From: Scyliorhinus canicula
Lineage: Eukaryota
Assembly: GCF_902713615.1 (NCBI RefSeq)
Contig: NC_052154.1
Coordinates: 74,209,495 to 74,273,494, forward strand
DNA length: 64,000 nucleotides
Direction: 5' to 3'
The notes under the pieces are model-generated. The model did not search any database and was not told the DNA's origin. It saw nothing but the letters and a program-made list of their open reading frames with translations. The position numbers and the translations under genes are program-made. Positions 1-64,000 of this stretch are shown one piece after another (the first letter of the stretch is position 1; every line of letters starts with the position of its first letter).

Positions 1-58
1 GCTCGAGGGGCCATATGACCTATTCCTGCTCCTAGTTTTTATTATGTTCTCATGTTCT
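1..58 (+). mobile_element. CR1-type LINE/SINE 3' tail fragment
   Basis: GCTCGAGGGGCCATATGACCTATTCCTGCTCCT followed by TATGTT-like tail, resembling the CR1-type tails of SINEs elsewhere in the window. Confidence 0.45.
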
Positions 59-324
59 TATGAAAATGGGATGATATTCTCCTTGGACAAAAACCCTGCA
101 TATCTCTCCTCTACCTCATTAATCACACTTGCTCCCACAGCAGTTTTTACCTCGTGTCTCCTAAGTCCAGTTTTTTTTTAAAGCTACAGCCTGCCCTGCA
201 ATATTTCCCAATTTTGTTCCCTTTTCAGAATCCTCCTTATGAACTCCAACAAGTCCTGTGGGTCTTCCTTGCAACTTCCAACATGCTGAACGAACGTGTT
301 CAACCCTATTACAATGGTACCTTC

Positions 325-660
325 TGTGATGTTCTTTGTTGAGTTTCTCAGGATGGATTAAAGTTGTAGTGTAGCCAAATAACATCAAGCTATGTTATCA
401 AACAAAGCTAGTTTATTTACACTACACAAATTATGATTTGAACACGTTACAAGGTATTAACTAATAAATAAGACTATACTACATCTATGCTACAGAACTT
501 TATACTACTGATGTATCTTAACTCGCACATACTCTAAGCTTCTCCTTACTCCTTCTCACACCTTCTCCCAGAAGTCTGAGAGGCATTCCCTTTTATGGGT
601 CTGCTCCCCAGCTCCATCTGATGGTAGAATATCATAATGTGCCAGGCATTATTCATATCA
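325..660 (-). mobile_element. Solo LTR inserted in the Gmr1-like gag
   Basis: TG...CA termini with exact 5-bp TSD CCTTC (320-324 and 661-665). It splits the gag reading frame just upstream of the zinc knuckle. Confidence 0.7.
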
Positions 661-1830
661 CCTTCCTTCCTGGTCCGGGAAGGGGATCTCCGAGCATTCC
701 CAGATATCCATTCTTTACCCTGGCTACCTGCTTTCCTTTCATTCTCCCACTTCCTATCCTTTTCAAAATTATGGGGTGATGGAACAAAGATTTGAATTGA
801 TGGACTAGCTCATAATCATCAACCATAATTGCTGGTGAACTAGCAGTCTTCACAATCTGGTCATCAACATGTGCTCTTATTATAGAAGGTAGGGAATTCT
901 TAAATTCCTCGAAGGGAATGACCTCTCTCAAAGCCTCATAGGTAATTGCAATTCCCAATGCTCGTACCCATCTATCAAAATTGTTCTGCTTAAGCACTTG
1001 TAATTCAGCATACGTCTGTCTCGACTAGCTCCTCAAATTCCAAAACTTTTGCTAATATGCATTTGCACCCAGACTAGGCCTTTTTATCAGATCATAATTT
1101 TTGGACAACCCCTCTGACAGGGAAGGATAAACTTCCTGTGCCCACCCTGTCAATTTACTTTGCATGGGTAATGTCCACATTTCTTTTGGTCACTCCATTT
1201 GGGTTGCTGTTTTCTCAAAAGCCCTAAAAACGGTTTCTATCTCCTTCTCTTTGAATTTTGGGAGGGCCTGTATAAATTTGAACATCCCCACTGGATTCTA
1301 TTCTAAATTTAAGCTCCCCTCTATTTCCTGGCAGCTCCCCTCCAGTGCCTTAAGCCGGAATTCTCTCTCCTTTGCTTTTTCCCCTCTCTTGAATATTTTT
1401 CCCTCTCTCTCTAATTCCAATCTCCTCATTTCAAGCTCCATTTATTTTTACTGCATCTCCTTTTCTTTTTCTATTCTTTTTAATTCCCTCTCATGCTCGA
1501 ACTGCAACCGAATTCCCTGCAGCTCATTTCCCCACCAGAAAATATCTTTAATTCTGCATTACTTTGTTCTCCTGTGTTCCCAGCATCTTTTACAAATTTA
1601 AACAACAGTTACCTCCACCTTTCTAGCTCTAGCTGGTACCTCTATTTTTTAATTCACCTGCTAAATCGACGAGCTTGTCTTTTCAAAGCTCCTTTAAATA
1701 AACCAAAGACAAGTGTCCGCCTGAAGAAAAATCTTAGCACTTTCCAGAGCCATCTGGGAAATCACTACAAACCTGGTGTCTCTTTTTAATTTATACTGTA
1801 ACCTAAACATCACTGCCTACCATTTCAAAG

Positions 1831-1848
1831 ATCCCGCTGAGCCCCCCA
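1831..1848 (-). promoter_or_regulatory. Primer-binding site, tRNA-Pro-like
   Basis: Minus strand TGGGGGGCTCAGCGGGAT resembles the tRNA-Pro PBS TGGGGGCTCGTCCGGGAT and lies 5 nt from the LTR end. Confidence 0.55.
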
Positions 1849-2029
1849 CGTTATGTTATGATAACCTGGACTACTCCGTCTTCAACTCCAGCCCCTATTG
1901 ATCCAGAGTCACAACGCAATTGAATTAACCAATAATTCTTGGACAAATACCCAAAGTCTTTGGCCCTTGGCTGCCCAATAATTACAGTCACCAGGTTTGT
2001 AAATGTAAACACAATTACTTTTTGTTAAG

Positions 2030-2232
2030 GATGTCCAAAGATGTGCAGATTAGGTGGACTGGCCATGATAAATTGCCCTTAGTGTCCAAATTGCCCTTAG
2101 TGTGTTAGGTGGGGTTACTGGGTTATGGGGATAGGGTGGAGGTATGTGAGTAGGTGGGTAGAGTGCTCTTTCCAAGAGCCGGTGCAGACTCGATGGGCCA
2201 AATGGCCTCCTTCTGCACTGTAAATTCTATGA
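2030..2232 (+). mobile_element. V-SINE (HE1-like) 3' portion with CR1-type tail
   Basis: GATGTGCAGATTAGGTGGACTGGCCATG core and ...GCACTGTAAATTCTATGA tail. Confidence 0.75.
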
Positions 2233-3040
2233 AAATGCTATGAAAACATAACAAGAACTATAATGAAAATGCAGCAAATAAAACTGGTTAACGATCATAT
2301 AATTTTTAATTCCACCCCACTTTAACTTTCCCTCACCCTCTACACACACACAAACACACAAGACCAATCAACATTGAGGGGAAGAAAGGAGTAAAAATAA
2401 GAAGTAAAAGAAAAAGAGTATTTGTTTCAGGCCAACAGCCAACCAATCAAAATGAGCCCCACCCCATCTCTCTCTCTCTGGTGCAGAAAAGTCTGAGGTC
2501 TCCTGTTCCAATTTTAGCAGAGTGCTTTCTCCTATAACTTCTTAATTCCTCACTTCTCACTGCTGCTTGATTTAAAAATATATGTCCTTTAATCATCCAT
2601 GGATCAAAAATGATAACGGCAAAACAAAAGAAAGGGGAATAAGGGAATAAACAGGTAGAACCCTTACACATGTCTTCACAGTGTGGAACGTGAGCTTCCA
2701 CCCTGCAATCTTCAGTCTGTCAGAATAATTTGTGCAAACTCCTAACATACTCCCAGTTTGTGCAGCTCCAAACCCTTCAAAATCACATCCAACACAGCAT
2801 TACAATGATTTTCTTGCATTTAAGATATAAAAGCTGATAGAATTTTCAAACATCTCGGAAGATCTGCGTGCCTTAACCAAAACGGTGTGGGCGCCCCAAA
2901 TCCAGAGATCTCCCCCCCCCCCCCCCCCCCCCCCGGTATCTAGCACCCCCTACTTTATCACGGGAGAAACAGGTGTGGGATGTATTTTACACGTTCATGC
3001 TTCACAGAGGCAGTGGCACATTTAAACGTTCCTTCAATCA

Positions 3041-3352
3041 GAAGGAACGGTAGCACAGTGGTTAGCACTGTTGCTTCACAGTGCCAGGATCCGAACTGCA
3101 ATTCCCAGCTTGGGTCACTTTCTGTGCGGAGTCTGCACGTTCTGCCCTTGTCTGCGGGGGTTCCTCCGTGTGCTCCGGTTTCCTCCCACAAGTCCCGAAA
3201 GACATGCAGGCTAGGTGAATTGGACATTCTGAATTCACCCTCAGTGTACCGGAACAGGTGCCGGAATGTGGCGACTAGGGGATTTTCACAGTAACTTCAC
3301 TGCAGTGTTAATGCAAACCTACTTGTGACAATAATAAAGATTATTATTATTA
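3041..3352 (+). mobile_element. tRNA-headed V-SINE with L2-type tail
   Basis: A/B-box-like head, V-domain core, tail GTGGCGACTAGGGG...AATAAAGATTATTATT. Confidence 0.75.
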
Positions 3353-3394
3353 TTTTGTGACTCAAGTTTCTGAAACATTCTTATTTTGTATAAA

Positions 3395-3602
3395 TTTAGA
3401 TTACTCAATTATTTTTTCCAGTTAAGGGGAAATTTAGCATGGCCAATCCACCTATACTGCACATCTTTTGCGTTGAGGGGGTGAAACCCATGCAGACACA
3501 AGGAGAATGTGCAAACTCCACACGGACAGTGACCCAGGGCCGGGATTCGACCCCAGGTCCTCGTAGGCAGCAATGCTAACTACTGTGCCACCGTGCTGCC
3601 CT
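3395..3602 (-). mobile_element. V-SINE (short form)
   Basis: Reverse complement of GGGCAGCACGGTGGCACAG head and core. Confidence 0.75.
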
Positions 3603-4787
3603 AAGTTTATGAAACCTAAACGTTTGTAGGCTTTATGAATCTGAGGCAATGGTCTGAACCTACCAGAGTTATGAGCAGAGGTGGATACCCTTTTGAAGAG
3701 GTCAGACACCCCTTTAGGATTGTTAAGAAATAGGTAAATGTGTGTAAAAAATGGATAAGGCCTGTATAACAGTCCAGGATAGCAAGCCATTTAAATTATC
3801 TGCCCTTTATACTTTGAAAAAAGCAGACTGCTGTGACTCTCAGTTGAAAACAGACTGGTGCTTGCAATTTCAGGAGATGTTTGTTGGCATATGCCTGAGG
3901 GTTATTACTATAGGATTGGTACTGCTTGATTTCTTCTACTACCTATTCATTTCATGGTAGGAATAGGGGGGTCTATAAGTTCCATTTTAATGACAGCTCC
4001 TATTGCCTATAAAGGTATTAGCTGTCTTTGATGTGAGGCCATAAATATAAATGTTTGATTTATGAGAGATTAAGTACTTGAAGGAATTATTTATAAGTGG
4101 AGTCTGTAATAGACACATGGAACTTTATTCGTTTCATCTCCGATGGCTCCTGAGGTCTGCCCATGGTAGATATTGGGTGAGTTGGCATATAGGGTGTAAA
4201 TGCAAAGAGTGGTGGGTGGGGGTCATAGCTTGGCATGAGTTGAAACTCAGTTGGCATACAGGCTATAAAGGACTATGGGGATGAACAGAAAGTTGTGGGT
4301 TCAGTTGAGTTAACACGGCGGCTATAAAGGGCCATGGAGATGGCTGGGAGACATGAGTTTGCGTGGATGAAACATGGGGAGTGTGCGCCATTAAGGCGGT
4401 GTTGAGGATGAAAGAGCCTGCCTCTGCACTCGGCAGCCCCTGTGGCTGTCTCTGAACTGTTTCTGGGCGGGGGGGGGGGGGGGGGGGGGGGGGCATTGTG
4501 GGGTCCCAACTCCAGTTAATACCATTCCAGCAGAACAAATATCTGAACATTCAGGAAGGTTTCTCCCGAGTCAGGCTTGGGGAGTCAGGAATTTTCCCCC
4601 CACTCTGCCCACCTGACTCAGGAGCTAACATTCATGTCCCAGTTTAATTAAACTCCCAATTATTTTCACGGAGTTTCACATATGGATCAATTCAGCAATT
4701 GCAGCTGGAACAGTATCGGAGCTGATGTGTTCTCACAGACCTTTACAATATTGAAATGCCTAGCTGACATACCAGGGAGTTATAAAG

Positions 4788-4916
4788 GCAAATTACTACA
4801 GATGCTGGAATCTGAAACGAAAGAGAAAATGCTGGAAAATCTCAGCAGGTCTGGTAGCATCTGTAGGGAGAGAAAAGAGCTAACTTTTCGAGTCCGATGA
4901 CTCTTTGTCAAAGCTA
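4788..4916. mobile_element. Penelope-derived non-autonomous repeat fragment (second family)
   Basis: CAGATGCTGGAATCTGAAAC...CTCAGCAGGTCTGG motif also seen at 30412-30570, 43290-43420 and 58490-58590, with a decayed hammerhead-like stem. Confidence 0.4.
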
Positions 4917-5035
4917 TGATGCTTCGTAAGAAATATCAATAATTTGGGTCGTTTTAATGAGAGAGAGAGCTAGAGAAACTATAAAGTTCTTTGATTTAGG
5001 AGGTAAGACATGAACACCGATATGTTAGTAACTTC

Positions 5036-5208
5036 GGGGCTGGTTTCGCACAGTGGGCTAAATAGCAGACCAAGGCAGGCCAGCAGCACAGTTCAATTCC
5101 CGTACCAGCCTCCCTGAACAGGTGCCGGAATGTGGCGACCAGGAGCTTTTCACGGTAACTTCATTTGAAGCCTACTTGTGACAATAAGCCATTTTCATTT
5201 TCATTTCA
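5036..5208 (+). mobile_element. Short tRNA-headed SINE with L2-type tail
   Basis: GGGGCTGGTTTCGCACAG head and TTCAT-type repeat tail; same family at 27197-27372 and 33650-33790. Confidence 0.65.
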
Positions 5209-5666
5209 TCAACTTCTGCTGTTTTATTGATTGAGGTAATCTGGAGGTGGGAACTACCATTGCTGTTAGAAAGTGAACAAAGGTCACATTTCACCTGAGA
5301 AATTTTCACTCAAATTCAAAAACTATTTCGAATCTGACACAAATTTGACAAAAACCACAATCAATAATTTCACACAAAAGAGTGAAGCGAGGGAGCTCCA
5401 GACCGTTGGACCATGTCACAGACACCATGCCGGAGGAAGGGGCAGGCTTGTCACAGAAAAATGGTGGAAATACATCAGAGGCTAGAGTTAGAGAAATGGA
5501 GAATGCTGGAAAAGGAGGCTGTGGGGTTAAAGGAGGAAACAGACAGGAGGTGCAAGACCATGCAGGGAGTGAAACACATGGATGAGAATTGTCAATGTGA
5601 GAATTAAGGGTTCAGGAGATGTGGCAGGTCAATGGGAACATGGATGTTGCTCAAACAGGACGTTTC

Positions 5667-6012
5667 ATAGAGTCATAGAATTATACAGCACAGAAAAGGC
5701 CCTTTGGTCCATCGTGTCTGTGCCAGTCAAAAACAACCACCTATCCATTCTAATCCCATTTTCCAGCGTTTGGCCCACAGCCTTGTGTGCCCTGGGATCG
5801 CAAGTGCACATCTAAATATACTTCTTAAATGTTATGAGGGTCTCTGCCTCCACCACCCTTTCAGGCAGCAAATTCCAAACTCCCACCACCCCCTGGGTAA
5901 AATGATTTTCTTCACATTCCCTCTAAACCTCTTGCCCCTTTCTTTAAATCTATGCCCCCTGATCATTGACCCCCTCCACCAAGGGAAAAAGTTTGTTTCT
6001 GTCTAAACTATT
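5667..6012 (-). mobile_element. CR1 LINE 3' fragment
   Basis: CATAGAG tail and antisense CR1 ORF2 C-terminal signature (...GGCAGCAAATTCCAAACTCCCACCACCC). Confidence 0.65.
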
Positions 6013-6072
6013 TCTGATCCTGTCATGTGAGGGTACCTTTAAGAAATGGGTGTTTATAAGTGGGTGTGTATA

Positions 6073-6369
6073 TGTGGTGAATGTAATAATATGTATATAT
6101 GATAATTCACACTGTCTTTGTAAGCGCAGTAGCGCTATCCTACCACTAGGGGGAGTAGCTCTGGGAGTACTCAGGAACTTGTACTGTGCTCCATCCTTGG
6201 CTCCGCCTACGACTCCTCCCCCTAGTGCAGCTGTATAAATACCCTTGTCCAGAGGCAGCCTGAGTTCACTAAGAGTTCATCAACGGGTAACAGGCTGGCT
6301 CTGAAGTAAGTCGATTCAAGCCTAGGTTCATATCGGAAAGACGTATCTGGTGAATTGATGGTTCCATCA
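6073..6369 (+). repeat. 5' LTR of element A
   Basis: Direct repeat of 10004-10298; TATAAATA at 6234-6241. Confidence 0.95.
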
Positions 6370-6402
6370 ATTTAATCGACTTAAGAACAGTGAAGATCGA
6401 TT

Positions 6403-9400
6403 ATGGAATTGGACCTCAAGCCTAGACGCCTGGAACTCGACCCGCAGGATGCAGAGGCTAAAGAAATCTTCTCCCACTGGATCCGGTGCTTCAAGGCCTC
6501 CCTGGCCGAAGAGGATCAGAAGCTAAGTCTACTGCACGCGAGGGTGAGCCACAGAATCGCTACGCAACTAAACTCGGCCAGTTCATATACTGCGGCGCTA
6601 GCAGTTCTCGATAAAATTTATGTAATGCCTATTAATGAAGTTTACGCTCGCCATGTGTTCACGACTCGCCGCCAGCGGCCTACAGAATCACTCGCCGAAT
6701 TTCTAAGGGAACTCAATAATTTGTCCAATGACTGTAATTAACAAGCGGTTACCGCGGCTGAACACAGGAAACTTGCGGTACGCGATGTTTTTGTAGGGGG
6801 CCTCAGGTCTAACTATGTGCGCAAACGACTGCTGGAAAAGGGGGCCCAGGACTTAGAAACGACTGTGGAAGCTGCTACCATGATGGAGGTCTCCTTCCGC
6901 AGCCTTAACTCGTTCCCGCGGACCCCGCGACCCAATCATGGGCCCCCGACCAGCGACTCCCCCAGGCCTGTGCTACGCAGCCGCCCAGCCACCATGCTGC
7001 CCCAGCCAACCACTATGCTGCTCCAGCCGGCCACTATGCTGCTCCAGCCTGCCATTTCTGCAGCCAGAACCAGCAACCGCGGCAGCACAGCAGCTGCGGG
7101 CGAAAAGGCCATTACGCAAGAGTGTGCCTCGCTAAAAGGGCCCCAGCTTCCAACTCCCCAGCAACTCGAAGTAATCGCTCCCCTCACTCGCAGGCCCGCG
7201 GGGCCCGAAACGCTGCGGCCTATGCCCCGACTCCGCCCTCTGCAGCCACGTGCGATCCATGGGGGCCGCCATCTTGGAAAACCTCCACCACGCGGCCGGC
7301 CACGTGCGACCCATGGGGGCCGCCATCTTGGACGCCATCTTCCTCGCTGCCCGCCACGTGCGATCCACGGGCCCGATCGGCATCTCCGCGCTCGGACAAC
7401 TCTGCGGAAGAATTCGAATTCGACTATGAACCCAGAGGGCAGTCATCACAGGGCCACTCCAGCACAGCTGATCGAGCCGCCGACTACCCGCAACTCAGCG
7501 CGGTCACCCTGGACCAATCACGACCAAAGAATCTACGAAACTCGATGGCAGAGATCCATATCAACGGGAAAAAACGCCATGCCTCTTCGACTCCGAGAGC
7601 ACGGAGAGCTTCATACACCCAGACCTGGTAAGACGCTGTTTGCTCCCCGTTTTCCCCATGCAGCAAACTATCTCGCTCGCTTCAGGCTCCCATTCGGTCC
7701 AGATCCAGGGGCGCACCGCCGCGACACTCACAATCCGAGGCGCTAGCTACTCGAAATTCAAACTCTACGTTTTGCCCGAACTCTGCACGCGTACCACATG
7801 TTCTCCACGGCGGATCTGAAGTCTGCATACCACCAGCCCCCAATCCGCCCGGAGGACCGCCACTACACGGCATTCGAGGCCAATGGCCGCCTCTTCCATT
7901 TCCTCCGGGTCCCTTTCGGCGTCACTAATGGGGTCTCGGTGTTCCAACGAGCAATGGACCGAATGGTGGACCAGTACGGGCTGCGAGCCACGTTTCCGTA
8001 CTTGGACAATGTCACCATCTGCGGCTATGACCAGCAGGACCACGACGCCAACCTCCACCATTTTCTCCAGACGGCACAGAAACTGAATCTCACGTACAAC
8101 AAGGAGAAATGCGTTTTCCGCACAACCAGACTAGCCATCCTCTGCAATGTCGTGGAAAACGGAGTCCTGGGCCCAGACCCGGACCGTATGCGCCCCCTCT
8201 TAGAACTCCCCCTCCCCCATTGCCCCAAGGCCCTCAAACGGTGCTTGGGCTTCTTTTCCTACTACGCCCAGTGGGTCCCTCAATATGCGGACAAAGCCCG
8301 ACAACTCTTTAGGGCACACAATTTCCCCTGTCAGCTGAGGCACGCCAGGCCTTCGACGTCATCAAGGAGGACATCGACAAAGCGGTCATGCGGGCGATGG
8401 ATGAATCCACTCCATTTCAGGTAGAGAGCGACGCCTCAGAGGTAGCTCTTGCAGCCACGTTAAATCAGGCAGGGAGACCAGTTGCATTTTTCTCCCGTAC
8501 CCTCTCCGCTTCAGAACTCTGACACTCTTCAGTCGAGAAAGAAATACAAGCCATTGTGGAGGCTATCCGTCATTGGAGGCACTACCTCGCAGGTAGGAGG
8601 TTCACCCTCATCACCGACCAAAGATCTGTTGCCTTCATGTTCGACAACTCGCAAAGGGGCAAAATTAAAAACGACAAAATTCTGAGGTGGAGGATCGAAC
8701 TCTCCACCTACAATTACGATATCAAATATCGACCCGGGAAGCTCAACGAGCCTCCGGATGCCCTATCCCGCGGGACATGCGCCAGCGCGCAGATCGACCA
8801 ATTAAAAGTCATCCACAATGACCTCTGCCACCCGGGGGTCACCCGGCTCGCCCACTGCATCAGGGCCCGAAACCTGCCTTTCTCCAACGAGGAGGTAAAA
8901 GCGGTCACCAGGGACCGCCCGATCTGTGCGGAGTGCAAACCGTATTTCTATAGACCAGACAGGGCCCACCTGGTCAAGGCTTCTAGGCCCTTTAAACGCC
9001 TCGCGATTGATTTCAAAGGGCCACTCCCCTCAACTAACAAGAATGTTTACTTTTTAAACGTCGTAGACGAGTTCTCCCGTTTCCCATTCGCTATCCCGTG
9101 CCCCGACATGACCTCCCACACAGTCATTAGGGCCCTGCATAGCATCTTCACCCTGTTTGGTTTCCCCAGCTACGTACACAGCAACCGGGGTTCATCCTTC
9201 ATGAGCGACGAGCTGAGTCAGTACCTGCTCGACAAGGGCATTGCCTCGAGCAGGACTACCAGCTACAACCCCAGGGGGAACGGGCAAGTGGAAAGGGAGA
9301 ACGCGATGGTCTGGAAGACCGTCCTACTGACCCTCCGGTCTAGAAAGTTCCAAGTCTCCCAGTGGCAGGAAGTCCTCCCAGACGCGCTCCACGCTATTAG

Positions 9401-9953
9401 GTCCCTTTTGTGCACGGCGACCAACCAGACCCCTCACGAGAGGCTCTTCATTTTTTCCAGGGGCACTACCACGGGGGTCTCACTTCCGGCATGGCTGAGG
9501 GCGCCGGGCCCCGTACTTCTGAGGAAACACGTCAGGGCGCACAAAACAGACCCCTTGTTGAAAAGGTGCGCCTGCTCCACTCCAACCCCCAGTACGCATT
9601 CGTCGAGTTCCCTGACGGCCGTCAGGACATGGTATCCCTCCGGGATCTGGCACCCGATGGATTCAGCGCCCCCTCTACCCCCACAGAAGGACCTCTCGCC
9701 CTACACCCCATGCTGCCGCCCCCCTCGCGCTCCCGAGCCTCAAGCTCGCTCCACCAGTTCCGCGCACCCACGCCGACCAGCCCCCAGCGCCCCCAGTTCC
9801 CGGTCGAACCAGGAGAATATGAAGCTCGGATACAACCCTCCCTGGAGTCCGCCATCGTACCCCAGCACACAACACCCATCCAGCCACCGCAAGAGGCTGC
9901 AACCCCGGTGCTCCGCAGATCACAACGGACAATTCGACCACCGGGCAGACTGA
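6403..9953 (+). pseudogene. gag-pol of element A, with stops, frameshifts and an RT N-terminal deletion
   Basis: gag KPRRLELDP..FSHW; RT YLDN motif in 7798-8424; RNase H ESDASEVA; integrase HHCC plus IDFKGP/HSNRGSSF/ERE in 8556-9953. Confidence 0.9.
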
Positions 9954-10003
9954 CATTGTAGGCCACCACCCCCGCCAGACTTGCTTTTTTTGCAGGGGGT
10001 GAA

Positions 10004-10298
10004 TGTGGTGAATGTAATATATTATATATGATAATTCACACTGTCTTTGTAAGCGCAGTAGCGCTATCCTACCTCTAGTGGGAGTAGCTCTGGGAGTACT
10101 CAGGAACTCGTACTGGGCTCCATCCTTGGCTCCGCCCATGACTCCTCCCCCTAGTGCAGCTGTATAAATACCCTTGTCCAGAGGCAGCCTGAGGTCACTA
10201 AGAGTTCATCAACGGGTAACAGGCTGGCTCTGAAGTAAGTCGATTCAAGCCTAGGTTCATATCGGAAAGACGTATCTGGTGAATTGATGGTTCCATCA
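10004..10298 (+). repeat. 3' LTR of element A
   Basis: Follows the PPT, ends CATCA, followed by TSD GTATA. Confidence 0.95.
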
Positions 10299-10984
10299 GT
10301 ATATAAATATCTGTAGTGGGTGTACCTTTAAGAAATGGGTGTTTATTACTGCATAGATGTCAGAGAGTGGGTGGAGCTGGGCTGTCTGTTAGCTTTTTAC
10401 TTTTGCTTTAGGCTTTTGCTGCAGGGTGGGTTTGGTTTTATTTTAGTTTTGGAGAAGCTGAAATCACAGCAGGATGTGTATGAATCTCTGCAAGTTTATG
10501 AATGTTCATTTGGAGTTTTCAAAGTGGTAACTGTTCTCAGTAGTGAATTTAAACCGGATGTGCTTCTGTTAAAAGGTGTTTTTAAGTCGTATGGATGTAA
10601 AAAGGAAAGTAAGGATTACTTAGTGTTGTAGTCTTTGGGGTTTGTATTTGAATTAATGGTTGCTAAGATGTTCACTGTATGTTTTAAAACGGTTAACTTG
10701 AATAAACATTGTTTTGCTTTAACAAACAATGTTAGATGCCTGCTGCACCACACCTGCATAGTGGGCCATGTGCTCCCCATACCACAATCTATTAAAAGTT
10801 GTGGGTCAGGTGAACTCTATGATACACTTTGGGGTTCTCTAAGCCCTGGCTCATAACAAATTGAGGGCTCAAGGGGGATAAAAGTCGATCTATTGGATTG
10901 GCTTAGTGAACTTAAAGACAATGAGGGGTGAACATATTGTGGTTGCTTTTCAGGTGTGGTATTCCAGTTTAAGGGGAGTGTGTT

Positions 10985-12075
10985 GTGAACAATGCTCTTT
11001 CAGAGGCTCTGAAGTTTTTGGGGGTGGAGACGGTCACACGCAGTACCTTACGGACAGAGACTAAAAGCAGACTGTTAGATTTGGCAAAAACATTGCAGTT
11101 AACATTACCTGACAAAATGCGAAAAGATGAGGTAATTATGACAGTGGCTAAGCATTTAAAGTTGCCTGAGATACAGTTTGACTCACTGGAAATGGCAAAA
11201 ATTCAGTTACAAAATAAACAAATGGAACATGAGAAAGAATTAAATCAGCTTGAATATAAGAGAGAGTGAGGAAAAAGAAAGAGAGAGAAGAGGAAAATGA
11301 AAGAGAGAGAGTTTGAACTTCGGAAAATGGCCATGAAACATGACAGTCAGTTAAATTGGCGGATTTAAAGGGAAATGTACAGTTTGAGGATAGTGCTGAG
11401 GATAAAGAGAAAGAACATATAGTTGAAGGCTTGGTGGGGATCTATTTAAATTGTCCAAGCATTGCTAAGATTTTACGAGAAGGAGGTAGAAGCCTTTTTC
11501 ATTTCATTTGAGAATGTGGCTAAACAAATGAATGGCCACAGGACATGTGGGTATTACTGATTCAAACAAAGCTGGTAGGTAGGACTAGTGAAGTGTTTGC
11601 ATCACTACCGGAGGAGGTATCTGGGACGTATGAGGTGTGAAAAAAACCATCTTGGGTGCATATGAACTAATGCCTGAAGCCTACAAACAAAGGTTTAGAA
11701 ATTTAAGGACAGAATTTGGTCAAACATACATGGAGTTTCAAGTCTCAAACAGAGTAATTTCGACAGGTGGATAAGGGCTTTGAAAATAAACCAAACATAT
11801 GAAGCTCTCCGAGAATTATACTTTTGGAGGAGTTTAAAAATTCAATTCCTGATGTAGTGAGAACTCATGGAAGAATAAAGGGTTAAAACTGCGAGGTTAG
11901 CAACACAATGGCAGATGATTATGAATTAGTTAATAAATCAAAGCTTGGTTTCCGACCTCAGTTTCAGCCTGTGAGGGATAGAAACTGGGGACATGAGAAA
12001 TACTCAAGTTGTAAAGATAAAGGTGATCTGATGGGAGATAATAAGGAGAGTGTACCTCAGATTAATAAAGAAATC
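10985..12075 (+). pseudogene. Gmr1-like gag remnant with SCAN-like region
   Basis: Frameshifted KQSNFDRWIRALKINQTYEALRE..EEFKNSIPDVVRTH..MADDYELV, matching the minus-strand copy at 653-997; truncated by an L1 5' end. Confidence 0.7.
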
Positions 12076-12334
12076 GATTTCGACTTCCGGGCGGCGAGCG
12101 AGGAGGTCGCAGGGAGAGGGGCTCCCGCAAGCGCCAGACAAGGAACCCCCCCGACAGGCCGGACGGCGGAGGAGGAGAAGCGGCAGTGGCGGCGGAGGAG
12201 GAGAAGCGGCAGCGGAGGGGGAGCGAGCGAGAGGAGCGGCGGAGGAGCGCGGCGGCGGAGAGGCGGCGGCGGCGAGAGCGGGAGAGCGGCGGCGACAGGG
12301 GGCCCAGCAGCGGCAGGTCCAACCCCTCTCCCCC

Positions 12335-13310
12335 CCCCCCCCACGCGGGCCAGGAGCGGTGCGGCAGCGGCGGGCCCTCTTCTCTCTCTCCCCCCCCCCC
12401 CCAGACGCGGGCCAGGAGCGGTGCGGCAGCGGCGGGCCCTCTCTCTCTCTCCCCCCCCCCCACCAGACGGGCCGGGAGCAGTGCGGCAGCGGGGACCCTC
12501 TCTCACTCCCCCCCCCAGACGCGGGCCGGGAGCGGTGCGGCAGCGGCGGGCCCTCTTTTCTCCCCCCCCCCCAAAACCAGCAGCGGGGACCCCCCCAAAC
12601 CAGCAGCGGGGACCCCCCCCCCAACCAGCCAGCGGGACCCCCCCCAACCAGCAGCGGGACCCCCCCCAACCAGCAGCGGGGACCCCCCCCAACAGCAGCG
12701 GGGACCCACCCCCAACCAGCAGCGGGGACCCCCCCCAACCAGCAGCGGGGACCCCCCCCCCAACCAGCAGCGGGGACCCCCCCCCAACCAGCAGCGGGGA
12801 CCCCCCCCAACCAGCAGCGGGGACCCCCTCCCCAACCAGCAGCGGGGACCCCCCCCCAACCAGCAGCGGGGACCCCCCCCCAACCAGCAGCGGGGACCCC
12901 CCCCAACCAGCAGCGGGGACCCCCCCAACCAGCAGCGGGGACCCCCCCCAACCAGCAGCGGGGGCCCCCCCCCCAACCAGCAGCGGGGACCCCCCCAACC
13001 AGCAGCGGGGCCCCCCCCCCAACCAGCAGCGGGGACCCCCCCACAACCAGCAGCGGGGACCCCCCCCAACCAGCAGCGGGGACCCCCCCCCCACCAGCAG
13101 CAGGGACACCCCCCCCCAACCAGCAGCGGGGACACCCCCCCCCCCAACCAGCAGCGGGACACCCCCCCCCCAACCAGCAGCGGGGACACCCCCCCCCAAC
13201 CAGCAGCGGGGACACCCCCCCCCAACCAGCAGCGGGACACCCCCCCCAACCAGCAGCGGGGACCCCCCCCCCCACCAACAGCAGCGGGACACCCCCCCAA
13301 CAGCAGCGGG
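12335..13310. repeat. GC-rich tandem arrays: about 4 units of ~58 bp, then roughly 30 units of (C)nAACCAGCAGCGGGGA
   Basis: Directly visible repeat units with variable C-run lengths. Confidence 0.9.
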
Positions 13311-13555
13311 GACACCCCCCCCCTACCGCAGCGACCACCGGCCACTCGCCTCCCCCCCCCCCCCAACTGCAGTGACCACCACGTGGCAAGGACAAAGGGA
13401 CTCTCTCTCTCTTCCTGGGTGAGTGGGGAGAGAAAACAAAAGAAAAAAGAGACTCATATTCTGTTCTTTTTTAAAAAAAAACCAAAAGAAAACTGGTAAA
13501 GAGAAAGGGATTAAAATAAAGGGGTAAAGGAAAGAAGGGGGGAAATAAATTTTTA

Positions 13556-13591
<36 letters not shown>

Positions 13592-13673
13592 ATAATAAAT
13601 AAAATAGGGGCGGAAAAGGGGGGAAAGAAGAACAGGAGTGAAGAAAAGATGAAGGGGAAGGGGGAGAAAAAAA

Positions 13674-14650
13674 ATGCCAGAAGGGAGCCAAGAGAAAGGG
13701 GGCACCGGAAGTAGAGGGGCAAAGGGCAAGCCAGCTTGGGCGAACGAGTCAACCGCGAAGCAGCGGGAAGGATATCACCGCATCCAAAAGAGCTGGACGG
13801 GGGGCAACTCTCCCCTGGGGTTAGAGGGGCGTGCGTGAATTGGAAGGAAGCCTTTGCCGAGGTGGGAGGAGGAGCAGCTGCAGGCATCAAGGCAGAGTTA
13901 AAGCAGACGCAGAGGCCGCAGCAAGGCAGCAGTGACCAGGGCCATGTCAGGGGGTGCAGCAGGCTCTGACCAGATTGGAGAAGAAAGTGGATGCCCAAGG
14001 GAAGATACTGGAAGCCCAGGGGGCAACCATTAAAGAGCTGGAGAGGCAGCGACTGACGTGAGCGAGGGTCATGTCCCTGGAGAGGGAAATGGCGAAAACT
14101 GAGTGCAACACAGGGGAGCCTGAAGGGCAGGGTAGACGACCAGGAGAACAGCTCGAGAAGGCAAAATATTAGGATAGGGGCCTGCCAGAGGGGATCGAGG
14201 GTAGAAATCCCACAACATTCGTGGCTGCGATGCTGGGCTCCTTAGTGGGGCGGGAAACTTTTCCCACCCCACCGGAAATGGACAGAGCTCATCGGTCACT
14301 GCGCCGAAGCCCAAGGAAGGGGAAAAAACCGAGAGAGCAGTTATAAACCAAACTGCACCAGTACCGGGATAGGGAGACAATCCTGCGCTGGGCCAAGGAG
14401 AATAGAGCCTGCAAATGGAACGGCACGCCATCCGAATTACGAGGATCTTGGAGCGGACATAGCTAAGAGACGGGCGGAGTTCAACAGAGCGAAAGCAGCT
14501 CTCTACAAGAACAAAGTACGTTTTGGTATGCTGTACCCAGCCAAAACTCTGGGTCACATACCAAACAAGGAATATTTCTTTACAGCCCTGCCGAGGCGAA
14601 TAGATTCGGTCGAGGAGCACGGGCTGGAAAAACGCCATGGAAGTAGGGAC
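13674..14650 (+). pseudogene. L1 ORF1p, frameshifted
   Basis: Reconstructed across frameshifts: DQENSSRRQNIRI.GLPEGIEG..EMDRAHRSL..FGMLYPAK, typical of L1 ORF1 coiled-coil/RRM/CTD. Confidence 0.8.
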
Positions 14651-14923
14651 GAGGGGCCCATGGCAAGGAGAAACGTCATGCCGACGGGGGGGTGGGGAGG
14701 GGCGAGGCAAAGCCAGCCCCTCCCCCCTGGCAGGAACACCCAGAACGAAAAACAACCCAATGCCAAGGGCCGCTCCAGGTGGGAGGCCAGGCCCCGGCAC
14801 GAGGGAACGGGAGTACTGGAGAGGGGAGAGGAGAAGCGGAACAGCAACCTCCGAGAGGGGAGCCACCGTGCTAGCAGGAAAGCTAGCGACGGGGGCGCAA
14901 CAGAGCAGGGCCGCAGCGCACCC

Positions 14924-15423
14924 NNNNNNNNNNNNNNNNNNNNNNNNNNNNNNNNNNNNNNNNNNNNNNNNNNNNNNNNNNNNNNNNNNNNNNNNNNNNN
15001 NNNNNNNNNNNNNNNNNNNNNNNNNNNNNNNNNNNNNNNNNNNNNNNNNNNNNNNNNNNNNNNNNNNNNNNNNNNNNNNNNNNNNNNNNNNNNNNNNNNN
15101 NNNNNNNNNNNNNNNNNNNNNNNNNNNNNNNNNNNNNNNNNNNNNNNNNNNNNNNNNNNNNNNNNNNNNNNNNNNNNNNNNNNNNNNNNNNNNNNNNNNN
15201 NNNNNNNNNNNNNNNNNNNNNNNNNNNNNNNNNNNNNNNNNNNNNNNNNNNNNNNNNNNNNNNNNNNNNNNNNNNNNNNNNNNNNNNNNNNNNNNNNNNN
15301 NNNNNNNNNNNNNNNNNNNNNNNNNNNNNNNNNNNNNNNNNNNNNNNNNNNNNNNNNNNNNNNNNNNNNNNNNNNNNNNNNNNNNNNNNNNNNNNNNNNN
15401 NNNNNNNNNNNNNNNNNNNNNNN
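14924..15423. other. Assembly gap (500 N)
   Basis: Run of N; L1 on the left does not continue on the right. Confidence 1.
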
Positions 15424-16249
15424 GAACACCCTGAGAGACAGTCCTGGGTACAGGGAACACCCTGAGACAGTCCTGGGTACAGGAAACCCTGAGAACAGTC
15501 CTGGGTACGGAACACTAGTGACAGTCCTGGGTACAGGGCATGACAGTCCTGGTACGGGAACACCCTGAGACAGTCCTGGGTACAGGGAACACCTGAGTGA
15601 TAGTCCTGGGTACAGGGAACACCCTGAGACAGTCCTGGGTACAGGGAACACAGAGTGACAGTCCTGGGTACAGGGAACACCCGAGAGACAGTCCTGGGTA
15701 CAGGAACAGACAGAGTGACAGTCCTGGGTACAAGGAACACCCTAGAAGTCCTGGGTACAGGGAACAGACAGATGCAGTCCTGGGTACAGGGAACCCCTGA
15801 GACAGTCCTGGGTACAGGGAACACCCGAGAGACATCCTGGGTACAGGGAACACCCTGAGACAGTCCTGGGTACAGGAAACACCCTGAGACAGTCCTGGGT
15901 ACAGGGAACACCCGGAGAGACAGTCCTGGGTACAGGGAAACAGACTGAGACAGTCCTGGGTACAGGGAACACCCTGAGACAGTCCTGGGTACATGGAACA
16001 CCCCTGAGACAGTCCTGGGTACAGGGAACAGACTGAGACAGTCCTGGTACAGGAACAACCCTGATACAGTCCTGGGTACAGGGAACATACAGAGTGACAG
16101 TCCTGGGTACAGGGAACACCCGGAGACAGTCCTGGGTACAGGGAACAGACAGAGTGACAGTCCTGGGTACAGGGAGCACCCTGAGAGACAGTCCTTTGTA
16201 CAGGGAACACACTGAGACAGTCCTGGGTACAGAGAACACCCTGAGTGAC
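15424..16249. repeat. 29-31 bp minisatellite CTGAGACAGTCCTGGGTACAGGGAACACC (left part)
   Basis: About 27 near-identical tandem units. Confidence 0.95.
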
Positions 16250-16536
16250 TGATGAGCCATCAATTGCACGAGAGACGAGTTGCTATACAAAAGTTAGGGA
16301 TTAATAAGCTAGAACTTAGCCCTGCTGTTGTCTACAATAAAATAGATGACCGCCGGGCGCTTCGACTATTTATACTTCGGTAAGGAGGCGTGGTTAACTC
16401 AGCCTCTTGACCAATCGGAGAGCAGTCATATGACTGGTCTCAACCAATCGGTCGGGAGGCACATGACCAACCAGGGCCAATGGTAAGCCGGTGTTCTGCA
16501 CCACTGGCAGTCAGCTATGCAAATCATATCACCACG
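16250..16536 (-). repeat. 3' LTR of element B
   Basis: Direct repeat of 21659-21941; first base mutated (CG instead of TG). Confidence 0.9.
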
Positions 16537-16891
16537 TTCACCCCTTGCGGAGAAAGAAGCCGGGGGGGGGGGGGGGGGGTACCAACGAGAGCCGGGGCGG
16601 GGAGGGGGGGTGGGGAGAGAACTGGTGATATGAGTAGCAACCGGGAGGACAAAAATTTTCTCTCCTTTCTTTATTAAATTTGGGGGCTTCCCACTGGCCC
16701 AGACCATAAGCAATATTACACAAAGTCCCAACAAAGTCCATGGAGTTGTTGAAATTTAGATCGATTCGATCAGTCTGTTTGTGGCCCGTGACGTTCTGGC
16801 AGACCGCCGCAGTGGAGGAGGTGAGGTCGGTTCAGCCGATGCTGGTGGTTCCGCCTGGAGTCCGGGAGCGATGGTCCTTGAACAGTCTCCG

Positions 16892-19800
16892 TCACCCGAG
16901 CTGGCTGTGGAGACACCATGGATGGGGAAGGGGTGACCTGAGTGGGGCGCTGGGGGGAAATAAACAGGGGGGGGGGGTCTGTGGTGAAGGGGGGGAAGGC
17001 CGCACGCCAGCGGGTGCCAGGTCTCGGAGGGAGACCGTGTCCTGCCGACCGTCGGGGTACTCCACATACGCATACTGCGGGTTAGCGTGGGGTAACTGGA
17101 CTTGTTCCACCAACAGGTCGGACTTGTGCACCCGCACATGCTTCCGGAGCAAGATGGGTCCGGGGGTGACCAGCCACGTCGGGAGAGGGGATCCGGAGGA
17201 CGACTTCCTGGGGAAGTTAAGAAGACGTTCATGAGGTGTCTGATTTGTTGCGGTACAGAGGAGTGAGCGGATAGAATGTAGGGCATCGGGGATCACCTCT
17301 TGCCATCGGGAAATAGGGAGATCTCTGGACCGGAGGGCCAGTAGTATGGTCTTCCAGATGGTACCATTCTCCCGCTCGACCTGTCCGTTACCCCGAGGGT
17401 TATAGCTGGTCGTCCTGCTAGAAGCAATGCCCCTGTTGAGCAGGAATTGACGCAGCTCGTCGCTCACAAAGGAGGACCCCCGATCGCTGTGTATGTACGC
17501 GGGGTAGCCGAACAGGGAGAAGATGGAGAGGATGGCCTTAATGACGGTCGATGTGGTCATGTCGGGGCAGGGAATGGCGAAGGGGAAGCGGGAGAATTCG
17601 TCAATTACCGCGAGGAAGTAAATGTTGCGGTTTTTAGAGGGAAGGGGCCCCTTGAAGTCAATGCTGAGACGTTCGAAGGGGCGGGATGCTTTGATCAGGT
17701 GTGCACACTCGGGGCGGTAGAAGTGCGGTTTGCACTCGGCGCAGATGTGGCAGTCACGGGTTACTGTCCTGACTTCCGCGATGGAGTAGGGCAGGTTGCG
17801 GGCCTTAATGAAATGGTAAGGCGGGTCACCCCTGGATGGCAGAGGTCCGCGTGGAGGGAGCGGAGGCGGTCTATCTGCGCACAGGCGCACGTACCGCGGG
17901 ACAGGGCATCAGGAGGCTCATTGAGCTTCCCAGGACGATACAGGATCTCATAGTTGTACGTGGACAACTCGATCCGCCACCGTAAGAATTGTCATTCTTG
18001 ATCTTGCCCCTTTGTGCATTATCAAACATGAGGCTACTGACCGTTGGTCTGTGAGGAGGGTAAACCTCCTGCCAGCCAAATAGTGCCTCCAATGTCGCAC
18101 AGCTTCGACTATGGCCTGGGCTTCCTTTTCCACAGAGGGGTGGCGGAGTTCGGAAGCCTGGACAGTTCTGGAGAAGAAGGCCACGGGTCTGCCTGCTTGG
18201 TTCAGGGTGGCCGCAAGAGCAACTTCTGCTGCGTCGCTCTCGACCTGGAAGTGGGAGGGACTCATCGATGGCGCGCATCGTGGCCTTTGCGATGTCCGCT
18301 TTGATGCGGCTAAAGGCCTGGCAGGCTTCTGTCGACGGCGGGAAGGTCGTGGTTTGAATGAGGGGACGGGCCTTGTCGGCGTAGTTGGGAACCCATTGGG
18401 CGTAGTGCGCGAAGAACCCCAGGCAGCGTTTGAGGGATTTGAGGGTATTGGGGAGAGGGAGTTCCATCAGCGGGCGCATGCATTCGGGGTCGGGGCCTAT
18501 CACTCCGTTACGCACTACGTAGCCGAGGATGGCTAGACGGTCGGTGCTAAACACACACTTATCCTTATTGTATGTGAGGTTAAGGAGTTTTGCGGTTTGG
18601 AGGAATTTCTGGAGGTTGGCGTCATGGTCCTGCTGATCGTGGCCGCAGATGGTGACATTATCAAGATACGGGAAGGTAGCCCGTAATCCGTACTTGTCGA
18701 CCATTCGGTCCATCTCCCATTGGAAGACCGAGACCCCATTTGTGACACCAAATGGAACCCTAAGGAAGTGTAGAGGCGCCCATCTGCCTCGAACCGCGGT
18801 GTACTTGCGGTCACCTCGCGCGGAGGGGGAGCTGGTGGTAAGCGGACTTAAGGTCCACAGTGGAGAAGACCTTGTATTTCGCGATATCGTTTACCATGGC
18901 GGAAATACGGGGGAGAGGGATACGCGTCCAGATTGCGTAAACCGGTTGATGTCTGGCTGTAGTCGATGACCATCCGGTTTTTCTCCCCAGTCCGGACCAC
19001 CAGCACTTGGGCTCCCCAGGGACTGTTTGCTGGCCTCGATGACCCTTCCGTCAGCAACCTCTGGACCTCGGACCTGATGAAGGACCGGTACTGGGCGCTG
19101 TACCGTCTGCTCCGTGTCGCGACGGGTTTGCAATCGAGGGTGAGATTAGCAACAAGGAGGGGGGGGTCCACTTTGAGGGACGCGAGGCTGCAGACAGTGA
19201 GGGGGGGTATAGGACCGCTGAATTGGAAAGGTCAAGCTCTGCAGGTTGCACTGGAAGTCAGTCCTAGGAGTGCTGGTGCGCAAAGGTCAGGGAGGACAAG
19301 GAGTTTATCATTTTTTAAAACCTTCCCTTGGACCGTGAGGTGCGCGATGCAGCACCCGGTGATGTGGACGGAGTGCGAACCTGAGGCTAACCCGATTTTG
19401 TGTTTTACAGGATGGACAGGGAGCGCGCAGCGTCTTACCGTGGCAGGGTGAACGAAGCTTTCCGTGTTCCCGGAGTCCAGCAGGCAGCCCGTCTCGTGGC
19501 CGTTGAGGTAGCTGAGCGTCTTTGTTTTGCCGAGCGTGCGTGGACGTGACTGGTCGAGCTGAATGGCCGCGAGCCGTGGAGAAAATCCGTATTCGTCGTC
19601 GTCGTCCGAGTAGATGCTGGAAGAACCTTGCGTGCCAGTCCCGGAAGGTGATGCCCAGGATCCGCACGTGGAGTCGGGGTCCCAAGATGGCGGCGCCCAA
19701 GACCCGCACGTGGGGTCGGGGTCCCAAGATGGCGGTGCCCAGGACCCGCACGTGGGGTCGGCGCCCCAGGATGGTGGCGCCCAGGGCCCGCACGTGGAGT

Positions 19801-21640
19801 CGGCGCCCAAAGATGGCGGCACCCGCGGGGCCCTCGTGGTTGCTGGGGGTGGGGTTAGCGATGCCAGCGGGCCGATTGGAGCGGCTGGGAGCGGGGGCAG
19901 AGAGGCACACAGGCCAGGTGCGGGGGCCGGGGGGCGGCGAGCTGAGAGTAGCGCGGTGCGCTGGAGGGGCCCCGGAGGAGAGAGAGAGACACGCAGGCCG
20001 GGCGCGGGGGCGCGGGGGCGGGGGGGAGAGAGTTGCGCGGCGTCTAGGAGGGGACCGGGAAGGCCCGGAGGGGAGAGAGAGGCGCGCAGGCCGGGCGCAG
20101 GGGCCCGGGGGCAGGGGGGAAGAGTGTTGCGCGGCGTCCAGGAGGGGCCAGCAAGGGCCCGGAGGTGGGGATCCCTGGTCGCTGCGCGGAACCGCAGTAA
20201 CCGTTTTGGCCTGCCAGACAGTGGAACATAGAACATAGAAAAATACAGCACAGAACAGGCCCTTTGGCCCACGATGTTGTGCCGAACCTTTGTCCTAGGT
20301 TAATCATAGATTATCATGGAATTTACAGTGCAGGAGGTCATTCGGACCATCGAGTCTGCACCAGCTCTTGGAAAGAGCACCCTACCCAAGGTCAACACCT
20401 CCACCCTATCCCCATAATCCAGTAATCCCACCCAACACTAAGGGCAATTTTGGACACCAAGGGCAATTTAGCATGGCCAATCCACCTAACCTGCACATCT
20501 TTGGACTGTGGGAGGAAACCGGAGCACCCGGAGGAAACCCATGCACACATGGGGAGGACCCAAGCCGGAATCGAACCTGGAACCCTGGAGCTGTGAAGCA
20601 ATTGTGCTATCCACAATGCTACCGTGCTGCCCTTAAGAACAAATTAATCTACACTCCATTATTCTACCGTAATCCATGTACCTATCCAATAGCCACTTGA
20701 AGGTCCCTAATGTTTCAGACTCAACTACTTCCACAGGCAGTGCATTCCATGCCCCCACTACTCTCTGGGTAAAGAACCTACCTCTGACAACCCCCTATAT
20801 CTTCCACCATTCACCTTAAATTTATGTCCCCTTGTAATGGTTTGTTCCACACGGGGGAAATGTCTCTGACTGTCTACTCTATCTATTCCCCGAGAAGTGG
20901 GCCTTCTTCCTGCAGCTCTTACAGAGGGCAGAGCGGGCTGGGCAGCGCGGGCGAGAGTGTTTCGCGAACCTGCAAAAGTAGCAGCGGGGCCCCGTGGACT
21001 TGTCGGGGCGTCCCGCGGCGCAGGCCTGAGGGAGGTCGGGAGCGGCGGATAGCGGTGGGGAAGCGTGCCAGGAGGCCCAGGGTGGTGCAGCGCGGCTGGG
21101 GACATAGGCGCGGGCGTTTTGATCGGCGACCTCCAGGGAGGTGGAGAGAGTCCGTGCCTCAGTTACGCTGAGGTCGTCTTTCTCCAGCATCCGCTGGCGG
21201 ATAGCGGGGGACTGCATCCCAGCCACGTAAGCATCTCTGATCAGCAGTTCCATGTGCTCCGTAGCTGAAACTGCGAGGCTGGAGCATATCTTCCCCAGGA
21301 CAGCGAGGGCCTGGTAAAATTGGTCTAATGACTCACCGGGGAGCTGTTGGCTGGTGGCCAGCAGATGTCTGGCGAATACCCTGTTGACTGGTTTAAGGAA
21401 TTGTCCATTCAGCTTCAGTATGGCTACATCGTAATCTTTATCTTCCTTGATTATCGTGTAGGCTGCTGTACCCACGCTGGAGTGGAGGATGTGAAGCTTC
21501 TGTGCCATGGTGGGGGGGCTGTTTGCAGACTCCAGGTATCCTTCGAGACATGCTAGCCAATGTTGAAAAAGTTCTGCAGAGTTCTGAGTTTGCGGGCTGA
21601 TGCGGAGGCATTCGGGCTTGATCCGGAACTTCATCTTCAA
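16892..21640 (-). pseudogene. gag-pol of element B, frameshifted and interrupted
   Basis: ORF pieces 20879-21640 (gag, CYFCRFAKHSRPRC), LLDSGNT protease, 17871-18713 (RT), 16892-17890 (IN, DGRQDTVSLRDLAP). Confidence 0.9.
20227..20890 (-). mobile_element. CR1 3' fragment with a nested V-SINE (about 20305-20632), inserted in gag of element B
   Basis: AACATAG tail, CR1 signature, SINE head GGGCAGCACGG antisense; splits the second zinc knuckle. Confidence 0.75.
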
Positions 21641-21658
21641 AAATCTAGCTTATTAAAT

Positions 21659-21941
21659 TGATGAGTCATCAATTGCACGAGAGACAAGTTGCTATACAAA
21701 AGTTAGGGTTTAATAAGCTAGAACTTAGCCCTGCGGTTGTCTACAATAAAATGGACGACCGCCGGGCGCTTCGACTATTTATACTTCGGTAAGGAGGCGT
21801 GGTTAACTCAGCCTCTCGATCGGAGACCAGTCACATGACTGGTCTCAACCAATCAGTCGGGAGGCACATGACCGACCAGGGCCAATGGTAAGCCGGTGTT
21901 CTGCGCCAATGGCAGACAGCTAGGCAAATCATATCACCACA
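21659..21941 (-). repeat. 5' LTR of element B
   Basis: TGTGGTGAT...CATCA on the minus strand; TATAAATA near 21778-21785. Confidence 0.95.
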
Positions 21942-22389
21942 GTGAAAGTTCTGGGTACAGGGAACACACTGAGTGATAGTCCTGGATACAGGGAACACCC
22001 TGAGAGACAGTCCTGGGTACAGGGAACACCCTGAGAGACAGTCCTGGGTACAGGGAACACCCTGAGTGACAGTCCTGGGTACAGGAAACACCCTGAGTGA
22101 CAGTCCTGGGTACAGGGAACACCCTGAGAGACAATCCTGGGTACAGGGAACACCCTGAGACAGTCCTGGGTACAGGGAACACCCTGAAACAGTCCTGGTT
22201 ACAGGGAACACCCTGAGAGACAGTCCTGGGTACAGGAAACACCCTGAGAGACAGTCCTGGGTACAGGGAAAACACTGAGACAGTCCTGGGTACAGGGAAC
22301 ACCCTGAGAGACAGTCCTGGGTACAGGGAACACGCTGAGACAGTCCTGGGTACAGGGAACACCCTGAGACAGTCCTGGGTACAGGGAAC
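21942..22389. repeat. 29-31 bp minisatellite (right part)
   Basis: About 15 units, same consensus as 15424-16249. Confidence 0.95.
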
Positions 22390-23061
22390 TACTTTTGGGG
22401 AAGGAGGAGAATGAACATCAGGTCAGCCTCCCAGTGAGGGGCTCTGCTCCTTGTTTGAGGGAAACCGGTTTCCGGATTTGGTTCTGTGCTCAGTTTCCTC
22501 AGCAAAGATTCAGGTCTCCTTACACTCGCAGGGTGTGGGTGTGAGGAGAAGGTGGGAGTGACAAAGTGGAACTGAGTTCACTCCGTTCTCGGGGGTTAGA
22601 CAACTCTCCACCCAGGGTTTAACTTCCCCGCGGGGCCGGTACGATCTGCTGCAGTCCTGGGTTTTATTGGAATATTGTGGATTTGAGGATTGTCACAATT
22701 CTGGGTTGGATGCTGGGTGTTTACTGAGGGCCTGGGCAGGAGGAATGGGCTTTAGTTCCTGAAGCTGGCTGGGATGTTGCTGGAGTTGGTCAGGGAGCTG
22801 CTGCAGGGGGTGGGAAGGGGTGACAGATTCCTGGGACAGGGGCAATATGCTGTGGGATCTGACACAGCCAAACTGCCAGAAGGTCCCGCTCCCACTCTCT
22901 CTCTCTCTGGAGTGTTCCAGCACCTGCAGTAATCTACTTTTACATTTATTAACAAATCGTTTCCATAGACCGGGAGCGGGGGGGGGGGGGGGGGGGGGGT
23001 GATTGAACCTCTGATAATATTTCCGCTTTTATCTTTCGGGCAGATCTCGCAGTTTCTCAGC

Positions 23062-26000
23062 TGTGTGTATGTGTGCGTGTCAGTCTGTGTGTGTGTGTCA
23101 GTCTGTGTGTGTCAGTCTGTGAATGTGAGTCAGTCTGTGTGTGTTTCAGTCTGTGTGTGTCAGTCAATGTGTGTGTGTGTGTCAGTCTGTGAATTTGAGT
23201 CAGTCTGTGTGTGTCAGTCTGTGTGTGTGTGTCAGTCTGTGTGTGTGTGTCAGTCTGTGTGTGTCAGTCTGTGAATGTGAGTCAGTCTGTGTGTGTTTCA
23301 GTCTGTGTGTGTCAGTCAATGTGTGTGTGTGTGTCAGTCTGTGAATGTGAGTCAGTCTGTGTGTGTCAGTCTGTGTGTGTGTGTCAGTCTGTGTGTGTGT
23401 GTCAGTCTGTGTGTGTCAGTCAATGTGTGTGTGTGTGTCAGTCTGTGTGTGTGTCAGTCTGTGTGTGTCAGTCTGTGTGTGTGTCAGTCTGTGTGTGTCA
23501 GTCTGTGTGTGTGTGTGTTTCAGTCTGTGTGTGTGTGTTTCAGTCTGTGTGTGTCAGTCAATGTGTGTGTGTGTGTCAGTCTGTGTGTGTGTGTGTTTCA
23601 GTCTGTGTGTGTGTCAGTCTGTGTGTGTCAGTCTGTGAATGTGAGTCAGTCTGTGTGTGTCAGTCTGTGTGTGTGTCAGTCTGTGTGTGTGTGTGTTTCA
23701 GTCTGTGTGTGTGTCAGTCTGTGTGTGTCAGTCTGTGAATGTGAGTCAGTCTGTGTGTGTCAGTCTGTGTGTGTGTCAGTCTGTGTGTGTGTGTGTCAGT
23801 CTGTGTGTGTGTTTCAGTCTGTGTGTGTCAGTCTGTGTGTGTCAGTCTGTGAATGTGAGTCAGTCTGTGTGTGTGTCAGTCTGTGTGTGTGTGTTTCAGT
23901 CTGTGTGTGTCAGTCAATGTGTGTGTGTGTGTCAGTCTGTGTGTGTGTGTGTTTCAGTCTGTGTGTGTGTCAGTCTGTGTGTGTCAGTCTGTGAATGTGA
24001 GTCAGTCTGTGTGTGTCAGTCTGTGTGTGTGTCAGTCTGTGTGTGTCAGTCTGTGTGTGTGTTTCAGTCTGTGTGTGTCAGTCTGTGAATGTGAGTCAGT
24101 CTGTGTGTGTGTCAGTCTGTGTGTGTGTGTTTCAGTCTGTGTGTGTCAGTCAATGTGTGTGTGTGTGTGTCAGTCTGTGTGTGTGTGTGTTTCAGTCTGT
24201 GTGTGTGTCAGTCTGTGTGTGTCAGTCTGTGAATGTGAGTCAGTCTGTGTGTGTCAGTCTGTGTGTGTGTCAGTCTGTGTGTGTGTGTGTCAGTCTGTGT
24301 GTGTGTTTCAGTCTGTGTGTGTCAGTCTGTTTATGTGTGTGTCAGTCTGTGAATGTGAGTCAGTCTGTGTGTGTCAGTGTGTGTGTCAATCTGTGTGTAT
24401 CTGACAATCTGTGTGCCAGTGTGTATATGACAACCTGTGTGTGTGTGTGTGAGTCAATCTGTGTGTATCTGACAATCTGTGTGCCAGTGTGTAAATGACA
24501 ACCTGTGTGTGTGTGTCAGTCTGTGTGTGTGTGTCAGTGTGCAGTGTGTGTCAATCTGTGTGTGTGCTAGTGTGTGTATGACAGCCTGTGTGTGTGTCAG
24601 TGTGTCAATCTGTGTGTATGTGACAATCTGTGTGTGTGCCAGTGTGTGTGTATCTGGGTGTGTCCGTCTGTGTGTGTGTGTGTCAGTTTATGTCTCAGTG
24701 TGTGTGTGCCAGAGTGACAGTCTGTGTGTGTGTCTGTGTGTGTCAGTCTCTGTGTGCCAATGTGTGTCTCTGTGCCAGTGTGTGTGTCTGTGTATGTCAG
24801 TCAGTGCGTGTGTCAGTGTGTAAGTGTGAGCATGTGCATGTGAGGGTGTCAGTGTATGTCAGTCTGTGTCTGTCAGTCTGTCAGTATGTGTCAGTGTGAG
24901 TGACAGACTGTGAGGAATGTTAGTGTGTGTCAGTCTGTAATGTATATGTGTCAGTCTGTGTCAGAGAATGTGCCAGTGTGTAAGTGTGAGCATATGTGTC
25001 AGTGTATACATCTGTGAGTTGTGTGTCAGTGTGTATGTGTCAGTGTGAGTGTGTAAGTGTGTGTGTCAGATGTGTGTGTGTCAGTGTGTGTGTGAATATG
25101 TCAATGAGTGTATGTGTGTCAGTGTGAGTGTGTAAGTGTGTGTGTCAGATGTGTGTGTGTGTCAGTGTGTGTGTGAATGTGTCAATGAGTGTATGTGTGT
25201 CAGTGTGAGTGTGTAAGTGTGTGTCAGATGTGTGTGTGTCAGTGTGTGTGTGAATATGTCAATGAGTGTATGTGTGTCAGTGTGAGTGTGTAAGTGTGTG
25301 TGTCAGATGTGTGTGTGTGTCCGTGTGTGTGTGAATGTGTCAATGAGTGTATGTGTGTCAGTGTGAGTGTGTAAGTGTGTGTGTCAGATGTGTGTGTGTC
25401 AGTGTGTGTGTGAATGTGTCAATGAGTGTATGTATGTCAGTGTGAGTGCGTAAGCGTCAGTGCATGTGTGTATGAGTGTATCAGTACATGTGTGTGTCAG
25501 TGTGTATGTCAGTGTGAGTGTGCAGTGTGTGTGTCAGTGAGTGTGTCAGTACATGTGTGTGTCAGTGTGAATGTGTCAGTGTATGTATGTGCATCAGTGA
25601 GTGCGACGGTGTCAGTGTGTGTGTGTGTGTCAGTGTGGGTGTATCAGTGCATGTGTGTGTCAGTGTGAATGTGTCAGTGTGTGTATGTGCATCAGTGAGT
25701 GCGACGGTGTGAGTGTGTCAGTGTGTGTGTGTGTGTGTCAGTGTGGGTGTGAGTGTGTCCGTGCTAGTGTGTTTCAGTGTGAATGTGTCAGTGTGTGTAT
25801 GTGTGTCAGTGTGAGTGTGTCCGTGTGAGTGTGTTGGTGTGTCTGCGTGTCAGTGTGAATGTGTCACTGCATGTATGTATCCATGTGAGTGTGCCTGTGC
25901 TTGTGTATCAGGGTGAAGGTGTCAGTGTGTGTGTGTCAGTGTGAATGTGTCAGTGGGTGTCAGTGTGAGTGTGTCAGTGTGTGGGTGTGTCAGTGCGGGT

Positions 26001-26757
26001 ATGTGTCAGTGTGAATGTGTCACTGTGTGTATGTGTGTCAGTGTGAGTGCATCAGTGTGAGTGTGTCTGTGTGAGTGTGTCAGTGTGTGTGTGTGTTCAT
26101 GTGAGTGCATCAGTGTGAGTGTATCTTTGTGAGTGTGTCTGTTTGAGTTTGTCAGTCCATGTGTGTGTCAGTGCGTGTGTCAGTGCAAGTGTGTGTCCAC
26201 GGGAGTGTGTCAGTGCATGTGTATGTCTGTGTCAGTGTGTGAGTGAGTGTGTTCATGTGAGTGCGTCAGTATGTGTGTCTTTGTGATTGTGTTGGTAGAT
26301 TGTGTGTCAGTGTGACAGTGTGAGTGTGTTGGTGTGTGTGTCAGTGTGTGTGTGTGTCAGTCTGAGTGTGTCAGTGTGTGTGTCAGTGTGAATGCATCAG
26401 TGTGACTGTGTCAGTGTGTGTGTCAGAGTGTGTCAGTGCATGTGTGTGTGTGTCAGTGTGAATGTGTCAGTGAGAGTGTGTGTGTTAGTGTGCGTGTGTC
26501 AGTCTGAGTGTGTCAGTGTGTGTGTGTCTGTGTGAATGTGTCAGTGAGAGTGTGTGCGTGTGTCAGTGTGAATGTGTCAGTGAGAGTGTGTGTCAGTGTG
26601 TGTGTGTCAGTGTGGTGTTTGTTGGTGTGCGTGTGTCAGTCTGAGTGTGTCAGTGTGTGTGTCTGTGTGAATGTGTCAGTGAGAGTGTGTGTCAGTGAGA
26701 GTGTGTGTCAGTGTGTGTGTGTCAGTGCACGTGAGTGTGTCAGTGTGAGTGTGTATG
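23062..26757. repeat. Compound (GT)n-based repeat, about 3.7 kb
   Basis: (GT)nCAGTCT units with higher-order variants, decaying towards the 3' end. Confidence 0.95.
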
Positions 26758-27040
26758 TAATAATCTTTATTGTCACGTGTAGGCTTACATTAACACTGTA
26801 ATGAGGTTACTGTGAACAGCCCCCTAGTCGCCACACTCCAGCGCCTGTTCGGGTACACAGAGGGAGAATTCAGAATACTCAATCACCTAACAGCACATCT
26901 TTCAGGACATGTGAGAGGAAACCCACGCAGACACGGAGAGAATGTGCTGACTTCACGCAGACAGTGACCCAGGCCGGGAATTGAACCTGACACCCTGGCA
27001 CTGTGAAGCAACAGTGTTAACCACTGCGCTACCATGCCGC
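26758..27040 (-). mobile_element. V-SINE with L2-type tail
   Basis: Antisense head, core and tail. Confidence 0.7.
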
Positions 27041-27196
27041 CACATGCCAGTGTGGGGAGTGGGGGAGGGGTGGGGGGTGTGCTCCATCTGCAGAGCAGCC
27101 AATGAACAGAGTTTGAAGTGAGCTGGCAATGAGGGGGGAGCTCTGGCGGCTGAGAGGGCTCTGTGCTCAGTAACAACAGCAGCTGTACCATCTAAC

Positions 27197-27372
27197 TGAA
27201 ATGAAATGAAAATCGCTTATCGTCACAAGCAGGCTTCAAATGAAGTTACTGTGAAAAACCCCTAGTGGTCACATTCCGGCGCCTGTTTGGGGAGGCTGGT
27301 ACGGGAATTGAACTGCGGACCTGCCTTGGTCTGCTTTAAAAGCCAGCGATTTAGCCCTGTGCTAAAGCCAGC
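27197..27372 (-). mobile_element. Short tRNA-headed SINE just upstream of the predicted start codon
   Basis: TGAAA-repeat tail and antisense head; same family as 5036-5208. Confidence 0.7.
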
Positions 27373-27379
27373 TCTCAAC

Positions 27380-27434
27380 ATGGGAAAGTGGATTAGCCTC
27401 CACTCTGTGATCACCCTCACAGTCCTCTCTACAG
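27380..27434 (+). CDS. IgSF receptor exon 1: signal peptide MGKWISLHSVITLTVLST
   Basis: ATG in AACATGG context, hydrophobic core, phase-1 donor AG|GTGGGT that joins the V exon in frame. Confidence 0.65.
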
Positions 27435-27721
27435 GTGGGTCCCCACAAACCAACCCTCAATATCTTCAAGAGTTTCAATTCAATTTCTTCTCTGTAAGAA
27501 TTATTTTCCTGACTATTTCATTATGTCTCAATGATGCTCCGATGATTCGGGATGGAAGAGGTTTCAGAAAGTCCTGAGCTTGTGCAAGACGCTGTATAAA
27601 ACTCAAACTATTATCAATCCTGTGGAATGTTAACTCGTTAACTCTGTCCCACCCAATCTCCAGATTCGGAGTGTTTTCACCATTTTTGTTCTTTCGTTTC
27701 TGACATGTTGTTCTTCCACAG

Positions 27722-28039
27722 TTGCCGGGAATCCCATATTGCGGGTGCGTCAGTACCCGGACAAGCTGAACCAGACCAGAGGCACCAATGTGACTTTCTT
27801 CTGCACATTCCCGTTTGCCCAGGACATCTCCAGAGTCCGGGTCAACTGGTGGAAGGAGGGTGAACGGAGCTTCCTCCGGGAGAGAAGCGACAGCAGATAT
27901 CAGTTTGAAATCCGGAATAAAGCCAGCGCCTCCTTCCTGCTACTTGATGTGGATGTGCCGGATTCCGGTGTGTATTACTGTCGAGTTAACAAGGCGGACA
28001 AAGTGGGGAACGGCACCGGCACAAGGCTGCTGGTAACCG
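27722..28039 (+). CDS. IgSF receptor exon 2: VJ-type V domain
   Basis: Polypyrimidine-CAG acceptor and G|GTGAGT donor, phase 1-1. Motifs FFC..VNWW..DSGVYYC..GNGTGTRLLVT. Confidence 0.92.
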
Positions 28040-30411
28040 GTGAGTGACTGACAGCTGGAAATCTGCCTGGGAAATGTCACTGTAGCTCATCCTGTTACTG
28101 GGCAGCCAGTACCAGTCCTTAAGGACATTACAGATTAGTCAGATTAGTGTCAGCTCAATGATTCCAAACATTGACACTGAAATCATTGACCTGGGGCGGA
28201 ATTGCTCTGCCTGATGTGTGTTGGAGGCAACTTCAATTGAGGCATTCAACTTGGCATCGGCTGATTATTTGAATCGAAACAATGCTTATCTGCAATGATG
28301 CTGGGTTTGATTGAAATGTTTGTCTGGGGACTGAGAACCCCCGAAGCTGTGGGATTTGTTTCCCTATGGGCAGTCAGGTGGAGGGGGTCTGTCTGAAGAA
28401 ATCCTCAGCCCCTCACCAGTAATTTCCAATTTTAAAAAGCACTTTCCCCAGAGCCCCCCGCTTGAGTGTGTCTGAGGGGGAATCTTCCTGCCTAACGGGT
28501 TCAATCTCCAGTCCCCCGCTTCAACCCGACCCCCCTGTCGCTCAGAAATTCACCCAGTGTGAAATCTTGTTCAGTTATGAAAGACTTTTTCCCTGAACAA
28601 TTCCTGGATTCCTACTGGATATTGGACAGGCGTTGTGTCTGATTGGACCAGTCAAGTTTCTGACTTCGCCTGTCGACCTCGCTCCCCAGAAACGTAACGT
28701 GGACAAAAATAAACCATTAAAACAGCCAACCCAGTAAAATAGGAGTGTATAAATCTGAGAGTTTCCGTGTTTTTAAACATTTTCGCCTGAAAACGACAAT
28801 GGGAGCCCGATTCAAAATCCTCTCGCTCGTTAGCGGATGAATGAACTCCTTTATTTTGTGGCATAACTTGGCAACAATTGAAGGTCTGAAGAAGTGAATC
28901 TGGTTCTGAGGTTTCACGGACTCTGGGTTCCTTTCGAATCAATTCCTCCCCGGTCATTTTGCGTTGAATTCTTCCCTTGTTTTCTGTTCCAGCGCCTGTC
29001 GCTCCCTTTGCATCTGTCCAAAAGTGCAATTGTGAGCTGGATTTCACATGGCTTCATCACCGGGACCGTTGACAGAATATTAAATAAAACCATTGGGGAA
29101 CGAAACTGTGTCAGCCACTACAGGGAGTGGGGGGGGGGGGGGGGGGGGTGCATCGGGGTCCTGCTGAATAGAAAGATCCCATTCCAGGGGTTACTCTCAT
29201 TCCCAGCTGCTGAGGTTGAGATTGAGTTTCGGGTGATGTGGAAATCTCTCAGACAAGACGCGGCATTTTCAGATATTTCAGCAGTGAGACTCTGGATTTT
29301 TCTTGGACGTTTTCTACATCTCTGGGCCGGCTAACCCAGCACCAACTTACGCCCAGAGACACTATTGCCCGTCTCTCCTGGGACCTCTGGCCTCACTCTC
29401 TAAATCCACCCTCTCTCAGCCGGCCTCTGTATCTCAGTGGAGGTATGAAGGGTGCAGACACTCTCTGCACATTAATGAGCTGGACAAAGGAGCCGCTGCC
29501 TTGTGTCTGAGCCCTCACATCAAGGACAGAGAGATGGTAGGGTGCTGGTCCTGAAATTCTCCCGCACTTTGTCGCTGTGCGATTTCAGCCGCTGCCAATG
29601 TAGCGAACAGAGGGGTGACTCTGAGCATCTTGCAAAGAAGTCAGTTAGGGCTTGCAGTCAACGGCAGAGCATTAATAGATTTATTACTAAAATAGGGAAG
29701 AGGTCGGTGCAATTTTAACGCTGCAATGACTGATACCAACCTATTTGTAAAATGTATTCAGTTTATCCATTTTATCCCATGTGACAGGCGCATTTGACCG
29801 TTCAGGACCCTGAAATCATCTGGCCTCACAATTAGACACATTCGGCTGTTTTGGGAATATTTTCGGTCATTCTCTTTTTTTATAAGATAATTTTTATTCA
29901 AATTTTCACAAAAGATCAATAATTTTCGGTCATTCCCGCCACCTGCAGGGAGAAATGTCTCCATGTCCTCCACCGCGCACTGGCCAAAGAGTAGATTGTG
30001 TACAGGAGAGGGGGGCGGGGGGGGGGGGGCTAGAGAGAGATTTTTGAAGGAGAGGCTGTGTTAGCTGCTGACAGGTTGTAGGTGTCGGAGAGAGAATTCC
30101 AGCCCAGGGAATGGGCTGCCGGACAAAGCAGCGGTGAGAATGGCCGGCTGGGCATGAACAAAATGGGATGGGGGGGGGGGGGGGAGTCAAAGGACTGATT
30201 TGAAGATAAGGATGAGGATTTTAAAATCGATTGGTTGGAGTGAGGGGGAGAGGGTGTTCAGGGGAGCTGGACGCGGCCTGGGTGGGCAGGGGAACGGCCT
30301 CTGCATCGCTTCATTGGGGAACTTTATTCCTCGAGGTGGTCGCCGTTAAAGAGCCTTTGGCAGAAGAGAGGCAAGAGGAGGGGGCAGAGTTTGAGTTGTA
30401 ATAGAAACGGA

Positions 30412-30542
30412 AAATACTGGACAATTGTAGCAGATCTGACAACATCTGTGGAGACGTTTCGACAAAGAGTCATCCAGACTGGAAACGTTAGCTCTTCTCT
30501 CTCCACAGATGTTGTCAGACCTGCTACAAGTGTCCAGTATTT
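30412..30542. repeat. Penelope-derived hairpin, 43-bp arms with 2 mismatches
   Basis: 30412-30454 is the reverse complement of 30500-30542; spacer holds a decayed hammerhead-like GAGTC..GACT-GAAACGTT. Confidence 0.7.
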
Positions 30543-32154
30543 GCTGTTTTTGTTTCAGATTCCAGCATCCGCCGTCATTTGCTTTTATATTTGAGCTGTG
30601 ACCGTCCTCATGGGATGTTGGATAAAATGCTGAGCTTCCATTGAACAGTAAACCAATGTTCACATGTCCAAGCTCCTTGATGCTGGAAAGGGGGTCATGG
30701 ATCATGACGATTTTTTTTCAGCTTTATCGATCGTTAGCCCGGAGGCAGTTATGTCACATATTTAAAGATGTGAAAGACAGCGGGAGAGGTGCCGGCACCT
30801 CTGGGACCCAGCTGGAGTTAGGAGAGAGAGAGCAGCCTCTCTTTCGAGATTGAACCTTCAGCTAATATTCCAAAAGAAGTGGATAAAAATGAAGATAAAG
30901 ATGGCAATTGTCCAACACAGGGATATACAGAAGTGACCGGGCAGCCAAGAGTAGCGGCAGCTGACAATATAAACACAACTAGCTCTGAGATATTGTGAGG
31001 ACAATGTCATGGACAACCACATTGGGGGACACTGGCTGGGGCTGGTGATGTTAACACTGTTGGAGACAATGGGAGGTTGTTGGAGAGCCAGCCCTGATCT
31101 GTTACAAACAACGTTATACATTACTTTCTCCCCGTGTCTGCGTAGGTCTCACCCCCCACAGCCCAAAAAGATGTGCAGGGTAGGTGAATTGGCAACGCTA
31201 AATTGGAAAAAAAGAATGGGGTACTCTAAATTTTAAAAACAAGTTATTCATGACCTGGACCAGGATGTTTGTACTGTAGTAACCTGCACACAGAGACTCA
31301 GAGTGGATGTTAAACTATCTCAGGTCAGAATGGAAATGTTTATGTTCGTTGCAGAGCGTGATCGGGTCACGAAAGACAGAAACAAAACTCGCCTTGTCTT
31401 TAGGATGTGGAAAACCTGCCGAAATAATGAAGGGGAAACGCTTCAGATAATGGAACCGGGAGCCCACAGTGTGATTTGGAGATAGGCTCGCTGCTCTAAG
31501 TCCTCTGTCAGAATGGGGATCCTCGTTAACCGGGGCTACATCCACCCCCCCCCCCCCCCCAACCCCGGATTCTTCTCCGCCTCGACAAATTGTAACCGAG
31601 TAAAACAGGAAGCGAATGACAACAATCGAGTTGGGGATCATTAGTTCGACCCGCTGCATAGGCGCACATTTCAAAGCGAACCGTATAACGTGTACCCACA
31701 AACAGGAAAAACTAGTGTTCAATATTAACTCAACATGGACTTTTATCAGACAGACACAGCCTGAGAGCAGTGTAAACAAACACAAACACAATATATATTC
31801 AACATAAAGAAACCTTCTCCTGTGGTTATTACCCCAATGGGCGGTGTGTGCTTAACCCTATCAGTCCCCCACCCCCCTCTCCCAGAGGTTTCTCTAGAAA
31901 CAGCCACACTAACATCCCGGGTATGAGCTCCTGGATTATTGAGAGTTAGACATCATTCTTGTCCCTTCACTTTGAGCAGTTTTGATGGATCGAGAGTTGT
32001 TGACTCAGGTTCAAAAACAACGGAACGAGTTTATTCAGGGGGAAAAGGGGAGGATTATGGCTGGGGACAGAATCAGAGTTTTCTCCATATCCATTGGAAC
32101 CCTAACCTTCTGGACCTGCAAAGACTTAATTACCTGCAAAGACTTGCATTCAAA

Positions 32155-32499
32155 GGGGCAGCACGGTAGCATGGTGGTTAGCATAAATGCTTCACAGCTC
32201 CAGGGTCCCAGGTTCGATTCCCAGCTGGGTCACTGTCTGTGCGGAGTCTGCACATTCTCCCCGTGTGTGCGTGGGTTTCCTCCGGGTGCTCCGGTTTCCT
32301 CCCACAGTCCAAAGATGTGCGGATTAGGTGGATTGGCCATGCTAAATTGCCCGTAGTGTCCTAATAGTAAGGTTAAGGGGGGGGAGTTGTTAGGTTGCGG
32401 GTATAGGGTGGATATGTGGGTTTGAGTAGGGTGATCATTGCTCGGCACAACATTGAGGGCCGAAGGGCCTGTTCTGTGCTGTACTGTTCTATGTTCTAT
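32155..32499 (+). mobile_element. Full-length V-SINE with CR1-type tail
   Basis: GGGGCAGCACGGTAGC head through TGTTCTATGTTCTA tail; near-identical to 40173-40515. Confidence 0.85.
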
Positions 32500-32539
32500 C
32501 ATTTTGCATCATTGACTTTGTCTACATGTGTGTTTGTGT

Positions 32540-32686
32540 AAACCACTTCTTCACGCACTTGATGAAGGAGATACCCTCCGAAAGCTAGTGATTCCAACTA
32601 AACCTGTTGGTCTTCAACCTGGTGTTGTAAGACTTCTTACTGTGCCCACCCCAGTCCAACACCGGCATCTCCACATCATGGCTTCC
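32540..32686 (+). mobile_element. Penelope pLTR 3' fragment
   Basis: GAAAGCTAGTG..CCTGGTGTTGTAAGACTTCTTACTGTGC..CATCTCCACATCA matches the pLTR of 52232-56154. Confidence 0.75.
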
Positions 32687-34488
32687 CAAAGGGACATGCG
32701 GACAACAGGAGGCCACTCAGCCCCTTGGAGTCTGTTCTGCTAGCCCATGCGATCATTGTTCATCATTGACCTAATTCTACACACCCGCCTTTGGCTAAGA
32801 AAGGTTTTAGCAATCTCAGATTTAACATGTACAATTGGTGTAATATCAATTATTAGCAGTGGAAGAGAGTTCCAAATTTCTATTACCCTCTGTGGGTGAA
32901 ATGTTCTAACTTTGGTCCTTAAATATCTGCCTCTAATTTTTAAACCTTACTCCGAGTCCTAAACTCCCCAAGCAGCAGAAACAGTTTCTAGATATCGCCC
33001 ATATCTTTCATCTTAATACTTTGAACCTGCCCTTTAACCTTCTGAACATGAGGGAATACAATCCCAGTTTTTATGATTTAACCATTAAAGTGCTGATCTC
33101 ATCTGGTAAATCTACGCTGCATTCACTTCAAGGCCAATAGATCCGTCCTAAAGTTTGTTCAAAATTACTGATACCGACTCCAGATGTGGTCTTTATAGGA
33201 GTGAAGCAGGACTTCTGTCCCTCTTTGTGCCCTGGTCCTCCAGATTATAAAGGCCAACATTTAATTTGCCTTTTTAACCCAGTTCTGTACCAGGTCACGA
33301 CATTTCAATCATCAACTTTCACTCCACCACGAGTCTGTTCTGGACCGCCACTGGCTCCAGCTTTTCACCATTTGTTTAAGGAGATGGCCTCATTTGCCGC
33401 TATTGGAGTATATTTGATACAGTTTTTCCCATTCTCTTTGAATGATGAAGACATATTGATCGACTGTGTTCCCAGTCACATTGCCGCTCATCCGAGTACC
33501 TTCGGAAAATGTGGATCGGTGGCTCTCTGTCATATTATTAAACCGTTAATACATCAATAGGTGACTAGTTGAGGCCCCGACACACGTCCTTGTAAATCTT
33601 GTCATTTGGAGAATCTGCTCATTATCCCAATCTCAGCCTCTCGTGCCTCGCACGCCTTCAATAAGCAACGCGGGTTCAATTCCCGTACCGGCCTCCCCGG
33701 ACAGGCGCCGGAATGTGGCGACTAGGGGCCTTTCACAGTAACTTCATTTGAAGCCTACTTGTGACAATAAGCGATTATTATTATTATATTATTAATTCGC
33801 TTTCAATTCCATGGATTTAACCCTGGACAAGAGCTGGACATTCCCACACAAAAATCTCGCTGGATATTGCTCCGATTGAGCTATTGTCCCTGTTGGTTTG
33901 TCTGGACACTCGGGTGTGTGACGGATGAGAGTGAATTAACCCGAGTCATTCTCAGTGGATCTGCAGTTATTCAGAATAGAAATGGGTGCAATTTAACCCC
34001 CCCCCCCCCCCCCCAGCAGTGCCTTTGGGAAGAGCTTAGCGGGCGGGAGGTGGAAGATATTGGATACAATTCGGGCATTGACACAAATACCGACAACTGT
34101 GTGGGAGACTGGAAGCTGCCCAGGGATTGCTGTTAGTCTGGTTGGGATTGGGAATGAGCAGAAGCGGGAAACTCCCCCTTGTCCCAGTTTCTAATTCCAG
34201 AGCCATCCTCCTGTGCTAACCTGGGCGGAAACCTGGGAGGCATCGGCCTCCTTCACAAGGAAACACAATTATTACCAAGGTGACTAGAATAAGGGGGGGA
34301 TAGTTAAGGGTCACGGTGTGAATAAGAGCGAGAAATGGTTAAATACGAAGAAAGATACGTTGCATGGACATTGCAAAGTAAAATCAAACCAAGAGAATAA
34401 TTCAAACCGGGTGTGAAACAAATCTGATTCATTTCTACTCGAAACGACATGAGAATAATGTGATCTTTCTGTGCTCTGTCTCCCAAAG

Positions 34489-34794
34489 CTGCCCCCTATT
34501 CTCCCCACATTGTCCCCACTCTCTTTGGGAAAGGCTCGGCGCTTTTCCTCACACTGGCCTGCAACGCCGGCAGCTTTCACTCCCAGCCACTGAGCATCCG
34601 CTGGGCTGTGAACGGCACCGACTTTAGAAAGGGGACCCGCACAGATATACAGCCAGGACCGGGAAAACTCTTCCAGCATTCCAGCTATTTGGAGGAACCG
34701 CAGCCTGTGCAGAATGGGACAGTTTATACCTGCCGAGTGTCCTACCCGAACAATCCGATGCAAACCCATTACACCTACATTGCCAGTGCTGGAG
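34489..34794 (+). CDS. IgSF receptor exon 3: C1-set Ig domain
   Basis: AAAG| acceptor and G|GTAAGG donor, phase 1-1. LACNAGSFHSQPLSIRWAVNG...FQHSSYL...YTCRVSY with Trp at Cys+14 and 57-aa Cys spacing. Confidence 0.85.
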
Positions 34795-36244
34795 GTAAGG
34801 TCACTTCAACAGATTCGCAAACCTTTCACAACATTTTGTCAATTAACCCTAATGTGAACATATATATAACATTGTACAGTATTTACATCGTGATAGATAT
34901 CCCGGGATACACTGGGGGGGGGGGGGGGGGGGGGGATATCCCGCTGTTTTGTCACATTCATTCTGAAGATTGAAATAAAGCGAGATTTCCCATTGAAATC
35001 TGAGATGATTTTGGGTCACCCTGATTTGAGGAACACTGGCATTAAAGTTTACCTCGTGTCCAGCCACACCCCTGGAAGGTATCGCCCTCCACGTGGGATG
35101 TCCTGGCTGGAAGTGTGGGGCGAATATGAAGTTTCTAAAGGTAATTGGATCGAAACCTGAAAAGGAAAAAAAAAAATCCCGGATATGCATGGAAAGAAGA
35201 GGGGAATGGGATTAACTGGATCACTCTTTCATCGGCAAGAGGGGCCGAATGGCCTCCCCCTGTGCTCTCTATTTGCATCATGTCCCCTATCAGCGGGATT
35301 TCCCTCCCAGCAGAAACAGTTAATGGAAAATTAGCTGACATAGTCTCTATCAGCTTTAGAGTCGCCAGCAACAACCATTCCCCACTTTGGGCACGAGCTG
35401 GATGGGAGCATTGAAATAAGATTGACGGTCAGATTTCCCAGAGACCGTCTCCCCCGCTCACACACCCAGCGCTAAATGGCAGAGGGGAAATACAATAGAA
35501 ACTGTGTATTTTATATTAACACAAAGGATCCCTAACCGAACAGGCAACTTTATTCAAAGTCACTTGGATGGCATTGACCTTGATTTTAACAGCATTTAGA
35601 TTTAGCAGAAAGTCTTTATAGCACACGTATGTATTGGAGAGTGAAGACCCAAAAATCTATAGGTTTTGCTGCAACAACCTGATCTGGAATTGAAAAGGTC
35701 ATGCACATTAATGTGATGCATGTTAGTGCCTAGGATGCTTGGAAACAAATAACTATCTTAACAAAAGCCTTCTCACAAACTTGGAACCTCTTTAAAGTAG
35801 CAATATCCCTATGTTAAAAAAAAACTCCTGTCCCTGTAGTTGAGAAATGGAAGTAGAAACTGTTTGATTTTAAATGGAGTTGACTCATTTTAGCAGGGGC
35901 TGAGCACAGCTCAGAGAAGAGTGAGCTTTTACAATGAATGGAGGCACAGTTAGAACAAGAGAGGGGTGAGAAGGTAAATTAAAACATTTCTCCTCTACCT
36001 AATACCCCATTGCCACCCTGACAATTTTAACAATACATGTATATTTCTAACCAGTATTATTTGTAACCACTATGCTTACTTGCAGGATGTGGTAATAGTC
36101 AGATTAAATCATACTGTTAATCTGTATATCGGTGCTTGAATTAAGTGTTAAAACCTGCATATGTTGTATTGTGCACATATTTCCTGTGGTGTCATATAAC
36201 TATTACATTGAGTTATGCATAGTCTGCATTTTGAAATTTTGCAG

Positions 36245-36355
36245 AGCAAAACTCAGGTGTACCCTGGTGGATCTATATCTGTATTGGGAGTGGGGCTTTC
36301 CTCTTGCTGCTCCTGATTATTACATCAATCCTTTGTAAATTCTGTGTGTGCAGAG
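36245..36355 (+). CDS. IgSF receptor exon 4: transmembrane segment
   Basis: TTTTGCAG| acceptor and G|GTAAGC donor, phase 1-1. EQNSGVPWWIYICIGSGAFLLLLLIITSILCKFCVCR. Confidence 0.85.
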
Positions 36356-37253
36356 GTAAGCATTGTGGACTTTGCTAAATGCTTTAAATCTAGAATTTTC
36401 AATGTATTTGATTTGTAAGACGTTGCAGTGGGCTGAAGTAATATTGTAAGGGAATTACATTTATTTGAAGTAACTGTACTCATAGATTTAAACAATAAGT
36501 TCAGTGAACACTCAGAACGGTTTTGTAACTATGATTGTTTTCACTGTTGAATATTATAACATTTATTGTGCATCACTGGACAACCTCCTCAATTACTAGT
36601 TTGACATGTGAATGAAACAAACCTTGCAGAATCTCGGTGAATGCAAGAGAGGCAAACAAATGAATCACTGCCATAGATATTTGCACTGTGTATTGCATCA
36701 AGTATCCTAACATGACAGCTTACACAGTGCAGTCCTGAAGCCTAGCTCTGCCCCATTTCTGGTAGATGTAACAGAAAAAAGTGATATGTATAATTACTGT
36801 AAGCAGAGTTTGCACATTCTCCCCGTGTCTGCGTGGGTTTCGCCCCCACAACCCAAAAATGTGCAGAGTAGGTGGATTGGCCACACTAAATTGCCCCTTA
36901 ATTGGAAAAAATAATTGGGTAATTAAATTTACTTTTTGAAAAATAATTACTGCAAGCGAAGTATGTTATGCTACCCTGAAGTCATATCATTTCCTTGAAT
37001 GTCTGCAGATAAAATTGTGGTAACTCGCCTTTATCCCAAGTGGTTACATAAATTAGATTTTCTCAAGGACTTTTTAAACAATAAATTCTTCACCTATCAA
37101 TAGCAAAGGTTGTAAAGTAACCTCATTATCCATCCAACTTTTGTGGGTTACATCAGGTTAAAGGTTTATCAGTCCCAATACGTCTGATGGCCATCGACCA
37201 TATTCATTCATAACCTAGATAAGGATACTATGCAAGTATTGGATCACTCACCA

Positions 37254-37900
37254 ATCCTCATGATCTAATTATTGGGATGACTTTGGCATATCCTCATGAT
37301 CTAGTTATTCGCATCACTCCGACATATCCTCATGATTTAGTCATTGGGATCACTTCACATACCCTCATGATCTAGTTATTGGGATCACTCCCATATACTC
37401 TCATAATCTAGTTAATGGGATTGCTCCCACAAACTCTCAAGATCTAGCTATTGGGATCACTCCAACATATCCTCATGGTCTAGTTATTGGGATCCATCCC
37501 ATATACCCTCGTGATTTAGTTGTTGGGATCACTCCGACATATCCTCATGATCTAGTTATTGGGATCCATCTCAGATACCCTCATGATTTAGCTATTGTGG
37601 AGGGTAGCATGGTGGCACAGTGGTTAGCACTGCTATCTCACAGCACTGAGATCGCAGGTTCAATCATGGCTCTGGGTCACTGACCATGTGGGGTTTGCAC
37701 ATTCTCCCTATTCTTGCGTGAGTTTCACCTCCACAACCCAAAGATGTGCAGGGTAGGTGGATTGGCCACACTAAATTTCCCCTTAATTGGAAAAAATAAA
37801 TTGGGTACTCTAAATATATATTTTTTAAATTATTTAGTTATTGGGATCACTCTGACATATCCTTGTGATCTAGTTATTGGCATCATTCTTGCATTTTTCA
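37254..37900. repeat. About 36-bp intronic minisatellite TCCTCATGATCTAGTTATTGGGATCACTCC.ACATA, interrupted by a SINE
   Basis: About 12 diverged units visible on both sides of the SINE at 37602-37830. Confidence 0.85.
37602..37830 (+). mobile_element. V-SINE (short form)
   Basis: Head and core motifs. Confidence 0.75.
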
Positions 37901-38320
37901 TGATCTTGGATAAGAGACCAGCTAGTTACTAATTTGATCAATCGAGGAAAGTTAGTAATGAACTAAATCTAATTAGATTAATTCACAGTGAGGCCATTTG
38001 TTTTGAGCAATAGCTGGGACTGAGTATAGTCATTAATACTGAGACTCATTTGATTGCCAACTGAAGTTAATTAGGTTGTTCTGAATTAATCTGTAGATTT
38101 TGTTTCCAAGTGAACTGATGAGAAATGAATCAAAGATTATAGTAATAATTAGTAGACATGTGGTTTGAAAAGTAAGAGTTCTATTAGATTGTGAAATTGA
38201 GATGTTTCTATGAAGCAATGCAGTTCAAAGGCAATTTGCTGATTTGCCTGTTCATACCTGCCGGAGAATTTGTTTCAAGTTTAACATCATATTATTTTCT
38301 TTCCATTTATTCTCTGCTAG

Positions 38321-38364
38321 GCAAAAGGAGAAAAACAGAGAAAAGATGTGTTCAGGAAAAGCAG
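38321..38364 (+). CDS. IgSF receptor exon 5: basic juxtamembrane cytoplasmic exon GKRRKTEKRCVQEKQ
   Basis: Long polypyrimidine tract with TAG acceptor, CAG|GTAACT donor, phase 1 to 0. Confidence 0.65.
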
Positions 38365-39073
38365 GTAACTGTCTATAAGATTTTTAAAATGAGTCTTCTG
38401 AAATCTCTTAATGCATATTGTGCGGGAAAAAATATCCTAAACATAGACATCCAAATAGACAATTGAGATTGTTTTTCACTGTATTTTACAATGGACATTC
38501 TGTCTTGGGCATGGTTAGAATGTAATACATAGAAACGGTTATGTTCCCTTTGTTACCTTGTAGGATTGTTGAATGACATTTATTTGTATGTAATATGTAT
38601 ATACGTATATTTAATCATTCTCCTGGAAGTACTATCTCATGCTGGAGCATAGTTTTATAGATTGAGTTTCCTGTGGTATCTTGTTGAAGTAACATTACAT
38701 GTATGTACCTTAACAGTAAGATCCTAATTTGAACTAGGAAGCTGGTGGAAATGTTGTACACAAACATTGAAGCAAGCAATGCACTCAGAAACAATGGTGT
38801 CTTTGAGAACCAGCCAATTTTAATGTGCGGGCCTCATTTCATCAAATATTGTCAGGGTCCTGCCTAAATACTGGATCTACTGATCTACTACCTGGTTGGT
38901 GCATGAAAATGGCAACCGAGTCCTCACAGGAAAGGTGACTGGCAGTCAGGTAAACAGTTAGTGCAGAGAAAACTTGGGGCAAGCGCAATCCATTTCCTTG
39001 TGGGGAACAGAGGGGATTTTCATACTGTGAAAGTCAACATCGTGTCAATCTCTTTTGTACTGTTGTCTTGCAG

Positions 39074-39283
39074 CATATGCATAAAGCAGCTAATCAAAAG
39101 ATGGCATATACAGCTGTGGATTTTAACAGACTCGCACAAAACACCAAGTACCAACAGATGGAGAAGAGAAAAGCATGTCCGCACCCACCCCAGAGAAACC
39201 AACAGAGAGACGACAAGGTTATTTATGCAACACCCCCACTCAAACAATACCAGGGCAGAAAGATGGGCCGTTCTGTGCAATGA
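39074..39283 (+). CDS. IgSF receptor exon 6: cytoplasmic tail with MAYTAV and VIYAT motifs, then stop
   Basis: TTGCAG| phase-0 acceptor, open frame to TGA, ATTAAA at 39412-39417. Confidence 0.72.
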   Translation, partial: HMHKAANQKMAYTAVDFNRLAQNTKYQQMEKRKACPHPPQRNQQRDDKVIYATPPLKQYQGRKMGRSVQ

Positions 39284-40172
39284 ACACAAGCCCAACATAT
39301 CAGTTACCAGCAAGAAGTTGCTTCTGCAAACTTAGCTTGTCCTGAGTCAACAGTTAAAAAATATATGCTAAAACCGCTTTTTATAGAGCTCATTCAAACC
39401 AAAATTTCTTCATTAAATACTTTCTCACCGTCTCTTCATGAATGTTGCTGAATAACAACCTCCTTTGTGTTATAAATATAAGAAATAATATGATGATAAC
39501 CGATGTTAGTAACAATAGCTTCAATAGTGTTAGGCAGCAATCTTCTGAATGCCGCACTCCGTAAAAGAACTGTGGGGGTCTACCCAAATTTAAACTAGAA
39601 ACTGAAATTGGATTGGTATCAAATTGCAAGAAAAATATCCAAACCCTCGTCCACCGACACTGGCATTCTGACCTTGAATAGCCCAAAGTACATCAGAAAA
39701 CAAAACCTGCACAGTACACCGACAGGAACTTTTGACTATGTTGCTCCTCTCAGTGGAGTGGGCTCATGTGTGCAGAACTAGTAGCAAATGTCACTGAGGG
39801 ACTGAAATAATATTTTTAGAAAATAAGTTGTGAAAATAAGACATAAAAAGAAACAACGTTTATGAACATAGAGAGGCATTTCATGCAGAGCCAGCAGAGA
39901 AGACTTTAAAGTAAATAATGTCATCAGCTAAATTTAATGAGCAACGTCTTCACACACAGAGCGTGTGATAAGTGTCATTTGGATCAATCCTTCCACAGAC
40001 CACGTACAGTTTGCACTGATGGATTTCTCTGCAGGTACAAATGAGCAGCTACATTGAGCCCAGATTGCAACCCAGCAAAACATCAATTCAACCAAGCACA
40101 TTAATTTATACCATTTTGCTAAAACCCCAATTGTTATCTCAAGACCTAGGAATATCTTCCACATATCTTCCA

Positions 40173-40515
40173 GGGCAGCACGGTAGCATGGTGGTTAGCA
40201 TAAATGCTTCACAGCTCCAGGGTCCCAGGTTCGATTCCCGGCTGGGTCACTGTCTGTGCGGAGTCTGCACGTCCTCCCCGTGTGTGCGTGGGTTTCCTCC
40301 GGGTGCTCCGGTTTCCTCCCACAGTCCAAAGATGTGCGAGTTAGGTGGCTTGACCATGCTAAATTGCCCGTAACGTCCTAAAAAGTAAGGTTAAGGGGGG
40401 GGTTGTTGGGTTACGGGTATAGGGTGGATACGTGGGTTTGAATAGGGTGATCATGGCTCGGCACAACATCGAGGGCCGAAGGGCTTGTTCTGTGCTGTAC
40501 TGTTCTATGTTCTAT
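40173..40515 (+). mobile_element. Full-length V-SINE with CR1-type tail
   Basis: Same family as 32155-32499. Confidence 0.85.
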
Positions 40516-42115
40516 AATGTTTAAAATATGACCACAAATTTATGTGGTTCTTCATAGAATCATGCAAAAAAAAAAACGAACGTGGCCGTTCAGACCATCA
40601 TACCTATGCCAGCCCTTTGAAAGAGCTATTGAATTACTCCCAACCTGTTCAGATTTTTCTAATTAAATTGCTAGCTGTTGTGTTATTTGCTTCTGCCATT
40701 TTAGCCATTTTATTCTGTGCAGATAGTTTTCTCTGTCCATTACCCTCCCCTGTTTTCTGCTTCTCAATACAGCTGACACATTTACCATGATGTTCAAGAA
40801 CATTGTCTTCTGTCTCACAAATGGAACTGGGTAAAATGACGAGGTTATGAATTGGTACACACCTCAAATTGGTAGGGAGCTCCCAGGGATGCATACTGAC
40901 CATCAGACAATTGCCATGTGTTGCTATTGTAGAACATGCTGCCTGCTGAGGAGGAGATAGAAACCGGGCTTGGTGTTAGAACCACAATCTAATGCATCGT
41001 TGGGAACATCATGACTGCAGATGGGAAGAGAGGTTTGCTGTGTAACTCTAATCGGTGGTCATGGCAGTGGTTTAGGGTTTCAATGCACACTCAAGTGAGG
41101 GCAGATGTTACAACAGTGCACATAAATAAGAAAATAACCGCCATATTTTGATCTTAGCCTTGCGATTCTGGAAGGTGAATACATTACAGAGCCCAGAGAT
41201 CAAAGTCAGTGGTTTTAGTAATTGTTCAGTCTGCCCTGTGCAGCTCGAGAACTCAATGTGCAGATTTGATATAATGTATATCTCTGCTTTGTAAATTCTA
41301 TCAACGAAATAAAGGTTTCTATTTCTGTAACTGCAGTCACAGGGCGCACAATCACTTCAGTTTAAGTCACGCGGTGGACCGGATAAGTCCTCGTGCATTA
41401 AGTTTGCGTTCACACGTTTCTTAAAACTAAAATATTATTGCTACGTAAATATTAAAATGATTTGGATTTTCGGTGTTCAAAATGTGTCTTCAAACAGCCA
41501 AGCTCCTCAAGTCATCACATTTCATTGCCGTGCTGTAGATTCTCAGTGAGAATTCAGTGAATCTCTCCGGGCTGACAGAGGTTTGGCGGGAGATTCCAAA
41601 CCTTGCACCAGCCTCAGTAAGAAGCAGCCAATGTCGCCACCTCCTGGTGAAGTGGCGACATTGTGCAACTTGGTGGCTGTCGATTGGAATTCACATGTTA
41701 CACTGATTCAAGAGCCGGGTGAAGGGTCCCCCTCGGTTCCGTCCCACAGGCTCGGCGCATCTCCTAAACTCTGGGGAAGTTCAACACTGAGCAGGTCCAG
41801 AGGCTTTTAGCCAGTGCTGTGTGGTAGAAACTAGAAAGACCACCAATGGGGAAACCCTGGCACATTGTCAACCCCGGATCCGGAGTGTCAGTGAGCTGCA
41901 GAGTGGCCAGTTTGATATCGACATCGGTTCTACGCCCTCCAAAACACTGCCCTTCCAGCAAGGACTGGATCTCGTTTATTACTGGATCTGGGATGTATGA
42001 ATTGTTTTCGAGCTTACATTTGCTACTACAATAAAAGTACCAATTGTTAAATTACAGCAAGCGCAGATATCAGAGCAGGGCACACAGGACTTCACTAAAT
42101 GTTCAGAAATGTATT

Positions 42116-42454
42116 GTAAGAAGTCTTACAACACCAGGTTAAAGTCCAACATGTTCGTTTCAAACACTAGCTTTTGGAGCACTGCTCCTTCCTCAGGTGA
42201 ATAAAGAGCTATGTTCCAGAAACATATATATAGACAAATTCAAAGATGCCAGACAATGCTTAGAATGCGAGCATTTGCAGGTAATTCAGGAAGACTATGT
42301 CTATATCTATGTTTCTGGAACATACCTCTTCATTCACCTGAGGAAGGAGCAGTGCTCCGAAAGCTAGTGTTTGAAACAAACATGTTGGACTTTAACCTGG
42401 TGTTGTAAGACTTCTTACTGTGCTCACCCCAGTCCAACGCCGGCATCTCCACAT
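42116..42454 (+). mobile_element. Miniature Penelope-derived inverted-repeat element
   Basis: About 120-bp inverted pLTR arms, tail on one side only, flanking direct repeat CAGAAATGTATT (42104-42115 and 42455-42466). Confidence 0.85.
42335..42369 (+). ncRNA. Minimal type I hammerhead ribozyme motif
   Basis: CAC-CUGAGGA-A-GGAGC(AGU)GCUCC-GAAA-GCUA-GUG. Confidence 0.65.
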
Positions 42455-42909
42455 CAGAAATGTATTAGCAAAGGTTTCGGAGGGGGAATTGTTCAGCCGC
42501 TGTATATTCATAATTAAAAAAATAGGCACAGTCCTTGTTGCGTGCTGATTTCCGGATCATTTCCTCGGCCCCCTTCACCCCTGACTGTAAGTCAAAGTTT
42601 CCTTCACACCACATTGTATCCCTGACAGAGTTTTTAACAGGTCACAGTCTGAAATTCAATCAGTTTTTCATACACATCTAGAAAACCAGTGAGGGATGAT
42701 CACTTTAAAAATGGTTCCTCAGATAATGAAGCAGTCCATGTCCAAATGTAGCAACACCTGGACAATATCCAGGCTTGAGCGAACAAGTGACAAGTGGCCC
42801 CTTGATATTCAATGACATTACCACTGCTGAATCCCCACAATCAACATCCTGGGGGTTACCATTGATCAGAGACTGAACTGGACTAGCCATATTAATACTG
42901 TGGCTACCA

Positions 42910-43113
42910 GGGCAGTACCGTGGTGCAGTGGGTTAGCCCTGTTGCATCACGGCGCTGAGGTCCCAGGTTCGATTCTGGGTCACTGTCCGTGTGAAGTTTG
43001 CACATTCTCCCTGGGCTTGCGTGGGTTTTGCCCCACAACCCAAAGATGTGCAGGTTAAGTGGATTGGCCACGCTAAATTGCCCCTTAATTGGAAAATAAA
43101 TAAATAAATAAAA
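42910..43113 (+). mobile_element. V-SINE inserted in a CR1 fragment (duplicated near 45832-46035)
   Basis: Flanked by direct repeat AATACTGTGGCTACCA. Confidence 0.75.
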
Positions 43114-43523
43114 ATACTGTGGCTACCAGGGCAGGTCAAAGGTTAGGAATCCTATGGCGAGTAACTCACCTCCTAAAATAACCCTGGACATCTGAAAAAC
43201 AGTGTGAAATAAGTCTATGCTGTGAAGACAAGAGAGTGCAGTGGGACACAAGCCTGTCATTGACTACAAACATACCCCATAGTCAATCACTTTGGGGTTC
43301 TGTTGAAGATGATTGACCTGAACCCTCTTTCTCCATCCGCAGTTGATGTCAGCAGACCTGCTGATATTTCGAGCATTCTCTGTTCCTCATTCAGATTTTC
43401 AGCATCTGCAGCATTTTGCTTTTGTATTCGGACCCTTTTATTCCAGCTCAAAAAGAACAGCAACACTTGCAATCTATTGCAAAAGAGGGTGAACCAAAGT
43501 CATCTTTCAATTTAAATACTGAT

Positions 43524-43880
43524 CACAGAATCACAGATTTTACTGTGCATAAGGAGGCCATTTGGCCCATCGAGTCTGCACCAGCCCTTACAAAGAGCAC
43601 CCGAATGAAGCCCACGTATCGACCCTATCCCTGTAACCCAGTAACCCCCACTTAACATTGTTTGGACACAAAGGGCAATTTTAAACACGAAGGGCAATTT
43701 AGCATGGCAAATCCACCTAACCCGCACATCTTTGGACCGTGGGAGGAAACCGGAACACCCTGAGGAAACTCACGCGGACATTGGGAGAACATGCAGACTC
43801 CGCACAGACAGTGACCCAGCCAGGAATCGAAGCTGGAACTGTGAAGCAACTGCGCTAACCACTATGCTACTGTGCTGCCC
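43524..43880 (-). mobile_element. V-SINE with CR1-type tail (duplicated near 46446-46801)
   Basis: Antisense head, core and tail. Confidence 0.75.
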
Positions 43881-44306
43881 ACTCAATACAATTCAATTCA
43901 ATACTAAGCATGAAAACTCAAACCTCCAATCTGGCATGCATGTGAATCCAGATCTACAGCAATGTGGTTGACTCTTAAATGCCGCCTCTGGGCCACGCCC
44001 ACAGAATTAAAACAATTCGCAACTGCCTTGAAGATAACAAACCTCCACAAAGGAAAATAAATATCCAGAATTATACAGAGAAAGGTAATTTAAAAAAAAT
44101 CTTTTTTTAAATGTTCAATTCAATTTGGTGATTTTTCTGCTGAAGGTTTCAACATGTGGAAGTTAATTCACTTTTCATTTTGCTGATAAGTTTGAACAAT
44201 TCTAGTTGAGGTGATTGTGTTCCATGTTCAGTGATAATTGCTCATATTAGTCTGTGAAATATTTCTCTCTTCCGCTTAGCTCAGTAGTGAAAATGCTGGA
44301 GATACT

Positions 44307-47227
44307 AAGTCCTCGTGCATTAAGTTTGCGTTCACACGTTTCTTAAAACTAAAATATTATTGCTACGTAAATATTAAAATGATTTGGATTTTCGGTGTTC
44401 AAAATGTGTCTTCAAACAGCCAAGCTCCTCAAGTCATCACATTTCATTGCCGTGCTGTAGATTCTCAGTGAGAATTCAGTGAATCTCTCCGGGCTGACAG
44501 AGGTTTGGCGGGAGATTCCAAACCTTGCACCAGCCTCAGTAAGAAGCAGCCAATGTCGCCACCTCCTGGTGAAGTGGCGACATTGTGCAACTTGGTGGCT
44601 GTCGATTGGAATTCACATGTTACACTGATTCAAGAGCCGGGTGAAGGGTCCCCCTCGGTTCCGTCCCACAGGCTCGGCGCATCTCCTAAACTCTGGGGAA
44701 GTTCAACACTGAGCAGGTCCAGAGGCTTTTAGCCAGTGCTGTGTGGTAGAAACTAGAAAGACCACCAATGGGGAAACCCTGGCACATTGTCAACCCCGGA
44801 TCCGGAGTGTCAGTGAGCTGCAGAGTGGCCAGTTTGATATCGACATCGGTTCTACACCCTCCAAAACACTGCCCTTCCAGCAAGGACTGGATCTCGTTTA
44901 TTACTGGATCTGGGATGTATGAATTGTTTTCGAGTTTACATTTGCTACTACAATAAAAGTACCAATTGTTAAATTACAGCAAGCGCAGATATCAGAGCAG
45001 GGCACACAGGACTTCACTAAATGTTCAGAAATGTATTGTAAGAAGTCTTACAACACCAGGTTAAAGTCCAACATGTTGGTTTCAAACACTAGCTTTTGGA
45101 GCACTGCTCCTTCCTCAGGTGAATAAAGAGCTATGTTCCAGAAACATATATATAGACAAATTCAAAGATGCCAGACAATGCTTAGAATGCGAGCATTTGC
45201 AGGTAATTCAGGAAGACTATGTCTATATCTATGTTTCTGGAACATACCTCTTCATTCACCTGAGGAAGGAGCAGTGCTCCGAAAGCTAGTGTTTGAAACA
45301 AACATGTTGGACTTTAACCTGGTGGTGTAAGACTTCTTACTGTGCTCACCCCAGTCCAACGCCGGCATCTCCACATCAGAAATGTATTAGCAAAGGTTTC
45401 GGAGGGGGAATTGTTCAGCCGCTGTATATTCATAATAAAAAAAATAGGCACAGTCCTTGTTGCGTGCTGATTTCCGGATCATTTCCTCGGCCCCCTTCAC
45501 CCCTGACTGTAAGTCAAAGTTTCCTTCCCACCACATTGTATCCCTGACAGAGTTTTTAACAGGTCACAGTCTGAAATTCAATCAGTTTTTCATACACATC
45601 TAGAAAACCAGTGAGGGATGATCACTTTAAAAATGGTTCCTCAGATAATGAAGCAGTCCATGTCCAAATGTAGCAACACCTGGACAATATCCAGGCTTGA
45701 GCGAACAAGTGACAAGTGGCCCCTTGATATTCAATGACATTACCACTGCTGAATCCCCACAATCAACATCCTGGGGGTTACCATTGATCAGAGACTGAAC
45801 TGGACTAGCCATATTAATACTGTGGCTACCAGGGCAGTACCGTGGTGCAGTGGGTTAGCCCTGTTGCATCACGGCGCTGAGGTCCCAGGTTCGATTCTGG
45901 GTCACTGTCCGTGTGAAGTTTGCACATTCTCCCTGGGCTTGCGTGGGTTTTGCCCCACAACCCAAAGATGTGCAGGTTAAGTGGATTGGCCACGCTAAAT
46001 TGCCCCTTAATTGGAAAATAAATAAATAAATAAAAATACTGTGGCTACCAGGGCAGGTCAAAGGTTAGGAATCCTATGGCGAGTAACTCACCTCCTAAAA
46101 TAACTCTGGACATCTGAAAAACAGTGTGAAATAAGTCTATGCTGTGAAGACAAGAGAGTGCAGTGGGACACAAGCCTGTCATTGACTACAAACATACCCC
46201 ATAGTCAATCACTTTGGGGTTCTGTTGAAGATGATTGACCTGAACCCTCTTTCTCCATCCGCAGTTGATGTCAGCAGACCTGCTGATATTTCGAGCATTC
46301 TCTGTTCCTCATTCAGATTTTCAGCATCTGCAGCATTTTGCTTTTGTATTCGGACCCTTTTATTCCAGCTCAAAAAGAACAGCAACACTTGCAATCTATT
46401 GCAAAAGAGGGTGAACCAAAGTCATCTTTCAATTTAAATACTGATCACAGAATCACAGATTTTACTGTGCATAAGGAGGCCATTTGGCCCATCGAGTCTG
46501 CACCAGCCCTTACAAAGAGCACCCGAATGAAGCCCACGTATCGACCCTATCCCTGTAACCCAGTAACCCCCACTTAACATTGTTTGGACACAAAGGGCAA
46601 TTTTAGACACGAAGGGCAATTTAGCATGGCAAATCCACCTAACCCGCACATCTTTGGACCGTGGGAGGAAACCGGAACACCCTGAGGAAACTCACGCGGA
46701 CATTGGGAGAACATGCAGACTCCGCACAGACAGTGACCCAGCCAGGAATCGAAGCTGGAACTGTGAAGCAACTGCGCTAACCACTATGCTACTGTGCTGC
46801 CCACTCAATACAATTCAATTCAATACTAAGCATGAAAACTCAAACCTCCAATCTGGCATGCATGTGAATCCAGATCTACAGCAATGTGGTTGACTCTTAA
46901 ATGCCGCCTCTGGGCCACGCCCACAGAATTAAAACAATTCGCAACTGCCTTGAAGATAACAAACCTCCACAAAGGAAAATAAATATCCAGAATTATACAG
47001 AGAAAGGTAATTTAAAAAAATCTTTTTTTAAATGTTCAATTCAATTTGGTGATTTTTCTGCTGAAGGTTTCAACATGTGGAAGTTAATTCACTTTTCATT
47101 TTGCTGATAAGTTTGAACAATTCTAGTTGAGGTGATTGTGTTCCATGTTCAGTGATAATTGCTCATATTAGTCTGTGAAATATTTCTCTCTTCCGCTTAG
47201 CTCAGTAGTGAAAATGCTGGAGATACT
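44307..47227 (+). repeat. Tandem segmental duplication, copy 2
   Basis: Junction GAGATACT|AAGTCCTCG at 44306/44307. Confidence 0.95.
45038..45376 (+). mobile_element. Miniature Penelope-derived element (duplicate copy; hammerhead motif at 45257-45291)
   Basis: Copy of 42116-42454 within the duplication. Confidence 0.85.
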
Positions 47228-47319
47228 CACGCCTGGCGGTAACTATGGAGAGAGGCATTATCGTTTCAGATCACTGACCTCACACCAGAACTAGCCCAAT
47301 GAAAGAATTTGGCTCTTTA

Positions 47320-47905
47320 GAATCATAAGAATTTACAGTGCAGAAGGAGGCCATTCGGCCCATCAAGTCTGCACCGGCCCTTGAAAAGAGCACCACACAT
47401 AAGCCTATACCTCCACCCTATCCCCGTAACCCCACCTAACCTTTTTTGGACACTAAGGGCAATTTAGCATGGCCAATCCACCTAACCTGCACATCTTTGG
47501 ACTGTGGGAGGAAACCGGAGAACCCTTTTTAATTTTTTTTTTTTTAATTTTAGATTACCCAATTATTTTTTCCTATTAAGGGGCAATTTAGCGTGGCCGA
47601 TCCACCTATCCTGCACATCTTTGGGTTGTGGGGGCGAAACCCACGCAGACACGGGGAGAATGTGCAAACTCCTCACAGACAGTGACCCAGAGCCGGGATT
47701 CGAACCCGGGTCCTCAGCGCCGTAGACAGCAATGCTAACCACTGTGCCACCGTGCTGCCCCGAAACCGGAGAACCCTGAGGAAATCCACGCAAACACGGG
47801 GAGAACGTGCAGGTTCCGCACAGACAGTGACCCAAGCTGGGAATCAAACCTGGGACCCTGGAGCTGTGAAGCAACTATGCTGACCACTGCGCTACCGTGC
47901 TGCCC
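47320..47905 (-). mobile_element. V-SINE with a second V-SINE nested inside
   Basis: Inner copy (about 47526-47761) flanked by direct repeat GAAACCGGAGAACCCT. Confidence 0.75.
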
Positions 47906-49574
47906 GTGTGAATAGGAAGCTCAGCTTGTGTCCTGTGCTTATCTGTAATACTTGAAAATGTTGCCATTTTCCCTCTCGTTTGCCTTTTAAACCTGTGCTA
48001 CTCAGACCTCTTCATCACATGTAAACATCCCTGCTTTAGCTGCAGTAGCGCAAAGTCTACAGGCGCAAATGATGTTGCTGCTCGGGTCCATGGACAGCGG
48101 CACCATATGGGTGACATGATACAAATATTTGGATATGAAAACTTTTCTAAATCGTTTTCTCGTTCTGACCTGTTTGATTATTGATTCCCGCACCGAGGGC
48201 TGGTGTTTTACCCGGCAGTGTGAAGGAAGTACAAGAACCTTGTGCAGTCATTGACGTCTGCATCAACCACTTAATTGCAACTGTTAAATCCAGTTCATTG
48301 TAAACAACAGATAAGCACACCGCATGAGATAGCATAACCACACAATGCAGCTTCTTTAAACAGGTTTGTGACCTGTCTCGCTCTCTTTGACCCCAAGTCT
48401 GCAATTACCCCCCCAAATATATGCGCTTTAGGTGGATGGGCTTGCTAAGTTGCCCCTTAGCGTCCAGGATGTGCAGGTTAGGTTATGGAATAGGGCAGGG
48501 TGAACATGGTTACAGTGCTCATTGGAAGGTCAGTGCACACTCGATGGGCCGAATAGCTTCCACTGTAGGGATCTATGAAAGCTCAATGGGTAAAGAACTG
48601 GACAGAGCAGGAGGTCCCTGGTTCGATTCCTGGTCAGTGATGTGTTAACTCGCCTGGAGATGGGCAGGCACTGGGAGGCTGCAACAATTCACAACTTGCA
48701 TACATCAAAAAAAAACACAGGCGTGCAAAATACTCAACCTGAGTGGGAAAAGGGTTGTAAAATGCTGTCATCTGGCTGAGGGAGATCCTCTGAATCTTGT
48801 AGAGTTAAATATTAAATGACTACTGGTGACACAAAGCGACAGAACTGTACAGAACATAGTCCAAGCCAGGGGCTAACCCCATGCTCGCTTCCACACAGGT
48901 CTCTGTCCAGTCCAACACTGCCCTCTAGACTCTTGGTCATGTGAACTCTTTACATGATACTATGGATGGTACTGTAACCTATCCCACATTAACTCTTTCT
49001 GTGCCAGATGCACTTATTCTACAGTTGAGGTTGACACAGGTTCACAATCACAGCAGAATGACTTGCACTATGAATTACTTTGGTTGGGACATGATATTGA
49101 AACAGCTTATCTAATTGGTTTCAATGTCCTTACTCAAATAATGGTGCAAAGACACACATGGCCAGTTTATTGTTCAAAGTATACCAATTTGTTGTGGATT
49201 CCTGAACAGGTTCTCACCCGTTTTTTGTTGTAGTGATAAATATACTCCATTGGAGATTTCAAGCAACACCAAGTTTGATTTATATAGTGCCTCTGAAGTA
49301 TTAAAGCGTCCCAAGATGCTCCACAGGAGTGATTCGCCAGGCAAAGAGGTATCAAATGAGATACTAGGAGAGGAAAAGCTTGGTCTAACCATAGGTTTTA
49401 AGGAATGCCTTTAAAGGTGAAAGCAGATGTTTAGGGAGCGAATTCCAGAGCTTAGCGTCCAGTTAGCTGAAGGCACAACCAATGGGGGAGCAGAGGAACT
49501 GGGAGATGCATAAGAAAGCAAAGTGGGAGTAGCACAAAGTTCTGGGTGGGTTAGAGAGCTTGAATAAAGTTACA

Positions 49575-49910
49575 GAGGTCTACAAGAATGTTGCCAGGAC
49601 TAGAAAAGTGTAGCTATGAGGAGAGATTGGATAGGTTGGGATTATTTTCCTTGGAACAACGGAGGCTGAGGGGAGGCTTAATTGAGGTGCACAGCATTGT
49701 GAGGGGAAGTGATAGAGTGAACAGGGTGAAATTGTTTCCTTGGAGAAGAATTCTAGAACCAGGGGACATAGATTCAAGATAAGTGGTAGGAGGTGTAGAG
49801 GGGGCAAGAGGAAGAACTTTTTTTATGCAGAGGGTAGTGGGTGCCTGGAATTCGCTGCCCGAGTTGGTGGTGGTGGCAGAGACCCTAAAGTCTTTTAAAA
49901 AGTACCTGGA
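49575..49910 (+). mobile_element. CR1 ORF2 C-terminal fragment
   Basis: LPGLEKCSYEERLDRLGLFSLEQRRLRGGLIEV. Confidence 0.8.
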
Positions 49911-49999
49911 TCGGGGGGCGGGGCCTGAGCTCAGAGGGGGTAGTACGCACATGGAGGCTCTCTATTAAAAATACGGGTATCAGACCAGCCAGATCTCTT

Positions 50000-50600
50000 C
50001 ATGGGGTGGAGGGCGACGCCCTTGCCTTTGCCTCCCTGATAGCCCGCCGGAGAATCCTGCTCGGCTGGCGGTCAGCAGCACCACCCAAACCTGCAGACTG
50101 GCTGTCTGGCCTAACGGAATTTCTCCAAATGGAGAAAGTTAAATTCGCCATCCGAGGGTCAGAAGAGGGCTTCCACAAAACATGGGAGCCATTCACTCGG
50201 TTGGTCCAAGATTTGTTGGTAGCCAACAACTAGGAAGCCTAAGATCAGGAGAGGGTAGCCAAGACACAGAAAGCAAGGAGCGATGGGGTGGATCAGGGAA
50301 ACAAGGGACTCAACCAAGCCCAACAGAGGAACCAGGAGACACAAGGGGGTGTGCAGGCAGGGGTAATAATAACTCAAACCAGAGAGAAGAAAAGCTAAGG
50401 GAAAACCGGTGGGGAATGAGACACAGGCGACCACAATTCCATGGCAAACACTGCAAAGAAGGGATAAAAGAAAAGGAAAGGGAAACCGTAATGTATCTAT
50501 GTAAATAGTTAAAACAGATCTTGATGTAAATAATTCTAGTATTACCTCTTGTATACTCTCTTGCGTTACTCACACTGTTTGTTCTTGTTCATATTTATAT
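50000..50600 (+). mobile_element. L1-clade 3' fragment
   Basis: ALAFASLIARRRILLGW..LQMEKVKFAIRGS..WEPF, homologous to the ORF2 C-terminus at 61510. Confidence 0.75.
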
Positions 50601-51525
50601 TTGTTTTGTATACCATTGGATTGGATTTGTTTATTATCACGTGTACCAAGGTACAGTGAAAAGTATTTTTCTGCGAGCAGCTCAACAGATCATTTGAACA
50701 CTATAAATACACATTCTCACATTTATTCTCATCAACCCTTCCCAGAAAGGGACCTTGAATTTCCTGTGATCGATTGTGTTGTATTTCCTGACTGGTATAT
50801 AGATAAACAATATCAAAGCCAAGGCATCATGGCACAGAAATGTTTATGTTTCTCTTTTCCACACACAGCAAGTTGAAGATGCAGAAAAATAGATAACTTT
50901 ATTTAATTCAGACGGGAGAATTAACAGTAAACCATATAAAACAATAAATCCTACATAAATCTCTTGTGATGATTGACCATTTATTTTAAGCCACTTGGAC
51001 AATCCTATTGTGATTGCCAAACCTTCAACCTGTGCAGACAGCTTACTGCGCCCTGAGCTTTGTTGAAGATAATTATCCTGAATTAACTCCATATGCACTA
51101 GGCATAAGAAAATCTGACAAAGACATTTATAATGTCTCAGTCCACATGAGCCCATTTCAATCGTAGCTGACTGGATGCAGGATTGCAATTCCAAACGAAA
51201 CATTAACTAATTCCCCCTTACCCAATCTAAGGCATTGAGGCCTAAAGCGACCCACTACTGACATGGCCACCTTCTGACTCTATTTGGCTCAAAATCTTCT
51301 TCTGGAGTTCACGGCCTTAAGGCCGCTCCTTGGTACTGACCCATAGCAAAGTGCCGTGGGCAGGGTGAGAAGGCAGCACCCAAATGTACCTCAGTTAGTT
51401 CAGCCACTCAGAAAAAAACATTCCTGAGCTATCAAGAAACTATTGAGCCTGTCTAAAATGAACTCCCCTGTATTTTACTTCTTCCCTCCACCCCATGATA
51501 TCCCAGGCTAGACCTTGAGTCAGTA

Positions 51526-51756
51526 GGGCAGCATGGTAGTACAGAGGTTAGCACTGTTGCTTCACAAGCGCCAAGGTCCCAGGTTCGATTCCCGGCTTGG
51601 GTCACTGTCTGGGCGGAGTCTGCATGTTCTCCCTGTGTCTGCGTGAGTTTCCTCCGGGTGCTCCGGTTTCCTCCCACAAGTCCCGAATTGTTGGGTGAAT
51701 TGGACATTCTGAATTCTCCCTCAGTGTACCTGAACAGGCGCCAGAGTGTGGCAACA
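51526..51756 (+). mobile_element. V-SINE 5' part; its tail resumes at about 57949-58020 after the L1 insertion
   Basis: Breaks at GTGTGGCAAC; continues as GGGATTTTC..GTAACGTCACTGCAGTG..AATAAAGATTAT. Confidence 0.7.
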
Positions 51757-52319
51757 TTTTTTTAATGCATTTTATTCAAACTTGTATCAAAGTAGGTTAC
51801 AGGAAATAACACACCGGGAAACATTCTTCCCAACAATCAACTATACAGTTTGTACAGATTTTTCTCCTTTTTCACTCCCCATCACCCTCTCTCTCCCCCC
51901 CCCCCCCCCCCCCCCCCCCCACAACCCTGCGACGAACAGCTCCTCAAACACGGTCACAAACATCCCCCACCTTTTCTCAAACTCCCCTGCTGAGCCCCTT
52001 AACTCATACTTTATCTTCTCTAACCACAGGAAGTCATACAGGTCACCCAACAATGCTGCTACCCCAGGTGGCGATGCCGACCCCCACTCCAGCAAAATTC
52101 ATAGCCTTGCAATCAGAGAGGCGAAGGCCAAGACATCGGCCTTCCTCCTCTCCTTGAGCTCCGGCTTTTCTGAAACCCCAAATATCGCCACCAAAAGGCC
52201 CGGGTCCACTCCCTCCTCCACTATCCTGGCTGAGATGTGGAGATGCCGGCGTTGGACTGGGGTGAGCACAGTAAGAAGTCTTACAACACCAGGTTAAAGT
52301 CCAACAGGTTTGTTTCAAA

Positions 52320-52354
52320 CACGAGCTTTCGGAGCACGGCTCCTTCTTCAGGTG
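52320..52354 (-). ncRNA. Minimal type I hammerhead ribozyme motif in the pLTR
   Basis: Mirror image of 56070-56104. Confidence 0.7.
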
Positions 52355-52499
52355 AATGGAAAGGCTTGTTCCAGAAATGTTTATATAGACACAGTCAGAG
52401 ATGCCCCGGAATGCGAGCACCTGCAGGCAATCAAATCATCAAAGATGCAGAGAGAGAGGTAACTCCAGGTTAAAGAGGTGTGAATTGTCCCAAGCCAGT

Positions 52500-54212
52500 T
52501 CAGTCGGTAGGCCTCTGCAAGTCCAGGCTTGTTGGTGGGGGCCGAATGTAATGCGACATGAATCCCAGATCCCGGTTGAGTCCGCATTCATGCGTGCGAA
52601 ACTTAGCTATAAGTTTTTGCTCAGCAATTTTGCGTTGTCGCGTCTCCTGAAGGCCTCCTTGTAGAATGCTGACCCGGAGATCAGAGGCTGAATGTCCTTG
52701 ACTGCTAAAGTGTTCCCCAACTGGAAGGGAACAGTCCTGCCTGTTGATAGTCGCACGATGCCCGTTTATTCGTTGTTGCAGTGTCTGCATGGTCTCGCCA
52801 ATGTACCACGCTTCGGGACATCCTTTCCTGCAGCGTATGAGGTAGACTACATTGGTCGAGTCGCACGAGTATGCGCCGCGTACCTGGTGGGTGGTGTTTC
52901 CACGTGTAATGGTGGTGTCCATGTCGATGATCTGGCATGTCTTGCAGAGATTACCCTGGCAGGGTTTTGTGGTGTTGTGGTTGCTGTTCTGAAGGCTGGG
53001 TAATTTGCTGCAAACAATGGTTTGTTTGAGGTTGCGCGGTTGTTTGAAGGCCAGTAGTGGGGGTGTGGGGATGACCTTGGCAAGATGTCCATCCTCGCTG
53101 ATGATGTGTTGGAGGCTGCGAAGAAGATGTCGTAGTTTCTCCGCCCCAGGAAAGTACTGGACGACGAAGGGTACTCTGTCAGTGGTGTCCCGTGTTTGTC
53201 TTCTGAGGAGGTCGGTGCGGTTTTTTGCTGTGGCGCGGTGGAACTGTCGATCAATGAGTCGAGCGCCATATCCCGTTCGTACGAGGGCATCTTTCAGCAT
53301 CTGTAGGTGTCTGTTGCGCTCCTCCTTGTCTGAGCAGATCCTGTGTATACGGAGGGCTTGTCCATAGGGGATGGCTTCTTTAATGTGTTTCGGGTGAAAG
53401 CTGGAGAAGTGGAGCATCGTGAGATTATCTGTGGGCTTGCGGTAAAGCGAGGTGCTGAGGTGACCGTCCTTGATGGAGACGAGTGTGTCCAAGAATGGAA
53501 CTGAATTTGGAGAATAGTCCATGGTGAGTTTGATGGTGGGATGGAACTTATTGATGTCATCGTGTAGTCGTTTCAGTGATGTCTCGCCGTGGGTCCAAAG
53601 GAAAAAAATGTCATCGATGTATCTGGTGTATAGCATCGGTTGAAAGTCCTGTGTGGTGAGGAAGTCCTGTTCAAACTTGTGCATGAAGATGTTGGCATAT
53701 TGAGGTGCAAATTTGGTCCCCATGGCTGTTCCGTGCGTCTGGATGAAGAATTTGTTGTCGAAGGTGAAGACGTTGTGGTCTAGAATGAAACGGATGAGTT
53801 GCAGAATTGCGTCTGGAGATTGGCAGTTGTCGGTGTTGAGGACTGAGGCTGTTGCAGCAATGCCGTCGTCATGGGGGATGCTGGTGTAGAGTGCCGAGAC
53901 ATCCATTGTGACGAGGAATGTTCCTGGTTCAACTGGTCCATGGGTGCTGAGTTTCTGTAGGAAGTCCGTCGTGTCGCGACAGAAGCTGGGTGTACCTTGT
54001 ACGATGGGTTTCAAGATGCCCTCGATGTGGCCAGAGAGGTTCTCACACGGGGTCCCATTGCCTGAAACGATAGGACGGCCTGGTGTGTTGGCCTTGTGTA
54101 TTTTCGGGAGGCAGTAGAGATCTCCAATGCGGGGATTACGTGGGATGAGAGCACGTAGGGTGTTCTGAAGGTCTGGATCTAAGGTCTTGATCAGTCTGCT
54201 GAGTTGGCGGAC
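52500..54212 (-). CDS. Penelope RT plus GIY-YIG endonuclease, N-terminally truncated, uninterrupted frame
   Basis: LPKIHK, MDVSALYTSIP, GTAMG, RYIDD, NVVYLIRC..YIGET..RINGH, EQKLI. Confidence 0.85.
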   Translation of the reverse strand, partial: VRQLSRLIKTLDPDLQNTLRALIPRNPRIGDLYCLPKIHKANTPGRPIVSGNGTPCENLSGHIEGILKPIVQGTPSFCRDTTDFLQKLSTHGPVEPGTFLVTMDVSALYTSIPHDDGIAATASVLNTDNCQSPDAILQLIRFILDHNVFTFDNKFFIQTHGTAMGTKFAPQYANIFMHKFEQDFLTTQDFQPMLYTRYIDDIFFLWTHGETSLKRLHDDINKFHPTIKLTMDYSPNSVPFLDTLVSIKDGHLSTSLYRKPTDNLTMLHFSSFHPKHIKEAIPYGQALRIHRICSDKEERNRHLQMLKDALVRTGYGARLIDRQFHRATAKNRTDLLRRQTRDTTDRVPFVVQYFPGAEKLRHLLRSLQHIISEDGHLAKVIPTPPLLAFKQPRNLKQTIVCSKLPSLQNSNHNTTKPCQGNLCKTCQIIDMDTTITRGNTTHQVRGAYSCDSTNVVYLIRCRKGCPEAWYIGETMQTLQQRINGHRATINRQDCSLPVGEHFSSQGHSASDLRVSILQGGLQETRQRKIAEQKLIAKFRTHECGLNRDLGFMSHYIRPPPTSLDLQRPTD

Positions 54213-55924
54213 GTCCGCCAACTCAGCAGACTGATCAAGACCTTAGATCCAGACCTTCAGAACACCCTACGTGCTCTCATCCCACGTAATCCCCGCATTG
54301 GAGATCTCTACTGCCTCCCGAAAATACACAAGGCCAACACACCAGGCCGTCCTATCGTTTCAGGCAATGGGACCCTGTGTGAGAACCTCTCTGGCCACAT
54401 CGAGGGCATCTTGAAACCCATCGTACAAGGTACACCCAGCTTCTGTCGCGACACGACGGACTTCCTACAGAAACTCAGCACCCATGGACCAGTTGAACCA
54501 GGAACATTCCTCGTCACAATGGATGTCTCGGCACTCTACACCAGCATCCCCCATGACGACGGCATTGCTGCAACAGCCTCAGTCCTCAACACCGACAACT
54601 GCCAATCTCCAGACGCAATTCTGCAACTCATCCGTTTCATTCTAGACCACAACGTCTTCACCTTCGACAACAAATTCTTCATCCAGACGCACGGAACAGC
54701 CATGGGGACCAAATTTGCACCTCAATATGCCAACATCTTCATGCACAAGTTTGAACAGGACTTCCTCACCACACAGGACTTTCAACCGATGCTATACACC
54801 AGATACATCGATGACATTTTTTCCTTTGGACCCACGGCGAGACATCACTGAAACGACTACACGATGACATCAATAAGTTCCATCCCACCATCAAACTCAC
54901 CATGGACTATTCTCCAAATTCAGTTCCATTCTTGGACACACTCGTCTCCATCAAGGACGGTCACCTCAGCACCTCGCTTTACCGCAAGCCCACAGATAAT
55001 CTCACGATGCTCCACTTCTCCAGCTTTCACCCGAAACACATTAAAGAAGCCATCCCCTATGGACAAGCCCTCCGTATACACAGGATCTGCTCAGACAAGG
55101 AGGAGCGCAACAGACACCTACAGATGCTGAAAGATGCCCTCGTACGAACGGGATATGGCGCTCGACTCATTGATCGACAGTTCCACCGCGCCACAGCAAA
55201 AAACCGCACCGACCTCCTCAGAAGACAAACACGGGACACCACTGACAGAGTACCCTTCGTCGTCCAGTACTTTCCTGGGGCGGAGAAACTACGACACCTT
55301 CTTCGCAGCCTCCAACACATCATCAGCGAGGATGGACATCTTGCCAAGGTCATCCCCACACCCCCACTACTGGCCTTCAAACAACCGCGCAACCTCAAAC
55401 AAACCATTGTTTGCAGCAAATTACCCAGCCTTCAGAACAGCAACCACAACACCACAAAACCCTGCCAGGGTAATCTCTGCAAGACATGCCAGATCATCGA
55501 CATGGACACCACCATTACACGTGGAAACACCACCCACCAGGTACGCGGCGCATACTCGTGCGACTCGACCAATGTAGTCTACCTCATACGCTGCAGGAAA
55601 GGATGTCCCGAAGCGTGGTACATTGGCGAGACCATGCAGACACTGCAACAACGAATAAACGGGCATCGTGCGACTATCAACAGGCAGGACTGTTCCCTTC
55701 CAGTTGGGGAACACTTCAGCAGTCAAGGACATTCAGCCTCTGATCTCCGGGTCAGCATTCTACAAGGAGGCCTTCAGGAGACGCGACAACGCAAAATTGC
55801 TGAGCAAAAACTTATAGCTAAGTTCCGCACGCATGAATGCGGACTCAACCGGGATCTGGGATTCATGTCGCATTACATTCGGCCCCCACCAACAAGCCTG
55901 GACTTGCAGAGGCCTACCGACTGA
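54213..55924 (+). pseudogene. Mirror copy of the Penelope ORF with a 1-nt frameshift
   Basis: T6 here versus A7 in the left arm, just after RYIDD; ORF split into 54204-54851 and 54902-55924. Confidence 0.85.
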
Positions 55925-56069
55925 ACTGGCTTGGGACAATTCACACCTCTTTAACCTGGAGTTACCTCTCTCTCTGCATCTTTGATGATTTGATTGCCTG
56001 CAGGTGCTCGCATTCCGGGGCATCTCTGACTGTGTCTATATAAACATTTCTGGAACAAGCCTTTCCATT

Positions 56070-56104
56070 CACCTGAAGAAGGAGCCGTGCTCCGAAAGCT
56101 CGTG
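56070..56104 (+). ncRNA. Minimal type I hammerhead ribozyme motif in the pLTR
   Basis: CAC-CUGAAGA-A-GGAGC(CGU)GCUCC-GAAA-GCUC-GUG: conserved core, perfect stem II, short stem I. Confidence 0.7.
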
Positions 56105-58602
56105 TTTGAAACAAACCTGTTGGACTTTAACCTGGTGTTGTAAGACTTCTTACTATCCTGGCTAAGACAGCGAACACTCCCGCCCAGAATCTTCTCAATT
56201 TTTCACAACCCCAAAACATGTGCGCATGATTCGCTGGCCCACACCCACATCTCTCACACTCATCTGCTACCCCCTGAAAGAACCCCCTCATTCTCGCCCG
56301 TGTCATATGCACCCTGTGTACCACCTTAAACTGTATCAGGCTCATCCTTGCACAAGAGGAGGTCCCGTTTACCCTATGCAGTGCCTCACTCCATATTCCC
56401 CAATTGATCTCCATTCCCAACTCCGCTTCCCATTTCTCCTTGATCTTCACCACCCACTCGCCTCCCTGTTCCCCCGGCCACTTATATATATCCCCAATTC
56501 TTCCCTCCTCTTCCACATCCAGAAGCAACAGTCGCTCCAGCCGGGTGTATCCCAGCAATCTAGGGAACCCCCTCCAGACCTTTTGTGCAAAGTCCTTAAC
56601 CTGTAGATACCTGAACTCACTACCCCTCGGCAGCTCTACCCTCTCCCTTAGCTCCTCCAGACTGACGAACGCTTCCTCCAAATACAGATCCCTCACCTTG
56701 ACCAGCCCCACTTCCCTCCACCTCCTGTATACACTATCCATCCCCTCCGGCTCAAACCCATGATTCTCGCACAGCGGCATTAGCACCAACATCCCTTCCA
56801 CCCTAAAATGCCTCCTCAGCTGATTCCATATCTTCACTGTGGACTGCACCGCTGGGCTCCTTGAATACCTACTTGGAGTCATTGGCAATGCTGCTATCAC
56901 CATAGCCCTCAAACTAGACGCCTTACAAGATTCCTCCTCCATCCTAACCCACTCTACCCCTTCTCCTTCCCACCACCGCCGCACCTTGTCAACATTCGCC
57001 GCCCAATAATAATGAAGCAAGTTTGGCAACGCCAACCCCCCATGCTGCCTCTACCTCTGTATCAGTGTCCTCCCCCCCCCCCGGTACCTTTGCTGCCCAT
57101 ACAAAGTCAGAGATGATTGTGTCCACTTTCCGAAAAAAGATCTTTGGTATAAAGAACGGGAGAGCCTGAAAGATATACAAAAACCTCGGCAGAATATTCA
57201 TTTTCAACACTTGGACCCACCCTGCCAGTGTTAAGTGCAATGTATCCCACCTCTTAAGATCCTTCCTGGCCTCCTCCACCAGCTTTGTTAAGCTCCACTT
57301 ATGGAGCCCCGTCCATTCCCTTGCTATCTGAATCCCCAAGTACCTAAACCTATCCCTCGCTACCGTAAATGGCACCCCCCCTAAATTAGCCCGCTGTGCC
57401 AGCTCATTCACCGGGAATGCCTCGCTTTTCCCTACATTCAGCTTGTATCCCGAGAAACCTCCAAACCTCCCCAACAGGCCCATAATCCTTCCCATACTCT
57501 CCAACAGATCTGAAACATACAGCAGGAAGTCATCGGCATAGAGCGACACGCGATGCTCCCTCTGTCCCCTCATTATCCCCTGTCACTCTGCCGACCCCCT
57601 GAGAATCATCGCCAACGGCTCTATGGCCAGCGCAAACAGCAGCGGCGACAGCGAGCACCCCTGCCTCGTACCCCTGTGTAAGTCAAAGCTTCGTCAGCTC
57701 ATATCATTCATCCTCACCCTCGCTCTTGGCACCACATACAGCAACAACACCCATGCCAGAAATCTCGGCCCAAACCCAAACCTTCCCAAAACTTCAAACA
57801 AGTACCGCCACTCCACCCGATCAAATGCTTTCTCTGCGTCCATGGACACCACCACCTCCGGTACCAGAGCTCTCGAAGGATTCATCACCACATTCAACAG
57901 CCGTCTTATATTACTCGCGATCTGCCTGCCCTTCACGAAGCCTGTTTGATCTGGGATTTTCTTGGTAACGTCACTGCAGTGTTAACTTGTGACACTAATA
58001 AAGATTATAAAGATTATTATTAGTAGTAGTACATGTTGTAGCGCAATGTTCCAGAAACGTAATGGAGAATTCAAAGTGAAAGCACACGGAGATCAATGAT
58101 GTTGATCCGTTGACCAAAAAGAAGCAGAAGGCTGTCACCAACTTGACTGCTCAGTAGAACCTTTCAACTTAGTCATGCCAGTAAAATGCTGTTGTTTTCA
58201 AATGAAACGAGATTAGGTGGAAAGATGGAATACTTTGATCAATGTATTTCATCAGAAAGTGATTGCAATTTTCAAATTCATTTCAACTAAGAGAGGATGC
58301 TGCAAGGAGATTCAGGTGAGTTAGAAGACACAATGTGGTCCACATTTGGTGTAGTTGTGCAACAAAGCGAGGGTGAGGTTAGAAAGGCAGAGTTGAAGAG
58401 GACACAGTGGAGGAAATAGATCAATTGGAAGGGATGCTTTGTGAAGCTGGCAGACATTTAATTTAATGGGTCAATGTTTTGTATAAAAGCAAAATATCGC
58501 GGATGCTGGAAATCTGAAATGAAACAGAAAATTCTGGGGAAACCCAGCAGTTCTGGCACCATATGTGGAGAGAAAAACAAGAGTTAAAATTTTGAGTCCG
58601 CA

Positions 58603-58812
58603 GGGCGGCACGGTGGCGCACTGGTTAGCACTGCTGCCTCGTGGCGCTGAGGACCCGGGGCCGAGATCGGACCGGGTCACTGTCCGTGTGCAGTTTGCAC
58701 ATTCTCCCCGTGTTTGTGTGGGTTTCGGCCGCACAACCCAAAGATGTGCAGGGTAGGTGGGTTGGCCACGCTAAAGTGCCCTTATATTGAAAACAATGAA
58801 TTGGTCACTAAA
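58603..58812 (+). mobile_element. V-SINE (short form) inserted in a Penelope-derived repeat
   Basis: Head and core motifs; TTTTGAGTCCG repeated on both flanks. Confidence 0.7.
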
Positions 58813-59662
58813 TTTAGGGGAAAAAAACATTTTGAGTCCGGATGAATCTTCTTCAAAGTTTTTTGTAACATTGGCTCCTGAATTTAAACTATGTTGGGTT
58901 GAGATGAGTCAGGCATTTATAATCACCATAAGAGATCATTAAGTTTATATGGAGTATGTTGTATCTGTCCAATTCAGATACTTCGGCCAGTATATTAATC
59001 AAAAGTTTTACCCAGGTGACCTTATCTGCGAGATGAACAAACGACAAAACAGGTTCACAGTTTAACACAATTTTATTCACAATTCTCTTATTCAACAAAG
59101 TATGACTCAGATTCACAGCTGAGCTCTAGCTCTTAGTGAAGGAGGCTGGTCGGGCTACGATCACTCGATGTGGATGTCGAAACCCAAAATCCTTTCTTCC
59201 TGCGATGGTTGTGCCTGGGTGTCTCCCACGTTATCGCTAAAGACCTGTTTCAAATGTTCCTTCCTTTACACTGGTCTGCTAGTATTGAGCCATATGTATA
59301 TTCCCAGAACTGGCCATTGTCCCATCCAGACTCCAACTGATTAATGGGAAAGTCAGGATACTCCTGTTTATCCAGGGTGGTTCAGTCAAGACCCATTGTC
59401 CTCTGAAACACCCTCATCTGACCAGCCATCAGCACATCACGGAGTCTGATGGCTTCTTTTGTCTGTCCTTTGTCCTGCTGCAAAGTTGATCACCTGTGTC
59501 TGGAAGTTTGTTACATATTTACAGCATGGTCTTGTTCTTTTGTGTTAATGTGAGTGGGTAATCACAAAGTCCATATAGCGATAAAGAGTTTATCTGTTGA
59601 TTTGAGTGCTCTTGCAAATGGCCAGTATCCCGGACTATGTATCAATTCCAGCCAGACCACAT

Positions 59663-60378
59663 GTGCGGGATTCTCCAATCGGGTGGCAGAGTGTCCACGC
59701 CGTCGTAAACGCTGTCGCATTTTCCGACGGTGTAAATGGGCCACTCTCACGTCTAATTCTGGCCCCGACAGGGGGCCAGCGTGGCGCTGGAGCGGTTCGC
59801 AGCGCTCCAGCTGCTGATCTCAGCGTGAACTGTGCGCCGCGGGATCCGCGCATGCGTATGTTGCGCGGCGTCAATGAGGACATGCGCAATGGCGCCGGCA
59901 CCAATGCGCACAAGTGCAGTGGCCTCCTTCAACGCGCCAGCCCCGACGCAACATGGCGCAGGACTGCGGGGGCCGGCACGGAGGAAAGGGGGCCGTCAGC
60001 CACAGAGGCTGGCCGGCGATTGGTGGATCCCGATCGCGGGTCAGGCCACAGTGGAGGCCCCCCCCATCCCCCGGGGGTCGGACCCCCCCTCCACAGGCCA
60101 CCACCCAACCCTTACACGTCAAAGTCCCGCCGGCCCAGAACAGGTTAGAACGGCGCCGGCGGGACTCGGCTCTTTTCCTACGGCCGCTCCGCCCATCCAG
60201 GCTGGAAAATCGGCGGGACGGTTACGTAGAGCGGCCCACGACCGGCGCCGCGCCAACCACACCAGCGCCAATGGCTCCAATTCTCTGCACTGCGGAGAAT
60301 AGCGTGCCAGCATCGGGGCGGCGTGGCCCGTTCGCGGGGATTCTCCGGCCCGGCGCAGGGCTGGGAGAATCCCGTCCC
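59663..60378. mobile_element. MITE with Harbinger-type terminal inverted repeats
   Basis: GTGCGGGATTCTCC ... GGAGAATCCCGTCCC, resembling the terminus at 60619; CpG-rich; no clean TSD seen. Confidence 0.65.
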
Positions 60379-60618
60379 ATGTATATAATGGGAAGCAGTT
60401 TCCCATGACTGAAGGTCAGTGATCAGGCGACACTGGTTTACAGTGACTGGCATAAGAACCTGATGTGACATACAGACAATAGTTTTAATGCAGTTTGTGT
60501 GGTAAGGGTTGGGAATGCATTGTGTAATGAAGTGGTGTTTACAGGCTCAAGGGGGAGTTGGGAAATGGAACCTTCCACAAGGTGGACACATTCCTCTACT
60601 AGATGCAGGAAGGATGAT

Positions 60619-61145
60619 GGGCGCGATTCTCCGCACCCGCGGAAAATCGTAAAACCGTCGTAAAAATCGGGAGCGTTTTACGACGGTCACGAAGGCTTCA
60701 TTTCCCGACGGATTCACTTCCGGGAAATGGGCTAGTAGCGCGGCCGCGTCAATTACGTGCGTGATGACGACGGAATGCGGCGACGACACGATCACGCCCA
60801 CGTGACGCCGCCCGACGCCGTAAAAAGGCGCGGGCGACCACAGAATCTGTCGGGCAGGATGTCGGAGCCGAGGAGAGCTGCTCCTCGCTTTGTTGATGCG
60901 GACGTCGAGGCGCTGCTCGATGCCATGGAGCAGAGGAGGGGCATCATCCGCCCGCGGAGAGGGCATTGCCAACCTGCCAGCGCGGTACGCCAGGCCTGGC
61001 GTGACGTGGCTGCTGCCGTCAGTGCTGTGGGGCAGACCCCTCGCTCAGCAGAGCAGTGCCGAAAGAAGCTACACGACCTCACCAGGTCTGCCAGGGTAAG
61101 TGCCATGAGGGTGCCCCCTAGTCACAACCATCCCTCCCCCTTAAC
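60619..61145 (+). mobile_element. PIF/Harbinger transposon 5' end, interrupted by an L1
   Basis: Terminus GGGCGCGATTCTCC followed by a Myb/SANT-like exon. Confidence 0.7.
60859..61095 (+). CDS. Myb/SANT-like DNA-binding domain, exon 1 (Harbinger accessory ORF type)
   Basis: RAAPRFVDADVEALLDAMEQRRGII..AWRDVAAAVSAVG..RSAEQCRKKLHDL, then an AGG|GTAAGT donor. Confidence 0.75.
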
Positions 61146-61301
61146 TTTTTTTTTTTTTTTTAAATAATTTTTATTGAATTTTTCAAAATACAAACATTTT
61201 AACCCCCCCTACATTTACATTTAAATTATAACAAAACAAAGTCAAACCCCCCTACTTAACAAGAAAAAGAAAAAAGAAATCCCCCCCCCCCCTACCCGCG
61301 C

Positions 61302-61332
<31 letters not shown>

Positions 61333-64000
61333 GCCGGCGAACCGACAGTCAGACCAACTTATCATTTCTAGCAGCGTCCTCGGGCAGGCCTTGCCCGTGC
61401 CACCGCCGCTACCGTACTTCCTTCGTCGTTGTCCCCCCTCCCCCCCCCCCCCTCCCCCCCTCCCGCCCTCCCCTCCCCTCCCGGGTTGCTGCTGTCACGG
61501 CCTCAGTTTCTATCTCTGATCCAAGAGGTCTAGGAAGGGTTGCCATCGCCTGGAAAACCCCTGCACCGACCCTCTCAGGGCGAATTTGATCCTTTCCAAT
61601 TGGATGAAGTTTGCCATGTCGTTTAACCAGGTGTTAACACTCGGAGGCCTTTCGTCCCTCCACTGAATCAGGATCCTCCTCCGAGCCACCAAGGACGCAA
61701 AGGCTAATATTCCAGCCTCCCTCGCCTCCTGTACCCCCGGTTCCACCCCAACCCCGAAGATCGCAAGTCCCCATCCTGGCTTGACCCTGGACCCCACCAC
61801 TCTCGACACCGTCCCTGCCACCCCCTTCCAGAACTCCTCCAGTGCCGGACATGCCCAAAACATATGTGCATGATTCGCAGGGCTTCCCGAACATCTAATA
61901 CACCTGTCTTCACCCCCGAAAAACCGACTCATCCTTGTCCCCGTCATGTGGGCTCTATGCAGTACCTTAAATTGAATGAGACTTAGTCTCGCACATGACG
62001 ACGACGAGTTGACCCTCTCCAGGGCGTCTGCCCATGTCCCGTCCTCTATCTGTTCCCCCAGCTCTAACTCCCACTTATCTTTCAGCTCCTCTACTGGTAC
62101 CTCCTCCACCTCCTGCATAATCTTATAGATGTCCGAGATCTTCCCCTCCCCGACCCAGACCCCTGATAGCACCCTATCACTCACCCCCCTGTCGGGGAGC
62201 GCGGGGAACCCCGCTACCTGTCGTCTGGCAAATGCCTTCACTTGGAGGTACCTGAACGTGTTCCCCGGGGGGAGCCCAAATTTCTCCTCCAGCTCTCCCA
62301 GGCTCGCAAACCTCCCCTCTATAAACAAGTCCCTCAGTTGTCTAATACCCGCCCTCTGCCAGCTCTGGAATCCCCCTCCTGTGTTTCCCGGCGCAAATCT
62401 GTGGTTCCCTCTTAGTGGTGCCCCTATCAGACCTCCCACTTCCCCCCTGTGTCGCCTCCACTGCCCCCAGATCTTGAGGGTGGCCGCCACCACCGGGCTC
62501 GTGGTATACCTCGTGGGAGGGAGCGGCCATGGTGCCGTTACCAGTGCCCCTAAGCTTATGTTGCCGCAGGACGCCCTCTCCATGCGCTTCCAGGCTGCCC
62601 CCTCCCCTTCCATCATCCACTTTCGTACCATCGATGTATTTGCCGCCCAGTAATATCCTGAAAGGTTGGGTAACGCCAGCCCTCCACTATCCCTACTCCG
62701 CTCCAAAAAGACCCTTCTAACTCTCGGGGTGCCATGTGCCCACACATACCCCATGATACTACTCGTTACCTTCTTGAAAAAGGCCCTGGGGAGGAAGATG
62801 GGCAGACACTGGAACAAAAACAAGAACCTCGGGAGGACCGTCATTTTAACTGACTGCACCCTCCCTGCCAGCGACAGCGGCACCATGTCCCACCTCTTAA
62901 ACTCCTCCTCCATCTGCTCCACCAGTCTGGAAAAGTTCAACTTGTGTAGGGTCCCCCAGTTCTTTGCCACCTGCACCCCCAAATACCTAAAACTTTTAAC
63001 TGCTCTTTTGAAGGGGAGCCTCCCAATTCCCTCCCCTTGGTCTCCCGGGTGTATTACAAAGACCTCACTTTTCCCCAGATTTAATTTATATCCCGAAAAG
63101 TCCCCGAACTCCGCTAGTATCCCCATTACCTCCGGCATTCCCCCCTCCGGGTCTGCCACATACAACAACAAATCATCCGCATAGAGCGAGACCCGATGTT
63201 CCTCCCCACCCCTTGTCAGTCCTCTCCACCCCCCTGAACCCCTCAGTGCCATCGCCAACGGCTCAATCGCTAATGCAAAGAGTAAGGGAGATAGGGGACA
63301 TCCCTGCCTAGTACCTCGATGGAGCCCAAAATATTCTGACCTCCTCCCGTTTGTTACCACACTTGCCATCGGAGCTGAATAGAGCAGTTTTACCCACTTG
63401 ATAAATCCCTCCCCAAACCCAAACCTTTCCAACGTCTCCCACAAGTATTCCCACTCCACCCTGTCAAATGCCTTCTCCGCGTCCAGCGCTACCACTATCT
63501 CCGCCTCCCCTTCCACTGCTGGCATCATAATCACATTTAACAATCTCCGGACATTTGTGTTAAGTTGGCGTCCCTTCACGAACCCCGTCTGGTCTTCATG
63601 GACTACCCCTGGCACACAGTCCTCTATCCTGGTTGCCAGGATCTTTGCTAACAGCTTGGCGTCAACATTCAGGAGGGAGATGGGCCTGTAGGACCCGCAC
63701 TGGACCGGGTCCTTGTCCCGCTTCAAAATCAAGGAGATCAGGGCCTGCGACATTGTTGGAGGCAGAACCCCCCCCTCGCGCGCCTCATTGAAGGCTCGCA
63801 CCAGCACTGGACCCACCAAGTCCACAAATTTCCTGTAAAACTCCACCGGGAACCCATCCGGCCCCGGCGCCTTCCCCGCCTGCATCTGGCCTATCCCTTT
63901 AATTAGCTCCTGCAGCTCTATCGGCGCCCCCAACCCTTCCACCAGCTCCTCCTGTACCTTTGGGAACCCCAATTTGTCGAGAAAGTTCTTCATTCCCCCT
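61146..64000 (-). mobile_element. L1-clade LINE 3' half with poly(A) tail
   Basis: T-run at 61146-61161, G-tract-rich 3' UTR, long uninterrupted ORF2. Confidence 0.92.
61510..63999 (-). CDS. L1 ORF2p (RT and C-terminus), partial, open to the window edge
   Basis: KAPGPDGF, YRPISLLN, LDAEKAFD, QGCPLSP, LYADD, C-terminal CxxC..H..C; no stops over more than 827 codons. Confidence 0.92.
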   Translation of the reverse strand, partial: GGMKNFLDKLGFPKVQEELVEGLGAPIELQELIKGIGQMQAGKAPGPDGFPVEFYRKFVDLVGPVLVRAFNEAREGGVLPPTMSQALISLILKRDKDPVQCGSYRPISLLNVDAKLLAKILATRIEDCVPGVVHEDQTGFVKGRQLNTNVRRLLNVIMMPAVEGEAEIVVALDAEKAFDRVEWEYLWETLERFGFGEGFIKWVKLLYSAPMASVVTNGRRSEYFGLHRGTRQGCPLSPLLFALAIEPLAMALRGSGGWRGLTRGGEEHRVSLYADDLLLYVADPEGGMPEVMGILAEFGDFSGYKLNLGKSEVFVIHPGDQGEGIGRLPFKRAVKSFRYLGVQVAKNWGTLHKLNFSRLVEQMEEEFKRWDMVPLSLAGRVQSVKMTVLPRFLFLFQCLPIFLPRAFFKKVTSSIMGYVWAHGTPRVRRVFLERSRDSGGLALPNLSGYYWAANTSMVRKWMMEGEGAAWKRMERASCGNISLGALVTAPWPLPPTRYTTSPVVAATLKIWGQWRRHRGEVGGLIGAPLRGNHRFAPGNTGGGFQSWQRAGIRQLRDLFIEGRFASLGELEEKFGLPPGNTFRYLQVKAFARRQVAGFPALPDRGVSDRVLSGVWVGEGKISDIYKIMQEVEEVPVEELKDKWELELGEQIEDGTWADALERVNSSSSCARLSLIQFKVLHRAHMTGTRMSRFFGGEDRCIRCSGSPANHAHMFWACPALEEFWKGVAGTVSRVVGSRVKPGWGLAIFGVGVEPGVQEAREAGILAFASLVARRRILIQWRDERPPSVNTWLNDMANFIQLERIKFALRGSVQGFSRRWQPFLDLLDQR

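Follow-up and report, generated by a model that had tools for sequence, protein, structure and literature searches.

The window analysed (64,000 nt of contig NC_052154.1 of the small-spotted catshark, Scyliorhinus canicula, positions 74,209,495 to 74,273,494, forward strand) carries LOC119970979, an intact, transcribed six-exon gene encoding a type I membrane protein (Table 1). Exon lengths computed by script from the window sequence (55+318+306+111+44+210) add up to 1044 nt, or 347 aa, and all six exons have AG/GT flanks and compatible phases (also by script). An open AG..GT scan returned a single candidate each for the 306-nt and the 111-nt exon, and exon 1, from its ATG at 27380 to a GT donor at 27435, agrees with the RefSeq protein. 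The product and XP_038662017.1 (RefSeq "uncharacterized protein" of S. canicula) are the same at every residue, and the RefSeq CDS spans 11,904 nt, equal to the span of the model. The six-exon GT-AG structure with matching phases proposed in an earlier note on this DNA, made from the sequence alone, is thus borne out, and the motifs listed there (YYC...GNGTGTRLLVT, C-x13-W, FxxxSxL and YTCRV) were each found in the translated exons. The novelty that it implied did not survive: the gene call is sound, but LOC119970979 does not represent a novel kind of gene, because an unnamed RefSeq model exists already and the gene belongs to a large family of sharks, rays and chimaeras that is auto-annotated, loosely, as SIRP-like.

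Table 1 Exons of LOC119970979 and the adjoining repeat (positions are those of the window).
Feature	Position	Strand	Description
Exon 1	27380..27434	+	55 nt; start codon and the larger part of the signal peptide; split leader, phase 1 at the exon end
Exon 2	27722..28039	+	318 nt; end of leader, then V-set domain with built-in J-like G strand
Exon 3	34489..34794	+	306 nt; C1-set constant-type Ig domain
Exon 4	36245..36355	+	111 nt; end of stalk, uncharged transmembrane helix, Cys-rich juxtamembrane CKFCVC
Exon 5	38321..38364	+	44 nt; basic cytoplasmic mini-exon KRRKTEKRCVQEKQ; AG/GT and phase fit; matches RefSeq
Exon 6	39074..39283	+	210 nt; cytoplasmic tail with KMAYTAVDF, PHPPQR (PxxPxR) and VIYATP, then stop codon
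SINE-like highly repeated element	27200..27366	.	Adjoins the start codon; outside the coding gene, context only

RNA contigs stop precisely at the borders of exon 2 (27721/27722 and 28039), continuing in non-intron sequence, and the runs that contain exon 2 also contain exon 3. Junctions 2-3, 3-4, 4-5 and 5-6 rest on the RefSeq and S. torazame models and by contig loose ends; exon 1 is without direct coverage among the RNA contigs placed on the locus. In every RNA run, contig depths over the SINE-like element sum to 1e5 and loose ends are numerous at 27313-27366. Isoform X2 of S. torazame (P0157) skips exon 4, the transmembrane exon. A pseudogene reading was rejected, since the frame is intact, 1:1 orthologues exist and RNA contigs cover the gene.

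Exon 2 is a Pfam V-set domain (E 2.2e-9) that includes the J-like strand without a break and is followed by a GT donor at 28040, with no separate J segment, and no RSS heptamer (CACAGTG) was found between 27006 and 31464. The donor position and the heptamer scan confirm that the V exon carries its own J-like G strand with no RSS beside it, as had been noticed earlier. Among solved sequences in the PDB it is nearest to V domains of TCR alpha; its J stretch aligns with FGTGTRLLV there and matches a TRAJ at 8/9 positions. The E-values against TCR V are weak (about 1e-5). Exon 3 is a Pfam C1-set domain (E 8.8e-9, 36 bits, against a cut-off of 21 bits), with no C2 or I-set Pfam match and no CD80-like C2-set match, so that its earlier assignment as C1-set holds. 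Its PDB sequence matches are IgG CH3, beta-2-microglobulin, UrIg2 and MHC alpha3/beta2, and its atlas neighbours are C1-set/SIRP clusters. The V and transmembrane (TM) exons are separated by a single C1 exon, and no further Ig exon was found in the window. The ectodomain cysteines are the four intradomain ones only, with no free, stalk or interchain cysteine. Exon structure and Pfam domains together support the germline-joined, non-rearranging leader-VJ-C1-TM-tail architecture that had been proposed.

The transmembrane helix (IYICIGSGAFLLLLLIITSIL; residues 234-261 in the AF2 model) contains no charged residue, and the exon 4 segment is the best-conserved part of the protein (mean pairwise identity among orthologues 0.75, versus 0.64 for V and 0.60 for C1). 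The cytoplasmic tail comprises 77 residues and bears tyrosines. Its motifs in the orthogroup are an ITIM-like MxYxxV, PxxPxR and an invariant YA[T/S]P, in which Tyr330, Ala331 and Pro333 do not vary among orthologues; conservation of the tyrosine and PxxPxR motifs extends over the elasmobranchs, except that the little skate has lost the first tyrosine motif. Scanning for canonical ITIM/ITSM patterns ([SIVL]xYxx[IVL], TxYxx[VI]) gave matches in 0/10 orthologues, whereas most paralogues have them. The receptor had previously been described as apparently inhibitory, a description not upheld by a tail with only the ITIM-like MxYxxV and a YxxP motif; an inhibitory sign of the signal would be putative.

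Orthologues in 1:1 relation are present in ten elasmobranch species (identity 91% to 48%), and the orthogroup is single-copy and kept in sharks and a skate. In the family tree these 10 sequences group with SH-aLRT 100 and a largely species-like topology, with three basal branches unresolved; the orthogroup is long-branched and its tail has diverged, and the tails of its sister clade are without any tyrosine. A phmmer search with the V exon against 1.84 billion representatives returned dozens of full-length V-C1-TM relatives, and the named relatives in these searches are all from Chondrichthyes. BLASTP matches to chimaera, shark and ray members span about 330 aa, with E-values from 1e-57 to 1e-30. 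Full-length alignments with family members show 25-40% identity, an unchanged order of domains and shared V, J and C1 motifs, and the GxGTxLxV J-like pattern is kept across the family alignment, in which the aromatic residue of FGxG is replaced by polar residues. Judged by sequence comparison, the orthogroup is nested in this larger chondrichthyan V-C1-TM multigene family, with which it has full-length homology, the V-J-C1-TM layout and the conserved motifs in common. Most paralogues bear SIRP-type ITIM/ITSM (tails LTYAxL and TEYAxI). One of them, catshark P0108, has 450 aa with a transmembrane helix at residue 346, a length that would allow a second C1 domain. NCBI names within the family are inconsistent (SIRP-alpha-like, tapasin-related-like, B7-H6-like, Ig-lambda-like, TCR-beta-like, NCR3LG1-like, CD276 homolog, PD-L1-like), and no paper describing a chondrichthyan V-C1-TM family was found in the literature.

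LOC119970979 is best explained, with good probability, as a single-copy elasmobranch receptor of the chondrichthyan V-C1-TM family that signals through its own tyrosine tail. The V domain would bind a conserved ligand, and the receptor would work without ITAM adaptors because the transmembrane helix is uncharged. After tyrosine phosphorylation the tail itself would signal by docking putative partners: SH2 proteins at MxYxxV and at the invariant YA[T/S]P motif, SH3 proteins at PxxPxR. The high conservation of the transmembrane/juxtamembrane segment suggests that it may take part in an intramembrane interaction or be palmitoylated.

SIRP is the nearest named family, though its scores are about matched by those of Ig lambda light chains. 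The orthogroup profile searched against the PDB matches SIRP alpha (2wng, E 2.5e-12) and SIRP gamma (4i2x), with Ig lambda at about the same level, and SIRP clusters make up 22/100 of the top atlas neighbours (language-model features). In both SIRP and LOC119970979, a non-rearranging V domain with J-like strand precedes one or more C1-set domains, one transmembrane helix and a tail bearing tyrosines. These likenesses, the names SIRP-alpha-like or SIRP-gamma-like given by NCBI to several orthologues, the paralogue tails LTYAxL and TEYAxI, and the possible second C1 domain of P0108 would fit a gene that is truly (co-)orthologous to tetrapod SIRP alpha and encodes an inhibitory receptor of myeloid cells, with CD47 as its ligand and with SHP-1/2 recruitment. 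However, SIRP has two membrane-proximal C1-set domains against one here, and either canonical ITIMs (alpha) or a charged transmembrane segment with a short tail (beta), neither of which occurs in the orthogroup, though paralogues do have them. Profile searches of 5.8 billion proteins, limited to those sharing short words with the query, returned only chondrichthyan members of the family, and next in rank came MHC class II beta and a protein similar to JAM; no bony-vertebrate SIRP appeared, which counts as weak negative evidence because of that limit. With Ig lambda chains matching as well as SIRP does, orthology to SIRP alpha is unlikely.

Fold searches were made with the AF2 model, whose pLDDT averages 72 and exceeds 80 over most of both Ig domains. 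Matches to Ig lambda, Skint/BTNL, PD-L1, SIRP alpha, CD276 and TCR beta each have about E 1e-14 and TM-scores of 0.25-0.35. Since all families score alike, the predicted fold does not discriminate among SIRP, B7/butyrophilin, TCR and Ig light chains; top ranks in searches of the PDB with single-domain profiles were swamped by multi-Ig chains. Skint, BTNL9, PD-L1 and CD276 lead the Foldseek matches in Swiss-Prot, some paralogues are auto-named NCR3LG1-like, CD276 homolog or PD-L1-like, and the tails of the sister clade are tyrosine-free, all of which would suit a V-C-TM molecule of B7/butyrophilin type whose main role is to be bound by a receptor of a different cell and not to signal as a receptor itself. 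Against this stand the low TM-scores of those same matches, the C1-set assignment of exon 3 with no CD80-like C2-set match, the tyrosine and PxxPxR motifs kept across elasmobranchs, and the J-like GxGTxLxV strand found family-wide, which is typical of V domains of SIRP, TCR, Ig and NKp30 and not of B7. We regard a B7-type ligand as improbable.

Between LOC119970979 and Ig lambda or TCR chains the V-J-C1 order is shared, these chains give the best full-length matches in the PDB (profile and Foldseek), and the J stretch is near TRAJ. LOC119970979 differs from Ig/TCR in having no RSS, no separate J, no transmembrane charge (as for CD3/CD79 assembly) and no interchain cysteine, and in having a signalling tail of its own. 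NCR3/NKp30 also has a single VJ but no C domain, whereas LOC119970979 has a C1-set exon. There is a very slight chance that the orthogroup is not SIRP but a distinct ancient VJ-C1-TM chain that pairs with a partner chain through the conserved transmembrane/juxtamembrane segment; if so, it would represent a germline two-chain TCR-like receptor and an extant model for the antigen receptor of pre-RAG times.

V-J-C1-TM is the architecture predicted for an antigen-receptor precursor (PMC10751288, PMC12227049), and it is the layout of this gene. The earlier note had placed LOC119970979 among receptors of the antigen-receptor precursor kind; its germline VJ-C1 architecture does fit, but the fit is equally true of SIRP and other VJ-C1 proteins. 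The UrIg and UrIg2 genes of elasmobranchs are non-rearranging VJ-C1 genes with 3-11 C domains whose products are disulfide-linked homodimers, and their loci show linkage to the MHC or to the antigen-receptor complex (PMC12227049). Besides occurring in elasmobranchs, they share with LOC119970979 a single-exon VJ, a split leader and C1-type domains, and the family C1 profile matches the UrIg2 structure 9dmx strongly (115 bits summed over three stretches). That the gene is a surviving relative of a pre-RAG antigen-receptor chain like UrIg/UrIg2, nearer to Ig/TCR than to the innate families, is nevertheless the least probable of the readings: the V exon, despite TCR alpha V domains being its best single-domain PDB matches and its J stretch being so close to a TRAJ, reaches only weak E-values to TCR V, the FGxG aromatic is lost, the stalk has no cysteine and the transmembrane helix no charged residue, and one C1 domain with no free ectodomain cysteine contrasts with the many C domains and disulfide-linked homodimers of UrIg proteins (PMC12227049).

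Current models of Ig/TCR origin take non-rearranging VJ-C1 genes as their raw material (PMC10751288, PMC12227049). LOC119970979 alone leaves the overall picture unchanged; being a clean, conserved, single-copy member of the family whose signalling tail is altered, it is of use for annotation correction and as a reference point in domain trees of antigen-receptor relatives. It is set apart from the rest of the chondrichthyan V-C1-TM family by its diverged tail, its long-branched single-copy orthogroup and its lack of a neighbouring paralogue, no other family exon having been found within 25 kb on either side or elsewhere in the window. Family members of the elephant shark (a chimaera) lie in tandem, 6-10 kb apart.

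LOC119970979 adds a new, conserved member to a kind already known, the VJ-C1 (SIRP-like) immunoreceptors that do not rearrange. A scripted rebuild of the gene gave six exons with AG/GT borders throughout and compatible phases, totalling 1044 nt and 347 aa; the 306-nt and 111-nt exons each had a single open AG..GT candidate, and no further exons of V/C1 kind were found elsewhere in the 64-kb window. The rebuilt protein is identical at every residue to XP_038662017.1 (347 aa; encoded on a 198,790,641-bp chromosome and grouped in one cluster with the S. torazame orthologue), and the CDS span is also equal (11,904 nt). The six-exon structure proposed in the earlier note is therefore correct, and the motifs quoted there (YYC...GNGTGTRLLVT, C-x13-W, FxxxSxL, YTCRV) are all present, although what had been taken as possibly undescribed is a re-derivation of the existing small-spotted catshark RefSeq model: LOC119970979 is a real gene, annotated already but nameless.

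Exons of LOC119970979 (window positions).
Feature	Position	Strand	Basis
Exon 1	27380-27434	+	Scripted rebuild
Exon 2 (V)	27722-28039	+	Scripted rebuild
Exon 3 (C1)	34489-34794	+	Scripted rebuild
Exon 4 (TM)	36245-36355	+	Scripted rebuild
Exon 5	38321-38364	+	Scripted rebuild
Exon 6	39074-39283	+	Scripted rebuild

Contigs from four RNA runs support splicing at each end of exon 2: one begins its match at 27721/27722 and carries 79 extra bases upstream, and two (one from a sister species) stop matching exactly at 28039, with 184 and 81 extra bases, the pattern predicted by splicing. Exon 3 is also present in the four runs, the contig-end support for splicing covering the exon 2 borders. From the 79 upstream bases, the 5′ UTR would be ~24 nt and would start within a SINE-like repeat (27200-27366). 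This repeat ends 14 bp ahead of the start codon and is covered by contigs in every RNA run, with summed depths of 1e5. In S. torazame, a RefSeq isoform model of the orthologue (X2) is without the 111-nt TM exon, equivalent to skipping exon 4, with the frame preserved; it would yield a protein with the tail sequence but no membrane anchor.

Exon 2 matches V-set (Pfam, E 2.2e-9) and its nearest solved structures are TCR alpha V domains, shark VNAR and CD79b. Its J-like stretch is identical at 8/9 positions to human TRAJ (FGTGTRLLV), and has Asn in place of the TRAJ aromatic residue, giving rise to an N-G-T glycosylation sequon. As proposed from the sequence, the J-like strand is built in: the V exon reads through it directly into a GT donor and the interval 27006-31464 contains no RSS heptamer, which together indicate that LOC119970979 does not rearrange. 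The C1 assignment of the second domain likewise holds, with exon 3 matching C1-set (E 8.8e-9; 36 bits against a cut-off of 21) and neither C2-set nor I-set in Pfam; its nearest solved structures are IgG CH3, beta-2-microglobulin, UrIg2 and MHC membrane-proximal domains. AlphaFold2 predicts two Ig domains with confidence, together with a transmembrane helix. Among the ten orthologues, V domain conservation is highest in the D-E strand region (FEIRNK) and lowest in the CDR-like loops.

With the V exon as phmmer query against 1.84 billion cluster representatives, 102 proteins were recovered at E 1e-10 or better, many of them 250-420 aa and alignable to the LOC119970979 product across V, C1, TM and tail; named relatives were from cartilaginous fishes only (sharks, rays, elephant shark). 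Maximum-likelihood analysis of 40 family proteins places LOC119970979 in a long-stemmed clade with one sequence from each of ten species (SH-aLRT 100; two Scyliorhinus, Carcharodon, Cetorhinus, Heterodontus, Rhincodon, Hemiscyllium, Chiloscyllium, Heptranchias and Leucoraja), with a largely species-like topology apart from three basal branches that are not resolved. LOC119970979 is therefore a single-copy gene retained at least since the shark/skate split. Identity to the catshark protein is highest in S. torazame (91%) and lowest in the little skate (48%). Members of the sister clade have tails without tyrosines, and the remaining paralogues show 25-40% identity. One catshark paralogue (P0108; 450 aa, transmembrane helix at residue 346) is long enough to accommodate a putative second C1 domain. 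Elephant-shark family genes lie in tandem, 6-10 kb apart; at Callorhinchus milii MU249845.1 (15,598,786-15,624,247) three of them, differing in orientation, share a 25-kb stretch, a tight tandem cluster, while LOC119970979, unlike these, is not flanked by any family member out to 25 kb in either direction.

Automatic NCBI names in the family vary (SIRP-alpha-like, SIRP-gamma-like, tapasin-related-like, NCR3LG1-like, CD276 homolog, PD-L1-like, Ig lambda-like, TCR beta-like), consistent with a family that has no clear counterpart among characterised genes. A ten-orthologue profile matched Ig lambda light chains (E 1.6e-13), SIRP alpha (E 2.5e-12) and SIRP gamma (E 2.9e-11) in PDB about equally, and fold searches with the AlphaFold2 model do not discriminate Ig lambda, Skint/BTNL, PD-L1, SIRP alpha, CD276 and TCR beta. 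By language-model features, SIRP clusters rank first among named families (22/100 top neighbours). Neither of two profile searches through 5.8 billion proteins, with reach limited to proteins that have short words in common, recovered a bony-vertebrate SIRP. The family is thus called SIRP-like by architecture and tail motifs, short of a claim of SIRP orthology.

The inhibitory role suggested in the earlier note fits the paralogues rather than LOC119970979: in a motif scan, most paralogues carry canonical SIRP-type ITIM/ITSM (for example LTYAAL, VTYAAL or TEYAEI), against 0/10 orthologues. The orthologue tail keeps KMAYTAVDF, with Met at position -2 and the tyrosine lost in skate, which by sequence looks like a diverged version of KMTYAxLD of the paralogues, as well as a PxxPxR motif (PHPPQR) and an invariant [I/V]YA[T/S]P (YxxP motif). 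The transmembrane helix has zero charged residues, making DAP12- or FcR-gamma-type adaptor pairing unlikely. Mean pairwise identity among the ten elasmobranch orthologues is highest in the TM/juxtamembrane segment (WWIY...CKFCVC; 0.75), followed by V (0.64), C1 (0.60) and tail (0.53). This segment (residues 234-270, exon 4) has an invariant G-S-G in the helix and the CKFCVC cysteine cluster at the inner membrane face. On the most probable reading, the product would be a ligand-binding receptor at the cell surface, signalling through its own tail by phosphotyrosine and SH3 docking, and would have some within-membrane interaction.

UrIg and UrIg2, published elasmobranch non-rearranging VJ-C1 genes, have many C domains, disulfide-linked dimers and linkage to the MHC or antigen-receptor complex (PMC12227049, PMC10751288); LOC119970979 differs on every one of these points that was tested. 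PMC10751288 mentions PRARP solely as a VJ gene located in the MHC. No paper describing the chondrichthyan V-C1-TM family was found in the literature searched.

Elsewhere in the window, a 500-N assembly gap (14924-15423) lies in a transposon-rich stretch (~6.8-24.5 kb) with many long overlapping ORFs. Near an intronic stretch at 36805-36842, ORFs encode CRVGGLATLNCP, a peptide derived from a repeat and seen again at 36781-36939 and 37714-37932.

What the first reader, a model, noticed from the sequence alone, without database searches (positions are those of the whole stretch)
52232..56154. 3.9-kb spacer-less palindrome made by a single Penelope insertion
Seen: arms of 1943 and 1942 bp meet with zero spacer at GGAC|GTCC (54212/54213). 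By eye they differ by about four substitutions and one homopolymer indel. A single 12-bp TSD flanks the pair and the host L1 continues correctly on both sides; only one arm has the pLTR tail. Established: Penelope insertions often carry a short inverted 5' pLTR; long perfect palindromes are unstable, form cruciforms and yield dsRNA. Inference: the whole truncated cDNA was copied by fold-back or second-strand synthesis, an extreme form of the usual inversion that is informative on integration mechanism. The non-mirrored flanks and arm differences argue against a simple fold-back read artefact.
Basis: partly seen in the sequence, partly recalled or inferred. Interest (0 to 1): 0.75.

Follow-up and report, generated by a model that had tools for sequence, protein, structure and literature searches.

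The report
Head-to-head Penelope retrotransposon palindrome in catshark
Two mirror-image, front-truncated copies of a shark Penelope-like retrotransposon sit back to back inside one target-site duplication; it is a clean, large example of an insertion form already described for these elements, not a new process.

Summary
Window 52232-56154 is a palindrome with no spacer. The arms are 1981 nt (including a 38-nt tail) and 1942 nt, and they differ by four transitions and one A-run indel. The pair lies inside one 9-12-bp target-site duplication in a decayed LINE ORF2, which reads in frame across the empty site.

Each arm is the 3' two-thirds of a Penelope-like element (PLE). It carries a reverse transcriptase (RT), a CCHH/GIY-YIG endonuclease and a minimal hammerhead motif. 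The 3' ends point outward.

Head-to-head inverted 5'-truncated copies, with a 30-40-bp tail at one end only, are a published PLE hallmark. An older mini-pair of the same family in this window (42116-42457) has the same layout. Earlier notes of this scan report the same form elsewhere in this genome, including a 5-kb palindrome.

Both outer ends fall at the family's two usual termini. I therefore favour priming of reverse transcription from both nicked target strands, as shown in vitro for an anole PLE, with both cDNAs running to one RNA 5' end.

Only Logan contigs of a very high-copy family were available, so reads neither confirm nor refute the axis. Structural logic makes an assembly artefact unlikely.

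Verdict: a real new member of a known kind, of modest interest.

The parts
52220..52231 (.). Left copy of the target-site duplication (actatcctggct)
   Evidence: The same 12-mer occurs at 56152-56163.
52232..52269 (-). 38-nt PLE tail, present on the left arm only. It is the outermost 3' end of the element.
   Evidence: The alignment shows no counterpart on the right arm. The same tail sequence ends the older copies at 42419-42457 and about 32643-32677. A one-sided tail of 30-40 bp is described in PMC8557442 and PMC11167929.
52270..54211 (-). Left arm: a 5'-truncated PLE copy, sense on the minus strand
   Evidence: Private changes relative to the family majority lie at 52707 and 54049.
52500..54212 (-). 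Open partial ORF of the left arm, 570 codons from the axis to the stop. It contains RT (YIDD), a Cys-rich motif and GIY-YIG.
   Evidence: Pfam RVT_1 E=4.6e-10. GIY-YIG E=2.3e-4, 21.8 bits, on the C-terminal 152 aa.
52324..52351 (-). Minimal hammerhead core motif (CTGAAGA, a 5-bp helix II, GAAAGCT) in the left arm
   Evidence: 4 matches in the window against 0.04 expected. The architecture is as described in PMC4209133. Rfam models do not detect it.
54212..54213 (.). Symmetry axis: a C|G pair that does not match the family majority
   Evidence: Family contigs diverge after 54211 and before 54214, and the family has T at 54212 (tables 7 and 8).
54214..56154 (+). Right arm: the same 5'-truncated PLE copy, sense on the plus strand, without a tail. 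The ORF is broken by a 1-nt deletion in an A run at about 54823.
   Evidence: first stop at codon 212. Private changes lie at 55297 and 55825, plus the deletion.
56073..56100 (+). Minimal hammerhead core motif in the right arm
56152..56163 (.). Right copy of the target-site duplication. Its first 3 nt (act) overlap the end of the element.
56164..57700 (-). Host LINE (L1-like) ORF2 upstream of the insertion: the YADD reverse-transcriptase end and a Cys/His knuckle. It is decayed, with stops.
   Evidence: Pfam RVT_1 E=4.3e-5 and zf-RVT E=0.03.
51700..52231 (-). Host LINE ORF2 C-terminal part downstream of the insertion, in frame with the part at 56164 onward once one duplication copy is removed
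   Evidence: frame arithmetic. A contig of a LINE relative in run X2 runs straight across the site without the insertion (table 7).
42116..42457 (.). Older, independent mini head-to-head pair of the same family. It has its own duplication (agaaatgtatt), a tail on the right arm only, and a tail-less arm that ends at the same element position.
   Evidence: It was copied again at 45038-45377 by a 2.9-kb tandem duplication.

Best explanation
This is a real product of one integration event of an active catshark Penelope-like element (PLE).

Shown:
- Two copies of the same 5'-truncated element lie head to head with their 3' ends outward.
- The pair sits inside a single 9-12-bp target-site duplication.
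- One outer end is at the family's tailed terminus and the other at its tail-less terminus.

Inferred:
- The element's endonuclease made staggered nicks. Both target 3'-OH ends primed reverse transcription on element RNA, one at each of the two adjacent start sites that define the tail.
- Both cDNAs ran to the same physical 5' end of a truncated RNA. Each gained one extra C, either untemplated or opposite a cap.
- The two ends were joined end to end, by template jump or by blunt joining. That gives arms of equal length with no spacer.

The insertion is dead on arrival. It lacks the N-terminal part of the ORF and any upstream repeat. One arm still has an open 570-codon frame, and the other has a frameshift.
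For: Structure: searches give the arm coordinates, the zero spacer and the differences.

Element identity:
- RT.
- GIY-YIG.
- Hammerhead core motif in each arm.

Single event:
- There is one duplication.
- The host ORF2 is in frame across the empty site.
- An uninterrupted LINE relative is seen in run X2.

Usual termini:
- An older independent pair at 42116-42457 has the same layout. Its tail-less arm ends at the same ...cttcttac, and its tail ends at ...ccacatc.
- A solo fragment at about 32556-32677 carries the same tail.
- The tail-less junction has 3 nt (act) shared between the element RNA and the target end, as expected for priming on RNA.

Literature:
- An inverted 5'-truncated copy and a one-sided 30-40-bp tail are typical of PLEs (PMC8557442).
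- Head to head is the most frequent arrangement, with palindromes at the junction (PMC3846280).
- The purified anole PLE protein cleaves and extends both strands, and starts reverse transcription at two sites whose interval is the tail (PMC11167929).

Arm differences: two private changes lie on each arm relative to the family majority. This fits independent copying or later mutation.

Earlier unchecked scan notes report the same form at other loci of this genome.
Against: - No read or contig was shown to bridge the axis. Only Logan contigs were available, and the family is so abundant that locus-specific words are lost.
- Equal truncation of two independently primed cDNAs needs a shared RNA 5' end, which is assumed and not shown.
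- The symmetric non-family C|G at the axis needs the same extra base on both cDNAs, or a variant in the source copy. Copying one arm from the other explains it more simply.
- Three nucleotides of microhomology are weak evidence.
- The in vitro data come from a lizard element, not this family.
Confidence: 0.55

Rival explanations
1. Fold-back copying, the first reader's idea and the self-priming idea of Arkhipova et al. 2013. One cDNA is made from the tailed end. At the RNA 5' end the enzyme turns and copies the nascent cDNA back toward the target. The second arm is therefore a copy of the first.
For: - Equal arms and a symmetric extra C|G at the axis follow automatically.
- PMC3846280 interprets palindromes at inverted PLE junctions as self-priming.
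Against: - A self-primed hairpin needs a loop and a few paired bases, so it should leave an asymmetric centre. Here the symmetry is perfect to the axis.
- Nothing in this model stops the return copy 38 nt short, at the family's usual tail-less terminus.
- Two changes are private to the presumed template arm. These would all have to be later mutations.
Confidence: 0.25
2. Assembly artefact at the centre. The locus truly holds two inverted copies next to the two flanks. A chimeric fold-back long read made the assembler skip a central spacer or longer inner arm parts, which created a false perfect axis.
For: - No contig bridging 54212/54213 was shown.
- PLE tandem and inverted structures are known to trouble assemblies (PMC8557442).
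- The A-run indel could be a polishing error.
Against: - The flanks are not mirrored. They carry one duplication and the two usual element termini.
- An artefact could therefore only alter the centre.
- The arms keep distinct private substitutions.
- The same spacer-less form is reported at other loci by earlier scan notes (unchecked).
- Such forms are described in other species.
Confidence: 0.1
3. Retrotransposition of an already palindromic transcript. A read-through RNA of an older head-to-head copy was reverse transcribed in one pass.
For: It would give equal arms and a symmetric axis. Bidirectional promoter motifs in pLTRs were proposed in PMC3846280.
Against: - A 1.9-kb perfect RNA hairpin is a poor template.
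- The far end would have to coincide with a usual terminus.
- Other palindromes noted in this genome have different arm lengths, so they do not share one axis.
Confidence: 0.05
4. Two independent insertions, or a later inverted duplication of a single truncated copy.
For: PLEs can target their own sequences (PMC11167929).
Against: - There is one duplication only, and the truncation points are identical to the nucleotide. The chance of that is roughly 1 in a few thousand for independent events.
- A DNA-level inverted duplication would not end at the element's usual terminus next to the duplicated target.
Confidence: 0.03

Closest known systems
Canonical endonuclease-positive Penelope-like elements (Penelope/Poseidon, Neptune) and their complex tandem/inverted insertions (Craig et al. 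2021, PMC8557442; Arkhipova et al. 2013, PMC3846280)
   Same: - RT plus a C-terminal GIY-YIG endonuclease.
- A minimal hammerhead in the terminal region.
- An inverted 5'-truncated copy joined head to head.
- A one-sided tail of 30-40 bp.
- A short target-site duplication and heavy 5' truncation.
   Different: Here both copies are truncated at the same nucleotide, so the entire 3.9-kb insertion is a palindrome. The usual form is a short inverted pLTR next to a longer direct copy. There is no direct pLTR. The clade within PLEs was not determined.
Two-strand cleavage and extension with two internal RT start sites, in the anole Poseidon element PAc in vitro (PMC11167929)
   Same: - One arm ends with the tail and the other without it, as expected if each target strand primed at one of the two start sites.
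- The geometry of the nicks (3' overhangs spanning the duplication) allows both 3'-OH ends to prime.
   Different: The published work is an in vitro assay on a lizard element with short templates. The joining step and the full products were not characterised there. Nothing was tested biochemically here.
   Same: Both staggered target 3' ends prime reverse transcription in one event, which gives an inverted segment inside one target-site duplication.
   Different: In L1 the second primer anneals internally, so the inverted and direct segments are different parts of the RNA. Here both arms start at the element's 3' region and cover the same 1.94 kb. The enzyme family is also different.
Long spacer-less DNA palindromes as fragile or cruciform-forming sequences; recalled from my own knowledge
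   Same: A perfect inverted repeat of kilobase scale with no spacer.
   Different: Its origin is retrotransposition, not breakage and fusion or amplification. It has apparently persisted long enough to gather five differences. Instability was not tested.

Membership tests
Penelope-like element (endonuclease-positive, canonical domain order) | Reverse transcriptase domain | tested here: met
   Pfam RVT_1 E=4.6e-10 on the left-arm ORF and 2.6e-9 on the right arm. A YIDD motif is visible. Placement in the PLE/TERT-related RT clade by phylogeny was not done.
Penelope-like element (endonuclease-positive, canonical domain order) | C-terminal GIY-YIG endonuclease preceded by a Cys-rich (CCHH-type) motif | tested here: met
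   Pfam GIY-YIG E=2.3e-4, 21.8 bits, on the C-terminal 152 aa. This is 0.8 bit below Pfam's gathering score. The motifs ...VVYLIRC...WYIGET... and CQGNLCKTC are visible.
Penelope-like element (endonuclease-positive, canonical domain order) | Minimal type-I hammerhead motif in the terminal repeat region | tested here: met
   The core CTGAAGA, a 5-bp helix II, then GAAA followed by the palindromic AGCT occurs once per arm and in the older copies. There are 4 matches against 0.04 expected. The architecture matches PMC4209133. Rfam hammerhead models do not hit it. Cleavage was not tested.
Penelope-like element (endonuclease-positive, canonical domain order) | Terminal repeats (pLTRs) in direct or inverted orientation, with an inverted 5'-truncated copy joined head to head | tested here: met
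   The inverted form is present, since the whole arms are the repeat. No direct pLTR is present, as expected for copies truncated within the ORF.
Penelope-like element (endonuclease-positive, canonical domain order) | [quoted passage not shown] | tested here: met
   A 38-nt tail lies at 52232-52269 only. The same tail is found on one arm of the pair at 42116-42457 and on the fragment at about 32643-32677.
Penelope-like element (endonuclease-positive, canonical domain order) | Target-site duplication flanking the whole unit | tested here: met
   The duplication is 9-12 bp. The host frame is continuous across the empty site.
L1-type twin priming | The second primer anneals internally, so the inverted and direct segments are different parts of the RNA | tested here: not met
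   Both arms cover the same element interval from the 3' region to one truncation point. It may work like twin priming but is not the L1 form.
Self-primed (snap-back) hairpin cDNA | Asymmetric loop of a few nucleotides at the turn, or microhomology that allows the 3' end to fold on itself | tested here: not met
   Symmetry is perfect to the axis and only a self-complementary CG lies in the centre. The family sequence offers a GGA...TCC fold with a 5-nt loop, but the observed junction does not correspond to it (reasoning in the report).
microRNA precursor (mir-3913, mir-3047) | Score at or above the Rfam gathering threshold | tested here: not met
   The scores are 77.8 against 100 bits and 39.3 against 53 bits, with identical hits on both strands. 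Any perfect hairpin scores like this.

The most novel reading that the evidence does not exclude
Equal-arm, spacer-less pairs such as this one may be natural footprints of a coupled two-strand integration. In that reading a dimeric PLE particle primes on both nicked strands, both cDNAs run off one defined RNA 5' end (possibly capped, hence the extra C:G), and the ends are joined directly. A census of these pairs in the catshark genome could then resolve the still unknown second half of the PLE integration cycle. It would also show that a vertebrate germ line tolerates kilobase-scale perfect palindromes over evolutionary time.
Probability: 0.3. Interest if true: 0.55.

Novelty: new member of a known kind. 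Interest (0 to 1): 0.3.

Why it matters
The second half of PLE integration is not understood: how the two target ends are joined, and why tandem and inverted structures and a one-sided tail arise. This young, almost undecayed copy records four things in one place:

- both outer termini;
- a junction microhomology;
- an exact shared truncation point;
- one extra base pair at the axis.

On its own it is one more example of a described form. Its value is as a data point for a genome-wide census that could separate priming from both strands from fold-back copying. It also warns that kilobase palindromes in this assembly are probably biological, and that annotation pipelines will mislabel them.

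Tried and rejected
- **Rfam scans**. No hammerhead family was hit. The only strong hits, mir-3913 and mir-3047, fall below gathering, score the same on both strands and merely reflect a perfect hairpin, so I rejected them.
- **Reads**. Only Logan contigs were on offer, with no raw or long reads. The family's word depth is 10^4 to 10^6. No bridging contig for the axis or the left junction was listed. Single-copy variants (for example G at 54049) are absent from contigs, as expected after bubble and tip removal. This neither supports nor refutes the assembly.
- **PDB sequence search** with the ORF: no hit.
- **Pfam on the immediate flank ORFs**: no hit. Identification of the host needed the reading and the weaker hits.
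- **Literature search** for 'twin priming' together with Penelope: nothing relevant.
- **Big protein searches.** Not run, because the operators flagged them as costly and the protein's identity was not in doubt. The PLE clade (Poseidon, Neptune or other) is therefore undetermined.
- **Rejected scenarios.** I considered and rejected two independent insertions, a DNA-level inverted duplication, and copying of a palindromic transcript. See the rival explanations.
- **Transition bias.** All four arm differences are transitions (three T>C and one C>T on the sense strand). I considered RNA editing, but four sites are too few to say anything.
Full report
**Observation**

The inverted-repeat search finds two abutting perfect segments, 52265-53607 with 54817-56159 and 53598-54212 with 54213-54827. 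There are 0 nt between the inner arms.

A global alignment of 52232-54212 with the reverse complement of 54213-56170 shows the following:

- four substitutions: 52599/55825, 52707/55717, 53127/55297 and 54049/54376;
- one 1-nt indel in an A run: 53602 against 54823;
- 38 nt (52232-52269) that only the left arm has.

The axis reads ...ggcgga C|G tccgcc.... The 12-mer actatcctggct lies at 52220-52231 and 56152-56163. Its first three letters on the right side are also the last three letters of the element. The duplication is therefore 9-12 bp with up to 3 nt of microhomology.

**What the arms are**

The sense strand of the left arm is the minus strand, and that of the right arm is the plus strand. 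The copies therefore lie head to head with their 3' ends outward.

- The left arm is open for 570 codons from the axis to a stop at 52500. The right arm stops at codon 212 because of the A-run deletion.
- Pfam finds RVT_1 on both arms, E=4.6e-10 and 2.6e-9.
- Pfam finds GIY-YIG on the C-terminal 152 residues, E=2.3e-4 and 21.8 bits, just under the 22.6-bit cut-off.
- YIDD, a Cys-rich motif and ...YLIRC...WYIGET... are visible.
- Each arm carries CTGAAGA, a 5-bp helix II, then GAAA followed by the palindromic AGCT. This is the minimal, dimer-type hammerhead described for these elements in PMC4209133. The pattern occurs 4 times in the window against 0.04 expected, always in copies of this family.
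- Rfam's hammerhead models miss the motif.

This is a canonical endonuclease-positive Penelope-like element (PLE), truncated within the RT region. Contigs of the family continue at least 1 kb beyond the axis (record 24), so full-length copies exist. An earlier scan note identifies the genome as a catshark.

**Host and single event**

On the minus strand, the right flank ends ...FWAGVFAV. After removal of one duplication copy, the next codons read ...ARIVEEGVDPG..., in the same frame. Upstream lie a YADD reverse-transcriptase end (RVT_1 E=4.3e-5) and a weak zf-RVT match. The host is a decayed L1-like LINE ORF2. A contig from a related species (run X2) runs through a relative of this LINE without the insertion (table 7).

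Three features mark a single integration event:

- one duplication;
- non-mirrored flanks;
- two arms cut at the same nucleotide.

Independent truncations would coincide about once in a few thousand.

**Is the form unusual?**

No. The literature already describes it.

- PMC3846280 calls head to head the most frequent arrangement. It notes palindromes at the inverted junction, which it interprets as self-priming.

This window holds an older, independent mini-pair of the same family at 42116-42457. It has its own duplication (agaaatgtatt) and a tail on one arm only. Its tail-less arm ends at the same ...cttcttac as here. That pair was later copied to 45038-45377 by a 2.9-kb tandem duplication. 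A solo fragment with the same tail lies at about 32556-32677.

Earlier notes of this scan are unchecked leads. They report the same form on other pieces of this genome, including a 5-kb palindrome with a 12-bp duplication and several mini versions. The 3.9-kb case is a large, clean example. It is neither unique nor the largest reported.

**Mechanism**

The staggered nicks leave both target 3'-OH ends overhanging the duplicated 9-12 nt.

- The plus-strand end is continuous with the antisense of the tail.
- The minus-strand end is continuous with the antisense of the tail-less terminus, and shares AGT with it.

PMC11167929 shows that a purified anole PLE protein cleaves and extends both strands. 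It also shows that reverse transcription starts at two adjacent internal sites whose interval is the tail. Both outer ends of this insertion, and of the older pair, sit at those two usual termini. This is what priming from both strands predicts. A return copy along the first cDNA has no reason to stop 38 nt short.

A self-primed hairpin should also leave an asymmetric loop, and none is seen.

Equal arms then require both cDNAs to end at one RNA 5' end. Family contigs leave the window sequence after 54211, and in mirror image before 54214. The family has T where the window has C. The axis pair C|G is therefore either one extra base on each cDNA (untemplated or opposite a cap) or a variant of the source copy.

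The symmetry of that pair is the best argument for the rival view that one arm was copied from the other. I put priming from both strands ahead of fold-back copying, but neither is shown.

**Arm differences and age**

Relative to the family majority:

- the left arm is private at 52707 and 54049;
- the right arm is private at 55297 and 55825, and carries the A-run deletion.

Three of the four substitutions are synonymous, and one changes Leu to Pro in the left arm. All four are transitions. Two changes per arm fit either reverse-transcription errors in separate copies or later mutation. About 0.1% change per site points to a young insertion. The source family is young and very abundant, with thousands of contigs at 99% identity or more.

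**Artefact question**

Only Logan contigs were available. No listed contig bridges the axis, and single-copy variants vanish in a family this abundant. The reads are silent on the question.

The logic is stronger than the reads. A fold-back chimeric read would mirror the flank. Here the two flanks are different, continuous with each other, and each adjoins a usual element terminus. Two inverted copies must therefore exist at this locus, and only the exact centre could be wrong. I give an altered centre about 10%.

**Verdict**

The single-event Penelope reading is supported. The preference for fold-back is not supported, and neither is the claim that this is an extreme case.

This is a new member of a known kind. 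It is useful mainly as a data point for a census of such pairs.

Noticed in passing
window 42116-42457 and 45038-45377: An older (about 90% to the young copy) mini head-to-head pair of the same PLE family. It has its own 11-12-bp duplication and a one-sided tail. It is present twice because it lies inside a tandem duplication with a period of about 2.92 kb.
   Followed up: partly
window 41384-47234: Tandem duplication with a period of 2921-2922 bp, in blocks that are 98-100% identical. Its extent and copy number were not worked out.
   Followed up: no
window 32556-32677: A solo 5'-truncated 3' fragment of a related PLE subfamily. It has a variant hammerhead core (CTTGATGA...GAAAGCT) and the same tail sequence, and no inverted partner.
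   Followed up: partly
window 52224-52385 (and its mirror): The last approximately 150 nt of the element have 10-20 times the word depth of the ORF body in every run laid (table 2). The genome therefore holds far more short 3'-end copies or mini elements than long copies.
   Followed up: no
window 54155-54270: Rfam mir-3913 and mir-3047 score on both strands of the palindrome centre, below gathering. This is a false lead produced by any perfect hairpin.
   Followed up: yes
window 45896-46018 and 47457-47691: Inverted pairs of a 60-66-nt repeat (…aaagatgtgcaggttaagtggattggcc…) at 87-94% identity, about 1.5 kb apart. It looks like a common interspersed repeat and was not identified.
   Followed up: no
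window 14924-15423: A run of 500 N (an assembly gap), far from the finding.
   Followed up: no
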